Shown here piece by piece: positions 1-64,000 of a DNA stretch of 64,000 nt. Every line of letters starts with the position of its first letter. Position 1 is the first letter of the stretch. Source of the stretch: Lepidodermella squamata (lineage: Eukaryota > Animalia > Gastrotricha); contig JBLDXI010000058.1 in assembly GCA_047495785.1 (NCBI GenBank), forward strand, positions 62,001 to 126,000, given 5' to 3'. The notes under the pieces were generated by a model, which made no database searches, was not told the DNA's origin, and worked only from the letters and a program-made list of their open reading frames with translations. Position numbers and translations under genes: made by a program.

Positions 1-1660
1 TGTCGTCGCGGCCGAATATGACCGGTAAACGACGGGTGCGGACTTTTCTTTCTTCGAGCAGAAGCCTGGCAGGATCGCCGGTCTTGACACAGCGGCGTGC
101 GTCGTCGTATGCGACAGCGAACTCGTTCTCGTTGAAGGTCACAGCATGGCGAATGATTACACTTCGAGTGGCTGGATCGAATAGCCTGGACCCTTTTTGT
201 TCCAACGAGTAGCCGACGAAACGGTAGGTCTTCGCCTTCGCGTCGAACTTAGTGCGGTACTTGTCTGCAATGTGGGCGTACGCAATGCAGCCGAACGGGC
301 GCAGAAGCGAGACGTCAGGTGCGCGGCCGTGCAGGATTTCAAAAGGCGCCCGGAACGGAATCAGGCACCCGATTCAATGTAAAGACGGAGTAGCTGGCCG
401 CCTCGCCCCAGAAATACTTCGCAGCGCCGGCGTGAATCATGCTCCTACGCGATAACTCGGTCACCGTACGAATGGCGCGCTCGGCCACGCCGTTTTGCTC
501 CGGGGTATCGGCCACCGTCAGCTCGTGCTTGGTCCCACGCTCGGCCAGGTACGCCTTCGTCTCGTTCGACACTTATTAGCCACCACCGTCGGTTCGGAAA
601 CGCGCGATATTTTTACGCTGGGAGTTCGTCACTTCAGCCTCGAAGATCTTATACTTTTCGAAGACGTCAGATTTGTGGGCTATGAGAAAAACCTATACGT
701 GGTGAGAATAATCGTTAACCATGAGCAGAAGCCATCTCGCGCGCCACCAAGAGATTCGACTTCTACCGGGCCGGCGACGTCGGAATGTACCAGATCGAGG
801 TCATCTTCTGACCGGTCGTGCTCGGCGGTGAGCTTCAAGCAACGAGACTGCGGCGACGGCTCTGGACGTGTTGACGCGCAGTTAGTACAAGCCCTCGTTC
901 TGGTCAGCGACCCCAACGGCGCGCTGAGAGTCGCCCTGGAAGACGAGCGCTTTCTCGGGCCCAAAACGAAGTAAGCCAGCGATTGAGGCAGCGTAGACCC
1001 TCAGGAGATTTGTAGCCAAAGCAGGGACGAACAGGACATTCTTGATAGATACGCGAATCCGCTTCCCATCATTGACCACCGCTAGGACGGTGCCAGTCTT
1101 CGACGCGGGAATTCGGCGTCCATCACCGAGCTTAACGTAAATCTCGAGCGGCTCAATATCCGATAATGCTGAAAGATCGTTCGTCATATGCATTGTCGCC
1201 CCGGAGTCGGCCATCCAGCGCCGATCAATTGGCTCGCCAACGACAGCTTCGCGACCCAGTGTCGTTTTTACCAAGTTGGCGGACACGAATCGAATCCGCC
1301 TGGGCACTCCCCCCTCACGACCGAGAGAGTGACGGAGGTAGTGCAACTCGCGCAGTTCGTGTCGCAGGTCGCTGGGTTCTCGGTCGACGACAGCTCGAAA
1401 CGCGGTTGGACCAGAACTCGCACCTTGGTCTCCGTCGCGACGCATATGCGTGACGCATCTTCGACCAGCGCTCACACAGATCGGCCCGTTGGCCGACGCG
1501 GTTACACTTTCGACACGATATGTTTTTGTCATGGCTGTACTTTTTGCACTCTTCAATCTTGTGGCCGCGGGCGTCGCAGTACGGGCAATTGAGAATAAAA
1601 TTCATTCGGCTTGTTTTCAATTTGTTTTCAAGTTTTAATATCGTTTTACGGAGTCGCCAC
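1..1660 (-). mobile_element. Degenerate Ty1/copia LTR retrotransposon gag-pol fragment (zinc knuckles, protease, integrase, SH3-like domain); RT/RNaseH would lie beyond the left edge
   Basis: Minus-strand motifs in copia order, split by frameshifts and stops: CPYCDARGHKIEEC and CRKCNRVGQRADLC knuckles; WMADSGATMHMTND protease; IKNVLFVPALATNLL; DLVHSDVAGP; RFRTDGG; TPEQNGVAER integrase; FVGYSLEQKGSRLFDP. The integrase HHCC finger is not visible. Confidence 0.93.
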
Positions 1661-2460
1661 ACTGGTGGTCAGACGTCACGGCAGCGGACAGCCACTGAAG
1701 TTTTGCCTGGTTCCGCTCAAGACGGTAGACATACCTGCAACAGCAGCACTGAGTTGAGCAGTTGATTGCTGGTCGGGGGCCGGCGAGAACACAGAGGGAG
1801 CGGGGTGAGACGGAGGGATCAGCGGCGAAGGCGCGGCAGTAGCATGGGCAAAACTGCGACCCGGCACCCCAGGCGACAACTTGCCACTGCCAGTGGCACC
1901 CGCGGCGAGCTTCTTAATTTTCGCGGCGGCGTGAGCACGGCGGGATTCCACTTCAGCAGCCTGCGCAACTTTGAACGCTGGGCAGCCGCGCCAGGTACTG
2001 AAGTGGTGAAACGGAGCGTCGCCATCCCGGCAGTTGCAGCAGTAGGCCTGTTCAGATGTCGCCTGGCAGCTCTCGGTGAGGTGACATTGTCGATGATCAT
2101 GACGCGCTTGCTAACGGGGTTGGTGGGGGCTGGGGCTCGACGAGGGGCGCCCGCAGCAGCAGAAGCAACGGGCGGCGGGGCCTTCGGCCCACCACTGGCC
2201 GGTGGCGCAGCGGACGTAGCTGCTAGAGCCTGAAACTCCCAAGGGAAACTCCCTATCAGCATCCATCTGGTCGTTCGAGGATGACGGTGAAGCAGCAGCG
2301 CCGCGGTGTTGCGAGACGAGAGCTTTCACCTCCGCAATCGCGGTGGCGGACAGGCCCTTAATGTTGATCTTCTTCGGCAGCCGCTCGCAGCCAATAGCAG
2401 ACGCAGGCGGCGGGACATCCGGCTTTTGCTTCTTCTTCGAGACGCCACCCTCAGGCGCAT
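1660..2460 (-). other. GC-rich Ala/Pro/Ser-rich frameshifted reading frame; possibly the gag N-terminus of the copia element or ORF1 of another retroelement
   Basis: Overlapping low-complexity ORFs at 1676-1951, 1819-2262 and 2111-2329, directly upstream of the zinc knuckles. No diagnostic motif. Confidence 0.3.
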
Positions 2461-2819
2461 GTTGGTAATGTTATCGGTTAACCACACACTTACTGACGGA
2501 GTTAGTCGCAGCCGAAGCCTATAGGTATTTGAAAAAATAGCGGGATTGAAAATTTTAGTGAAATCAGTAACTGGTGGGAAACATGCGCATCAGGCCTAAG
2601 GATAGCATGTGGTTGCCGATTTTCCGATTCCTTCCTTAATTTGCTGGAAATCCAAAAAATTCGATTTTTTTGCTTGGCTGAAAAAAAATTCCGCTTTGAA
2701 AGGGTTAATGTCAACATCGGGCCGGCGGCGACTAGATGTCGCAGATCCGGAGTCAGCATGAAATAAGGTGTCGCTGCAGATAACAGGCGATCACCGACAA
2801 ACAAATATAAATTGATAGC

Positions 2820-3899
2820 CCAACCTCAGAAAAGTTATAATTCAGTCGCAGATAGTTAGTGATGAGATTAACGGTTTTCCCCGGTACACCGTACGGACGC
2901 AGTATGGCACAGAGCGTAGTTCTTTGGATGCTGCTGAAGGCTTTTTTGAAGCCAGCAAATTCATCCAAAGCTCCTCGTTTCATTCGACGCATTGCTCGAC
3001 TATGTTTCGCAAAGCAAAAATAATGTCGGCGCATCTTCGGCTGTTTGCATTCGGTATAGAATGACACGACAGACTTTGCTGGGAACTGACTGTAGGGTTA
3101 TTCCTGGCAAGTTGTCGCAGCTGCTCAGGCCGCCCTTTTTCGGCAGTTTTGTTATCAAACTCTTTCTCCAGTCGTCCGGGATATCCTCCTTGGACCAATG
3201 TCGCTAAATTGGCCTATCAGTGTATCCCCGATAGCGTCAACATCAACTCGGGATCCGTCAGGACCAGCTGCGTTACCATTTTATTCTAGTTGGCTCAGCG
3301 CGGTGACGATTTCAGCCTTTGTTGGTGGGTTTCTAGCAATCGCCAAATCGACCGTAGCTGAGTTTCCATCGAGTTCTGGTTCGGGCGCTTTCAGCACTCG
3401 ATCGAAGCGAAGTGCCTCTTCCACATCGCCATTTGGTCACGTTCCGTCGTCAGCTTTCTTCCATCCTCGTCGAAAATCACTCCACCGTCGCGGCTTTTTG
3501 TTCCAACCAGCTGTGTGATTATCGGCTCGTACAGCCGTCTGAGGCCTCCTTATCTGCTGTTACTTGCACTTCGCTCCGTCCTCCGTTCACCTCCCGGTTC
3601 TTCGCTTCGTAACGTGCGTTGAGGGGTAATCGTGCCAGATCAGATTGATTTCTCTGCCTGAGCAAGCCGATTTCCCTTCTCTCATCAATGAGTTTCCAAG
3701 TACGATTTGTGATGTAGGTTTTACCTTCGCGGAGAACCTGCCCCAAGTTGTACTTGGCGGCATCGCCAATTCCGCTTTTCAATAACGACCATTGCTGTTC
3801 GCCGTCGCCCTTTGCTGTCCGACAGGCCGCCAGGGATTTTCTGACGACCCATATGAACTGAAGTTTATGTTCGGTGAGCGCGAGTTTGAACAGCCTCAC
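2820..3899 (-). mobile_element. RTE-like non-LTR retrotransposon, internal linker/RT fragment (pseudogenised)
   Basis: RTWKLIDERREI, AAGPDG, RRCADIIFALRNIVEQCVE and FAGFKKAFSSIQRTTLCAILRPYGVPGKTVNLI match RTE RT-region motifs, in different frames. Confidence 0.85.
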
Positions 3900-3901
3900 T
3901 C

Positions 3902-4400
3902 TTTTTTTTTATTTATTGAAACATTTCAGGCGCGCACGGTTGGCTATAGCGCAAGCCCTAGGTCATTAATAAATGTTTTGAAGAGCTCGACATTGATCAC
4001 TGATGGGAACACAACAGATGTAGGAAGATTATTCCATTATTCCACGTCAACGATGATTTTGCACGAGTAGGTCACTACTCCTACAAAACGGCGTTGCCCA
4101 AGGGGTTGCAGCGTGGCTCCAATGATTTTGCAGAATCTGACCTGTACGGCATCCAGTTTTCGAGAGGAGTCGCGGGAGCCGTAAGCGTACATGGCGCCAT
4201 ACCAAATTCTAGGCACGGTAGTGCGTAGGCTTTGAAGGCAACCCCTAGTTGCCGTGTGGATAGGTAGGATCTCAATCTCAGCAGCTGCGTTACCGCTGTG
4301 TTGGCTTGGCCTACTTTCTTAATGATGCATTTTTCCATAGTGAGACCAGAGTCAAGCACCGCAGCCCTAGCAGCGTCGTTGCCTGCGAGATAACAGGCTC
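3902..4400 (-). mobile_element. CR1/L2/Jockey-like LINE 3' fragment with poly(A) end
   Basis: Post-RT thumb motifs TLLG..LDSGLTMEKCI..AFKAYALPCLEFG and WNNLP. On the minus strand AATAAA is followed by an A-run at 3902-3910. Confidence 0.75.
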
Positions 4401-4976
4401 TTCTCCTTCTTCACTGGCTTCCCTCGTCTTACCACATCTGAAGCGGGTGTAGCTGAATTTTGTGTCGACGTGCTTCTTGGGGTCCATTGAGACGTAGCTA
4501 CGTCTCATGTTGAGACCCGGTGCGCCTGTGCCCACTGAGTCGCTTTGAAGCGTTGAAGTCGCCCCTGACTATTAATAGGTCATGTTTAGGGACCTGCGAG
4601 ACTGCTCTGGCTCATAAAACGCCTCCTTTGCCTCCTCCTGCAACCCCGAATCGTTTCCGCATGGGTACATGAACTGTCTAGACTCCGCCTTCCTTTCGGG
4701 TTTGGGCGCGCCCGTACATTCTGCCTGCGCTCTCTGCTCTGTACATTTCGCTGGTTTGGTTTTAAGTAGCTATTTTTTGTTTCTAACACGGTTCCCATTT
4801 TTTGTACAGTAGAGTCGGTGAAACCACGCGTTAACCACCGACCTAGTGGGAGGGCACTGCTGCTGGTCCGTTGCCTGCACGTTTAGCTGGACACAAGTCG
4901 CAGCCAACGGAGTATTCGTACAGCGCACAAACTTCAATACGCCAACTTTAAGGCCGCAGTAGCTTCGTGAGCACCT

Positions 4977-5005
4977 CGTTCGTGGCGCGGAAGAACCCGC
5001 ACTTC
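4977..5005 (+). repeat. Left terminal inverted repeat CGTTCGTGGCGCGGAAGAACCCGCACTTC
   Basis: Exact reverse complement of 8513-8541. Confidence 0.97.
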
Positions 5006-5021
5006 GATGATTTTTTGCCTT

Positions 5022-5209
5022 GAGCTGTACTACGCGGAGTACAGCCTTAGACACTGTACTGAGTGGTACAGCATTTATGGGCTGTACTCTCGAATACAGC
5101 ACACGGACTGTGTACACTGTGTACAGCCAAGGGAAGGGCTGTACTGCCCAGTACAGCCATCTAGACCGTACTGCCCAGTACAGCCATGTGGACCGTACTG
5201 CCCAGTACT
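5022..5209. repeat. Left subterminal array of CTGTAC-N5-8-GTACAG palindromes
   Basis: About 7 degenerate units, e.g. GGCTGTACTGCCCAGTACAGCC. Confidence 0.9.
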
Positions 5210-5273
5210 TTAAGACATCATTCCATAGATCACCCCGTTCTCCATGCATCATTCATTTCGACTTCAATGTTAC

Positions 5274-6590
5274 TTATTCATTAGGGATTATTTCCATTTT
5301 CAGCATTTCGAGGAGATCTGCCATAAGAGCATAAGGCAGCGGAATCGGGGAACTTCTCAGTCTCACAGGGGGCCCAGATGGTACTTTCTTCAGCGCGTTG
5401 ACTGAGAGCGAGTATGTTTTCTCCGGCCACTTTGCTTCGTAGCCATCGCGTACGGAAATAGTCCGCAGTCCCTTCTCGTACCTGAACCAGACGCCTTCGG
5501 ACCAAGGCAGATAATCGCTTTTAGTGCTAGGTTTCGCTCCAAGACCAAAAAAATTCGAGTTCAAATTATTGCTTGCCCTCCAATTTTTTGCCTTTCGAAG
5601 TTTTGAGGTGAAGCTGGGTTCGCCATGAAAGTCCAGCTGTTGATCCCACGTCAGCTCGTGAACTACAAATGGCTTATCAGGACGGCAAATTCGGGCAACT
5701 TCCCGCCAGTCCGTTGAGAAATTGATGGAATAGCGGCTGCTTCTACGCTCGATTAACCTGGAAAATACGATAAACGACATCATCATGTGAACATGAATGG
5801 CACTTTACGCACGAGTGAGTGTGATCAACGACCATCATGGTATGATTCGCTTGGAAGAATTTGTGATGCACATGCTGCAGCTGAGATGTGGCGTTCTGTA
5901 ACGCGAACATGATCGAACATGATCGAACATGATGAACATGTTTGAAAAATAGCTGCTGTGGTTTCCCGTGCCGTTGTCGCTGTAGATGATGAGGGTGCGG
6001 CAATCTGGATGATAGACCGGTAGATACTTTGTGATGTAAAGATAAATCGCTGAGCCGGCAGAGCTGCCATCAGGATGTTCCAAGTCTGTCTCGTCAGACA
6101 TGAAACAAAATGTTTCTTTCGAAACCATTTCGTAGATCACTGAAATATATGAAATTAGCTCAAAATCAATAACTTTCAAACTAAAATTACCGCAATTCCA
6201 GGTTTTGAGTTTTCTGAAGTGATAGTTCGCATCAGAAATAGCCGGACTCAGCAAGGCTTTTTCATAATCCAACTGCACCACAACGACATCAGGTTTATCC
6301 CGGGCCAATTTCGTATCAGCTTTGCAAGCTCGTCGAGCAGCGTTTTTCAAGTACAAATGAGCTTGAAAAATCGTTTTACGACTGTTGTCAACTTTTTTTT
6401 GGCGAAGGCGCAGCTGAAATTTTCGGCATTTACAGCATTTATCTTTTTTAGTTAATTTGAGCGAGAGTTCAGGGTAAGCTTCGCGTAAAATCCTTTTGAA
6501 TGAAGTGAAGCCCAAAGGCAACAGTCCGGAAGGTACCTCTGAGAAGTGCTTCAAGTATAGCCATCAAACATTTCTTTTTGAGGAATTAGA
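5274..6590 (-). pseudogene. Sola DDD transposase, C-terminal half, with two introns and a frameshift
   Basis: Motifs KKDKCCKC, QLDYEKALLSP..YHFRKLKTWN, LIIYSDN and HKFFQANHTMMVVDHTHS-LIER. GT-AG introns at 6190-6140 (51 nt) and 5812-5758 (55 nt) restore the motifs. Two extra copies of GATCATGTTC near 5905-5930 cause a frameshift, and there is an in-frame TGA near 6563. Confidence 0.85.
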
Positions 6591-6677
6591 ATTTCCAAAG
6601 AAAATCAAAATATTTCAAATTCTCGTCAAGTCCTCAACTTTGCGAGCCAAGCCACCATCACGCCTATCCGCCATCAT

Positions 6678-6950
6678 CTATCGCCGAGCTTCGCCTGACA
6701 TGACGATTACCTCAAGAATTCCTGTATTTAGCTCCAAAGCTAAATTTAGATCATCTTCATCTTCAATGACGACGTGATGCTCATCGTCGCACCAGAATAG
6801 CCCGTAATCATCGGCATTAAATAAATCTCGAAAAACTCCGTAGCATTTCGTTTTGACGTGAATCAACGGATTCTCACAGTCATCTTTAATTTTTACATAG
6901 CGAGCCCACTGAGCCCCCAAAACTGAAAATGTAACGATATTTCCAGGCAT
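6678..6950 (-). CDS. 90-aa PB1-domain-like (ubiquitin beta-grasp) ORF inside the Sola element
   Basis: YGLFWCDDEHHVVIEDEDDLNLALELNTGILEVIV resembles the acidic OPCA motif of PB1 domains (L.Y.D.EGD.V.I.SDEDL..A). The length matches one PB1 domain. The ATG is preceded by TTTTTTTAG. Confidence 0.6.
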   Translation of the reverse strand: MPGNIVTFSVLGAQWARYVKIKDDCENPLIHVKTKCYGVFRDLFNADDYGLFWCDDEHHVVIEDEDDLNLALELNTGILEVIVMSGEARR

Positions 6951-6967
6951 TTTATCTAAAAAAAGCT

Positions 6968-7333
6968 TTACGAGGACGCTGTCTTCTTATGAGAGAAAAA
7001 ATTGAACCAAGACGAGGAAGATTTGTTCTCGTCATTTTGGCTTTTCTTTTTGTCGGATTTACCCTTGGTTTTCAGCTTTTTCTTTTGATTAGCAGACGAA
7101 GCAGGCGGCGACAACGACGAAGGCTCTTCTCTGGCTTGCACTTCGCTTGGAACATCGGGCGATGGAAGGCTTTTCGCTCGATTCGAGTTGCCGTCACAAC
7201 CCGGTTTTGGTTGTGGGGGAAGAAAATCCTCAACCGTTGCGTACTGAGTAAGGCCCTCCATGCGAATAAAATTGTCTGTAAGTGGGGCAGGAGAGCGACA
7301 TCGCGCTCTCGCAGCATTTTTGTTGCTCTTAGT
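6968..7333 (-). pseudogene. Low-complexity Ser/Pro/Lys-rich accessory reading frame in the Sola element, interrupted at its 5' side by an RTE insertion
   Basis: The frame stays open from about 7333 (TKSNKNAARARCRSPAPL..MEGLTQ..KKTASS*). An acceptor-like TTTTTTAG lies on the other side of the RTE insert (7957-7964). Confidence 0.35.
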
Positions 7334-7951
7334 TAGATATGCGGAGTAACACTTAGGGACAGGATTCGCAATGAGGTCATTGGAAATATGTGTGGTTTAG
7401 AACAATTTACATTCAAAATTGCTAGGCGGCAACTTCGCTGGTACGGGCACGTCGCTCGCATGGACCCCGCCGTAAGGCTGGCAAGCCAGATGCGGTACTG
7501 GCAGCCGCCGGATGATACTTGGAATAGACCTCGAAGGCGACCAAAATTAAGGTGGATTGATTGCATCAAAAAACATTTTAACAAAATAGGGATTAACAAT
7601 TTTGAGGAGGCCGACGCCCTGGCCCAGGATAGAACTACTTGGAGACAAAAAATTCATAGTTATTTTGGTGAAAATGAAATATCAGAGTAAGGATGAGTTT
7701 TTGAGGTTGACGATCAGGATAGGTAGCTTGCTCCTCCTCCGACACTCGGTTCGCTTGGCGTGAACAAAATTTACATCACGCCCGGCGAATTGGGTCCACC
7801 GGAGTGCATTTTATTTTATCATTTTTCCTTCTCATTTTTGTTTCTTCGTTTCTGTAATTGAACTCAATTGTTTTTGTTATGTTATTGTTGATCAATTAAT
7901 GAAGGAAAAGATAAAATAAAGAAAATGCTATGCTATGCTATGCTAAATGCT
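7333..7951 (+). mobile_element. 5'-truncated RTE-clade LINE (C-terminus, 3'UTR and (ATGCT)n tail) inserted in the Sola element
   Basis: RRQLRWYGHVARMD..RPRRRPKLRWID..AQDRTTWR is the typical RTE C-terminus. AATAAA at 7915-7920 and (ATGCT)4+1 tail at 7925-7951. Confidence 0.9.
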
Positions 7952-8253
7952 ATTATCTAAAAAATTTCAAAATGAGTGAACCAAGCCGAACATTGATGAA
8001 AAACATGGACGATCGTATGAAAACGGGCAATGTACCGAGATTGATCTAAGAATGCTTTGACTTTCGTCAAATTTATGAGAAAACCTGAATAAATCGGCTT
8101 CCGGCATATTTCATTTCGGGCAAATCGTGCATCCGATTGCTCATAAATTCTTGTTATTTAAAATCAAAATCCCATTTATTACCATCAAATTGTTTTATTG
8201 TCGTCATCTGACCCACAAACAAGTCGCAATTCCTGTTTACATTAGCCTAATTA

Positions 8254-8499
8254 GGCTGTACCTCTACAGTACGGTGACCGCGGTGCTGTAAACTGCGAGT
8301 ACAGTGATTCGGGCTGTACTTTGAGTACGGTAATGCTGACTGTACTGCTGACTACAGCCTGCCATTCAGCTGTACTTCTGAGTACAGCCTAATGAGCTGT
8401 ACTTCAGGTACAGCCTCGAAAAGACTGTACAATAAAAGTACAGCAGTAGGCTGTACCCGAGAGTACAGCCGGGTGTTGTGCTGTACTCGCTTGTACAGA
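8254..8499. repeat. Right subterminal array of CTGTAC-N5-7-GTACAG palindromes
   Basis: About 9 units at roughly 27-bp period, e.g. GCTGTACTTCTGAGTACAGC and GCTGTACCCGAGAGTACAGC. Confidence 0.9.
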
Positions 8500-8512
8500 C
8501 ACTTTTTTGCCT

Positions 8513-8541
8513 GAAGTGCGGGTTCTTCCGCGCCACGAACG
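8513..8541 (-). repeat. Right terminal inverted repeat
   Basis: Exact reverse complement of 4977-5005, followed by the ACCT duplication. Confidence 0.97.
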
Positions 8542-8629
8542 ACCTGAGATAAATAATTCCATCATTTAATTTGCATCAATAAATTTTTTGTTTTCGTTGG
8601 CGTTCCTCGGGCGCCAGCGAGACCGAAGA

Positions 8630-11069
8630 CTTGATTAATTCCCCACGTCGGGCGTCAATGCCCAAGCAGGCTCTGCCTGGCCTCTATCGAGGCATCACAC
8701 GGGTGGTCTGCGGGCGACCAGCGGATGACGAAGGCCGGAGGGGAGTTCATCATCTTCGAAAAGAGGTCGGCGTTCAAGGGAAGCGCGGGCGAGGAGCCAG
8801 GTGCACGAGGCTTATAAAAGATCGTTGAAAAATCAGTTGAGCCGTCGAAACCGTCATCGAAGGAATACCACCACATGCTTCGGTAAGCTCAAATGTAGGT
8901 CAAGCCGAACTGTTGACAAATACCGCCACTGGAGAATGGTATGGACACGAATGGCAAGACCTGCTGGGCGACTGGCGATCTAGAGAAAGCGGAGAGCTGT
9001 TGGCGGACCATTTTGTGTCAAAGATGGTGCTGCCCCCGAAAATTGGCGATTGGTAAATGAACGATTCGGAACCGCCAAACATTCTATCGTTCGGGTGACG
9101 AAAAAGGAAATAGCGAGGAGGCTCAAGGCTCTGCAGATAGGAAAATCGCCGGGACCCAGTGGCATACGGCCGAAACCGTTTGAGCTGAACGGATAGCCAA
9201 GCCGCTACTAACCCTGTGGAACAAGATGGTCAAAGATGTCAAAGAAGGTAACTGGCCTCACGTGTTTAAAATTGTCAACGTGTGTCCCCTGCACAAGAAA
9301 AACTTCAAGTCCAACAAAGGGAATTACAGGCCGGTTGGCATGGGTGATCGGCAAAACATTCGAGAACATCTTGGCGCAGGCGTTGGTTAAAGTGGTGATA
9401 GCGAATGGAATCATACCATCTGATCAGGCGGCATTCATGGCGGGTTGTGGAACGTCAGATATACTGCCGTTTTGCTGGTCGAAGTTCAATGGCTAAAAAT
9501 CGCGCGCCGTGAAACGCAGTGAAATTGAAACGTTTCGATTTTCAGGGCATTTAGTCACTTCGTCATTTCGTCATTTCGTAAATTTATATGACGAAACGAC
9601 TCGTAAATACATCGTAAATACATCGTTTCCATCGTTTTACATCGTTGTTAATTTTTTTTACTTTCAACTTTTAAAACTTTGCTACAATTTTTTATTCTCA
9701 TGGCTGTTGCTCCGGGAGAAAAGCGAAAGCTCGCTAACCAACTGACTGACTAACTGACACCGAATTCATGGCCGAGCTCAACTAGGCGATTGCGGAGACG
9801 CACCAACCCGAACGTAAGGTGGGCTTGCGGGAAATCTTGGATACAGTAAATACTTACGATGGTAAGGTTTCGCGACTCGTATTGATTGCTACTAATTCAT
9901 GAGTTCAAATAGTTAATACTGGTAACTGGTCTCCCTTACAAGTGCAAAAGCTTCGTCACATGCATTGCTTCATGGCGATGAGCGGCAAGTCAGCAGCAGC
10001 TCCCAGGTCTGCTTGGAAAGCCTGGATGTTCAAACACCCCGAAGATGATGACGGCGCGTTCGAACGCAACGTAAGCCACTAGGAAATCGCTGAAACTAAC
10101 AGCGGTCATCGACATCTTGTCGGCATTCAACGGCAGGAAGGATTTCCTCTTTAGACAGGCCGACGTCATTGGATGCAACTGTTGGACATCCTCTGGCAAG
10201 TCGCCATTCGGGGGGAAGCTCATGCTCTTCTTACCTAAAAGATCGTTGTTTTCTGTCTTAATAGCGGGTACAACCTCAAGCCTAAGAGCTGAAGAAGCAG
10301 GAATCTGCCAGGGCAGTGTGCTCGGCCCGACACTATGGATTGTATTCTAAGCTGGAATCAGCTTCTCCGTGAAACAGATCGGAAACGAGCCCAGTTACTC
10401 ACCTCCGCAGACATATACGTTTGCAGATGATGTCAACATTGGAGGTTCGGTGCTGGAAGATGTGGAAAAGGGAGAAGGGCGAGTAACCAGATGGTCACAG
10501 GCTCACAGAGACGAAAAAGTGGCGAGAGCGACGATAGTTGTAACACAGCAACTACGACTACGGCCAAATCTGTCGAAACACCACCTGGATAAGGCTTTCA
10601 AAATGAATGTCCTGCCCCTCCGGGACTGCGGAATGGTGGGCTAGCTCACGCGTCTACAACGGTACTTGATCGGTTAGAGGCGGTCTAAGAACGCTTCTGC
10701 AAACCGACCGGCGTCGACCTATTGCCACTGGAAAAACGTGGTCGTTTTGTGGGCATCATGACTTGTCTATCCAAGGTCATCGTGGCTCACCCCAGTTGAA
10801 CTACTCGAACCAAGAAGCGATACGCGAACGCTTCGCGGTTCGCTTGCATGACACCATGTGCGTCTGCTAACACCGTGGCAAATTGCAGTTCAGCGAAATT
10901 CAGGTACTGAGATCGAACCACTACAACCTGTGATATCCTCACAGCCTGGAACAAACTACCCACCAAAGGCTTCCCCGAAAATACTGACATTAACTTTTTC
11001 AAATTACAGATGAACTCGCTATGCCTTAATATTTGATTAGAGCCAAAAATATTCAGTAAATAGAAAAAG
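8630..11069 (+). mobile_element. Degenerate CR1/Jockey-like LINE ORF2 (RT), interrupted by an unrelated insert at about 9490-9980
   Basis: EKAELLADHF, KSPGPSGI, PLHKK..NYRP, DQAAF, GICQGSVLGPTLW, FADD and AWNKLP occur in order with stops and frameshifts. A-rich 3' end near 11057-11071. Confidence 0.85.
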
Positions 11070-11486
11070 AACTTTTTGGTTTGGACGAGCCCCAACCGAC
11101 CCTAAGTGCAGGTTCTGACGGGGAACTTGGGAAAGTTGAAAGTTTTCAGTTGAATAAGAAGATCGCGTGAGAAGACGCTGCCGATGCTTGTGCCGATGTC
11201 CTATGTCATCGGAGCTGTCTCCTGCGTTACCGAGTCTTCTCCCGCTAGACTGGTTTGAAAAAACTAGTTCCTAGTATAAGTGGGCCCTCCAGATTCGGTG
11301 ATCTCCGAAAGAGCTGAGATTGAACGCAGCTGAAAGTATGTTTAAACACCGTACGCCGCCAAGTCGAAGGCTCAGCTCTCAGCGTATAGCGTAATGTCTA
11401 ATTTTACACCCAACATCTCTCACCTCTCTATCGATTGAGTAAATAAGGAGGTTCGCCTCGATAATATCAAAACTTATTATAATTCA

Positions 11487-11650
11487 AATGGGCTTTCCGT
11501 GAATCCTAAGAAGTGTGTCGTTCTTAGGTTAGGAAGATGTGCTATTGACTTTGAATATAATATTAATGGTAATAAATTAGCCTTCGAAAAAGTTGTTTAA
11601 GATCTCGGTTTTTATATTGATAGCCAGCTCAATTTTTCTTACAATATATA
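11487..11650 (+). mobile_element. CR1/L2-like RT C-terminal fragment
   Basis: NGLSVNPKKCVVLRLG..YNINGNKL....*DLGFYIDSQLNF. Confidence 0.75.
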
Positions 11651-11655
11651 TCGTA

Positions 11656-11867
11656 TATCGTTAGCGATACGCCAAAACAACCCCTTTGCATTTATAGCTT
11701 TTTTAAGGAAAGTACGTTCGACCCTTGAACGTAAATTCAAATTACGATAAGTACGATTTGTGCTCAAACACGCCGAGCGCCGAGCGTGCTCCTTCTTCAC
11801 GTTCGGCTCGTCAAAGTACGATCGAATGAGTCATCAAAGTGGTTGCTTTGGCGCGTCGCTAACGATA
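11656..11867. mobile_element. MITE (about 212 bp), TA-flanked, Tc1/mariner-like
   Basis: TATCGTTAGCGATACGCCAAAACAACC matches the reverse complement of 11841-11867 with 3 mismatches. TA on both flanks. Confidence 0.75.
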
Positions 11868-11880
11868 TACAACAATAATT

Positions 11881-13225
11881 CGCGAGCGAAGCGAAGCGAG
11901 CTATAATATAGCTAACGGTATTTTACCGTAATTTTGAATGGGAATAGTCTAAAATTGGCTGGGACTCCGCGTGATCCGTGACCCCGCGTGACAGATTTTG
12001 AGCACTCCTGGCCTAAACGACCCAAAACAGCCATTTTTCCCGTTCCGTTAAAGTCATTTCCGTAAAAAATCGAGTTTCGAAAGGCAACCTTCTACCTCCT
12101 TCTCAAGATCTTACGAAAGCCAAAAGCTCACGAAAGCCATTACTCATTATTTATCAATAATTTCCTACAAATGTTGTATATTTTTAGGGATATCGTCGTT
12201 ACACTGATGAAAAAGGATGAAAGATCTTCAGCTGATCGCTGATTTGATGCTATCTGATGTGATGCTGTCAGCTTATTCATCAGCAAATTCAACTTCATTA
12301 GTCCAACGACGATTAATGCATTTTCGAAAGGCCGAGCTGCATAAAAGAAAACGAATTATGAACATTTACTTGCACCATAATAATGCAGAACCTTTTCATA
12401 GTAACCGAACATGAATTGACCCGAAATATAAAACGTTATATATATTGATGTGTCTGGGACTTTGACAGAGATGATATGTGCTCGGATCGAATGGCCATCA
12501 TATGAAGATGTTCATCCATTTTTACGAACATTTAGAGAAGCGGCTATAATGATACAAAATTATTACGGCCCTCTAGAGACGTTGTTATGGTTACGAAGGA
12601 ATGTGTACATAAAAGTACTGAGACATGCAAGGTAAATATTATTTAGATTTTGTCGAGATGGGGCAATAGCGATCTGTCCTGACAATACCTTATGGCTGTT
12701 TTTCGGAAATTATCACTTGAACTGCCTTAATCTTGGACTACCAACGAAGGAACTAGAAACCATCATCCCGAGTGGCACCTTTCTGATCCAGTAATATTCA
12801 CAGAATGACTGTATTATGAGTTATCGTAAAATGTTCATATCCTTAAACAAGTTATGCCTCACCTTCTTAGCACTTTCAATGTACCTGATTGAATTGGCGT
12901 GGGATGGGCCTATTCCTACGTTATTCCAATGGGAATGGCTACGCTAAAACGTAAATCTGGCATTTCATTTTTATCTTATACCAATCCTGGTTCCAATAAC
13001 TTTTGACGGTATTTCGGGCATTATTTCATAGCTGCAAAATTATGAAACTCATTTCTACCTTGCGGCTGAAAAAAGTCACGACAAATTAACGAGACTTAGG
13101 AGACCATAAGCTGTTAAATAGTATCGGCGCATCACAGCTTAGAGCTTGTACACGAAGAGGCGCTCCGAAATGTGCACTTGGCTGGCGAGAACTCGACTTC
13201 CGCCCGCTTCGCTTCACCAGTCTCG
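11881..13225. mobile_element. Possible non-autonomous element bounded by GAAGCGAAGCGAGC / GCCCGCTTCGCTTC inverted motifs
   Basis: 14-bp inverted repeat with 1 mismatch at 11888-11901 and 13202-13215. The interior has only broken ORFs. Confidence 0.3.
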
Positions 13226-13450
13226 GCGACACAACAGTAAACTTTCGGGCTCTGCTACGCGGTCGTTCTCATCGCGTGTAGACGCATCGTGCCTATCCCA
13301 TGCGATGTTCCCCAATGCTCGATGTCTTACCCACGCCGGTTGTGGTTTTTTATCAATTAACTGCAAATTTTTCGCTGTTTTTTAGCGACTCAATCGTAGC
13401 CCGAGGAAAATCGCCAGAAGAGTTCGATTCGATACGGTCGCCTGAAGATA

Positions 13451-13890
13451 ATATATGTCGTATATCATGAAGCAATTCCCCCAATAGCCGATTGAGTTAC
13501 CGTATTAACCAATCGGTCTAAGATGGCCGCATTGGTAAATGGGATACATCATTTCCAATAATTCCTTGCTTATTGAGATATCGTATTGAGCAATAACGTA
13601 CCGTCATTTGGGGTAAATCGGACCTGGGAAAAAATATGACCCCTGTTCTTTCGCATTTTAACACGTTTCAGAGGGTTCTGATTCCGATTTTATAACAATC
13701 TAAATTTACCCCAGAAATGTCCAATTGGCCCCCATGGTTTATTTGGCCTTGCTAAATGAGGTATCGCAATCGGTAATAATTATTTCAACTTATATTAAAT
13801 TGCACTAAAAACCTACTCAATGGCGATTCGCCTAATACGGTAACTCAATCGGCTATTGGGAGCTATTGCTAAATGATATACGACATATAT
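13451..13890. mobile_element. MITE (about 440 bp) with about 57-bp imperfect TIRs in a TA context
   Basis: ATATATGTCGTATATCAT..CCCAATAGCCGATTGAGTTACCGTATTA (13451-13507) is mirrored at 13833-13890. Confidence 0.85.
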
Positions 13891-13891
13891 A

Positions 13892-14532
13892 TGTTGTACG
13901 CCTATAGTAGCCAATCTGAGCTCTAAGTTCGCACCTCACGGGGGAAAGTCATGTCGCCCAGGAGACCTGCCCGCCGATGAATTCTCGTACATTTACAAGG
14001 GGAATCCGTTCTCCATGTGGAATCTGTAGCGCTGTTGTCACTTGTCTCATATCTAAAACCATGCGGAGGAGCAGCAAGAGTCTTTGAATCTTTCACCGGG
14101 GTATTCTTTGCAAGCCGATGAACCAGCCGCTTGGCAACAAGGCTCGAAGCGAGTCTAGCGGCAAACCGTCGTGCAAGCTTGCCGCGGGTAAACCTTTCTT
14201 CCCAAAGTCGGCCTTCCGCAGCCAGGCGAGATCTTTTCAGTCGTGTCGGCAAGCCACCCTGATAACAGTATGAACTTTACCAGTCGCCTCTAGCATAATG
14301 AGCTCTCCTCTCAATTTTCAATTACTTCAACGATAGCTCTTCTTTGATAGCTGTCCTAAAACGACGTATTTATAGGCTTCTCCGGGAGAGTGGAAAACCA
14401 CCTGGGTCTAATGCTTACGCCTGAGGAAGACCACTAAGTGGAATAACTATGGGAAACCACACCTGACCGAAACGTTCTTAAAGCATTAGCTCCCGATAGC
14501 TTCGCTCAAGCCCGCATTGTTCACCTGTTATA
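13892..14532 (-). mobile_element. Possible solo LTR
   Basis: TGTTGTA..CTGTTATA termini (one end degenerate) and an internal minus-strand TATAAATA near 14367-14374. Target-site duplication unclear. Confidence 0.3.
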
Positions 14533-17500
14533 TATCGGTGATCCACGATCATGATCATGAGCCACTGCTTTATTATGAATCACCTTGCATGTGCGATGCT
14601 GGTCACCTAAAACGCGATCTCATTGGTAATCAAAGTTTTCTTCATTGTTATTAAAGAGCTTTAACGTTGGCAGGAACTTTGCTTGGTCACAATCAACGCT
14701 CGACAGTATGGCGACTCTCTGAAGTCTCTCCGTAGTGCTATACCTCCTCTATTCACCACCATTATTCACCCAGGCATAATATTCCTTGACTCAAATTATC
14801 ATCTACCATCAAACGGATGTTTATGTCCTTAATTTATAGAATATACACCATCTTTTTGCTATTCTAAATTTTGTATGACCGAGGTGTCAGACCTCATTCT
14901 TTTATGAAATGAAGGAAAATCCCATGGGATTAATCTGAAAAAGTTGAATTACGTAATTTGATGACGTTATTCGGCGCGAGGGAGCCGCACAATGTACCGC
15001 AGACATATATTCGAAGTGTCTGCTAGCGGTTTCTTGGTCCCTCGCTGACACTTAAAAACAGCAGCAGATGCAAAATCAACATTGGCTAAATTGATAAGTT
15101 GGCAAAGTGTAGCTGATATGTATAGCAAGATTTGTTGCGCACTATGTCGTTTTAACATGATGTGGCCGGTACCTATTTGCCAAGGGAAAAGTGCTTAATT
15201 GCCCCATCTTTCTTATTAAACTCGAAGGCATCTGAAACAACAACTGACTTGCTCATCTGACGTATCGCGACATCAGACCACCATGCGGGTTTGTTCAGCT
15301 TCCTTTCGTTCCTTCTATGAATTTATCGCATGAAAAAGCAGCAAGACGAAATGTCATATTTATTGTCATAATTATTGGGGAACAAAGATAAAATATCGAT
15401 ATAACTATCAGCCGGGAGCATCTCAGAAGCTATTCGTAATGCTATCGTTATTTTATGTGTAATGGCAATTTTTTACTTAAATACGGCCCATTATTCGCTT
15501 TGCGCAGCTCAGACTTTCTTCTGGCCTGGCATGTTTTCATGCAGTTGCTGTGGTGGAGAGGCACACTTGGACTGGTATATCGCCACAGAAATATTGCGCT
15601 GGGGTAAAATCGATTCCTCCCCGCGGTGTTTATATACTATCGGCACAAGCAAGCGGCAATAAAGTGGTGTAGCTGTACGCAAAACCACGCATACACTCAT
15701 TATTTTAATAATCATTAGTATTGTCACCGTGCCACCCTGCGTCGACTTGTTTATATTAAGTCTTTGTTTCTTTTCATTGTCTCTGTAGTTCTCTCTCCCC
15801 CTCCCATCATTGCATTTCAACTGCATGTATGTACTACTTATCGTATATAGGTAGGTGTATGATTTTGCGGGATGTGTGCCTCTCGCTAGGTGCGCGTATT
15901 AATAATATTATAATAAAATGCGCAATACAGGCGGCACTGTGTACTGTGTCAACGTCGAGATGTCTCAGCTGTAGTCAGTCGCAGCTCGCTATCAATATAC
16001 AATGCTACCGCACTTCCAAACTCCATGTATTAATGAAGCAATGGTAATTTGCTTTTTCTATTATATGAAACTTTACACTCGAATGAATCTGCGCCAGAAA
16101 ACGATAGAATAACGCCCCTCGTTATTCTCATTAATTGCGCACCAGCTACATCAGCGTCGTTAATAGCTACTTTGGCGTATGCACGTCATCCTTACAAATC
16201 ATCAGAAATTCAACTTAGCAACTTTTTTGCAACTAGCAAAGCCTAATCACGCACTGTGAGTAGGCTACACCCCCAGGCTTTTAATTTTTGGCCCATATTA
16301 TTTCTCCGTAGTAATTTCGGTATTTTAGTTGACCATTTCATTTTGTTCTCAATTGATTGATTGATTTATTCTTTTCTGGCGCGAAAGCTTCAATACATTT
16401 ACCCCTACCAACTGAATACTGATTTTATATGTCGTAGGTCTTATTAAATTCAAATTTCATCAGTTATTACATACATGGGATTTCAAAGTACATCGGTTTG
16501 ATATAAAATTTGATAATCTCCAGAGGAATTTTTCTAATTCAATAATACTCGTACATTCGCATATCTTTGAATATATACCTAATGTCACGCTTTACAGCGG
16601 ACTTGCTGTTAGATTCTCTCTATTTGAGCAAAATCTTGATATTGCATCCGCTCGACATGTTTTTAGCGTTCCGTCGACGCAAGTCATTTTCTGCCCTGTT
16701 TAATTGCCCTTTTCTTTATTCTCTCGCTCTCTTTTCATTTGCCGGCCCTGATTGAAGTCAGCTGACCGTCAAGCCTATCGCAGCCTGAAAATGATTAATG
16801 CATGCGTTAATTATACTCTCATCGATTTTCACAACGTCATATTTCCTCTGATATATCGCGCTTCCTCAATCTTACATGCCTAGTACATGCCTCGCTCCTC
16901 CTCATTGATTAAGAATAACGCTAGTTGAGGTTGATGCCGAATAGGTTTTAAATGCTTCATTAGAACTTGGAAATTTTTAAACCGCTTTTATCTCGCATGG
17001 GAAACGTGAGTATTCCCATGCAGGGTGCCATTATTTTGTATTACACGTACAAAATTTACATTAGCTGAGCTGATCGATAGGCCAAATACGTATACACTTT
17101 CGCGAGTAGAACGAGCATACATATATCATTTGCTGCTGAATTAAACTTGTATTATGCTATCGATGATGATGATGCTGATGAGAAGCCTCGTTGCTCTCAG
17201 GCTCACTTGATGCTAATAACAGCGTCCCCTACATTCACGTATCGAATGAAGTATCGCGATTGCGATAAGAGAAACCTATAGCGATGATTATAGCGCCTGC
17301 GCCGTGCGTACCTAATATCGTGCGGATTCAAAAAGTCATCTCTCGAATGAAATGCTCGCGATAATTCGTCGATATTATACGTTCCCGTTTATTTTAAAAA
17401 ATTCACCATATCGACATTTTGGGACCTAATGCCGAGTCCGCGTATGGGGGCCAGTTTTTCTAGATTTTAAGCATCCATAAAAGCATCTCATATCTCATTA

Positions 17501-17994
17501 AATAATATCAAGGTATATAGGTTGCAGCTCCTTAAAATTTACATGTTTTCAAAGCAAAGCAGGTTTGAGAGTAACGACGTATTCTAAGAGGCTAAGTGTT
17601 AATATTCCACTGCTCGTTTGGAATTTCTAGCTAAGGAATTTACGAATCATCGAGCTGTTTTCCTGACAATATTATTTTTTCGCCCAAACACTTCATCTGA
17701 TTTTCTCTTTATTATTGCCCTCGGTATCTTGCTTAGAGCTTCGAGGTAAACTTCAGGTATTTGCACTGACTTGAAAAAATATTAGCTTGCGGCAAGTCGA
17801 TAACAGAGTCTATGATAGCAAATCAATCAATAGGTCGACTTCGCTTGAGGCTGTATATGCCTGTTTTACATTTGGCTAATACATTATTTTTGCACCTTGT
17901 GGAAGTTATTCTCGCTACCGAGGCTTTTATAGCCCTTGAAAACCGCTGATTACATTATTCATATTTTCCCGTGTTTTAGGGTTTACCGTGTATT

Positions 17995-20693
17995 ATGATA
18001 GACGGACTTTTGGTGATAAGTCCGGAACAAGAAAATGCAGAGAAGGAAGCGCAGCGGATGAAATGTGAAAATGAAATCCATGAGATTTCGGTTAATATGA
18101 CTAATTTGTTGGCGTCCATGACTCAAGTGGAAGCTCTCAATCACACCTCGCCACTAGCCTGCTCGCCCAACTTCGATGGACGGCTTTGTTGGTCCCAAGT
18201 CTTAGCAGGTGAGTTAGAGCGTTTATAACGCAACGCTGAGTGATAAGTATATTCTATTTTAATAGGAAGTGACGTGTCTGTACCATGCCCGCAGTTCATA
18301 AATGGCTATGTCAATGATACAGAAGACAGATGTAAATCTCACCTCATTGATGACTGTAATTCTTTTACTATATTGATCTTTCTCATCCAGATAACGTTAT
18401 ACGCCGGTGCAATGCTCAAGGTAAAAATGCTTATTATTTGTCTTCAATCAGCTATCATCTCATGTTTATACTCGTTTTCATAACTTGTACTGATAGGTGT
18501 TTGGGAGTGGATTCCAGGTGAGAATCGAGCTAGTTTGACTAATGAATGATGACAAAATGCCATTTTACTTAACTAGATCATGACTATACTTTCTGTGGCG
18601 AGTTACTTCTGCAATGGAACTCGGTGTTGACCTGGCTGGTATAATCATTTTCTTTTGGCCAACGTTTGGCCTAACATTTTTCTTTTCGGCAAACAGACCG
18701 GTCATTTGGATACTGTAGCTTGGATATACACTATTGGGTAAGGTCATCGATTTGATTACATAGAACAGAAGTTGCTCTCTAAACTGACACTTCGATATTC
18801 AATTTAAATAGCAAATCTGTTTTACTCGTGCCTTAATTCTAAATTATGCATGGTTTATTTTTCTATTATTCAAATATCATCGTTTCTTATTTTTCAGCTA
18901 TTGTGTGTGTCTTGGGCCTCTGCTCGCTTCCGTATTCGTACTCATGGCTTTCAGGTAAGTTGCACTTCCTCTTTGGCCAAACTGATTTCATGATTCTTCG
19001 GCATCTTTTGAACGCAGAAGGCTTCGTTGCCCGAGAAACTACATTCACGTCAACTTCTTTGCTTCCGTCATATTCCAATTCATCACCTCACTTATCAAAG
19101 ACATCGTGCAACCATCAAAATGGGTTTGTTGAAACTATAACCGAGAAAAATCAATATTAGGTTCAATATTCAATATTAGGTTCAAGGCGATCCTAATCCT
19201 GATTTAGTAAAGGTTGGCATCCCCACTGCTTATTTTGTGGGAATATTCATTTTTTATTTTCGCAGCTTTTTGGCTGCCGCTCAATCTTTGTCGCCTCTTA
19301 CTACTTTTCATCTGCCACATGCGCTTGGACCTTTGTCGAAGGCCTCTACCTGTACATCCTCATGTTTTCAACACAAGCTGTCGAGCAAAATATTTGGAAG
19401 AAGTTGATGGCACTTGGTAAGTGGAGACTTCCGAACTCAATCTATATTAAAACACGGCGTACGTCCCGTTAAGGTTGGGGTGCTCCCTTCGTTTTTGTTC
19501 TTGGGTGGGGCCTGTGCCGCTATTTTGTGGACAACTCGGATTGCTGGTCTTCTCATTACCAAAACAGCTATGTGTTTTATGTACTCAAGCTACCTAATGT
19601 CGGTATGATCTCGGTATGTCATTTCTACATCAGCGATATAATGTTCTGACTTCACCTGACCATTTATTCGCTTTTTAGTGCACGTTCTTCTTTTTCATCC
19701 GGATATTCATCACGCTTCTTCATAAGGTGAATTTTATTCAATGATTTATTATTACCAAAGTTGAACTCGATTTTTCCTACAGTTGCGAGCTGATCAGAAT
19801 TCACGTCGTCCAACGGGCATGGCGTATGTTGCACTAGCTGAAAGCAGTTGAAAAATTATATACATTTCATGATTTTAAGCACTCGCATGGTGAAATCCAC
19901 TCTTGCCTTGATCGTCCTCTTCGGAGTGCCGTAGTAAGTGAAGTGTTTTATCACATATTACTATAGCTAAATTGCATTTCTACGTAGCATTACATTTGCT
20001 TTCATGCCCGATAACGAAATACCATTCACACGCCTGAATTTAATCAAGTGGCACAAAGCTCTCGTCATCAAACTCTACTTCGAATTCTCCTTTCAGGTCA
20101 TCCAGGTAAACATTGAGTTTATTCCGGGTATTAGCGTGTTTTCTCAGTTTCGCGACTTTAATAGAACGTTTGCCTTTATTAACCTTGAGTTAGGACTCTG
20201 AAATATTGTCTATGAATTGGGATTACTGCCGTTATAATGGTTTAACATCATAAATTAGGGACAATTTCAAAGGTTCATGATAAGATTGCAAGATTTCTAT
20301 TTTTCAGGCGCTTGCTCTAGTCGCATTGTTTGCCTTCGGAAACACGGAAGTTCAGGAGGAACTTGCTTATTTGTTTTCCCGTCTGCGGCACTCCATTTTC
20401 GGCGGGCGCCTTCCTCAGCGGACTTCTCATTTGCGTTCGCGAACTTCTACAGCCACGTCAAGAGCTTACACGAATCCTGAGATGCAAGCGCCAGTAAACG
20501 GAACTTCTAATGCAGGTGAGTCAGATCACTTTCGCGAAAATGATTACGTGTTCTTATTTGCGGTATTTCAGAAGAATCTTCCTTATTACATAATCACAAA
20601 GCTGACAATGACGTAGTAAATGACGAGCAAGAGACTCATTTTGGCACGGATGAGCAAATTAGCACGGCGGCCGATGGGGCTAGCAAAGATTGA
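17995..20693 (+). CDS. Class B1 (secretin family) GPCR, PTH/glucagon-receptor-like, 16 coding exons
   Basis: Phase-consistent exons: 17995-18208, 18266-18331, 18391-18420, 18497-18518, 18577-18638, 18697-18737, 18898-18954, 19018-19123, 19266-19416, 19474-19613, 19679-19726, 19783-19823, 19880-19933, 19988-20105, 20308-20515, 20572-20693. Hormone-binding domain C..FDG.LCW..VPCP..RRC..G.W..DY..C, then IYTIGY, RRLRCPRNYIH..IKD, W.FVEGLYL, GWG.P, CW, KSTL.L..LFG and N.EVQ.EL. An upstream signal-peptide exon is possible but not found. Confidence 0.93.
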
Positions 20694-20801
20694 CCGTCTA
20701 ATCGACAGACTTGTCTTTTTAGTCTTTTCAAGTGGAAACGATCAATTTCATCGTGAATAGTCATTCTTAACTATTTTTATACGAAACTCTATATGACAAG
20801 G

Positions 20802-20807
20802 AATAAA
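20802..20807 (+). terminator. Candidate polyadenylation signal of the GPCR gene
   Basis: AATAAA about 110 nt after the stop, followed by GT/T-rich sequence. Confidence 0.55.
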
Positions 20808-22870
20808 AGTCAGTTCTTGCTGTTTATGTCATCTCTCATATGATAATTATCGGTCGGTAAGTTGCGGTCTTTTGAATGTTCGTCTTTCGAATACTCGCGG
20901 ACCCCGTTCAGTGCACTGCCTTACTTGTCTGCCTGTGCAGACGGCTTACATGGATGGATGAGCTGCTGCTTCCTGCTTCCTGGCAGACAAGTAATGCTTA
21001 GGCTCCGGTTTCGTAGCGCTCCTCTTCGTAGCGAAACGAAGGGAAATTATCGAAATCCGTCGTAGAAATGGTAAATCCTTTGAGCTCAATGGGGATCGAT
21101 GCTTGAGACTGAAGAGCTTTGTGACGTCAACTTATAAAATTCAATCAAAACTGGTAGTTAAGCAGATATGGACACATTCAAGTTGAACTGGATTATGATG
21201 AGCATTCCTTTAGACGCAAAACCAGCTTTTTTGTTGTCGCGAAATGGATACATGATGTCCTAATATTAGCACTGTGTTTTTGCGCGTCAAAATCATGAGA
21301 TTACCTACATGAGATAGCTGCGCTCTAATTTGTTTATTGCTGATCGCGTAAATAATAAAAATAATGCTTTTCTACCGTCAATAAGAAAAATATTCTCACA
21401 ATTTGTTGCGCATGTGTTTGTCATTTGGTCGGCAAGAATTCAGCGAGCATAAAATGGCGCGTGATTCGAAACTATTCGACACCTCAAGTGGCATATATTA
21501 TGCGGCATTTGAACGCTGGGCAATTGAATGCGCGGAATTTTAGGCAGTAACATATTCTATGCACCAACTCTTCATTCACTGTACCCGCAATTCGTTCTTA
21601 TTCTTGAGATGGCAGTACAGCTGTACCGTGTAAAAGTAGATAAATTCCAGCTATCTATAGGTATATCAAGTTTTTACTCCAATACACCAACGAGTAGCGT
21701 AACTGATGTAATTGCAAGATGACTCCAAATTTGCGCTTTCGATTTGATGAATGATATGCTATAGTCAGCAGTTCCCTTACATGGCAGAATTAGATAGATA
21801 AACACCTTTGATTGAGTATAGCCGCAAAAAAGTAATCGGCTCCTCTATTTCATAATAATAACTGTACACCCAGCTATCTTCTGAAACAACAGTGTTACAG
21901 TTCAAAATCAGTGATACCTATGCATACACGCTCGCTCTTGAATGGAGCGGGAAGAAATTATCTAAACAAACTGGCGCCGCGCCGCTGATACATTTAAGCG
22001 TGTACATCTTATAGCAATCTCGCTGATTCTCCGCAGCGCGAGTTTGATCTATAGCCAGGCGAATCTTCAGTACCCAGGTGTCATTCGTGTTTTGCATGTA
22101 AAAGCCGGTGTAATGACCATAAGATCGTTTTACGTAAACAATAGCCGCGTCCACGTTAACTAAATGTTCCGCGTATACTCAGTACAGAGCGCCTCGCGAT
22201 GCTTATTCTAGCTAGCGAGAACCATCGATACATTTTGAGCATACGGCGATCTTAACCAAGATCGCCCATGCAATAACTTGTTTTCGTACACAAACGTTGA
22301 CTGATTGCTATCGAATCTTACGCATCTTGTTAATTGCAAAACCACCGACTTCTTCATATTCTGCGATAGGGTTCTGTTGTTTATTGCATACTAACCGGTG
22401 GTTTTGAAATCGTGGGGCAACAGATACCTATTAAAAAGCATCTTTGAGAGCTCATTCTCCGCTTTGTTTACGATAACACCGAAACCGCGCCATGTGGTAA
22501 ACAATGAAAACAGTTTCCGATCTAGTAGCCAATACCAACTACCGATAATACTGGTTGTAGAAGAGCGTTACGCGTCATCGATCAGTAATTACCTTCACCA
22601 CTCTGTTTTCGGGCTTGTTGCTTTTTCCGCGGGAGTTCCGAATGATTGCATTTTTGTTTTGTTTAGTCCCTCAGGTATGCTTGAGATCTATCGACACGGC
22701 TATGTTGCGGTCCAGTGGCCAGATGCCTGTCTATTGTAAACCTGCCTGCTGTAACCCGCCAAAAACCTTGCGAAAAAACTGTTGAAAAATTGTTCGGTTT
22801 TGTTGTTAGCGCGATATGTTTATGGCTGATTTATGTTTACGTGATTATTGAGAGAGCTGCGGTCAGGAAG

Positions 22871-25800
22871 ATGCACAACATTTTAGACAAGTTCTTTCCA
22901 AAGCGCGGCCAAAGCAAGGCTAGAGCTAGCGGATCGACGAGTGACTACGAATCAGGCAACTCAGCCCCTCTCTCCCCGCCATCGCCGTCTATGTCAGTGG
23001 ATGCTCGTCTCATGACAACCTCCGGTAATGAAGAATGTTTTCAACTGAAAAATGATGTTGAAAATGTCTTTTATTAGATGTGCGAATTCGCAAAGCTGCC
23101 GCCATGGAGGGAAACCCGCCAGCTGATCAAGTAAACTTATGCTTGCAAAACAGAATATTTTTAACCAAATGCCTACTACGTTTTAGAATTCGAGGAGTCG
23201 AAGGGGCTTCATATGGTTGAAAAGCCGTCGAGAACGAGGCAGCCTTAGCGAGCTGAGTCTGCCGGCCAACGCCAGATTCTTGCCGACAACTACTGCTGAC
23301 ATAAAATCGCCAACATCGGTTTCAGTTTCGTTAAACGGCATGCAAGATCCAGTTGACAGGCAAGTCAAGTCGCCGTCGCCAAGCTCTGCAGTATCCGATG
23401 CACAGTCCTACAGCTACGCATCACTGAGTCGAGAAAACAGCGAAAGCACACGGCATGCCACCGCTTACCAGCCTTCAACTGAGGTGAGGGAGTAATGTTT
23501 TATTTTTTCATTAGAATCCGCTAAATTCATTGTACTTGTCATTGTGAGGACTTCATTTGATGAATAAGATATAGGAAAGCGAGACATTAAGACCTTCTGC
23601 AGACCTCGCCAAAGCAATGAAGCGTAATGAAAAAAAAACAAGGCCGAGCGCAATTTGATAATTTGATACGCAAAACACGCCCGACTGGTTGTTCCGATCA
23701 ATCAGACCATATCACAAATTCATCCATCTATGCGATATTGTCAAAATATATGCTGCGATATATCCGTTTCTGTCAGATAACAATGGCAGCATAGCTGCGT
23801 GTCTTCGCCCGCGCTTCAGATGAGATTTATCGGTCACCCTTTTTTCTCAATCTCTAAGTGTACGAGTACATCTTGACCGGCATCGACACTTCATAATATA
23901 AAATGAATTAGCATCATGGAGGTAGGACACATTCGACAGCTAATGAATGCAAATCAGTTTTATTTGTGCATATTACAATGAATGGCACAATTTCCTATCT
24001 ATAAAGGCAATAGAATTTATGAAATAAATGGGACGGCTATGGCGGCGGGTTGCGCGCGCGTATCGATGAAAAGGGCGCCGAAGAAATGCGCCGGGAAATG
24101 CAATTTTAGCGGTCGTTGCATTTTTGTCGCGGACTAGCTAATGGGATATGGGAAATTTATTACTACCTTATTACGGCTGCTGCAGCAGTGTGGTAGATGG
24201 CTCGGTTGCGCCTGGACTGTATTTTCTAATGAATTCCAACTCTGCGACACGCCGCTTCGCTTCTGTGTGTGCTGCGGTGCTGGCGCCTCTATATTGCATT
24301 ACAAACAATTTCGCATACAAATTTTTTGTAGTGCGATGCGATTGCTTGTTTGATGCAATAAATATTATATGAGTAGAATCTCGCGCGCGCATGTCTCCCG
24401 ATATCCGTGTTGGTCGTCGGCAATGGGAATTAATCGAAATATGCATGTACACAATGGCCCCAGATTTCTTCTGCCTTTGAGCGCACACTATTTAAGACGA
24501 TGCGCTACCGGGCGGGCGTCAGACTCGCATTTCCTCTTCTCACGCTCCGCAAAAATTGACATTTACTGCGCAACTCATTTTTTATTCATCAGTATAACGC
24601 AATATCCACCTGAAATGAGTCGGCTAATAATTTACATAATCTTGAGCCTAAATATATTTGCAGTTTATTTCTTTACCGCAGCACCGTCTTGTCAACAAAA
24701 TAATATGTTATCAATAGAATTTACAAAGTATAGCTAGCCTTTCTCTTCGCGCAATTTCAGCGAGAACATTCTAAATAGATTAAAAGCCAATTACGCAAGT
24801 GTTAATAAGCTAATTTTTGGTTGCGAGCTTGGCCCAATATGTTTCTGCTCAGAGTGACCATTAGCCCATTTGTTGGAATAAAAAAATTTACTCTGCGATC
24901 TGTCTAATCGAATTTTAGATATTTTGCGCTGGCTATTTCCCTTGGGTCATAATCAAGCCTAAAGATAGTCTGTACTGCATGACAAGTGGCATAATAAATT
25001 GTCGTCGATCGGCGATCTAGTTTCATTTTCCTTATTTTATCGGTTTGTTACAACAATTTATCTTTTTCTCATGGCGCGCATCATATTGACCACTATATCC
25101 TTTCACCCTCGTAATTGCACTTTCTTGTATTCAGCTTTTATATTAAACCGCTGCTGCACTTGCTTTATCGCCGTTTGCTCGTCGAAACGATGCGGCTCAT
25201 CTTCATTTCACGTTGAAACCGATAATTCGAAACAGAACGCAATATATAACCTGAATGGTTTTTTCCTTTGTGTGTTTTTTTCGGGGTTTATTCTAGAACT
25301 CGTGAAACATAGGTTTGAGCCGAAGTTACTTTTCAATTGTGTAAAGGGATACATATATTTATCTCCGCGGGTTTCGCAGTTGAAACAGCGTAAAAATGTC
25401 AAGCCTTTTCTCTTAGTTGAATTTCAGCGTCTCTGCGCTCTTTTTCATCCTGACACTGTGATGAGTGCTGCAAGCTGCAATTCGTATTATCAAAGGGGAA
25501 TTCGTAGGGACAATAGAGCATTTCAGCAATTCTTCCAGCTATTTTTCTAATGCATGTTAAATTGAACTTTAGTGAAGAGTTTCATTGAGATGACATGAGC
25601 AGAGAATACCTGGTCAATGATATCGGATATTTCTGATCAATGGTGAAAAAACTCGCGATCCGTACTTGATCGTATATTATGATCGCTTCTCGCCACACAC
25701 CAATCTTTAACAAAGTTGTACTCCAAATAGCATACCATCGGAGACTTGAAAGAAACGATAAAGGTCGTAGACTGTTATTGTTTCCAGCCGTGCACGAATG

Positions 25801-28800
25801 TAGCTACTTATTGTAATAATTCATAAGTACCGCAGCCAGCTTGTTCTTGTGCTAAGCTGTAGTTTCGATATTTTCGTTCCGCGAAATAACATCGCCCAAA
25901 TAATCGCCTAGTACCTACATGGGGCTGGCGATTACGATAGCAATAAAGCTCCGCTAATCATACCGTATGATCAAACTTACAGCTTAGCTGTTTCCGCTGA
26001 TCTCGCTTGTTTGCTTAATAAATAATGCACCGGTGGTCAACTTTGATCTCTTTTATGCTCATTGCAAACTTGTTATGTACAATTTATACCTACAACAACC
26101 AATAACAATAACAACTACAACAATTATAGCATTAATATAACAATCGCGCATATTGCGTTCAAAAAGGAACACTCAGTGCTTTAATCGACTTTATTCCACT
26201 TAGCACTGTGAATTTTTGCTCGACTTGGCTCGACTCGAGTCACTCGATATTTTAGTATTCTTGCCTCACGTTCTCTCTTCATCGCGCTTATTCATAATTT
26301 TCTCGCTAATAATTAGTAAAAACCTTGCTTTATTAATTTTTCTATCTGATGCTGCAAAGGTGTATTCACGAAATATTAATTTTAAAATGATTATTCACCG
26401 TAATAGACATCAGCATGGACTGCTCAACAGCGGCGCAATCGCATAGCATCGAATGGCACTCTTACTGATAGCAATGCAACACTAAACAGTGGTACTTTGG
26501 GACGACCGAGCAATCATCACCGCTTCCCTGCCACGTCTCAGTATCCTTCCGCCACAGCACTACTGTCGCCAGGCGGGTTAACAACTACTTCCGAATACTA
26601 CTACAACGCCAACGGCCAGCCAAGCGCTTATCAGCCTATCATGGCGTCTCAGACCCAACAACAAGTTTCATCGATAAATTCAACGTTACCGGCGCGCTTC
26701 AAGAAAAAAAGCGAACAGCAACAGCTGCACCAGGCGCGGATTGCAAGCGAGCAACAGCGCCAAAATCAACAGCTTCAACAACAACAGCTGAATGCCACCG
26801 GTGGCGGGGTTAGTTTTCCGATCATAAATTTGTAACAGTTGCATTTTTTATTCTACTTCAAAGATTGTCGTTGCCGGGGGCGATGTCACTGTGCTCCCAG
26901 CTGCTGGGATCTACTACAGCAGCGGTTCTAGATCACGCTCGCTCACGCCCGGGCCTTGCAATTTCCAGCAAGTGCAAGCGGTGCCCGCGCAGCAGTTCGA
27001 ACAGGCAAACACGGCTTCATCTGGAGCAGTTGCCATGGCTAGAAATGGAACCTTGGTACGAAAGCCAGACGAGCGACTGCTCGAGAATCAGGAGTACGGG
27101 AAAGCATATGCCGCATCGTCTTCAACGAAAAGCTGTAACTTACCAGCGCCGCAGCAACTAGTGGGATCGGCGACGCGCTGTCTCGTTTACCTGGTGTACC
27201 GGGGCGAGACACGCCGGGCACTGCTGCCAGTGCCTCTGTCACTGAACCACGACCAATTGCTGGCATTTTTCTACCAGTCATTTCCTTCGCTGGCGAGGTC
27301 GCGAGCCCGCCTCGCTTCACCTGCCTTCCTTGTACTAGACCCGAGGTCAACCATTTACCAGCAACTTGTCGACATGAGGTATAGTTTTTATAATAGCTGA
27401 TTTCTGATTTATGTTGTTATGATTTTTTCAGGCAAATCACCGATCGCTGTGTGATCAAGCTGGTCGACCAGCAGCAACAGCATGTGGTGCCAATGTCGAA
27501 CAGTGCGCATCAATTCGTGTCGCCAGGTCATGCGGGACAGGCTGGGAGTCTGCGCCTGCTCGGCGCTTCCACAACCCTGACTACGTCTGTAATGGCCTCG
27601 CCGCAACCGCAGCCGCAACAGCTCGACGCAAATGGCACTTACGTGGCGCGTTCCAGCTCGTTCAGTGACTTTGGCGGAGTTAGCGACACAGCAACGCCCT
27701 TCGCCAACGCACAGCCCGGTCCTTTGCTCGTGCCGGCGTCGTCTACTTCTCAAGAGAGCGGCGGAACTTTGCGCCGGACGCAGCACATAATATCGACGCA
27801 GCTGCAGCAACAGCAACAACACCAACAACAGGTATTGTTCGTTTATCAATAATTAATTTATGCCCGCGTCTTGTAATGGTAATCGAATTGGCGGTGGCTA
27901 TGCACACTCTGAATGGTAAAATACTCAGGCATTAAGTAACGAGTGTGCTTTCGACAGCAGGCTAGGAAATGAGAAAGTAGCGCGCCATCTCCATTTCGAG
28001 CGGTGTTTTGCTTTCATTGTGTCGAGCACAGCCCCTTGTCCTCCTGTCGATTATGTTCCTGTCATTCTTGCTTATTACTTCAAGTTTCAGCCGATATGCT
28101 CCATAGTAATATATCACCACGGTCTGTTTTTTTGGCCATAAGCCTAATCTGATTCCGTTGTTGGTGCCTCACGCTCCGTAATGACGTCTAATGAGTTTCT
28201 TACGTGTTCACACCCGCAGCCGAAACGGCTGAGGTCTATTAAGAATAGGGCCGAGTAGCAAAACAATAATGTGGCATGATACTGCGCAAATTACTCGCGA
28301 ATTTGAAAGGCGCATGTACTCGTGCGCAGCCGGATGCAGTGCGACCAGCGGCGAGAAACAAGCAAGCGCCGTCTTTGGCGCCTCTGCGCCACTCCGCCGC
28401 CTCACAACAGTGCTCATATTTTTGTATGGCGTATTAGTGATTTTTTTCACTGAAATTCGCGGGCGCCGAAATATCAGCGATGAGGCTTTGCTGATAACAT
28501 AATAGGCGCACAATAGCCGGGCAACTCGCCCATTTCTAATCATTATTATCTGACCGTCCCGTGATTTGTCGTCGCTATAACTCGTAATCGCTGCCTTTTT
28601 TGGCTCGCGATTTCAGCCGCGTCCGACCAGCTCGCTAGTCAACTAGCCGTTGAGTTGATTCGCATAATCCCGTTTTCTCGTATATTCAATTTGCGTTTCC
28701 TTAATGCGATCGTCCGTCATTGTCAACGCTGTTATATTGCGCAAAAAATTTATATTGCTCGGTTGCTCAAAGAACATAGAAGTAAAACACGCATCTGAGA

Positions 28801-31800
28801 TACCGCGCTTCAGTATATATGCAATCATCATCAGTCTTATCATAGCTCTCACTGGTTTCTACTTCTTTTATCGATCGATTCTTTGCTATGACGAAGTTGT
28901 ACATCCTTCGCGCAATCAAAGCCACCGATATTTGAACTCAAATCGCCATTTTTGGAAGCTGCTCGATTTTTACCGAGTTGATCAATACATTAGCCTGTGT
29001 GTCGCTTTGACGCGGAAGGGCTTCGGGCGAAAATTCATAAGCTTTCGTTGATGCTTATGCATTGTTAGTGCAGCTATTGCGATTATTCAGCTCCCTTATT
29101 TCTGTATATACGCGCTAAATCCAGTAATGAATACGAGCATCACCTATGCGAAAATTTTCATAGATACTCGCCTCACTGATCATCTCCGGCAAATAATATT
29201 ATCATTGAATTTGCAGCGACGCGTTTTTTAAGGTTTTTTTACCGCAGAGCCCGAACTGCGTCATCTTATTATTGTTGTCAAATCACGCGAGCAGGTCATT
29301 AAATTTCAATTTTTTTCGTCTTCATGGCCCACGATATGTTTGCACTGTCAACTTTTTTATTAAGAACGAATTTTTTGTTAACCTAATAATTGTAAAATCT
29401 CATTTGCGCACCTCAATGTTTTGAGATTGGAGCTACGAATTAGATCTTAAGCTGATGTCTTATGTTTTGTATCAATCAGAATAAAGCATTTTTGAAGAAT
29501 ATTTACTACTACCATGATACGATAGCAGACTAGCGTAAATGAAGGCCTCCGGCGCCATTGCGAATGAAGCCGTTTTTCGCAAGCGATTGGACCACTGCGA
29601 TGAGAGCAGCTTTCAGCTTTTGATGGCCGCCGCATCATGAGCGCAACTCTTGACAGGCGGCAGGCGCGGCCGGCAGCGCGCGGCGTAAACAACGGCGTTA
29701 ATGCCTGCTTGGATAACGCAGCAGCGTTCTCGACGAACTCGCTGAGCAGGCCCGGCGCTAAGCGCCTCGTGGCATTCGGGGGCGTTCGCGAAAAATCGTT
29801 CGATGCCGATCTCGAAACCATCGCATTGAAACCACCGGCGCGTAAGCCACCGGCGCCATCGTCATCTCTTCTCGCCAATAACAGTGGCGCATGCCAACCG
29901 TCTGGCAGATCTACTGCCAGCAACGACTTCTTCACGATGTCGAAACGGAACGCGTCTTGCCACAACGTCAGTTCCAACGATCGGTTTATTAATCCTACGG
30001 AGTGCTTCAGTGTCAACGGCACCTCCCGATTCTGGAACGTCACCGCCGGTTTTCACACGCCTCAGCCCTCGCCTCGCGTTAAAAGAGTTTCGTAGCGTCA
30101 AACTACTCTTATCTTAGACAATGTTTTCAACTCTCTTTATAATTCAATATTTTATTAAGCTCGAAAGCAAAGTTTCTTTGCATTGAAATATTTTTTTATT
30201 TTTATGCAGGTGAATTGGAATGACTCGATGGGCCGGCAAACTGCAATCCGAAATACCACCCCTCTCCAGTCTAATTATGCTGCGCAACCTTCGGCGCAAA
30301 TTCAGCAGCAGCATCAGCAACAACAGCAAGCTCAAAATTACCACCAGTCCCCCCAGCCTCAAACTTTACCAACTGCAACTACTGCTGCACCGCCTTCTGT
30401 CTATCAGACACCAGCAGCTGTGTCTACAGTCGACGTGGACACCCGTAACCGAATTGAGCGGATGGAGCAGCAGTTGGCAAGCCTTCGATCCCTGCTACAA
30501 CACGCTTTGGCAGACGATTCGACAGGAAAAAATGCAGCAACAGCCAACGGCGCCGCAACGTCGACCCCGAGCGGTAACTCGAATGCCAGCACTATCAGCC
30601 GGCCTGGGAAATTCAAGAAACAAGAAGAGGGCGACTACGACAAGCTTGGCGAGTGCGACATTCCCGCACCTGCCATCGCCGTCGCAGAGACTGTCACTCC
30701 GGAGCCAGCGCCCACAGTGCTCAACCAGCGGGCAGCCGAGCCAGTGCGAGTTTCCGCGGCTCAGGTCTCCTCGCAGTTCGCATCGCTCAAGTCGGAGCTT
30801 GGCGAGGTGCGTCGGCGAGCGGCGCGAAATGAAGTCGTGTCGAATGAGCTCGCGAATACTTTCGCTCGGGCAATCACCGAACGACTCGATTCACTGCTGC
30901 TCAACAACCGGTTCAAACAATCGTCACACGTATCGGCACTGTGCCAATGTCTATGTTTAGTTCAAGCCAAGTTGGTCGAACAGCTCGACGCCTTCGCCGT
31001 AGCATCTTGGCAGAAACGTGAAGCTGGCGAATGTGCTGCCCTCGCCGACTTCCTGCTCCACAGCGTTGAACACTTCCGCGAGACTGCTATCTCGCTAGAG
31101 CAGTGCTTCCAGACTACGGCCGGAGACGGCCAGTTCGACAACGTTGCCGCCGCGGACGGTCATGAAGAGTCATTGCGCGAACTCTGGAGCCGCATTGAAC
31201 AACTTGCAGTGAATGCCAACAGGTAAGATTGGTTTTTATACCTTATTTTCCGTGCATAAAAATATTACGTTTACTCATCAGTTTGCGCCAACTTGCGGAG
31301 AGCAAACGTGAGACGCAATCGGCACCTACGAGTACTACCAAGCCGTCGCTATCGAACGGGCATGCGGGCTTTCGTCATGAGGAGCAAATTTCGTCGGCGA
31401 CGATTATCGAAGACAGTATTGTCGGCGAGTCAACAATGCCGGCTCTGCAAAAAACGGCGCCGATTACCAACGGCAATAAGAGCCAGCACCACTTGCCAAC
31501 CAAAGAGTCTGATCAAACAGTGCCGGGGGCTGGCGGCGGCGGTGCTAATTACACATCGGAACATCAGCTGATCGATGACGACGGCGAATTCGACAATATC
31601 ATTCTGGTTGACGACGACGTAGCGCCAAATCCTGTCGACCAAGAAGTGAGCCCTAATCGGTGTGCCGACGACTCCGAGACCAAGACACAAACCATCGTTA
31701 CGACAACGGTTATTACGGAAGAGATTCTCGTACCCAGCATCAGCACAAAGAGACCTAGCCCAGCCAAAGAGCCTACTGATATGGCCGAGCGCAATGTGGC

Positions 31801-33408
31801 ATTCTCGAAAAATCCCTCAACGTGAGTTGATTGTCCCAGAATTCTTATTTTTAGTATAATTTGAGCGAGGCGAACTGACCCCCGCATTATTATTTTTGTG
31901 ACTGAATGCGTATAGCGATCATTATGATTCTCGCCTCTCATGTTTCTCACCCGCGTTTCTCATGAGACCAATATACGCAGTATCGCAGCCCAGTTGCGCG
32001 CTATTTATTTTAATTTGCATCTTTCTTGAATTTTCGCTTTTGCTGGGAAATGCGTAAATTATGTGAAAAGTTGCTGCGGCAATATTTCCCACGTTTCTAT
32101 TAAGGAATTCTTCTTGCAACAGGAAAGACTCACTTCGGCCGAAGTACTACAAGCACGCGTCGCTGCAGAAACCGGTGTTAGCTCCGCCACCGCCAGGTTT
32201 CGCCGACGACGTGAACATCCCCGATGACGAGGGCAGCGACTTCGAAGTCACGGTTTCCGTAGGTACCGGCAACGCAGCGGCTGGCATGCGTTCAGAAGAA
32301 GTTGCATCGGCGTTCGGCTACGGCGCTGGCCTCCCTCTCCGCGTCGACGGCTGTTTCACTGCCACTACGGCAAATGCAGCTGTCATGAGTGCATCAGTTG
32401 ACGGCACTAACAGCGCCAGTGTAGCGCCATCAAGGTAAGTCTATTGCATGATTCGCGGAAATGCTGATTTCAGGTCGATTTTATTAATCAGGAGCAAAAA
32501 ATTGACTGCCGATAGTCGGGCTGGAACCTTGGAGCGTTCAATTGACGCAAGCAACGGCACCATTCAACAACACGATGGAGCAAGTGCTGGGCAGCAGTTG
32601 TTAGACGCGACTTCTTCCGTGGGAACGCGAATGTCTAAATCTCCGGTGAGTTGAGAATCCGTTACGAATATCCTTTTCTACTTCTTTTGTTTTAACAGAA
32701 TGACGCGCTGTTTAGCAGTGGTAGCCGGCAAGCTCAGCCAGCCTCTGAGAGCAACTTGGTTACTTCAGATACTGTTGGCAAGCAGTTGCTGGCGACCCAT
32801 TTGCAGGCGGAATCCGAGCAAAATAGCGATCTAGATAGGCTTAGTGATTACAAGTCTGAACAGACTAATCCTAGCAGTCTCGAGCCGCCGCAATTTACCA
32901 AAAGCAAGTCGCCCCCTGCAGCCGCTAAACCTGCGAGCAACGGCAATAGCCGTAGCAAGGTTTTACTTGAAAGTCGGCCTATGCTTTCGTTCGAAGAAGA
33001 AATGGGCCCTAATACGAATCGTTCAAATGGCGGGCATCACCAGCAGCAACAGCAGCCGAGCCATTCGAACAACAAACCTGGCAATGAACACACCAAGAGT
33101 TGTTCGACAGTTGCTGATCATGGAACTGTCGTTTCGAATCTGAAAAACAAATCCGCCCCTAGCGTGAGCGACAACTTTCAACCTGCGCCAGGCGTTGTTG
33201 TAAATAAATATTGGAATAAGCCAAGGCCCGGCGAACCAGGTTGGTTGTGATTTAGTTTTTTTTACACTTTTATTTAATCATCGACACGTTTTCAGAAGCG
33301 GTTAAACCTAATCAAAGAGCGACTGTGCAAGTTGATGACTCGAAACTACATAATTGCGAGTGCGACGACCGAAGTAGCGATGAATGCAACGTCGTCGCTT
33401 ACGTGTGA
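22871..33408 (+). CDS. SRCIN1-like: SRCIN1 (p140Cap)/KIAA1217 (sickle tail) family coiled-coil adaptor with an AIP3/Bud6-like domain
   Basis: Exons 22871-23024, 23078-23130, 23187-23483, 26407-26808, 26864-27378, 27432-27831, 30210-31222, 31282-31821, 32123-32434, 32492-32645, 32699-33239 and 33296-33408 join in frame. LVYLVYRGETRR..FYQSFP..LDPRSTIYQQLVDMRQITDRCVIKL and TRNRIERMEQQLASLRSLLQHAL match the two conserved family blocks. Confidence 0.82.
29637..30086 (+). CDS. Putative alternative first coding exon of the SRCIN1-like gene
   Basis: GC-rich 150-codon ORF inside an intron. A phase-0 donor AGA|GTTTCG at 30086 fits the phase-0 exon at 30210. TTTCAG lies 20 nt upstream of the ATG. Confidence 0.55.
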
Positions 33409-35889
33409 AGGCTGATTTTTCTGTCATATATGATATTTATTAATGCAATGAAGGCGATTTCATGAGGATTTATATGCTATAACTCTCAAATTTGTATGAT
33501 TTTTTTATTCCCGAATTTTAATTTTATAAAACTCTGGTGTCCCCGCATGTTCTGATGCCCCTGCCATGCCTTCTCTTTTCGCAAAATGTTCGAAAAGAGA
33601 TCGCGTGCCTTACAGTATCGGTCGTAATAGCTTGGCTTAGCCGAACACTTTTCGAATAAATATTATTTGCCTGCAGTGAATATGGTATTCGCAACCGACC
33701 TCTAAAATATGTATACCGTTCGCAAGAAGAGCTGTGATATCTGGTCGAATAATTGCATTTTCAACGCCTTGAACAGCTTTCCTTGCAAACGGTCGCTACT
33801 GCGAGAACTCTCCTCGCACTTCTTCGAACAGATCTTCGAAATTAGTTTGGCATTTAAGGCGTAGAAACATTTCTGATCCACAGACCTTTCTATCAATCGA
33901 CTATTTCAGTTACTTCCTGCGCAAACTAGACGCTTATGGGACTCTTCTCCGCGAGCTTTGAAAAATGTACTATTCATTGAATATCTAAACGACTTATTCT
34001 CTGATATAATTATTAATATCTGAATAATTTTTCTATCGAAAATCACCGTGTTTCTTATTTTGAACTTGAATCTTGACCCGATTGAAGACGATGTTGTCGG
34101 TTGATGTGCCTGTCACAAGCGCGGATGCTTAGCAACAAATCGCAAATAAAATTTTGACAATCAACGAATTGGCGTGTTTTCATGACAATCAATTTTCATT
34201 TTTATTTGTAGCAATCCGTTTTCAAAAAACCGTTTTCCATCTACATTCTTCAAAGAAGATAATAATAACTTTTCTGTACATTTGTGATCCTTTCAGAACG
34301 ATTCACAAGAAACATTCATTACAGCAAATAATATGCAGCGCACAAGGACGAAGAAAAAAGTGGATTTGAATATAATATATATATCTATTATATAAATAAT
34401 ATTCTCGATATTTTTCCTTTTAATAAATAATCAGCTTCTCAATTTCAGCTTCAAGTCGAAGAGGGACGACTGACGATGATGCGGCCTTGCAAGTTTGGCG
34501 CACTCTTCAAGTCATCCTGCGCCCCAACAACCATAGTAGGTACACGATATGAAAGCTGCACATCTTCGACTCCGAACAAACACGAGATACGGTATAATTT
34601 CAAGCAGAAAAAGAGAGTACGCACTTGTTGCTTTGATGTTTCGTCTTTACAAAAGGCACGACAGTATCGTTTAGACGTTTTTTCAATGCCAAGCTTTGCA
34701 TGTTTTTTTTTACATAAAAAAGAGGGGAGACAACTGGAGGATGGCGGATGGGCGGAGAAGAATAAATTCGAGTTCACGATTGCAATATAACGTAACGTAG
34801 TTGAAGTAGGTAGAACTGTGGAATTGCGGTATATTATGCACGATAAGATCAGCGCGAGCTCGTGCACCATCGATTAATAAATTTTGTAACAAATAAGTCG
34901 GTGGAATCACTCTTTTACGTTGAGGGTAAGTAATTGCGATACCTAACTTTGCGATGTTTTAGAAAAGAAGTAAACCAAAACCCATCGTACGATGATAAGT
35001 TGCTCAATATCAATATATTTAATTAGCAAAAAAATAAAGCTATCATTGTTTTTATCAAAAGTCACAGATATCTTTTTCTACAACACGTTTCCAAATAATG
35101 ACCAAATCTACTGATTGGCGCCATTAACTTTCACTTCCTCCCCCTATTACAGTGATGATAGTAGGTAAGTGGAAGAGAAATTCATGAGCAGAAAAAAACT
35201 GCTTGTCACACGCAGACGAACTACATAGCCATTATATATATAGTATATACAATGTATCGAACTTTTGCAGCAGAGCACCGAGGAAGAAGGAACCTGATAT
35301 TTTGGCTAGCGAGACCCTAACTAGGACACGAAATACCCACGTCGATCGTTTTAGTACTCGATAGTTTTAAACTGATACAATTAGATTGAATAATTGCTGC
35401 ATCTAGTAGCTTATCATTTCGATAGATCATGCACGATTTTCGCCCAGCGGCGAGTAAATGACTAGACGCAACGAGCCTCCCAATCAAGTAGCATGTAGAA
35501 CAACGGGTTTAGTAGTCATAAACGTTTGCTTAGAGACCATTGGCAACCAACAAGTCAGCCCTGCTCAAACACAACAATGCATCGTTGTCCCTACTATCAG
35601 TAAACAGCAGTTGCAACTAGAACATGAATAGCTAAAGGATGAGAACTACTACGCTAGACAACGAGAATGAGACTGAAACAGAACGAAGGAACAGAATGTG
35701 TATAGAAGATGAAGTCCCTCATCGAAAAGTTAACATTAGCAGTCTAAGGCAGCAAGGCTGTCAATCCGCTCCTTGAGTAAAATGATGAATATGTTGCCGA
35801 GGAAGCCGCCGACTTCTGCCAGGCAGATGCAGCGAATCATCCGTAAAAATAGAAATATTTTTTCATTGCTAGCGAGACTTGGCGGCGGT

Positions 35890-38327
35890 CTACTTGGGCG
35901 GCAAGTCAGAGCGCATGTGCAGCGGCAGGTCGCCCGATCTCCGCTTCCAGCTCCACTGCTGATGCAGGTTGCTGGGGTCGCACGGCCGCATCGATATTTG
36001 CTGGCCATCGTCGCTAAGTTCGATACACACGTTGTGAGTTACGTGGCGAACAAGGTTATTCTACAAGATCATTAAAATTACTAAAATACGCTCAGATGAA
36101 TCATTCAAACTTACGGATAGATATTCGAAATGCTGGTTTCCTTTCATTCCATGACACGGGTATATGTTCAGCGTTGAGCCGGAGTAGTCGAAGCAGCCTT
36201 CGTCACGTCTAATCTCACCATCCTTACTCAGCATCCAGTACTGGTTTCCTAAGAAAGAAAAAATAGCCATTATCAAATTTTGTTACGTATTCCTTAGGGA
36301 CATTTTTGCGAGACAAAACGATCATAAATGGCAATTCCACGCCCTCTTCATATAATCTATACTTACTTATTCTCTCTGATATACACAGCCTAATTTACAA
36401 GCTAGTGACTAACGAAATTTACTCGATTGAAAAACGTGAGAATAGCTAACTAAAAAAGACCCTAAAAATATTATGCCAGACGAAAGCTGAACAAATAATG
36501 TCTAGCAATCATCACTCGATAGGTCTGAGTTTCATTTCATGAAAAAAAACCGAAGCCCTACTTTTAGACAGTGGAGAGAATTAATTTGAAAAAGTAGACA
36601 ACGAACCTCCTTGGTTGTGGCATGGCCACATTTTCACTGGCTTGTTATCGGCATGTTCCACCGGGGAGTCGAGACACATTGCTTTGGCTTTGTTTCTAAT
36701 CTCGCCGGATGCAAGCGCCTCGCCAGGAATGAATTGCTCGGGGTAGATGTTCTTCAAGAACCAGTCGAACGTCTTGCACTGCAGCTTGTCGCGCAGTGCC
36801 TTCCGCTCGGACACATCACCGAAGTTGCCGAGGTCGTAATTGAACCGCTCGTAGTAGTAGAACCGATAACCGTCCATCCACACCTCGGCCAGACGGATAC
36901 TGTTCTTCTTGAGCACGTTCTCGCCCGTTTTCCACGCGTAAGGGCTGCGCTTGCGGAAAATGTGTCCGACGTGGCTGCACGGCACGATTTCGAGCTGGCC
37001 GCCACACATCCAAATCTTGAAACTCAGCTCGAGATTTTCGCCGCCCCAGATGTCCATACCCCGGTCGTACTTGCCTAACCGGTCGAAGTAGTCGCGGTGG
37101 ATGGAGAACAAACCGCCGGCCATGGTCGGCGTTTGTACTGGGTCAACATCACTGGTTCGACGTTTTCGCTCCCGTTCGGGAATCTGTAAAATCATAAACT
37201 AGGATGAATTTCAAAAAATTGGACGAGTTACTAACCGGATGCCAGTTGAACTGAAGATTCCAGTCGAAGCCGCCAATGCTGGTGTGCTTCGCGCTGCCGA
37301 AATGATAACGCAAGTTGTCGTCATCAATGACGTCGATCACAGGCGTGACGACGTTGGTCCAATTTTGGTGAATGCGGTAGAGCAGCGGTTCGAGCCAACC
37401 TTTGGTGCACTCGCAGTGAGAGTCCAAAAAGGTCAGCACCATGCCTTTGGCGTGGTCGGCGCCGAGTAACCGCGCGCGGATCAGGCCTTCTCGCTGAGGG
37501 GTCCGAACCACCTTAACTTTAGGCAGTTGTTTGAGATAGTCCTCAAGCGGCCGTTTCAAATGGTCCATATCCGAAAAATCGTCGACAAGGATGACTTCTT
37601 TGAGCAACCGAGGCGGAGATCGATCAATAATGGAGTGCACCGTCCGAAGTAGCGCCGACCAGGCCTCGTTGTGGAAGCACACGATGACTGAGGTGTCCGG
37701 CAGCTCGTCGATCGGGAACTTAGGCAGTTGGCACTCCTCGTCACGCACGTCCGGCAACGACCGGTGCAGTGACATCAGATCAGATGCGTACTGGTTGTAC
37801 GCATTCTTTTTGTACCCGTCGTCGTACTTTTTACGTTCGTCCGGGTCCAACTTATTTTTGTCGATCTCCACCGCCCGGCCGTACTCGCCCGGAGCGTCGG
37901 GCGCCACTGAGGGCGCAGGCGGCGGAATGTCTTCACCAGCCGGTAATAGCCGCCCGCCTTTGTCACTCTTCGCAGGAGGCGCAACGGCCTCAGGCGCTCG
38001 ATACTTACTGACGGTTGCGACAGGCGCCGGAGCCCGGTGGAACACGTCGCGGGCCTCGTCGTCGATATTGCCGTGCCGAGGGCCTGTATTGCCCTCGCCA
38101 TCGTCGATTTCATTCGGGCTGAGAATAGGGAATGCGTTAGGAGGAATTATAGGTAGGCCGTGCGTTGGCTGCGGCATCACGAGGGCGCCGTGCGCATGAC
38201 CTGAATGGCGGTCTTCATCGGTGGTGGACGCACGCTGTTGGATGGCGACGACAAGCACGGCCAGCAACCATACGACTGGAATGGCGAGTAAAAATCGCAC
38301 TACGTGCTTTCGTCTTAAAGCCACCAT
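35890..38327 (-). CDS. gly-5: Polypeptide N-acetylgalactosaminyltransferase (GT27), gly-5/pgant9-like, 4 exons
   Basis: Exons 38327-37236, 37183-36607, 36248-36115 and 36060-35890. N-terminal TM segment, [29 protein letters not shown] and CSHVGH motifs, then ricin lectin repeats ([25 protein letters not shown]). Confidence 0.96.
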
Positions 38328-38968
38328 TTTCTAAGAAATATCTATCAAAAATAGAAAAAAAATCGATTCGATGGCTTGAGAAAAGTTACCAAAGGTGAAC
38401 AATCTAATCACGTGGAAAAGCAAAAGGCAAGACTCGAAACGTTTTCTGGTACAATCAAACTAAAAAGCTCCAACTTTAAATTTCAAGGCCGGCAATGTCG
38501 CATCATTGAGGATGGACCTCACGCTGTTGAGGTAAGACAATGCAAATCTGCGAGAAATCATTTGTAATCAAGAAAACGATGAAATTTATCAGATCCCAAG
38601 GGAAAGTCGGCTTCTCCAGCGTAGACATTAGAGATGAGAAATTGCCTGCTCACCTCGGGGTGTCTGTCACAGGTAGGCGAAATGAAACGCGCAGCGGCAA
38701 TTAATTGCAATGCGCGTTAGATAGTGATTGCAATTAGAAACGATGAACGCTAGAGCAGCAAGCTTCGATTGCAGGCTGCACCAGGAGGTGTCGCGATTGT
38801 CGCAGAATGGCGCGCTCAGAGTGGCAAAAGTTGTATGCGCGAAATAAAGTATCAACAGCCAATGTGTTTTGTTGCAGTTTTATAGTTGTCGTCGTTTAGG
38901 ACGCCGAGATGCAGCTGTTGTTGCGAATCGAAAGTGTAAACTACGACGGCAACGAAGACGATTCACAA

Positions 38969-41341
38969 CGAGCGAGCGAGCGAGCGCAAACGGAGCTGCT
39001 GAGCGGCGGCGGCGGCGGCTGCTGCTGCTGCGACGACGATCGAGCAATAGTAGCAGAGAAGAGCGCGACAGACAACTCGAAAGTTGAAACACAACTAGAA
39101 CAGTGGTGGAGCAGCGTTCGCCGTGGTGTGTACGCCGGCCTTAGGAAGCAATGCGCGAAAGTGCAAATATGCAGATGAGCAGGGCAGAGGCGTCGGCAAC
39201 GACCAGGTCATCGAGTTTCGCCTTGGTCACCGTTCGCTGTTTTTGGCGCGCGCGCGCGCTGACGGGCGATGATTCGGCAATGTCCTCGCGTGTGTACGGC
39301 GCAAACAAACAACAAAGCGCGGCACTAGCGGGCTGCAGGCAAATGACGAGGGTGACAATGACAAGATAACAGCGGCGGCGGTGGTGGTGGTGCTGATGAT
39401 GCCGGTGATGAGTCTGTCTGTCAACGAACGATGAATGACAAATCGTCGCCAAACACACTCGCCACGTTTGTATTCTCCCACAACTGCTGCGCGCTAATAA
39501 TTAATATTTATCGTTTACGCAAGGCACCGCCTAGAAACAATACAAAAAAGGATATCATTAGTGCAGTGTCACCGACCGCGTCGGGTAAATGAGGGCACGG
39601 AGAGTTCCATCAGACTTGCTACAAATTAGGTATTCTTCTACGTAAACGAGAAGGTTAAGCATAGTAACACGCCAAACCGGAAGTATGCTTAGAGCATATT
39701 AATGTATCATTTCTAGTACAGGAAATGTATGATAATAACGTGCACGCATTACAGGCGACCTGCACCAACTTGCCGATTAATAAAAAATATAACCAAGCCA
39801 GCATAAAAAAAATATTCTCAACCCGTAACTATTTTTGTGGTGTATATCAACACGCCGCTTTGCGAGCAAGAGGCGTGCTAAGGATGATGATGATGATGAT
39901 GATGAATGACCAAGCAGCGATCCCGCAGCTGCCGCCGGCATTAATCGGGCGCTCGCTAACGTATGTTTTTCAGGGGGTCAGACGGTCTAAGCGAGTTTCA
40001 TTTGCACCGCGGCTATCATTACGACAAGCCAGGTTGTGGCCAATAGAGCGTGTTTATCCCCAAGTTCTTTGGCGAGCGTTTCTCGCGCTCGCAAGTAGTG
40101 GTGGTGGTGCTGCTGCTGCTGCTGAGATAGACGAAATAGCCACAGACAATGCGAGACAACTAAGAAGAAGCTCAGATACATTAGAACAGTGTTGTTGTTG
40201 AATGGACTCAGAATAAAGCGGAAAAATCCAAATCCTTCACAAAACACACACGCACACACACACAGGTAGGTGTAGTTTGCTTGGTCATGAGGTCTTTTGT
40301 TCGAAAAACTGAGAAAATTAAACACGCCAAACAAGATCGAAACAATGTCACCACAGACATTGCCGCCGCAAGACAACAGCCGCCTCAGCAGCTGAGTCTT
40401 CTTCTTCTTCTTCTTCTGCTTCTACGACGTCTCGACAAAGCCGCAAACTAAATAGGTAGAGCTCGAAAGAAGGCGTTTGCTGCTACTGCGTACATTCGAG
40501 CTAACAATGCTGCTAAAACAATTTTCGCGCAGCAAAAACACATTTCGCGCCGCTGTTATTTTTACGGAATTTCACTTTCAGTCGCGAGCAACGAGAGGCG
40601 GAGACGACGGGAATGCGTAGCTATGTGTGTGTGTGTGCATGTGGCAAAAAGCGGACGAACAAAGCCGATGCACAAACAAAAAGAAGGTGCAAACACTTGG
40701 GCGAATATATGACGGGAAATTGCAAAAACTGCGCAGCCGCGCGCGCCTTAGTCCAGTGCTGTGTAGTGAATAAATTGGGATGTGTAAGTATGACGAAACG
40801 TAAGCAGCACACATCAACGTAATTAGGCTGCATGAAAGTAATCGCAGTGGCAGTCGTAATAGCTTTTACCTAGCTCCAAGAACAGGGTAATCCGGCGCTT
40901 GTCTTTCCACTTGACGACGGAAGAAGAAAAAAGTGCGCGGGTTATTATGCTTCACGTGCGAGTAACCTGGCTTTATTAATTTCCATCTGCTTCCCCATCC
41001 ATTACGCGGATGAAAATGAATGGCGGAAGGCTTGAGAAAGAAGCCGGGGTAAAAACTACCTCTAACCGGTATCTGTGTGCACTGGTGCTCGCTCGGTGTC
41101 ACTCGAGGTGCAAGTCGTACTTGCCGGCGGAAGTGGCGCTGCAAGTAGCAACGCTGGCAGAATAATAACGATAACCAACTGAGAGTAGGTTAGTTACCGC
41201 GATGAAGTGTATATCTTCTCGGCCAGATCACCTGGACACCTGGCAAAGAGAAGTTATCGTCTTCGTAAACACTGCCTTGTTTGGTACACCAGCAGCAGCA
41301 GCAGCTCCATGCCGTGCATGAACTCGCTTTGCTAATCAACC

Positions 41342-41369
<28 letters not shown>
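38969..41369. repeat. Microsatellite-rich non-coding region ((GAGC)n, (GGC)n, (GCT)n, (ATG)n, (CTT)n, (GT)n; (GAT)9 at 41342-41368)
   Basis: Short tandem repeats read directly, upstream of the GalNAc-T start codon. Confidence 0.8.
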
Positions 41370-41374
<5 letters not shown>

Positions 41375-44139
41375 AAGACAACACCATAGCTACGACCGCG
41401 ATGATGTTTAATAGCGGAAACCAATTTCTGGCACAAAAAGGATTGCGATAAGCGACAGTATTACATGCAAACAGTCGCGTCCCAAACCCGGGAAGGAAAG
41501 GTAAGTAATAAACCGAAGCTAATAACAATATTGCCAGTTGATGGTAATTCCGTGCGCGCGCGGTTGCAGCTGCTAGGCAGCGCGCAAACAATAAGTACTA
41601 TACCTACCTACACGTAGATGGAAGCCGAAAAGCTGAATCAAGGGGGTGTTGCGGAACCGCATCATCATGAAGTGAACAAACAACACAGACCCCAGTAATA
41701 TATCATCGACAAAACGTTTACACAACAACAATCGCTATTTCGACGGCATAATAAACGTAAATGTAGCATAGAGTCGATGATGCCGGCGTAAAAAGAAGAA
41801 CGGAAGAGACACTACGGTTATACGTGCGCATCCTTCACCGACTTGATCAAGTCAAAACCATACCGCTAGTACCTATTAGACGAAGCAGATACCAACCTAT
41901 CATCAACATCGTAATAAAATCGTTTTACTCCGAAGAACAACGCGCTGGGTCACACACACACACAACTTTCGTGCAGCGAAATAGTAAATAAAGCCAGGGA
42001 AAATTCGCAACTCATCCTAACGATCGTTGTTGTTTGGAATTAATATTTGGCACGGGGATAATCGCCATTTGTAATAGCTAGGCAAGGCTCAATAAAAATG
42101 TCCCGTAAAACATAGCAATTTCAGCATGAATATGGGCGCAAATAAAATTGGGAACTGGGGATCGAACAATACTTAATGATGAAGTGAAGCTTTCATTGAA
42201 TAATGATCAGCGGTCGACTTGATTTTGGAGATATTATTTGGTTGAGACAGCAGATTTATACCCAAGAGGCGACGAAGAGCGGAGATGCGCGCGCGCGCGC
42301 GTCTCGTAGGAAGAAGACACCGATGGGGCGACCGATTGAGAGCTCGTTCCCATGCTCATTCTTCAATGGACTTGAAATTTTCAGGCTGGCGCCTTTCGTA
42401 ATTCCGATAATGTTATTTCTACGGCTCACGAGTGAGTGCGTTTTCCGAGCGGCTAGTAATTGTGCGCGAGCCGTTGCTAGCGATCATCATGGCGACGGCG
42501 CCGAACGGCGACAGGCAGGCAAACAAGGAAACAGCACAAGCAAGCGCAATCATTAAACCAAAGTAATAGAATAATAATAACAATAATAAAATCCGACTTC
42601 TCCATTCTATGTTTCCTCGAAAATTCGCTCGCCGTGATGACGAAAGGGTAAGTCAAAACAATTCAAGAGTAAGAAAAGATGAAGCCTTTGTGAAATACCA
42701 AAAGAACAATACTCGGAGCTGTGATTTCACGCATAAACAGCCAGCCAATAAACAAAAATATTGATCGCAATTCGAAAAATAACGACGACCTCCATGCAAT
42801 AAAGTAATAACGGTGTGCATAGCGCATGTTTTTGCGTAATTCCAGCACTGCAGTGCTCCTGCTAGTTGGGGGTCGGTGGCGAATGAAAATGTATTTCATG
42901 ACACCCTGAAATACCATCATTCGAAAAGTCAATAATCATATGCGGCAATGCTTCAAACTTGAACAGTTTTAGTACATAATAAACACGCGAGAGCTCGCGA
43001 ATAGCTAATAAATATTTAATGAAACTTTCTCGGTCTTCGCCTGAAGTTAAATTTTGGGTTTCATCTCCACCGAAGTTCGCTGCATCGGAGATGACTTATC
43101 GTAAAAAAAACATCACAAGGATAAGCGTGGCGCCAGAGAGTACTTATTAATATGGGCAATAGCGCAACATCAAGACCTGCGCCCACTCGCAATATGCATC
43201 TTTCACTGAAATGGCCTTGTTTGTCCAAGAAATCATAGCAAACTAGAACAGAGTTAATTGAACACATGGAACATGGACGTTATTTTTTAAGATATATATG
43301 CAGCAAAATGTCATTTGGCCGTGAAACAGTCATCTTGGAACGTGTTAAACGAATTACAATAATAGTTAAACTCTGAAAAGCGTAAAAAAAATCCATAATA
43401 TATCCCTGGAATCAGCGTAAATGTATTCGAAGTATAAAATCCCCTATTTTCGCCTTGAATAGGAATTCGCCACGCAGCTCAACCATAAATCGAAAAAATA
43501 ACGCACCAAATGCGTCGATGCGTTGAAACGCAATCGTTATTACTTTGCAATAACTTTGCAAAATTTTTAGTTAATCTTTAGTAACACAAGGACCTACCAA
43601 CATAATGAGCCATGGATCCTATTACCATGCAATAATCAATCTAAAATGAAATAATTTTAGAAGAAGCTCACAATTTGATCATGAACTGTTAAGTCCAATT
43701 GTTAACAAGCAATTTTTCCGCGGAGAACTCTCACTGGCAGGCTTCTTTGTGATTTAGCATCCAGAAAAAATTGAAATATCTTAAAAAAATGAAAAATAGG
43801 ATCGCCAAGAGTTGTAATCGCGAGTTAAGTTGTAAAGTGAAATTTGTTCAACAATCGTTACCGATTTCGGCAAATATTGGCACGGCGGATAAAATAACTG
43901 AAAATTCGAATAATTTCGCCAATCTCAAATTTCTCGTTTCCCACTTTCTCTAAAGGTGCCAAGTGCCAAGTGAGTATACAATGCGTTCGGTGCAATTCAT
44001 CCATAGTATTCATTGCTAATCAAATTAAACAATTGATATACGGCGTGATCAAAAATTGCAATTCTTCAAAGAAGAAAGAAGTTAAGTTTGATTTTGATTA
44101 AGAGGCTAAAAAACCAATGATTTTAACGATTGCAACATA

Positions 44140-44380
44140 AATCTTTTCCATGCCGTAATCGGATAGGTTAACGACTATTATGGGCGAAGTACCTGATAAT
44201 TGTCTAATCGTTAATTTAATACAATGAGATGGCTGCAGGAGAATTTTTCGAGTGAAGACTGTGGTCGCATAGGCTTCCTGAACTCGTTCAATTCTCCCAG
44301 GTGGCTTGGCAATCCTTACAGGGATAAGCCCGAGTATTTGAAAGCACTTGAAACAGGTTATACATCATTAAGGATGAATG
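44140..44380 (-). mobile_element. Highly decayed LINE RT C-terminal relic
   Basis: FILNDV*PVSSAFKYSGLSL resembles V..FKYLG, and SLTYPITAW resembles L.YG...W. Several stops. Confidence 0.35.
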
Positions 44381-46170
44381 TCAGGAGAGGTATTTAAGGA
44401 TCAATAATGACAACGGCAAAGTTTTGATGAAAAGGAATGCGGCAATTTTTATAGCTATTTCGAAGGAAACATATTTAGATCTAATGGAGTACGGGGTCGC
44501 ACCAACGGCGTGCATGAGCGGCCCCACAACGCGGCTGTTCAGAGAAGAGGCTAACCTTAGAGAGTCACGCTCGCATTCACTTCTCATCCAATCCCTATTC
44601 ACTTGTTCATTCCGAGCGGTTTTTGCTCGTCGAGCTGCGATTGAAAGATAAATGCTTGTTAACTACTAGTAAGCTGCCGTTTAAGCTATCGGCTGTCGGA
44701 TCTCGCGTAAAAGTCTCGACTGTCTCGACAAGTTTAAAGTTTACTAGCATCAAGCATCCCGTTAGATTTCGATCACACCCACCGCCCACCGAAGACCGAG
44801 AAGTCGAAGTCGACTCGGAAAGTCGTCAAAATATTTACTGTTATCTGATTTACACCTATAAATAAATTTTGTCATGGCTCTAAAAGTTTTGCATTTTATT
44901 GCATCCATTATCACGACGTGATAAAAGATTTCGATAATTACTGGTTCAAATATGAAGCTATCATAAAACTGAATGAGTAATGATGGGCGGTTGTTGTGAA
45001 CTTCTCAAAGAGTTCCACTTGTTTTACAAGCTCTTGAACGAAGGAGTTTAAGGAGTTTATACTCATGCCGCCGTTTTGCCTGCTCTGTGTTAGCGATATC
45101 AGGACCGGCACATATCGCGAATGTTGCTGAGGTTAACAGCAGCGAGCGCTTAGCACTTAGCGGCTAGCGAAGGCCATCAACCAACGCTCTCGTTGGGGGC
45201 TACTAAATTGATTGTTATTTTCAGCAAGAAAAATCTGTTACTTGCAAACTAGCAATCTGATTAGGCCCAGAAAACCTGCCGAAAAGTGAAAAAGACATAC
45301 TTCCAGTAGTCCAGTGGGTACGAATTTTTTTTTAATTTGCTGTCTATTTTCTTGTTATATTGTGTAAAAACGGGCTCATACTTATATGGGTTCTGATACT
45401 CAAAACTAGCAGGTAACAACTAATAGCCGGTCTGGTCTATTGGCTCAGACGTGGAATTCAAAATGTTGCAGAAATCACTGAAAGCTGCACTATAAATCGA
45501 TCGATACGATATAGCTCGGATTACTTGCATGATATATACCTGATTTATTTAAATAATAATTGTAAGATACTTATAAACGACGTTTTTATGGCTTATTTAG
45601 CCTCTCGCACGCTCCTATTGCTGCTTTATTGTTCCGCTGACGCGCTGACCTGTTTATTAATTTCGGCATTAAGTACCAACAATCCAAGGACTGTCCACCT
45701 TGTCGGTTTATATTTGATTGTTTTCATGTATTATTTTTGGCTTGTTATCTCCAAATGCCAAATAATCTTGTAGTCAGGAATTCAGCCAAATATTGGCATT
45801 AATCCAGCAACCGCAGAAGCTGCAGAACAGTATCATTCCTCAGGCCACTGGTAAAATCGCATGTGGCGGCTTGTTATATCTTTCGTTTGCGAGGAGTGAA
45901 GATCGCTCGTTCTGCACTTTACATAACTATCGTAGTTTAAAAACTGAGGTTATCATTTTCGCATCATTGGACCTATTTGAGTTTTCTTTGAGTTTTCTTG
46001 ACAGTCGAATTATTCACATTTTGTTTGAGGATTGTTAGAGGATTTTTTCGAATAAGATATGTACGTTGAATCTTATTCAAGTCTCCTGAAATAGTTTCTA
46101 TGTAATAATAAGATATAACCTATTTTTTTTTATCCTTCTTATAGATTTGTTGTTTAATGGTTCGCTAAAC

Positions 46171-48754
46171 ATGCCTGGACCTCCGCCGCCGCCACCCCCA
46201 CCTCCACCTTCTGCTCCGGCTAGCAACGTGAAGAATGCCGTGCTGAAGGTTTGATTCATCAAATCAATTCAAAATTGTATTAACATTTCAAACTTTATTC
46301 AGGATATTGTAAAAGGTTCGAAGCTTCGGAAAGTTCCGGACAGTGAAAAACGTGACCGTTCGACTCCTAATGTCGTTGTTGCTGTTGGTGGATCGGGCGG
46401 AGGAGGCGCTGGTAGCGTAGCAGCAGCTCACTCATCTGCCGCCAATCCTTTCGCCCAAGCTGCTGCTCAAGCAGCCTTACGTCAAGCAGCAGCAGTCGGT
46501 ATGGCTAGTTTTATTGTGTTTATTCATATCCAGCGTACTCAATAATGCAAACTTTACGGCTGCTTTTTATTTAAATTCAATTATTGCGGCTTGTTTACCG
46601 TATTGTGTTTTCTTTTACCGTTATCGGTTTTTATCGTCAACGGTGGCGATAGCGGGGAAAATTTATTATACCGGCTGCTCTATTGCTTATTGTTTTGTTT
46701 GCATAGTTCCGCCTAACAAACAATCGATAGCGTTGCAGAGCTCTAGACCAAACCTTCCCAACGCTCCATCCTTAGGAAATGCGGCACCTCGTCCGCCCGG
46801 TGCTCAATTATCGACTGGGCCACCTCGGCCGCCTGGATCTGCAGGACTGGGTAATGTAAGAGGCGGCGCCCCTCCACCGCCGCCGAACCCCCCGTTTCCT
46901 GGTCAAAACGCCCAGGTGAACCGGCGCGTTTCGAATCAACAATCGGCTGACGACAGTGTCATTAGTCGTCAACCGAGCCGCGCTTCTACTACCGGTAGCA
47001 ACGATGACGCCGCAGTTGTGAAAAGCGCGCCAGCATCTGGTCGGCCGCAGCCTCCAGGTAATGTTCATTTCTAACTATAGGCGTTTTTTACCCGGTAGTG
47101 CAGAGCTGCTAAGCCTAACTGCAGTTACACGGAGTAGTTGAATGTAGATGTCGCCGCTTTTTATCACGCTTTTACATCTGTGTACCCACATGCGTGTAAA
47201 GGAGGAGGTGGTCGGGGCTTATTGCCCAATTCTTCGAGGCCGACCGGCCCCGGCGGAGCGGCTGCGCCTCTTCCTGCGATCGCGAGGCCAACGCCTCGCC
47301 CAGGAAATACCGCCAACCGCAATTGGTCGGCTACCGTCCAGCCACAGCCAGGTTTGTCACAGTTCCTGGCGCTGTCTCTGACCGATTTTCGAGCTTTACT
47401 AATGACGAGCTTGCATCTCAATTCTGTATCTTTCGCTGTTACTGTGTTTTGGGGTGCTCATTGCGTATGCTTGGTTGCAACTCGCGTCACCCCTCATTAG
47501 CAGGGACACGTGGTTTTTTGGTGTAGCGAACTTGCGTTCCACCTACGACCTTGTCGCCGTGTATCAGCTGTTGGTGCGATTATTCAAAAGATACATAGAC
47601 AAATGCTGCGCAGTTGCGACACCGGCGGGCAGGTCATTTCGCTTGACTGATTTTCTGTTGGTGAGCCGCCGTGCGACGGTGTGCTAATGGGCCGTGTTTA
47701 TCTGTCGAGTGTTTGCCAGGTTGCCATTTCTCGGTCTTCCTTACTGCGAGGGAGACCGGCAAGCAAGTTGACAAATAAACAAACATGCACGAGGGCGGTG
47801 CGGTGCGACGGCGCCGACGACGCTTTTGCACTTGAAAATTGCGCGCGGCTGCTTTTGCTAATTTTCTCTTGAACGCGCTTTCTACAATGTGTCTTTGTGG
47901 TTGTGTGTCGATTTTCAGCCGCTGCCGCAACCGGTGGTTACTCGGCGAGAAATGCAGCCGTGCCTACGACAAACAGCTCGACGGTGGCGCCTGTTCAGCA
48001 ACCGCCGCAGCGAATGCCACAACCGAACAACGGCAGCAGTCGGCCCCTGCCGCCGCCGCCAGGCCCGCCTGCGCCACCAGCTCCGCCATCATCGAACGCC
48101 TCTAATGGCCCCAGTAGCATCAGCAACAACAACACAGCAATAACAAATGCTCTGTGTGTTTTCGTCTTTTTTCGACAAGATTTTTTTTTACCATCTTTGA
48201 TTTTTAGGAACACGAAATTCCAAGCAGGGCTACCGCGACCGCCGCAGCCGCAACTACAGCCGGCAGCCCCACCGCCCCCACCTATGCAAACTCAGCCGGT
48301 GTCGAGACCGTTGCCACCGCAACCAAATCGTGGCGCACCCAGTCAACAGCCTCCGCCGCCGACTCTTCCCCCGCCCCCACCACCACCCGTGCCGCCGGCA
48401 GGATTCCAACATCGAACAGCCCCACCGCCGTCGAATGACAACCAGCTGCCTCTGCCACCACGAGGGAACAATAATAGCAATAACGGTCGGGCGATGCCAG
48501 CGGCGCCTCCGCCTGTCCCGTCGACGCAACCTCCACTATCTTCCAGTCGGAACGTCAACATGCCGCCTGAAGCATCCTCGGACTTTGAATCGCGCTTTCG
48601 ATTCCCCGACCACCGGCAACTGCCGCCGCCGCCTGCGTTTGTTGGCGGGCCGAGAACTTACCCTTCGTCGAAGCAGCGTCCTCAAGAGGCGCCCTCGGTG
48701 ATGCCGCCGGCGCCGCCTCCTCCGGCGATCGCCTATGGCAGTCGCGGCAAATGA
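46171..48754 (+). CDS. WIP: WASP-interacting protein / verprolin (WIPF family)
   Basis: Exons 46171-46248, 46303-46498, 46707-47057, (47202-47351), 47919-48153 and 48208-48754. N-terminal poly-Pro plus WH2 (NAVLKDIVKGSKLRKV..RDRSTP), a Pro-rich middle, and a C-terminal WASP-binding motif FESRFRF..LPPP..PRTYPS. Confidence 0.92.
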
Positions 48755-49992
48755 AATGCTTACCTGTTATTCTTTCTTCTTCGATTGCATTCTTTTCACT
48801 TTTTGTCTTCAAATCGCTGGTGCATTTTTATTATTCCTATCATCGTAATATCAGCATCATTTCTTGCATGATCTTTTTGTTTGTTCGCTGCTGCGGGCGG
48901 CCTTACTTTGTGTAAACTGATGAACCAGTAAAAAACGTACCATATGATTGTTGTACGGACACTCAGTTACTCGCTTCCTACTGCGTCGGCGCGATAAGCC
49001 ATCGTTCCTTTCAAGCCGCGCCGTTGATATGCAATTTTGGTTGATTATTGAACAAAGCGTCGGAAAACGATGACAGAACATGATAAAATTGTAATTGCCT
49101 AACTACAGCTATTTTGCTTCATGCGTTCACTCGCTGCACTGCTTTTTCGCCACACCACTCTGTAAATTATTGTCGCAAAGTTTTATTCTCATCAGCTGTA
49201 TTACATATTTGAACGTATATATATATATTCATGAAACCACACTGCTAATGTGTTTACCAGCCTGTCTCTAGATAAATGAATGAATGAATGAAGATGCAAT
49301 GAACACCTCGCTTTTGCTATTCGACAAATTTTATTCTCTACCCCAATATAATAGTAATAAAAGTGATTATATTGCTATCGCTATACTACTAATATCTACC
49401 CTGGGCAGTGTTTGCGTGTGATTCCTCTACTTGTTGTGCACGAATTCAAAATTTTATCTACGAAAATTTAATAGTTACTGATACTATATATGCGCGAGAT
49501 ACAGAGCAAATACAATAAAGTTTGATAAAAAATAATTAAAAAACTTCTTTTTCGCTGGAATCATCTATACACGATCGCATTTCCTACTCCACCCGAGAGA
49601 AGCAATGTATCCGAGTATGGGCAGTTCATTTCCCTGATTCAACCGATACTGGATGGCTCAGCAAATGAAAAAGCATCCCTTATATATGGGGTGATTGAGA
49701 GGGAAATGATTGTTTGCGCCGGTGATACTAGGAAATCCCATACTGATGGGGAATTGTGTTTTGCATTGCGATGAGCAGCCTCTCAAATGACTCACCCACG
49801 GCTCCAATACAAACAAATCAGTCACCAAGCTGTATCCAATTAAAAGCAAAAACGTGGGATGTAAATCTTGCACATTTTTTAGACTTGCATAACATGATCT
49901 TCCGCATTCTACAATTTCAGGTTCTAGCAGCCTGCAATTCGCCAGAGCCTGACTGTTAAAATATTCTTGGGTTGGATTTCCGCAACAAGATA

Positions 49993-50370
49993 CCGTCAAC
50001 TTGGGTTACTTTGGCGTAACAAAAATCAAAGATGGTAAGGTAAATACCCCGCGAGTGGGATAGCCTGGAGGAAATCCAGTCTGAAAATGGCATAAGATTT
50101 CAATTCTGAACAGACGGCTTCCGTTGGGCAGTCACCAAAGTTTAAATCAAAAAATAAAATTTTCGAAATATTCCCAAAACTTCACCTGCGATTATATGTC
50201 CTTAGATGGGTTGCATTGATGTGCATTGTACCCATCCAGGCTGGGCTTTCCTTGGGCTATCCAACGATACCCCACGCGGGGTATTTACCTTAACATCTTT
50301 GATTTTTGGTACGCCAAAGTCACCCCATTTCGGTATGTCAAAGTGACCCCAAAGTCACCCCAGTTGACGG
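49993..50370. mobile_element. pogo/mariner-type MITE (378 bp) with TA duplication
   Basis: TA|CCGTCAACTTGGGTTACTTTGG ... CCAAAGTCACCCCAGTTGACGG|TA. An inner inverted block of about 55 bp (50002-50055 vs 50273-50326) is also present. Confidence 0.85.
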
Positions 50371-50917
50371 TAATTATTGCAACGGCCAAATTTTAGCAGC
50401 TTCACTTAACCGAACATTAAAGGCTGGATTGCAGGCAAATAATAATTTATTTTGGATAATATAATTACGATAAACACACGGGTTCTGCAGAATACCATGG
50501 CACTGATCATCGATGCACCAACCGAATCGAAATAAATAAATTTATCGCAATAGTTTGCGAGGATAGTACAATGCTTTTTGTGAAATAGGTAACATCCTTG
50601 AATGTAGATTAGCTTCATTAATTAATATGTATGATCACAAGACAGACAGCGTATTACGCACTTCATCACCAAGAAAATTCGATTAAATTCAGTTCTCCAC
50701 ATTTTAGTCATGATATTTTTTCTCCCAGAAAAGACGAAACACAAGAAAAAATCCTTAATTGTAAACAAAAAGAAATGAGAAGAAAATAATATCCATAACA
50801 TCAGATGTATCAATTAGATCTACACCATTACAAGCTTGAATAAAGGAAGGTGCTAAAGGAAAGCGGCTAATTTGTAATTTCATAACCTCAGAGTTCCATG
50901 AACTTCAGTTATCTCAC

Positions 50918-53900
50918 TCAGTGTTCAGGCTGTCCACCCATCAATTCAGGCATGACGTAGGCAATGTCGTCCCACGGGTGGCGGTACAGGCCCTGCTTGA
51001 GGCGGCGCTGGTCGAGGAAGTGCCCGATGAAGCCCATTGAGCGGCCGAGAATGAAAACAGCGTTAAGGACGCCCAGCTCAATGTACTCTTGCACCTCGGC
51101 CTGCGAGAAGCAACCGCACGTGCGCATCATGTCGACCATGGCAACGCCGATCAAGCCGTCGACGTTGAGAATCAAATTCGGCTTCTTCGCCGTGGTCACC
51201 TTTTCGACCTCCTCGGCGTAACACAGAAGCGGCGTCGACGAGAAGTTGGTCTTGCAGAACTCTTTCAGAATCATGACACGCTTGTCCGGGTTGTTGATCG
51301 ACTTGACACGATGGCCGATACCCATGATCAGCTTGCCTTCCTTCTTGGTTTTGTTGACGAAATCGGAAGGCGAGAGGTTCGAGTCGTACGCCTCCGAAAA
51401 TTGACGAGCAGCTCCGTCCAGAGCGCCACCGAAACGGTCACCAATGGTCAAGAGACCCGAGGTGAGGGACGAGACCAGGTCTTTACCAGCACGAGCGCAC
51501 ACGATGGTGTTGTGGGCACCCGATACAGCTGGACCGTGGTCGGCAGTGACCATGAGGCACATCTCAAGGAACTCACAGGCGTACTTCGGCAGGCGACGTT
51601 GGAACCACAACAAACCGAGAACACCACCAATGCCCATACGATCGGTGATGACCTGGGTGATAGGAATGCCGGCGTACAGCAGCTCCTGGCCACGGTCGTC
51701 GCAGATCGACGTCATGAAAGAAGCTGGCTTGCGGATCAGGCCAAGCTCACGCGCCCATTGGTAGTCCATCGGCACGGTCGGGGGCGTCACCTCTGGCTGC
51801 GGGACAATCACGCCCTTCTGGACGAGGGCTTCGAACACAGCCCGGATCGTGTCAGGCAGGTCGTCGAAGGACGACGGAACGTGAACTCCAGCGGCACGAA
51901 GGGCGGCGTTTTTGGATGCAGCGGTTTCGGCATCGGCGTTGGCACAGGCGCCGGCATGGCCGAACTGGACTTCGGAGGCGAAGGCTGCGGCGCAGGTGCC
52001 GTAACACCAGGCAACGACAGGCTTACGAATCTCTCCGCTTTTAATCGCTTCAATGATGCGGTACTCGTCGGTTCCACCGATCTCGCCCAAAAGGACAATC
52101 ATCTTAACAGCGGGATTAGCCTCGAAACGGCGGATGTGGTCGAGGAAGGTGGTGATCGGATAACGGTCACCGCCGATCGCCACGCCCTCAACCAGGCCGT
52201 CGGTCGTGCGAGCGATGATGTTGTTCAGCTCGTTCGACATGCCGCCGGAACGCGAGACGTACGCAACACTGCCCGGGCGGTACAGCTTCGCCGAGACGAT
52301 ATTGTCGAGCATACCGCCAGCGTAGCCGATCTTGAACGCGCCAGCTCGGATACCACCGACTGAAGCGGGGCCGATGACGGTGACGCGCTTCTCTGTCGCG
52401 GACAAAAGCAGACGGCGGGTCAGATTCTCAGGAATACCTTCGGCCAAGATCGCGATGGTGCGAACCTGCGGGAAATTAAGGGCTTCCAGGGTGGCGTCGT
52501 AGGCCGAACGCAGGGAGGCAAAGTTGATCAGGACAGAGACTTCAGGGTGTTTGGTGAACGCAACACTCATTGACTTGTAGACGGGCAACAGAATTTCCTG
52601 GTGACCCCAGTAGAACTTCTGCTTGTGGTCTTCGGTCAAGGGATACGTCAGCGCGACTACGCTGGGCTCCGACCGCTGGCAAACGAAGTCGTAGTCGAGC
52701 ATACCCTGCACAGCCTGCAACTGCATGCCCAGGATGATGGCTTTGGTTTTCGGAGTGAACAGGTCATAGTCGGCAAGGCCACTCGCGCCCTTGGCGGCGG
52801 CAGCTCCTGCACTGGAGCCAGAGGCCCCTGATGCAGACTCGGCCAATGTCTCAGTCTGGGCGGCGACTCCGGCGCTGGTGGCGAATTTAGCCGAAGAAGG
52901 CGGCAGCAAGAAGTTGGCCGTAGTCAGAGTCGATTGGCCAAAGGCAGAGGGGCGGACATCGCGTTTTCCAAGAGCCATAGCGACAATCGACGTCATGTGG
53001 GTCTCGGGGCCGAAAACGTGGATTGGCACGCCGAGACTGTTGCCAAGATCGCGCATGATACGGAGACCTTCTTGGTAGTTGGGTCCACCGCGACGGACGA
53101 AAACGCTGACTTTGTGCTCAATCAGCTTGGCCTGGTAATCTTTCAGCGCGTGAACAATGCCCTTGAAAGTCAGGGCGACGTTCGTGAAGTTGGCAATGCC
53201 ACCACCGATGATGAGAACCTTCCCCTCAGAGTTAACCGGGCCTTGGGTCATCAGCGACAGAATAGTGCGCGCGTAATCGTAGGTTTGCTGTTCAGTGGGT
53301 GCACCCGAATATTCACCGTAGTTCGCCAGCTGTTCGGCACCACCGAGTTCACAGATGGTATCGGCGTAAATGACAGACGCACCACCACCGGCGACCATGG
53401 TCCAAATGCGGCCTTGCTTGTTCAGAATGGAGAGCTTCAACGAAGCACCGCTCTTCTTGTCCAAATCATTCACGTATACTTCCTGAATTAAAAGACACAT
53501 TTAAGGTGGATGAGCACTAAAATACTGTTCCATTTACCTCAGGGTAGAGCTCTCGGCCGAAACCCGGAGGGAAATCGATTTCTTTACCCCAATCTTTGCC
53601 GACAAGAAACTCAGCACATTGATCGAGACGTGCAGCCATGTCAACAGCGTAGATCTTTCCATTTGGCATAACGAGAAGAGGGTTGATTTCCAAATAAGTG
53701 AAGTGGAGAGTCACGTAAACGCGGTACAGCTCGGCAATAAACTCAGAAATATTCCTTTAAATTAAATTAATTTTCATTTCCTTATCATAATTATTTCATC
53801 TTTATCAACTGACTTGATATTAGCTCCAGGCTTGCATTTCGCAAGTAATTTCGATGCAACTTCAGAGGCGGTTACCGTTGATTCGCTGTTAACAGCAACA

Positions 53901-54839
53901 AACATTCGAGTGGCTTTCGAGTCAACATCCCCAATGTCAACACCACCGGCATCGTGGAACAAAATCCAGTCGCCAGTGCGGTCAGAGTAGATCGCAACGT
54001 AGAATTCAGCTGATTGCTCATGTTCGACAAACGGCTCAACGAGCACACGTTGCAAAGGACCAGATGCCTTCCCGACCTACGCACAAAACCGCAGTGAATT
54101 ATTTAGTTCATTTGTATTTTCTCTCATAACACAAAAACAAGCCCATCTCATCACTAGCACTAACAACGTCGCCGCAGCGTAATTGCGACGAAGACTGTCT
54201 ACAGAGAAATGAATCGAATTACACGGGTGAACGTCGTTCTTCAGCGGCGCATGCATCGTGAAATTACCAAGATATTATTACCGCGGCAAGCCTATTACTA
54301 AATTCTTACACTAACACACATTTATAAGTACCATGTCTATAACACATATCTAGAGAGATCGATAATATTTCCTCCGAGTAAATACAATGCATTTTTTACC
54401 AATGAATACATTTCACAGACGACGCATGCATAGTATAACGAAAAATAGCGCGACAAGGCGATGACTCCAAATGCAACAAAATATTCCGATGACATAAATG
54501 CCACGGCTTACTTGGATATCTTTGCCAATGCGAGACTGAATCCAGGCCTTCGTTTCTTCGAAATTCTTTCCGAGACTTATCAGACCAAGTTTGCCTCGTC
54601 GTTTGATGAGTTGGTCAGGCTTGGCAACCAATTTCTATTAAAGAATTCAAAATTTAAAACAATAATTGGAGTGTATACAGAAGTATTACCGTTGACATCC
54701 ATGGATATTTGCTCGTCAGAGTGTTCCAATCGGTTTCGGGCGTGATAATAGCATACTCTTGCTTGACTAAATGTGGCGACTTCAGGTTTCTATAAATGAT
54801 GTCCTTGGCATTGGCCTCGTAAATGGCTTTCGCCGACAT
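50918..54839 (-). CDS. ACLY: ATP-citrate lyase (single chain), 5 exons
   Basis: Exons 54839-54690, 54634-54512, 54076-53814, 53754-53538 and 53482-50918. [37 protein letters not shown] (phospho-His), [12 protein letters not shown] and [10 protein letters not shown]. Confidence 0.98.
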
Positions 54840-56559
54840 GTCTTATTTTCAACACGGCTCTAAAGTAAGACAAGTAGGTCGATGAAAAAAGCTGTTTGTG
54901 TTTCCTTTCATTAAGAAGCATTATGATGACAAACTATAGGCATTGATGATGGTTGTTAGACCCAATTCTGCTGGTAAAGCAGGATTTGGGGTGAGAAAAA
55001 AACCATGTCACCACTATTTGTGATATGCGCAGAAATGACGTAACAGAATACAAAAATAAATGATAAAAATAAAGATATGGTATATTCGCTTCCATACTAA
55101 TGAAGATAGGCGCAACTGGTTGGATCGGAATATCAGATTGGTTAGCGGCAAGAGTATGGAAATTTACAACAATATTTATTTAGGCATGGGATATTATACT
55201 TTTGTAAAAATATTGAACTATCTAGTCTTCGTAGAACCTTTTGGCAGACAAGAATCATGCATCTGCCAGCATTCAAATTTTCTCACTCGTTTAATCAGAA
55301 ATGACATCCCATCGCAATGAATAAAGGAGAATCTGATCATACTAAAATATTTATCTTCAAGAGGCTCAAGCGCAAATAAAGCAACTGCAGGTAGGAATTT
55401 ACCTGGTCTTGGCGCCCACCACGTCATTAACCGACATAAAGTGGAAACCGAATCCCTTCTAAGCTGTCAGCGTGTTTTCCTCACGGCAACAAGACACTTT
55501 GTCAAGATAAATGGATTACGTGCCAATACTTGCAACTATCCTCTACTCGGGAAGCTCTATGTCGGAGAGCAGAGATGGAACATCCAAACACAACTTGTGA
55601 CATAATACACGCCAGCTGGTAATTAATACTAACATGCTTATTCCAAGTTTACAAATAGCATGTCCTTGGAACAACCATGAGCTATCACTGCCAGTGTCGG
55701 TTTTCCTAATTCAGATACAGCTATCTATGGCAGTGTGAATCTTTTCTGAATTCCACAGCTGAAGACGTTCGAGAAACGAGAGACCTCGATCGTCGATCGA
55801 CTTCTACATAAAGGCGGCAAAGGCACAGAAATTCTAAAGCTCTTATATAAAGCATGTGATGCGCATCAAAGCGACCAAATTTGGAACAATAAAAACGTCG
55901 TTCATTCAGCGTTGGAGAGTGGGAGATTTGCCCCACTAGTCATTATTGAACTTCCTTCTTAATCAATAATGTTTGTAGCTATGGGGCGCCTTTCCAGTAA
56001 TGCACTAAAATCAAGAATCTTCAAATCACACCAAAAGTGGATGATTGTGAGATTGAGATCACAGTAAAGTTTAAGAAAAAACCGAGTCCAAAGTCTTGCT
56101 AATGGAAATCAGATGATTTCATCCAATGAAAGGGCGTTATTAGCGCGCGCGGCAAAATTTTCAAAAAATACAATTAATAAAAATAGCTTGATTTTCAGTT
56201 TCTAGCTGAGAAGTTAGAATTTACAATAATTTTATAAAATATTGTACATAAATATGTCAAAATTAATCGACATGCACGTGCTTTTCAGCAGCCGTGGTCC
56301 TCAATCCACCAGCCGGTTACGTAGGGTTTTAGCGAGAACCTCGTGATGCGAGCCAAGAAATCCTTGTTAACTTGGGCCAAAGGAAGCCGCAACTGTGCTG
56401 ATTGAATCATATATATTTATCGCAGCCGGGAGAGCTGATTGAAGATTCTGAGAATGGAAATATGAGTTGATGACGGTTAATTACTACCCCTTAAACCGCT
56501 GCCGATTTGATCTTTTACGGTCTATTACGACGCTGTTATCTTTAGGTTTTATTGTTGAA

Positions 56560-59500
56560 ATGGTTAGTCAGCAATCAAAAGATTCAAGGCTTGATGTTGA
56601 TATTGTTAGTGAACAAACCGGTCTTGTCACGTCCGTTTTCTCGTTTGATTCCAAGTAAGTTATGAATCATTTGTTATGGTGCTCAACTGGTAATTTTTTC
56701 CAGGTTTTTGTTTTGCCCATCCGGCAACGCTGTCAAAGTATACAGCGTAAGCAATGGCCGTTATTGCGGTCAATTGGAAGGGCATAGCGACCGTATTACT
56801 TCGCTAATTGTCAATGAGAAAAATCATCTGCAGCTAGTAACTGGCAGCTTCGATGGAAACTACGTTGTTTGGGACATCGGAACTGAGTTTTCCCCTATAA
56901 AGGTAAATTCTTTAATGATAACACAAGAATATGCTGAAATTGCGAATTTTGCTTAGATTGTAAATGTCAAGCAAGCAATATACCAAATTGGTCAACTGAA
57001 GTGTCTATCTTCAAATTATGCTTTAGTATTGAAAGATGATGTGACTGGTCGCTATTATGTCACCGATTCCAGCTCCCTTCCTCATAATGGCTCGGCTAAT
57101 ATTCCCAAATTTCTTCACTTTGATAATCATCGCCAACATTCAGTTTCCTTTGGATATGATACCAATGTCATTGTTGCAATAGACGGTCCTCGGAAGATCG
57201 CTTCTTGGTGCGCTGATTTATCGCGCTCTGTCGTCATTGCGGCCCCTACGCATAACACGATGTAAGACCCAACAGTCTGGTTTAATTGTTGAGATTTTAC
57301 TATTTAAAATATTCACAGATTCACTGGTGTTGCTGCCCATCCAACCGATCGCAATGTCATAGCAGCGGCCACCTCCGTCGGACGGATTTACCTTTGGGTC
57401 AAAGTATTCAGTAGTACTGAAAGCCAAGCTGGCGCTCCCGCGTTTCATCTGCATTGGCATTCTGAACAGTTGCGTTCTCTGGCGTTTTCACCCGAAGGAA
57501 CATTCTTATTTTCTGCGGGAGAGGAGTGCGTATTGGTCAAGTAAGTTTGCGCATTACATGAGTTCTTCATTCAAAAAACGTGTGATAAAGGTGGCTATGG
57601 AGAAAGCAACAACGATCGTTCATTCCTCGTATAGGCGCCCCAGTCAACTCAATATCTCTATCGCCTGATGGAGCAGTTTACGCCCTTAGCCTTGTTGACA
57701 ACAGTAAGCCTTATTTAGAACCAGGTGTATAAAAATTAGTCGCGAATCTTCCTCAGCTATTAGTTTGATATCAAGTAACATGACGTTTCTTCGGTCAATT
57801 CGCGGTTTTGTTTGTGGTACAAACATACCGGCGATCCGACCGTACGCTGATTTGGACGAGCCAACATTGTCTTGCCCTGCTGGCCTGATTTACGATCATC
57901 GAACTCGCTCAATTATTGCCAACAGCAGGCCGGGTAATTTACAATTCTTCGACCCGGAAAACCGACGCAATATCCAACTTATGGATGTGACCGGAGAAAA
58001 TTATGTCTCCGGGGGTTCCAAAGTTCTTCCAGTAACGGAGGTCGTCAAGGCTGATGTTAGTTCGGATGGACATTGGCTTGCGACAGTTCAGAGCCGCGGC
58101 GATGTACAAAACGAATGCTCCTTAAAGATTTGGCGGTTTGATGCTGAAAAATCGAAAACGTAAATATACGTGATTCTAATGAATCCTAGGTTGAACTTCG
58201 ATTGAATTTCTAGGTTTTCCGTCAATACCGTTTCATCGCGGGTCCATCTTGGCACAGTTACTGCATTGCGGTTTTCGATGACTTCTTCGCCTAAAGATGT
58301 TGAGAACTCAACACTTCGCCTTGTGTCAGTCGCGACTGATGGCATTTTAAGATTGTGGCGTTGTTTGAAAAGACAGCCAATCGAGGGCCAATCGAATCTG
58401 CAACCATCATCTTTCTTGTGGCATAATTCATTCTCGACAAGTTATCACGCGTTGCCTTTCGTCGATGCCGACTGGTCATCTGATGGCTCGCTAGTAGCCG
58501 TCGCTGCCGGCCCATACGTCTTGTTGATCGACGGCAACGCTGACGGTTTCAACAGTGAAGATGATTCCGATGTGAAAATGGCCTCTCCAGGCTCGAACAA
58601 CGACTGGCTTTTGGCAACGTTAACCGCCGATTCGAAAAGCCGCATAAGGTATAAAAGTCGAATCAAGTCAATTTTGTTAGCTATCGTAATGTTTGTTTAG
58701 TGATGTTCGATTCGGTCGACAGGATGACGCTGCATTTGTGGTTGGAGCTTCAAAAGACGCAGAAAGCTTTGTCTGTGTCTGGAATGTTTCGAACCTGCAA
58801 TGTATGTTTCGATTTCGTTTTGAAATCTGGGGTCTAGTTCTTCCTTTTTTAGTGACGTGGAAAGCTCCGTTTTTGTTGCCTTGCCTGGTTTCGGATCCTG
58901 GCTCTTCTTGGCTGGCAGTCTTCTCCGGCACAGCTATGTTGCAAAAACGGTTGGCTTTCTTCAAACCCTCAGCACCGTCCCTTGAACATTCGAATGAATT
59001 CGAACTGCCTGCAACTTGCTCAGACGCCTTGCAATCGAAAATTTCTCCGATTGTTTCCGCAGCCTTCGTTCCATCCTCGCAAGGTCAATCGGCGAGATCT
59101 ACGCCGGCAGCCCTTCGACACACGAGCTTGTTCTTCTTGACTGCCGATCAAGTGGGTTTATCATGCGACTTCACCAGCAAATTATTAATTTTTGTATTTT
59201 AGAAATTATATTCCATCGCCAGTCATGACCCTGCAAGCAAGCCGTCCGCAGTCGAATCAGAATTCAGGTTCAATGCCCCTTCGGTTGTGTCATCTGGAAG
59301 TCTACCTCAATCAACGTTGTCGTCGTTTTTATCTCTTGGCACAGTGCAAGTTCAAAAATCGCAAAAGGAGTCGAAAACACTCCCACGTAACCAGGATAAC
59401 AATGGCTCCAAATTCGACACTGTTAGTTTCAACTCTTAAAATATCAATTTTTTCTATTTGATTTTCGCCTCAGGTATTTGATACTCCGCCGCATTTGTTG

Positions 59501-59728
59501 CCACCTGTAACCCGTATTACGGCGGAATTCTTGTTGCGGCGATGTGCTGAACGATGCGGAGTTACCGCTGAACCGTTTGGATCCGAAGACCTCGACTCGA
59601 AGCCTTCTAATGACGATTCGATGATGGTCGATGAGAGCTTTAATGAAAGCAAATCGAGCGGCACTTTGCTCGAGTCGAAACCTGTCGCTCACCTCGACGT
59701 CGCCTGGGTGCGCGCAGCCATAAAATGA
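56560..59728 (+). CDS. WDR75: WD repeat protein 75 (UTP17/NAN1, SSU processome), 10 exons
   Basis: Exons 56560-56654, 56704-56902, 56957-57261, 57319-57540, 57591-57703, 57757-58159, 58214-58648, 58701-59151, 59203-59421 and 59474-59728. LHWH..LAFS..L.SAGEECVLVKW, FIPRIGA, NSRPGNLQFFD, WLATV and FDTPPHLLPP. Confidence 0.9.
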
Positions 59729-59939
59729 TTCTGAAGTTACGCTTGTTGCAGTTTTAGTTTTCATAGAAAAAATGCGATGCTTCCGCTCGGGTGTCATATA
59801 TATTTAGGCTCAAGGCCCGTGCTCAATAAACATGGCTCATTTTATGAGTGAAAGAAATTAAAATAAACGACTATTGTGTGTGTTAATTTTCGTTTTGATT
59901 CGGACCGATGGCACCGGCTAGTCGGTAGGCCGGGCAGGG

Positions 59940-60492
59940 TTAATTAATTTTGAATTTTGAGACGCAGTTTTCAGATAATTGACCAGCATGAAAAACTGAG
60001 TCAGGATCCGTAAAAATCTCATTTTCGATTTTGGATGGACATAGGACTATTGGCCGCACGCACGGCGAAATAAACAGCTATTGAAAATAAAGTGAACTTA
60101 CTTAACTGCGTGTTTCCATCATCAGAGAGCGACAACAACCCGCAAGGACAATCCCTGTTTGAATTCGCAGGAATGCTTCGAGTGCCGATATCGCGGAAAT
60201 CATCGAACGTCCCAACAATGGAAATAACTATTTCGCGACCGACTGGCTTGAGGTCGGCCAGCGAGCGAATGTCGACGTAGCCATTCTCATCGTCGACTAA
60301 CGGCATAAAATCGTCGATGCTAAATCGAAGATTATCATCACCATCATGATTACTCGAAACCAGCAGCAGGTTGCCGGATTCCTCTCGTGCGATCAGGCGA
60401 TAGCAGGGCCCTGAGGAAACCTGAGGGAAAAAGTTTCGCTTTTTTCCGGCATGCCTGCGCTGACGTCGCAGTTTTGCTTTGATACTTGTCAC
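59940..60492 (-). CDS. 3' part of an uncharacterised gene, weakly CABIT-domain-like; 5' exons unresolved
   Basis: Open frame 60492-60102, a canonical 55-nt intron GTAAGT..AATAG (60101-60047), then a last exon ILCPSKIENE..KFKIN* ending at 59940. Confidence 0.45.
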
Positions 60493-62466
60493 TAATGTAG
60501 ATTTTCATAAAACTCCTTCGAGTTGAAAAAAGCTCCCCGAGCTGAGGTTTCCCTTTCTCGCAGAAAACAAAATTCGTCGCAAATTTATGCTTCATGCCGA
60601 AGTTGAGGGTATTCATTGGTCCGAGGAATCTCAGGATTCCAATGAAAGGTTCTGACTGACAATTTTTCAACATGCTGATGAGAACCAAGAAATTTGATGT
60701 GTACTGTGCTGTAAAATGTATCATCAATATGTTGGCAATATGTCGAAATTGCGACAAGAATCGACGAGTTTCGTGAAAAGTGCGGGAAACTTTTAATGTT
60801 ACGCATCGCCGCGCTGTAATAAGCAATAAAGCCTCGAGACACGACGCAGCGCGTGAAAGAATCGCTACGCAAGTTGCTGTTTTAGCACACATTTTGCTGT
60901 ATTATTACCGCAGCGTCAACGCCGATGCTCATATAATTTGAATTATGATGTTGCGTTCGGAAAACTACTTTGCTGAAACGAATATACGGCGTGCGGTTAT
61001 ACGGCATGATCTGAAAAAATCACTGGTGTCATAAGAAATGGATGATTTAATTATTTTTTGTATGTCCCCCCTATCCAGAATAAGCGCAGGCAGTAACACT
61101 TTTCTTGATCTGCAATCTGCAAAGAAAAAATCGCAGCTAAATAATCATATCATAGTATTCAGAGAGCATCGACTTCATCAGCAGTTTTTGTGACACCCAA
61201 AAACTTAAAAATCGGCATAAAAGTTTGATCCCAGGAAATTCAGGTCGCTTTTCGAAGCAGGTGCTGGAATCTACTATGCTGTGTGGGAAAGATTGCCTTT
61301 GAGCATTATTTTCTATAGGCGACAATAGAACATGAGAATTCCTGATGGAAAAAGGAAAACTGAACATTCAAATGAGGAAAAGTTCATTTTTTTCATTTTG
61401 ATAATCTGGCGATGGCAAAGGTAGGAACTGTGTGTGTGTGTGTTGTGTGTTGGAAAATTATAAGGTGATTTGACGGCTGCTGTTACTACATTCACGTTGT
61501 ACCTCGTGCATATATGGCTGATGATGGTATTTTTGTATACAGCTATATAGCTGCTGTAGAGCATTTCGGAGGCTGACACCTATTATCTATTATACGTGTC
61601 TAAAACATTCAGTCACCTTGCATCTCATCAGCAGTTGTTCATCTTGTTCATTTTTATTTTTTTTTCATTTTCAATCAGCCCGGGTTTTTCTGGGATAGTC
61701 CCATTTTATTATTACAAGCGGCCGGTTGAGGGTTTAAGAGGCAGTGCAGAGGCGGAAAGGTCACCAGCCGCCGCCATTTTTGACTGGAAAATAGTTTGAG
61801 AACCACTGCTTTACGGTAGTGGTTCGCAAATACCTTTCCCCAGGTGCACAAGAGTGGCGCATGCGGCCGGTCCTGCGTGCGCCACTCCTGCGTCATGTAT
61901 TCTCCTCAATTAGCCAATTAAAAGTAACCGATTTTCAGAGTGTTTTTCAAGAATTTCTTGGTATTCTGCGAATTGTACCAAGTTGAACGTTGAATCCAAA
62001 AGACAGAAAACACCTGGCTTCATGAAGAAAAAGGAGAGAAACCAGGCGAGCGAAGCGAGCTAACATTTTTGCAAATTGCTCCCTAAAAGTAGCTGAAAAT
62101 AGCCTAAAAATGACAGAAAACTGGTTTCTCTTGACCTTTGAAACGTCTATCAAAGTGGTGGAATGGCTGGTCAGAGTGAGTTAGCTCAAATGCTTCGCGT
62201 GCGCTTATGCGCATGCGTGCGAAACCGATCTTTCGAAATGCGCCAATGCGCACGGGTGCGCCACTTTGCGAACCGCTGCTTTACGGTGTTCATTTTCGAT
62301 CTTCACGAGTACACACGCTTTTTGAGATCGTCGTGCTGTGTGATTAACAGCAACTAATTAGCAACTCTTTTTGCGCCACGTGAGTAATGCGCACGCACAA
62401 CAAAGCATTCAAAACTTAATAAAAAATGCGCCTTAATAATTTTCAAAGTGAAATTTGTCGAGTTGT

Positions 62467-62511
62467 GATTGGCTCGTCAGTGACTCTAAAAGCCAGAAAT
62501 GTTCTATAAAA
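62467..62511 (+). promoter_or_regulatory. Candidate core promoter (inverted CCAAT plus TATA box)
   Basis: GATTGG at 62467-62472 and TATAAAAG at 62505, about 800 bp upstream of the 63324 ORF. Confidence 0.45.
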
Positions 62512-62512
62512 G

Positions 62513-62626
62513 GGAAGAAATGGAAGAGCGCCGCGTCAGAGCCGCGGCGCAATCTGGAAGACAGATTGGAAGATTGGAAGATAGAGAGGGAAGAATAGAA
62601 GGGAAGATAGAGATGGAAGAGGAAGA
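62513..62626 (+). repeat. Purine-rich array with 9 copies of GGAAGA
   Basis: Counted directly: 62513, 62522, 62556, 62568, 62576, 62589, 62602, 62615, 62621. Confidence 0.85.
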
Positions 62627-63323
62627 ATTACGACTCCATTGTGTTGATTAATTGCGGCTGTGATTGTTGGTAGAGCCGACTCGAGCAATATTCATCGCCA
62701 GCCGAGCAGAGAGGCAGGAGAGATCACACAGCAGGGGGAGCACAGGAGTTGGGGCGGGCAGGAAGAAGCCGAGCAGATCGCTGAGCGGCAAGCCCGCTGA
62801 TTACCATTCGCCAGAGCCGGCGCGGCACTGTTGTTGACTCGTGAAATGGACCCTGACGACTCGGGCACTCGGCGCTTGCCGTGTAGCATTCCGCCGACTT
62901 TTTTGTCGCGCCTGCAATCCGCGCGGAACCGAATGCATAATCGGCTATAGGCGGCCGCAGCAGCGACGACAATCTCGTCGTGATGACAAGACATGCCCTT
63001 GACTCACTACAACAGCGACACGACCAGGCAGTAAATGTGAGCGCAGCAAGCGTTATGTTTGCCTGCTATCTCTGCTGGCGGCGGCGGGCGCATCTCATTA
63101 ATCTCGCCCGAAACAACAAGGAGCCGCCCGCCTGCCCGTTCCAACAGCCGCCTTCATTTTGCTCATCCTACTCGGCATGAGAGCTGCTCTCTCACTCAAT
63201 GACCATTCTCCTAATACTTTGTCTCCGTGATTAGTATTCCAACATCATTTTGTATACCTAATTCACATATTTAGGTTATTTTCCTGCGTTATATGATGAT
63301 GCAGCTTTTGACGACTTGATCGA

Positions 63324-63862
63324 ATGGCTGCGACGGCTTTCGTTAAAGACGACTCGACGTCGAGTGGCAGCCAACTAACGGTGAGCAGCCTCGCCGAGTC
63401 TTACTTGCTGCGCGGCTCCGACGCCCTCCGTCGGCGCCATGCCGGTCTCACCGCCAATTTTTATCACCAAAACACCGAAAGTCATGAGACGCGCGCGCCC
63501 CGACCCGCAAACATGGGCGCTACACTGTCACCCGTCGTCGATGAGCCTGTGATTACAGCTGACAACTGCAGCTTGGCGACGACGTCCACAGCTCGCCGAC
63601 ACCATTCGCACCGTCACCGCCACTCGCACAAGTGCAGCCATCGGCATAGACGCCGCAGCGGAGGCGAGGCGGGCGACGAGACACAAACTACGTCACCTCC
63701 ACCGGTCGCACCAACGCCTCGGCCGCCGTCGTCGCCACCGTCGCTGCCCAGCTTCCGGCCCGGCAGCAGCACCAAACCCGGCGCCGATGACCGACCGGCG
63801 GACTCGGTTTCGGCAAACAACCGCCACGAGCGCGCAACGTCACCGACTTCGACCATTATCAG
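63324..63862 (+). CDS. First coding exon of an unidentified gene (His/Arg tract, Pro/Ser-rich) that continues beyond the window
   Basis: GC-rich 180-codon ORF with donor AG|GTAGGA at 63862 and an upstream acceptor TTTAG at 63274. Confidence 0.6.
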
Positions 63863-64000
63863 GTAGGAATCCAGGTTTAATGCGCCCTGAATAAATACCT
63901 GTCTTCCGCCGCGACCTCGCACAGCCATCCTGAATTACAACCCCATCCTCCTTATATGTTGCACTCGCTTTTGCCTCCAGTTTTTCGTTGAGTTTCATAC

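Follow-up and report, generated by a model that had tools for sequence, protein, structure and literature searches.

A divergent PB1-like domain in a relic DNA transposon of Lepidodermella squamata and the probable accessory gene from which it derives

The open reading frame (ORF) under study lies on the minus strand at positions 6678 to 6950 of a 64,000-nucleotide stretch of contig JBLDXI010000058.1 from the gastrotrich Lepidodermella squamata, hereafter called the window. In the ORF listing of the window, this frame starts with ATG and spans 90 codons, and two transposase-like ORFs of the same orientation (5835-6554 and 5274-5786) follow downstream of it. The frames are enclosed in a 3.57-kb element bounded by perfect 29-nt terminal inverted repeats (TIRs), found to be 100% complementary in the repeat search, and by a 4-bp target site duplication (TSD), ACCT (Table 1). 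Of the 40 matches to the motif GTAC[A/T/G]G, 37 fall within the terminal 700 bp of the element. The minus-strand sequence leading up to the ATG of the 90-aa ORF consists of seven T followed by AG and ATAAA. A sequence-only reading of this DNA had described the frame as a stand-alone PB1-like gene carried by a Sola DNA transposon. Its observations that the frame is co-oriented with and upstream of the transposase remnant, that it lies inside the TIRs and that an acceptor-like site (a poly-T stretch and AG on the minus strand) stands 5 nt before the ATG are all borne out.

Table 1. Features of the transposon copy in the window. Positions are those of the window; the last column gives the evidence on which each feature was placed.
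Feature	Position	Strand	Basis
TSD ACCT, left copy	4973..4976		flank comparison
TIR, 3' end relative to the direction of the genes; begins CGTTCGTGGCGCGG	4977..5005	+	repeat search, flanks
Subterminal GTAC[A/T/G]G-type array, 3' side	5031..5215		repeat and motif search
Transposase remnant, 76-85% identical in aa sequence to the exons of family B	5274..6575	-	tblastx
Junction of ~2-kb internal deletion	6575..6597		alignment to family B
Tail of ORF1 exon 1, decayed	6612..6677	-	in-frame homology to ...MMA...V(E/D)(D/Q)LTRMIS of families A and B
90-aa ORF, PB1-like domain of ORF1 exon 1; premature TAG, Thr7	6678..6950	-	
Native leader, end of poly-T and AG acceptor-like site 5 nt before ATG	6951..6961	-	
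Foreign 374-bp segment with 97-aa ORF 6968-7261(-)	6962..7335		99% identity to C21:2525340-2525713
Inserted multi-copy repeat, ~615 bp; ORF 7388-7690(+)	7332..7952	+	genome comparison
Subterminal GTAC[A/T/G]G-type array, 5' side	8260..8500		repeat and motif search
TIR, 5' end relative to the direction of the genes	8513..8541	-	repeat search, flanks
TSD ACCT, right copy	8542..8545		flank comparison

A six-frame search of the 121-Mb genome revealed 20 places that encode relatives of the 90-aa ORF at 34-57% identity, most of them free of stop codons. Among these are two families of intact elements, A and B, in which the TIR core of the window element recurs. Whether homologues are flanked by TIRs was a check suggested by the sequence-only reading, and those of both families are. 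Furthermore, dense subterminal repeats are common to all three lineages, that is, the window copy and families A and B. In family A, represented by a 5.07-kb element (L023:3243-8308), the domain shares 57% protein identity with the window ORF. At least 2 full copies of this family are present, the one at L041 being 99% identical to that at L023, and L024 is a family A copy with a deletion. We also observed that the full-length copy at L023 (ends 3243/8308) has no clean 4-bp TSD and that the terminal base differs between its two ends.

In family B, the domain shares 49% protein identity with the window ORF and the element measures 5.45 kb (L021:3225-8670). Seven near-identical copies (L021:3225-8670 and the six loci L006-L011) gave equal scores, with all frames open. 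The copies at L021 and L022 are 99% identical and carry the TSDs AAAT and ATAC, respectively. Family B thus appears to be transposing still, or to have done so until very recently. Another multi-copy lineage, itself decayed (C7, C32, C48, C60 and C64), is related to these elements by its transposase (47-67% identity, with stops), and none of the 20 PB1 matches listed lies near it.

The assignment of the 90-aa product to the PB1 domains, first proposed from the sequence alone, was examined by several routes. The Pfam search gave no support: the window ORF has no match to the PB1 model (PF00564), and no family member reaches its gathering cut-off of 23.6 bits, the best paralogue standing at E 0.12. 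Likewise, a six-frame Pfam PB1 scan of the genome found host PB1 genes and missed the transposon PB1 loci, and a word-index protein search with the 90-aa ORF gave no match. A profile built from 8 genomic paralogues of the ORF (alignment A1) found a single, weak match among PDB sequences, the PB1 domain of Arabidopsis NBR1 (E 0.24, covering 70 of the 90 positions). Searched against 1.84 billion representative proteins, the same profile gave six matches at E <= 1e-3. Four are repeat proteins matched in several stretches, which we regard as artefacts; the two non-repetitive matches, P0004 (E 7.7e-5) and P0006 (E 8.5e-4), are small proteins that both score above the Pfam PB1 gathering threshold. 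Apart from these distant PB1 proteins and the repeat-protein artefacts, the profile found no close relatives of the domain among the 1.84 billion proteins, and the searches run here returned no relatives outside the L. squamata genome.

Structure prediction pointed in the same direction. The AlphaFold model of the domain (pLDDT 64, moderate) has the strand-strand-helix-strand-strand-helix-strand order of a ubiquitin-like beta-grasp, the fold for which the sequence-only reading had suggested looking. In a Foldseek search of the PDB with this model, PB1 domains made up 19 of the 20 best matches (E 2e-4 to 6e-3, TM 0.56-0.67), including those of NBR1, MEKK2/3, MEK5, p62/aPKC and p40/p67phox. Language-model features also group the domain with PB1 clusters (score 0.93, 198 of 256 features shared). 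The OPCA-like acidic motif noticed earlier was confirmed by alignment: residues ~52-72 form an acidic stretch (FW.D....V.I.D.DDL..A) that matches the OPCA region of Pfam-positive PB1 proteins, its invariant D55, D64, D66 and L68 falling within the acidic motif both of these proteins and of NBR1. Profile searches, AlphaFold with Foldseek and language-model features thus agree on a PB1-like domain that misses the Pfam threshold. Four separate methods support the view that the 90-aa ORF encodes a divergent PB1 domain, as judged from sequence profiles and a predicted fold.

The second hallmark of PB1 pairing surfaces, a lysine in strand 1, divides the relatives. In a joint alignment (A3), Lys7 of families A and B aligns with a Lys of P0004 and P0006. 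Since they combine an OPCA-type acidic motif with the canonical strand-1 lysine, the PB1 domains of families A and B would belong to type A/B. In the window copy Thr7 replaces this lysine, and L020, a decayed B-like fragment, has Thr at the matching position in a local alignment. The earlier description of the domain as having only an acidic face therefore suits the window copy and L020, and does not extend to families A and B, which keep the lysine. A homodimer prediction with 2 copies of the family A PB1 domain returned a score of 0.00, which counts neither for nor against self-binding.

The intact families show where the domain belongs. The reading frame of families A and B opens with the Met used in the window and extends ~22 codons beyond the position of the window's TAG, ending in ...LTRMIS; at the site of this premature stop the two families have Gln or Glu. 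Next come a G|GT donor and an AG acceptor that enclose a phase 1 intron of 145 nt in family A and 224 nt in family B, after which coding conservation picks up again at ELQT(D/E)P in both families. The same splice sites occur in a third, B-like copy (C4, 88% identical). Exon 2, of ~111 residues in family A and ~122 in family B, adjoins the PB1 exon in the copies of both families and in the B-like C4 copy, and its stop codon is at the same position in A and B. The next ORF encodes a C2H2-like zinc finger; it has an ATG of its own, lying 3-4 codons after an in-frame stop, and begins with Met-Ala in both families. We also noted that the start of this zinc-finger ORF in family A (L023:5014-5062) contains four tandem copies of MAEP, encoded by a 12-nt repeat that is absent in family B.

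On our reading, these features delineate a separate two-exon gene, ORF1, whose putative product of 224 aa (A) or 234 aa (B) would end before the zinc-finger and transposase frames. The protein would consist of an N-terminal PB1 domain of ~87 residues, a short linker and a predicted small helical domain encoded by exon 2. The claim that the PB1 frame is a stand-alone gene consequently did not hold, as the intact elements carry PB1 as the N-terminal half of a two-exon protein of 224-234 aa. The two ORF1 exons were searched separately, and only the split codon at their junction was read across to check the phase. Both the joining of exon 1 to exon 2 and the boundary between ORF1 and ORF2 were deduced by comparing sequences among the elements, with no corresponding RNA joint listed. 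The 90-aa ORF of the window is probably the truncated first exon of ORF1, which would serve a Sola-like cut-and-paste DNA transposon as an accessory gene.

The exon 2 product was modelled with confidence as a small helical domain (pLDDT 74.5). Its best resemblances were all weak: HTH_5 in Pfam (E 0.05-0.07) and, in the VIA search, a best Z of 4.7, with the GT-1 trihelix at Z 3.7. No significant match was found in PDB sequences, Pfam, Foldseek PDB, VIA or the ESM atlas (features and shape; TM <0.45), so that DNA binding by exon 2 is a guess.

Upstream of ORF1, a poly-T stretch and AG resembling an acceptor site precede the ATG by 5-16 nt in all three lineages (12-16 nt in A and B), at positions 6951-6961 in the window, L023:4010-4033 in family A and L021:4050-4075 in family B. 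These shared acceptor-like sites suggest a conserved intron in the 5' untranslated region of ORF1.

RNA evidence consists of the contigs of one run (X1), only guessed to be RNA, which were mapped on family B. These contigs include a 51-nt GT..AG skip between two transposase exons as well as a loose end fitting a second short intron in the transposase region, and they also cover the PB1 exon. This suggests that family B is transcribed and spliced, the ORF1 transcript not being defined thereby. Many X1 contigs along L021:3225-8670 join opposite strands ~100-150 nt apart, a pattern that could stem from assembly errors or from transcription of both strands.

The boundary between ORF1 and the following frame is central to the gene model, since the PB1 exon could conversely be the N-terminal exon of the transposase, all co-oriented blocks forming one spliced gene whose stops are spliced out. 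Such a gene would be in keeping with the shared orientation and close spacing of the coding blocks, with the short introns seen in the transposase and with a donor-like site, AGG|GTAAGG, located 3 codons before the family B ORF1 stop and matched by an acceptor-like site before the next ATG. However, splicing at these sites would run into a stop after no more than 3 codons in family B and C4, and after no more than 10 in family A. Furthermore, the position of the exon 2 stop is conserved between families A and B, family A lacks any AG in the interval from the in-frame stop to the start codon of the following ORF, and both next ORFs start with Met-Ala. Given stops this close (within 3 to 10 codons), we see no in-frame fusion of ORF1 with the next ORF and consider a single transposase gene unlikely. 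Other splice forms of ORF1 are possible given the strong donor-like site just before the family B stop.

Donor-like sites before the ORF1 stop and acceptor-like sites before the next ATG were observed at L021:4985-5121 in family B and at L023:4845-5020 in family A. If both sites were used, the ORF1 stop would precede the next start by 9 nt in family B and overlap with it in family A (ATGGCTGA). This hints at a bicistronic, possibly coupled, arrangement of ORF1 and the next ORF.

Compared with the intact families, the window copy is damaged in several places. It is the sole member of its lineage, and its only other DNA-level match in the genome is to the transposase region of family B (71%). 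In the tail of its exon 1, 3 nt have been deleted, TCA has become TGA and the donor has mutated from GT to AT. Through a deletion of ~2 kb it lost most of the first ORF1 intron together with exon 2 of that gene, the zinc-finger ORF and a Cys-rich exon. The transposase is frameshifted near 5916-5940 by a small tandem duplication, and family B has no frame change there according to tblastx.

Furthermore, a 990-bp composite foreign insert (6962-7952) lies 12 nt upstream of the ATG of the window ORF. Its 615-bp inserted repeat has at least 35 other copies in the genome at 78-97% identity and contains a 100-aa ORF that resembles the C-terminal end of a LINE reverse-transcriptase ORF. The sequence of this repeat resembles the 3' part of a LINE-like element and ends in an (ATGCT)n-like tail. 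The adjoining 374-bp segment occurs at one other locus only, with 99% identity (C21:2525340-2525713; L039:4341-4714), and its 97-aa ORF is Ser/Lys-rich; the segment may have arrived together with the truncated LINE-like fragment directly 3' of it. The 97-aa ORF was considered as an upstream exon and rejected because it sits in a segment shared at 99% with an unrelated locus and is absent from the sister elements. The window copy is a unique, non-autonomous, decayed relic, and its 90-aa product is probably without function.

A different view would make the lysine-less, PB1-only ORF of the window functional in its own right, either as an inhibitor that caps ORF1 polymers, much like the KP repressors made by P elements with internal deletions, or as a decoy for host PB1 proteins, the latter being a role that the sequence-only reading had envisaged. 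The 90 codons are still open, the substitution of Thr for the strand-1 Lys leaves mainly the acidic face, the TIRs and TSD are intact, and the window branch carries no excess of non-synonymous change (a three-way dN comparison puts its length at ~0.19, against ~0.14 in family A and ~0.23 in family B). These features have to be set against the fact that the copy is single, with no sister by which to gauge selection, that the foreign insert stands 12 nt before its ATG, and that there is no autonomous partner of its own family, the identity to the PB1 domains of A and B being 49-57%.

Retention of the exon does not require a function either. Two other deletion derivatives, L014 (B-like) and L019 (A-like), also keep part of the PB1 exon, and in all three cases its position accounts for this, no other coding block being closer to the 5' end. 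The perfect TIRs and the unremarkable PB1 branch length indicate that the window copy has undergone little decay, and at such a low level of decay 90 codons that are still open are expected and are no sign of function. The presence of two stops in the 22-codon tail versus none in the 90 codons was also considered as a signal of selection and dismissed, as so few events are not significant. A functional window ORF is thus very unlikely in our view.

Selection on ORF1 itself was assessed in the PB1 domain of the intact families and their relatives. Between families, the domain has a dN of 0.32-0.41 with saturated dS, and is 48-57% identical, compared with ~55-85% for the transposase exons. Omega was 0.08 for the B-like L012 versus family B and 0.26 for the two family A copies. 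The PB1 domain is under purifying selection (omega about 0.08-0.26), in agreement with the dN/dS below 1 among homologues that the sequence-only reading had put forward for verification. Of the two origins it had offered, captured cargo or a dedicated accessory gene, the latter is favored over a transposase exon by a separate frame and by purifying selection in at least three diverged lineages; this applies to the family as a whole.

The same data bear on captured cargo, the idea that the domain is a fragment of a host PB1 gene, transduplicated and carried along without serving the transposon. Plant Mutator-like elements (MULEs) are thought to have gained PB1 in this way (PMC4948706), and the host genome has PB1 genes of its own. 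However, among lineages diverged to the point of synonymous saturation omega stays far below 1, the start codon, the intron position and the partner exon are conserved, and the domain has no close similarity to any host PB1 locus. We judge passive carriage to be very unlikely. That the ORF is a chance frame, or that its PB1 resemblance is spurious and stems from an acidic low-complexity stretch, is hardly credible: four of the six protein-library profile matches are repeat proteins and Pfam PB1 is not significant, but the matches span the whole domain beyond the acidic run, four different methods agree and the paralogues are conserved.

Taking ORF1 as an accessory gene of the transposon, we propose that its intact product would self-associate front-to-back, or pair, via the PB1 domain, and could take part in building or controlling the transposition complex at the many subterminal GTAC[A/T/G]G repeats. 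A bolder version, in which polymers of the PB1 accessory protein build or regulate this complex and lysine-less, PB1-only deleted copies act as chain-capping inhibitors in a KP-like manner, is a long shot.

PB1 is a host scaffolding module found in autophagy receptors, in polarity and MAP-kinase complexes and in plant auxin factors. The ORF1 domain is like the PB1 domains (PF00564) of NBR1, p62/SQSTM1, MEKK2/3, MEK5 and aPKC/Par6 in its ~85 residues, its beta-grasp order, its OPCA-like acidic motif after strand 3 and, in families A and B, also its strand-1 Lys. Unlike them, it falls below the Pfam threshold, is encoded by a mobile element and is joined to a small helical domain, and its front-to-back binding is putative.

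Sola elements generate TSDs of 4 bp. To our knowledge, no accessory PB1 gene is known for Sola, and none was found in the literature searched. The present elements are similar to Sola in having TIRs and 4-bp TSDs, the latter at three insertions (ACCT in the window, AAAT at L021 and ATAC at L022). They also resemble Sola in a length of 5.4 kb, which is the mean for curated Sola1 elements in bivalves (PMC10294476), and in the lack of a Pfam model for the transposase (PMC5751038). Pfam scans of all transposase exons of the present elements gave no transposase match of any kind. Their TSD, TIRs and length fit the Sola label of the sequence-only reading, so that they are putative Sola-like elements; the literature searched gave no diagnostic Sola motifs.

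A non-catalytic second gene inside the TIRs is also a feature of PIF/Harbinger elements, with their Myb-like protein, and of En/Spm, with TnpA. These accessory proteins bind short subterminal repeats and thereby recruit the transposase or pair the transposon ends. The elements described here are alike in having a second gene inside the TIRs and many short subterminal repeats, and ORF1 would by analogy be comparable in logic to the Harbinger and En/Spm proteins. They differ in that no Myb/SANT or other DNA-binding domain was found in ORF1, and that a PB1 oligomerisation module is, as far as we know, not part of the Harbinger Myb-like or En/Spm TnpA proteins.

The closest precedent for a PB1 domain on a transposon comes from plants. 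PB1-MULEs and the MUSTANG-B genes derived from them carry PB1 on plant Mutator-like elements, where its occurrence is sporadic and its role unknown (Joly-Lopez et al. 2016, PMC4948706). Like the elements described here, they are cut-and-paste DNA transposons carrying a PB1 domain. However, PB1-MULEs are plant elements in which PB1 is tied to the MULE transposase gene, whereas the ORF1 elements are found in an animal, have a 4-bp TSD and encode PB1 in a separate upstream frame. In addition, Pfam scans of all the transposase exons found no match to MULE, SWIM or FAR1, and a full-text literature search found no PB1-carrying transposons other than the plant Mutator-like elements. The window's own copy, a relic, is of little interest in itself. 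Its relatives constitute a second, unrelated lineage of PB1-carrying transposons, this one in an animal and with PB1 in its own frame and under purifying selection. This suggests that mobile elements recruited PB1 domains more than once, and the apparently still-active family offers a workable system in which to ask what an oligomerisation module does for a cut-and-paste element.
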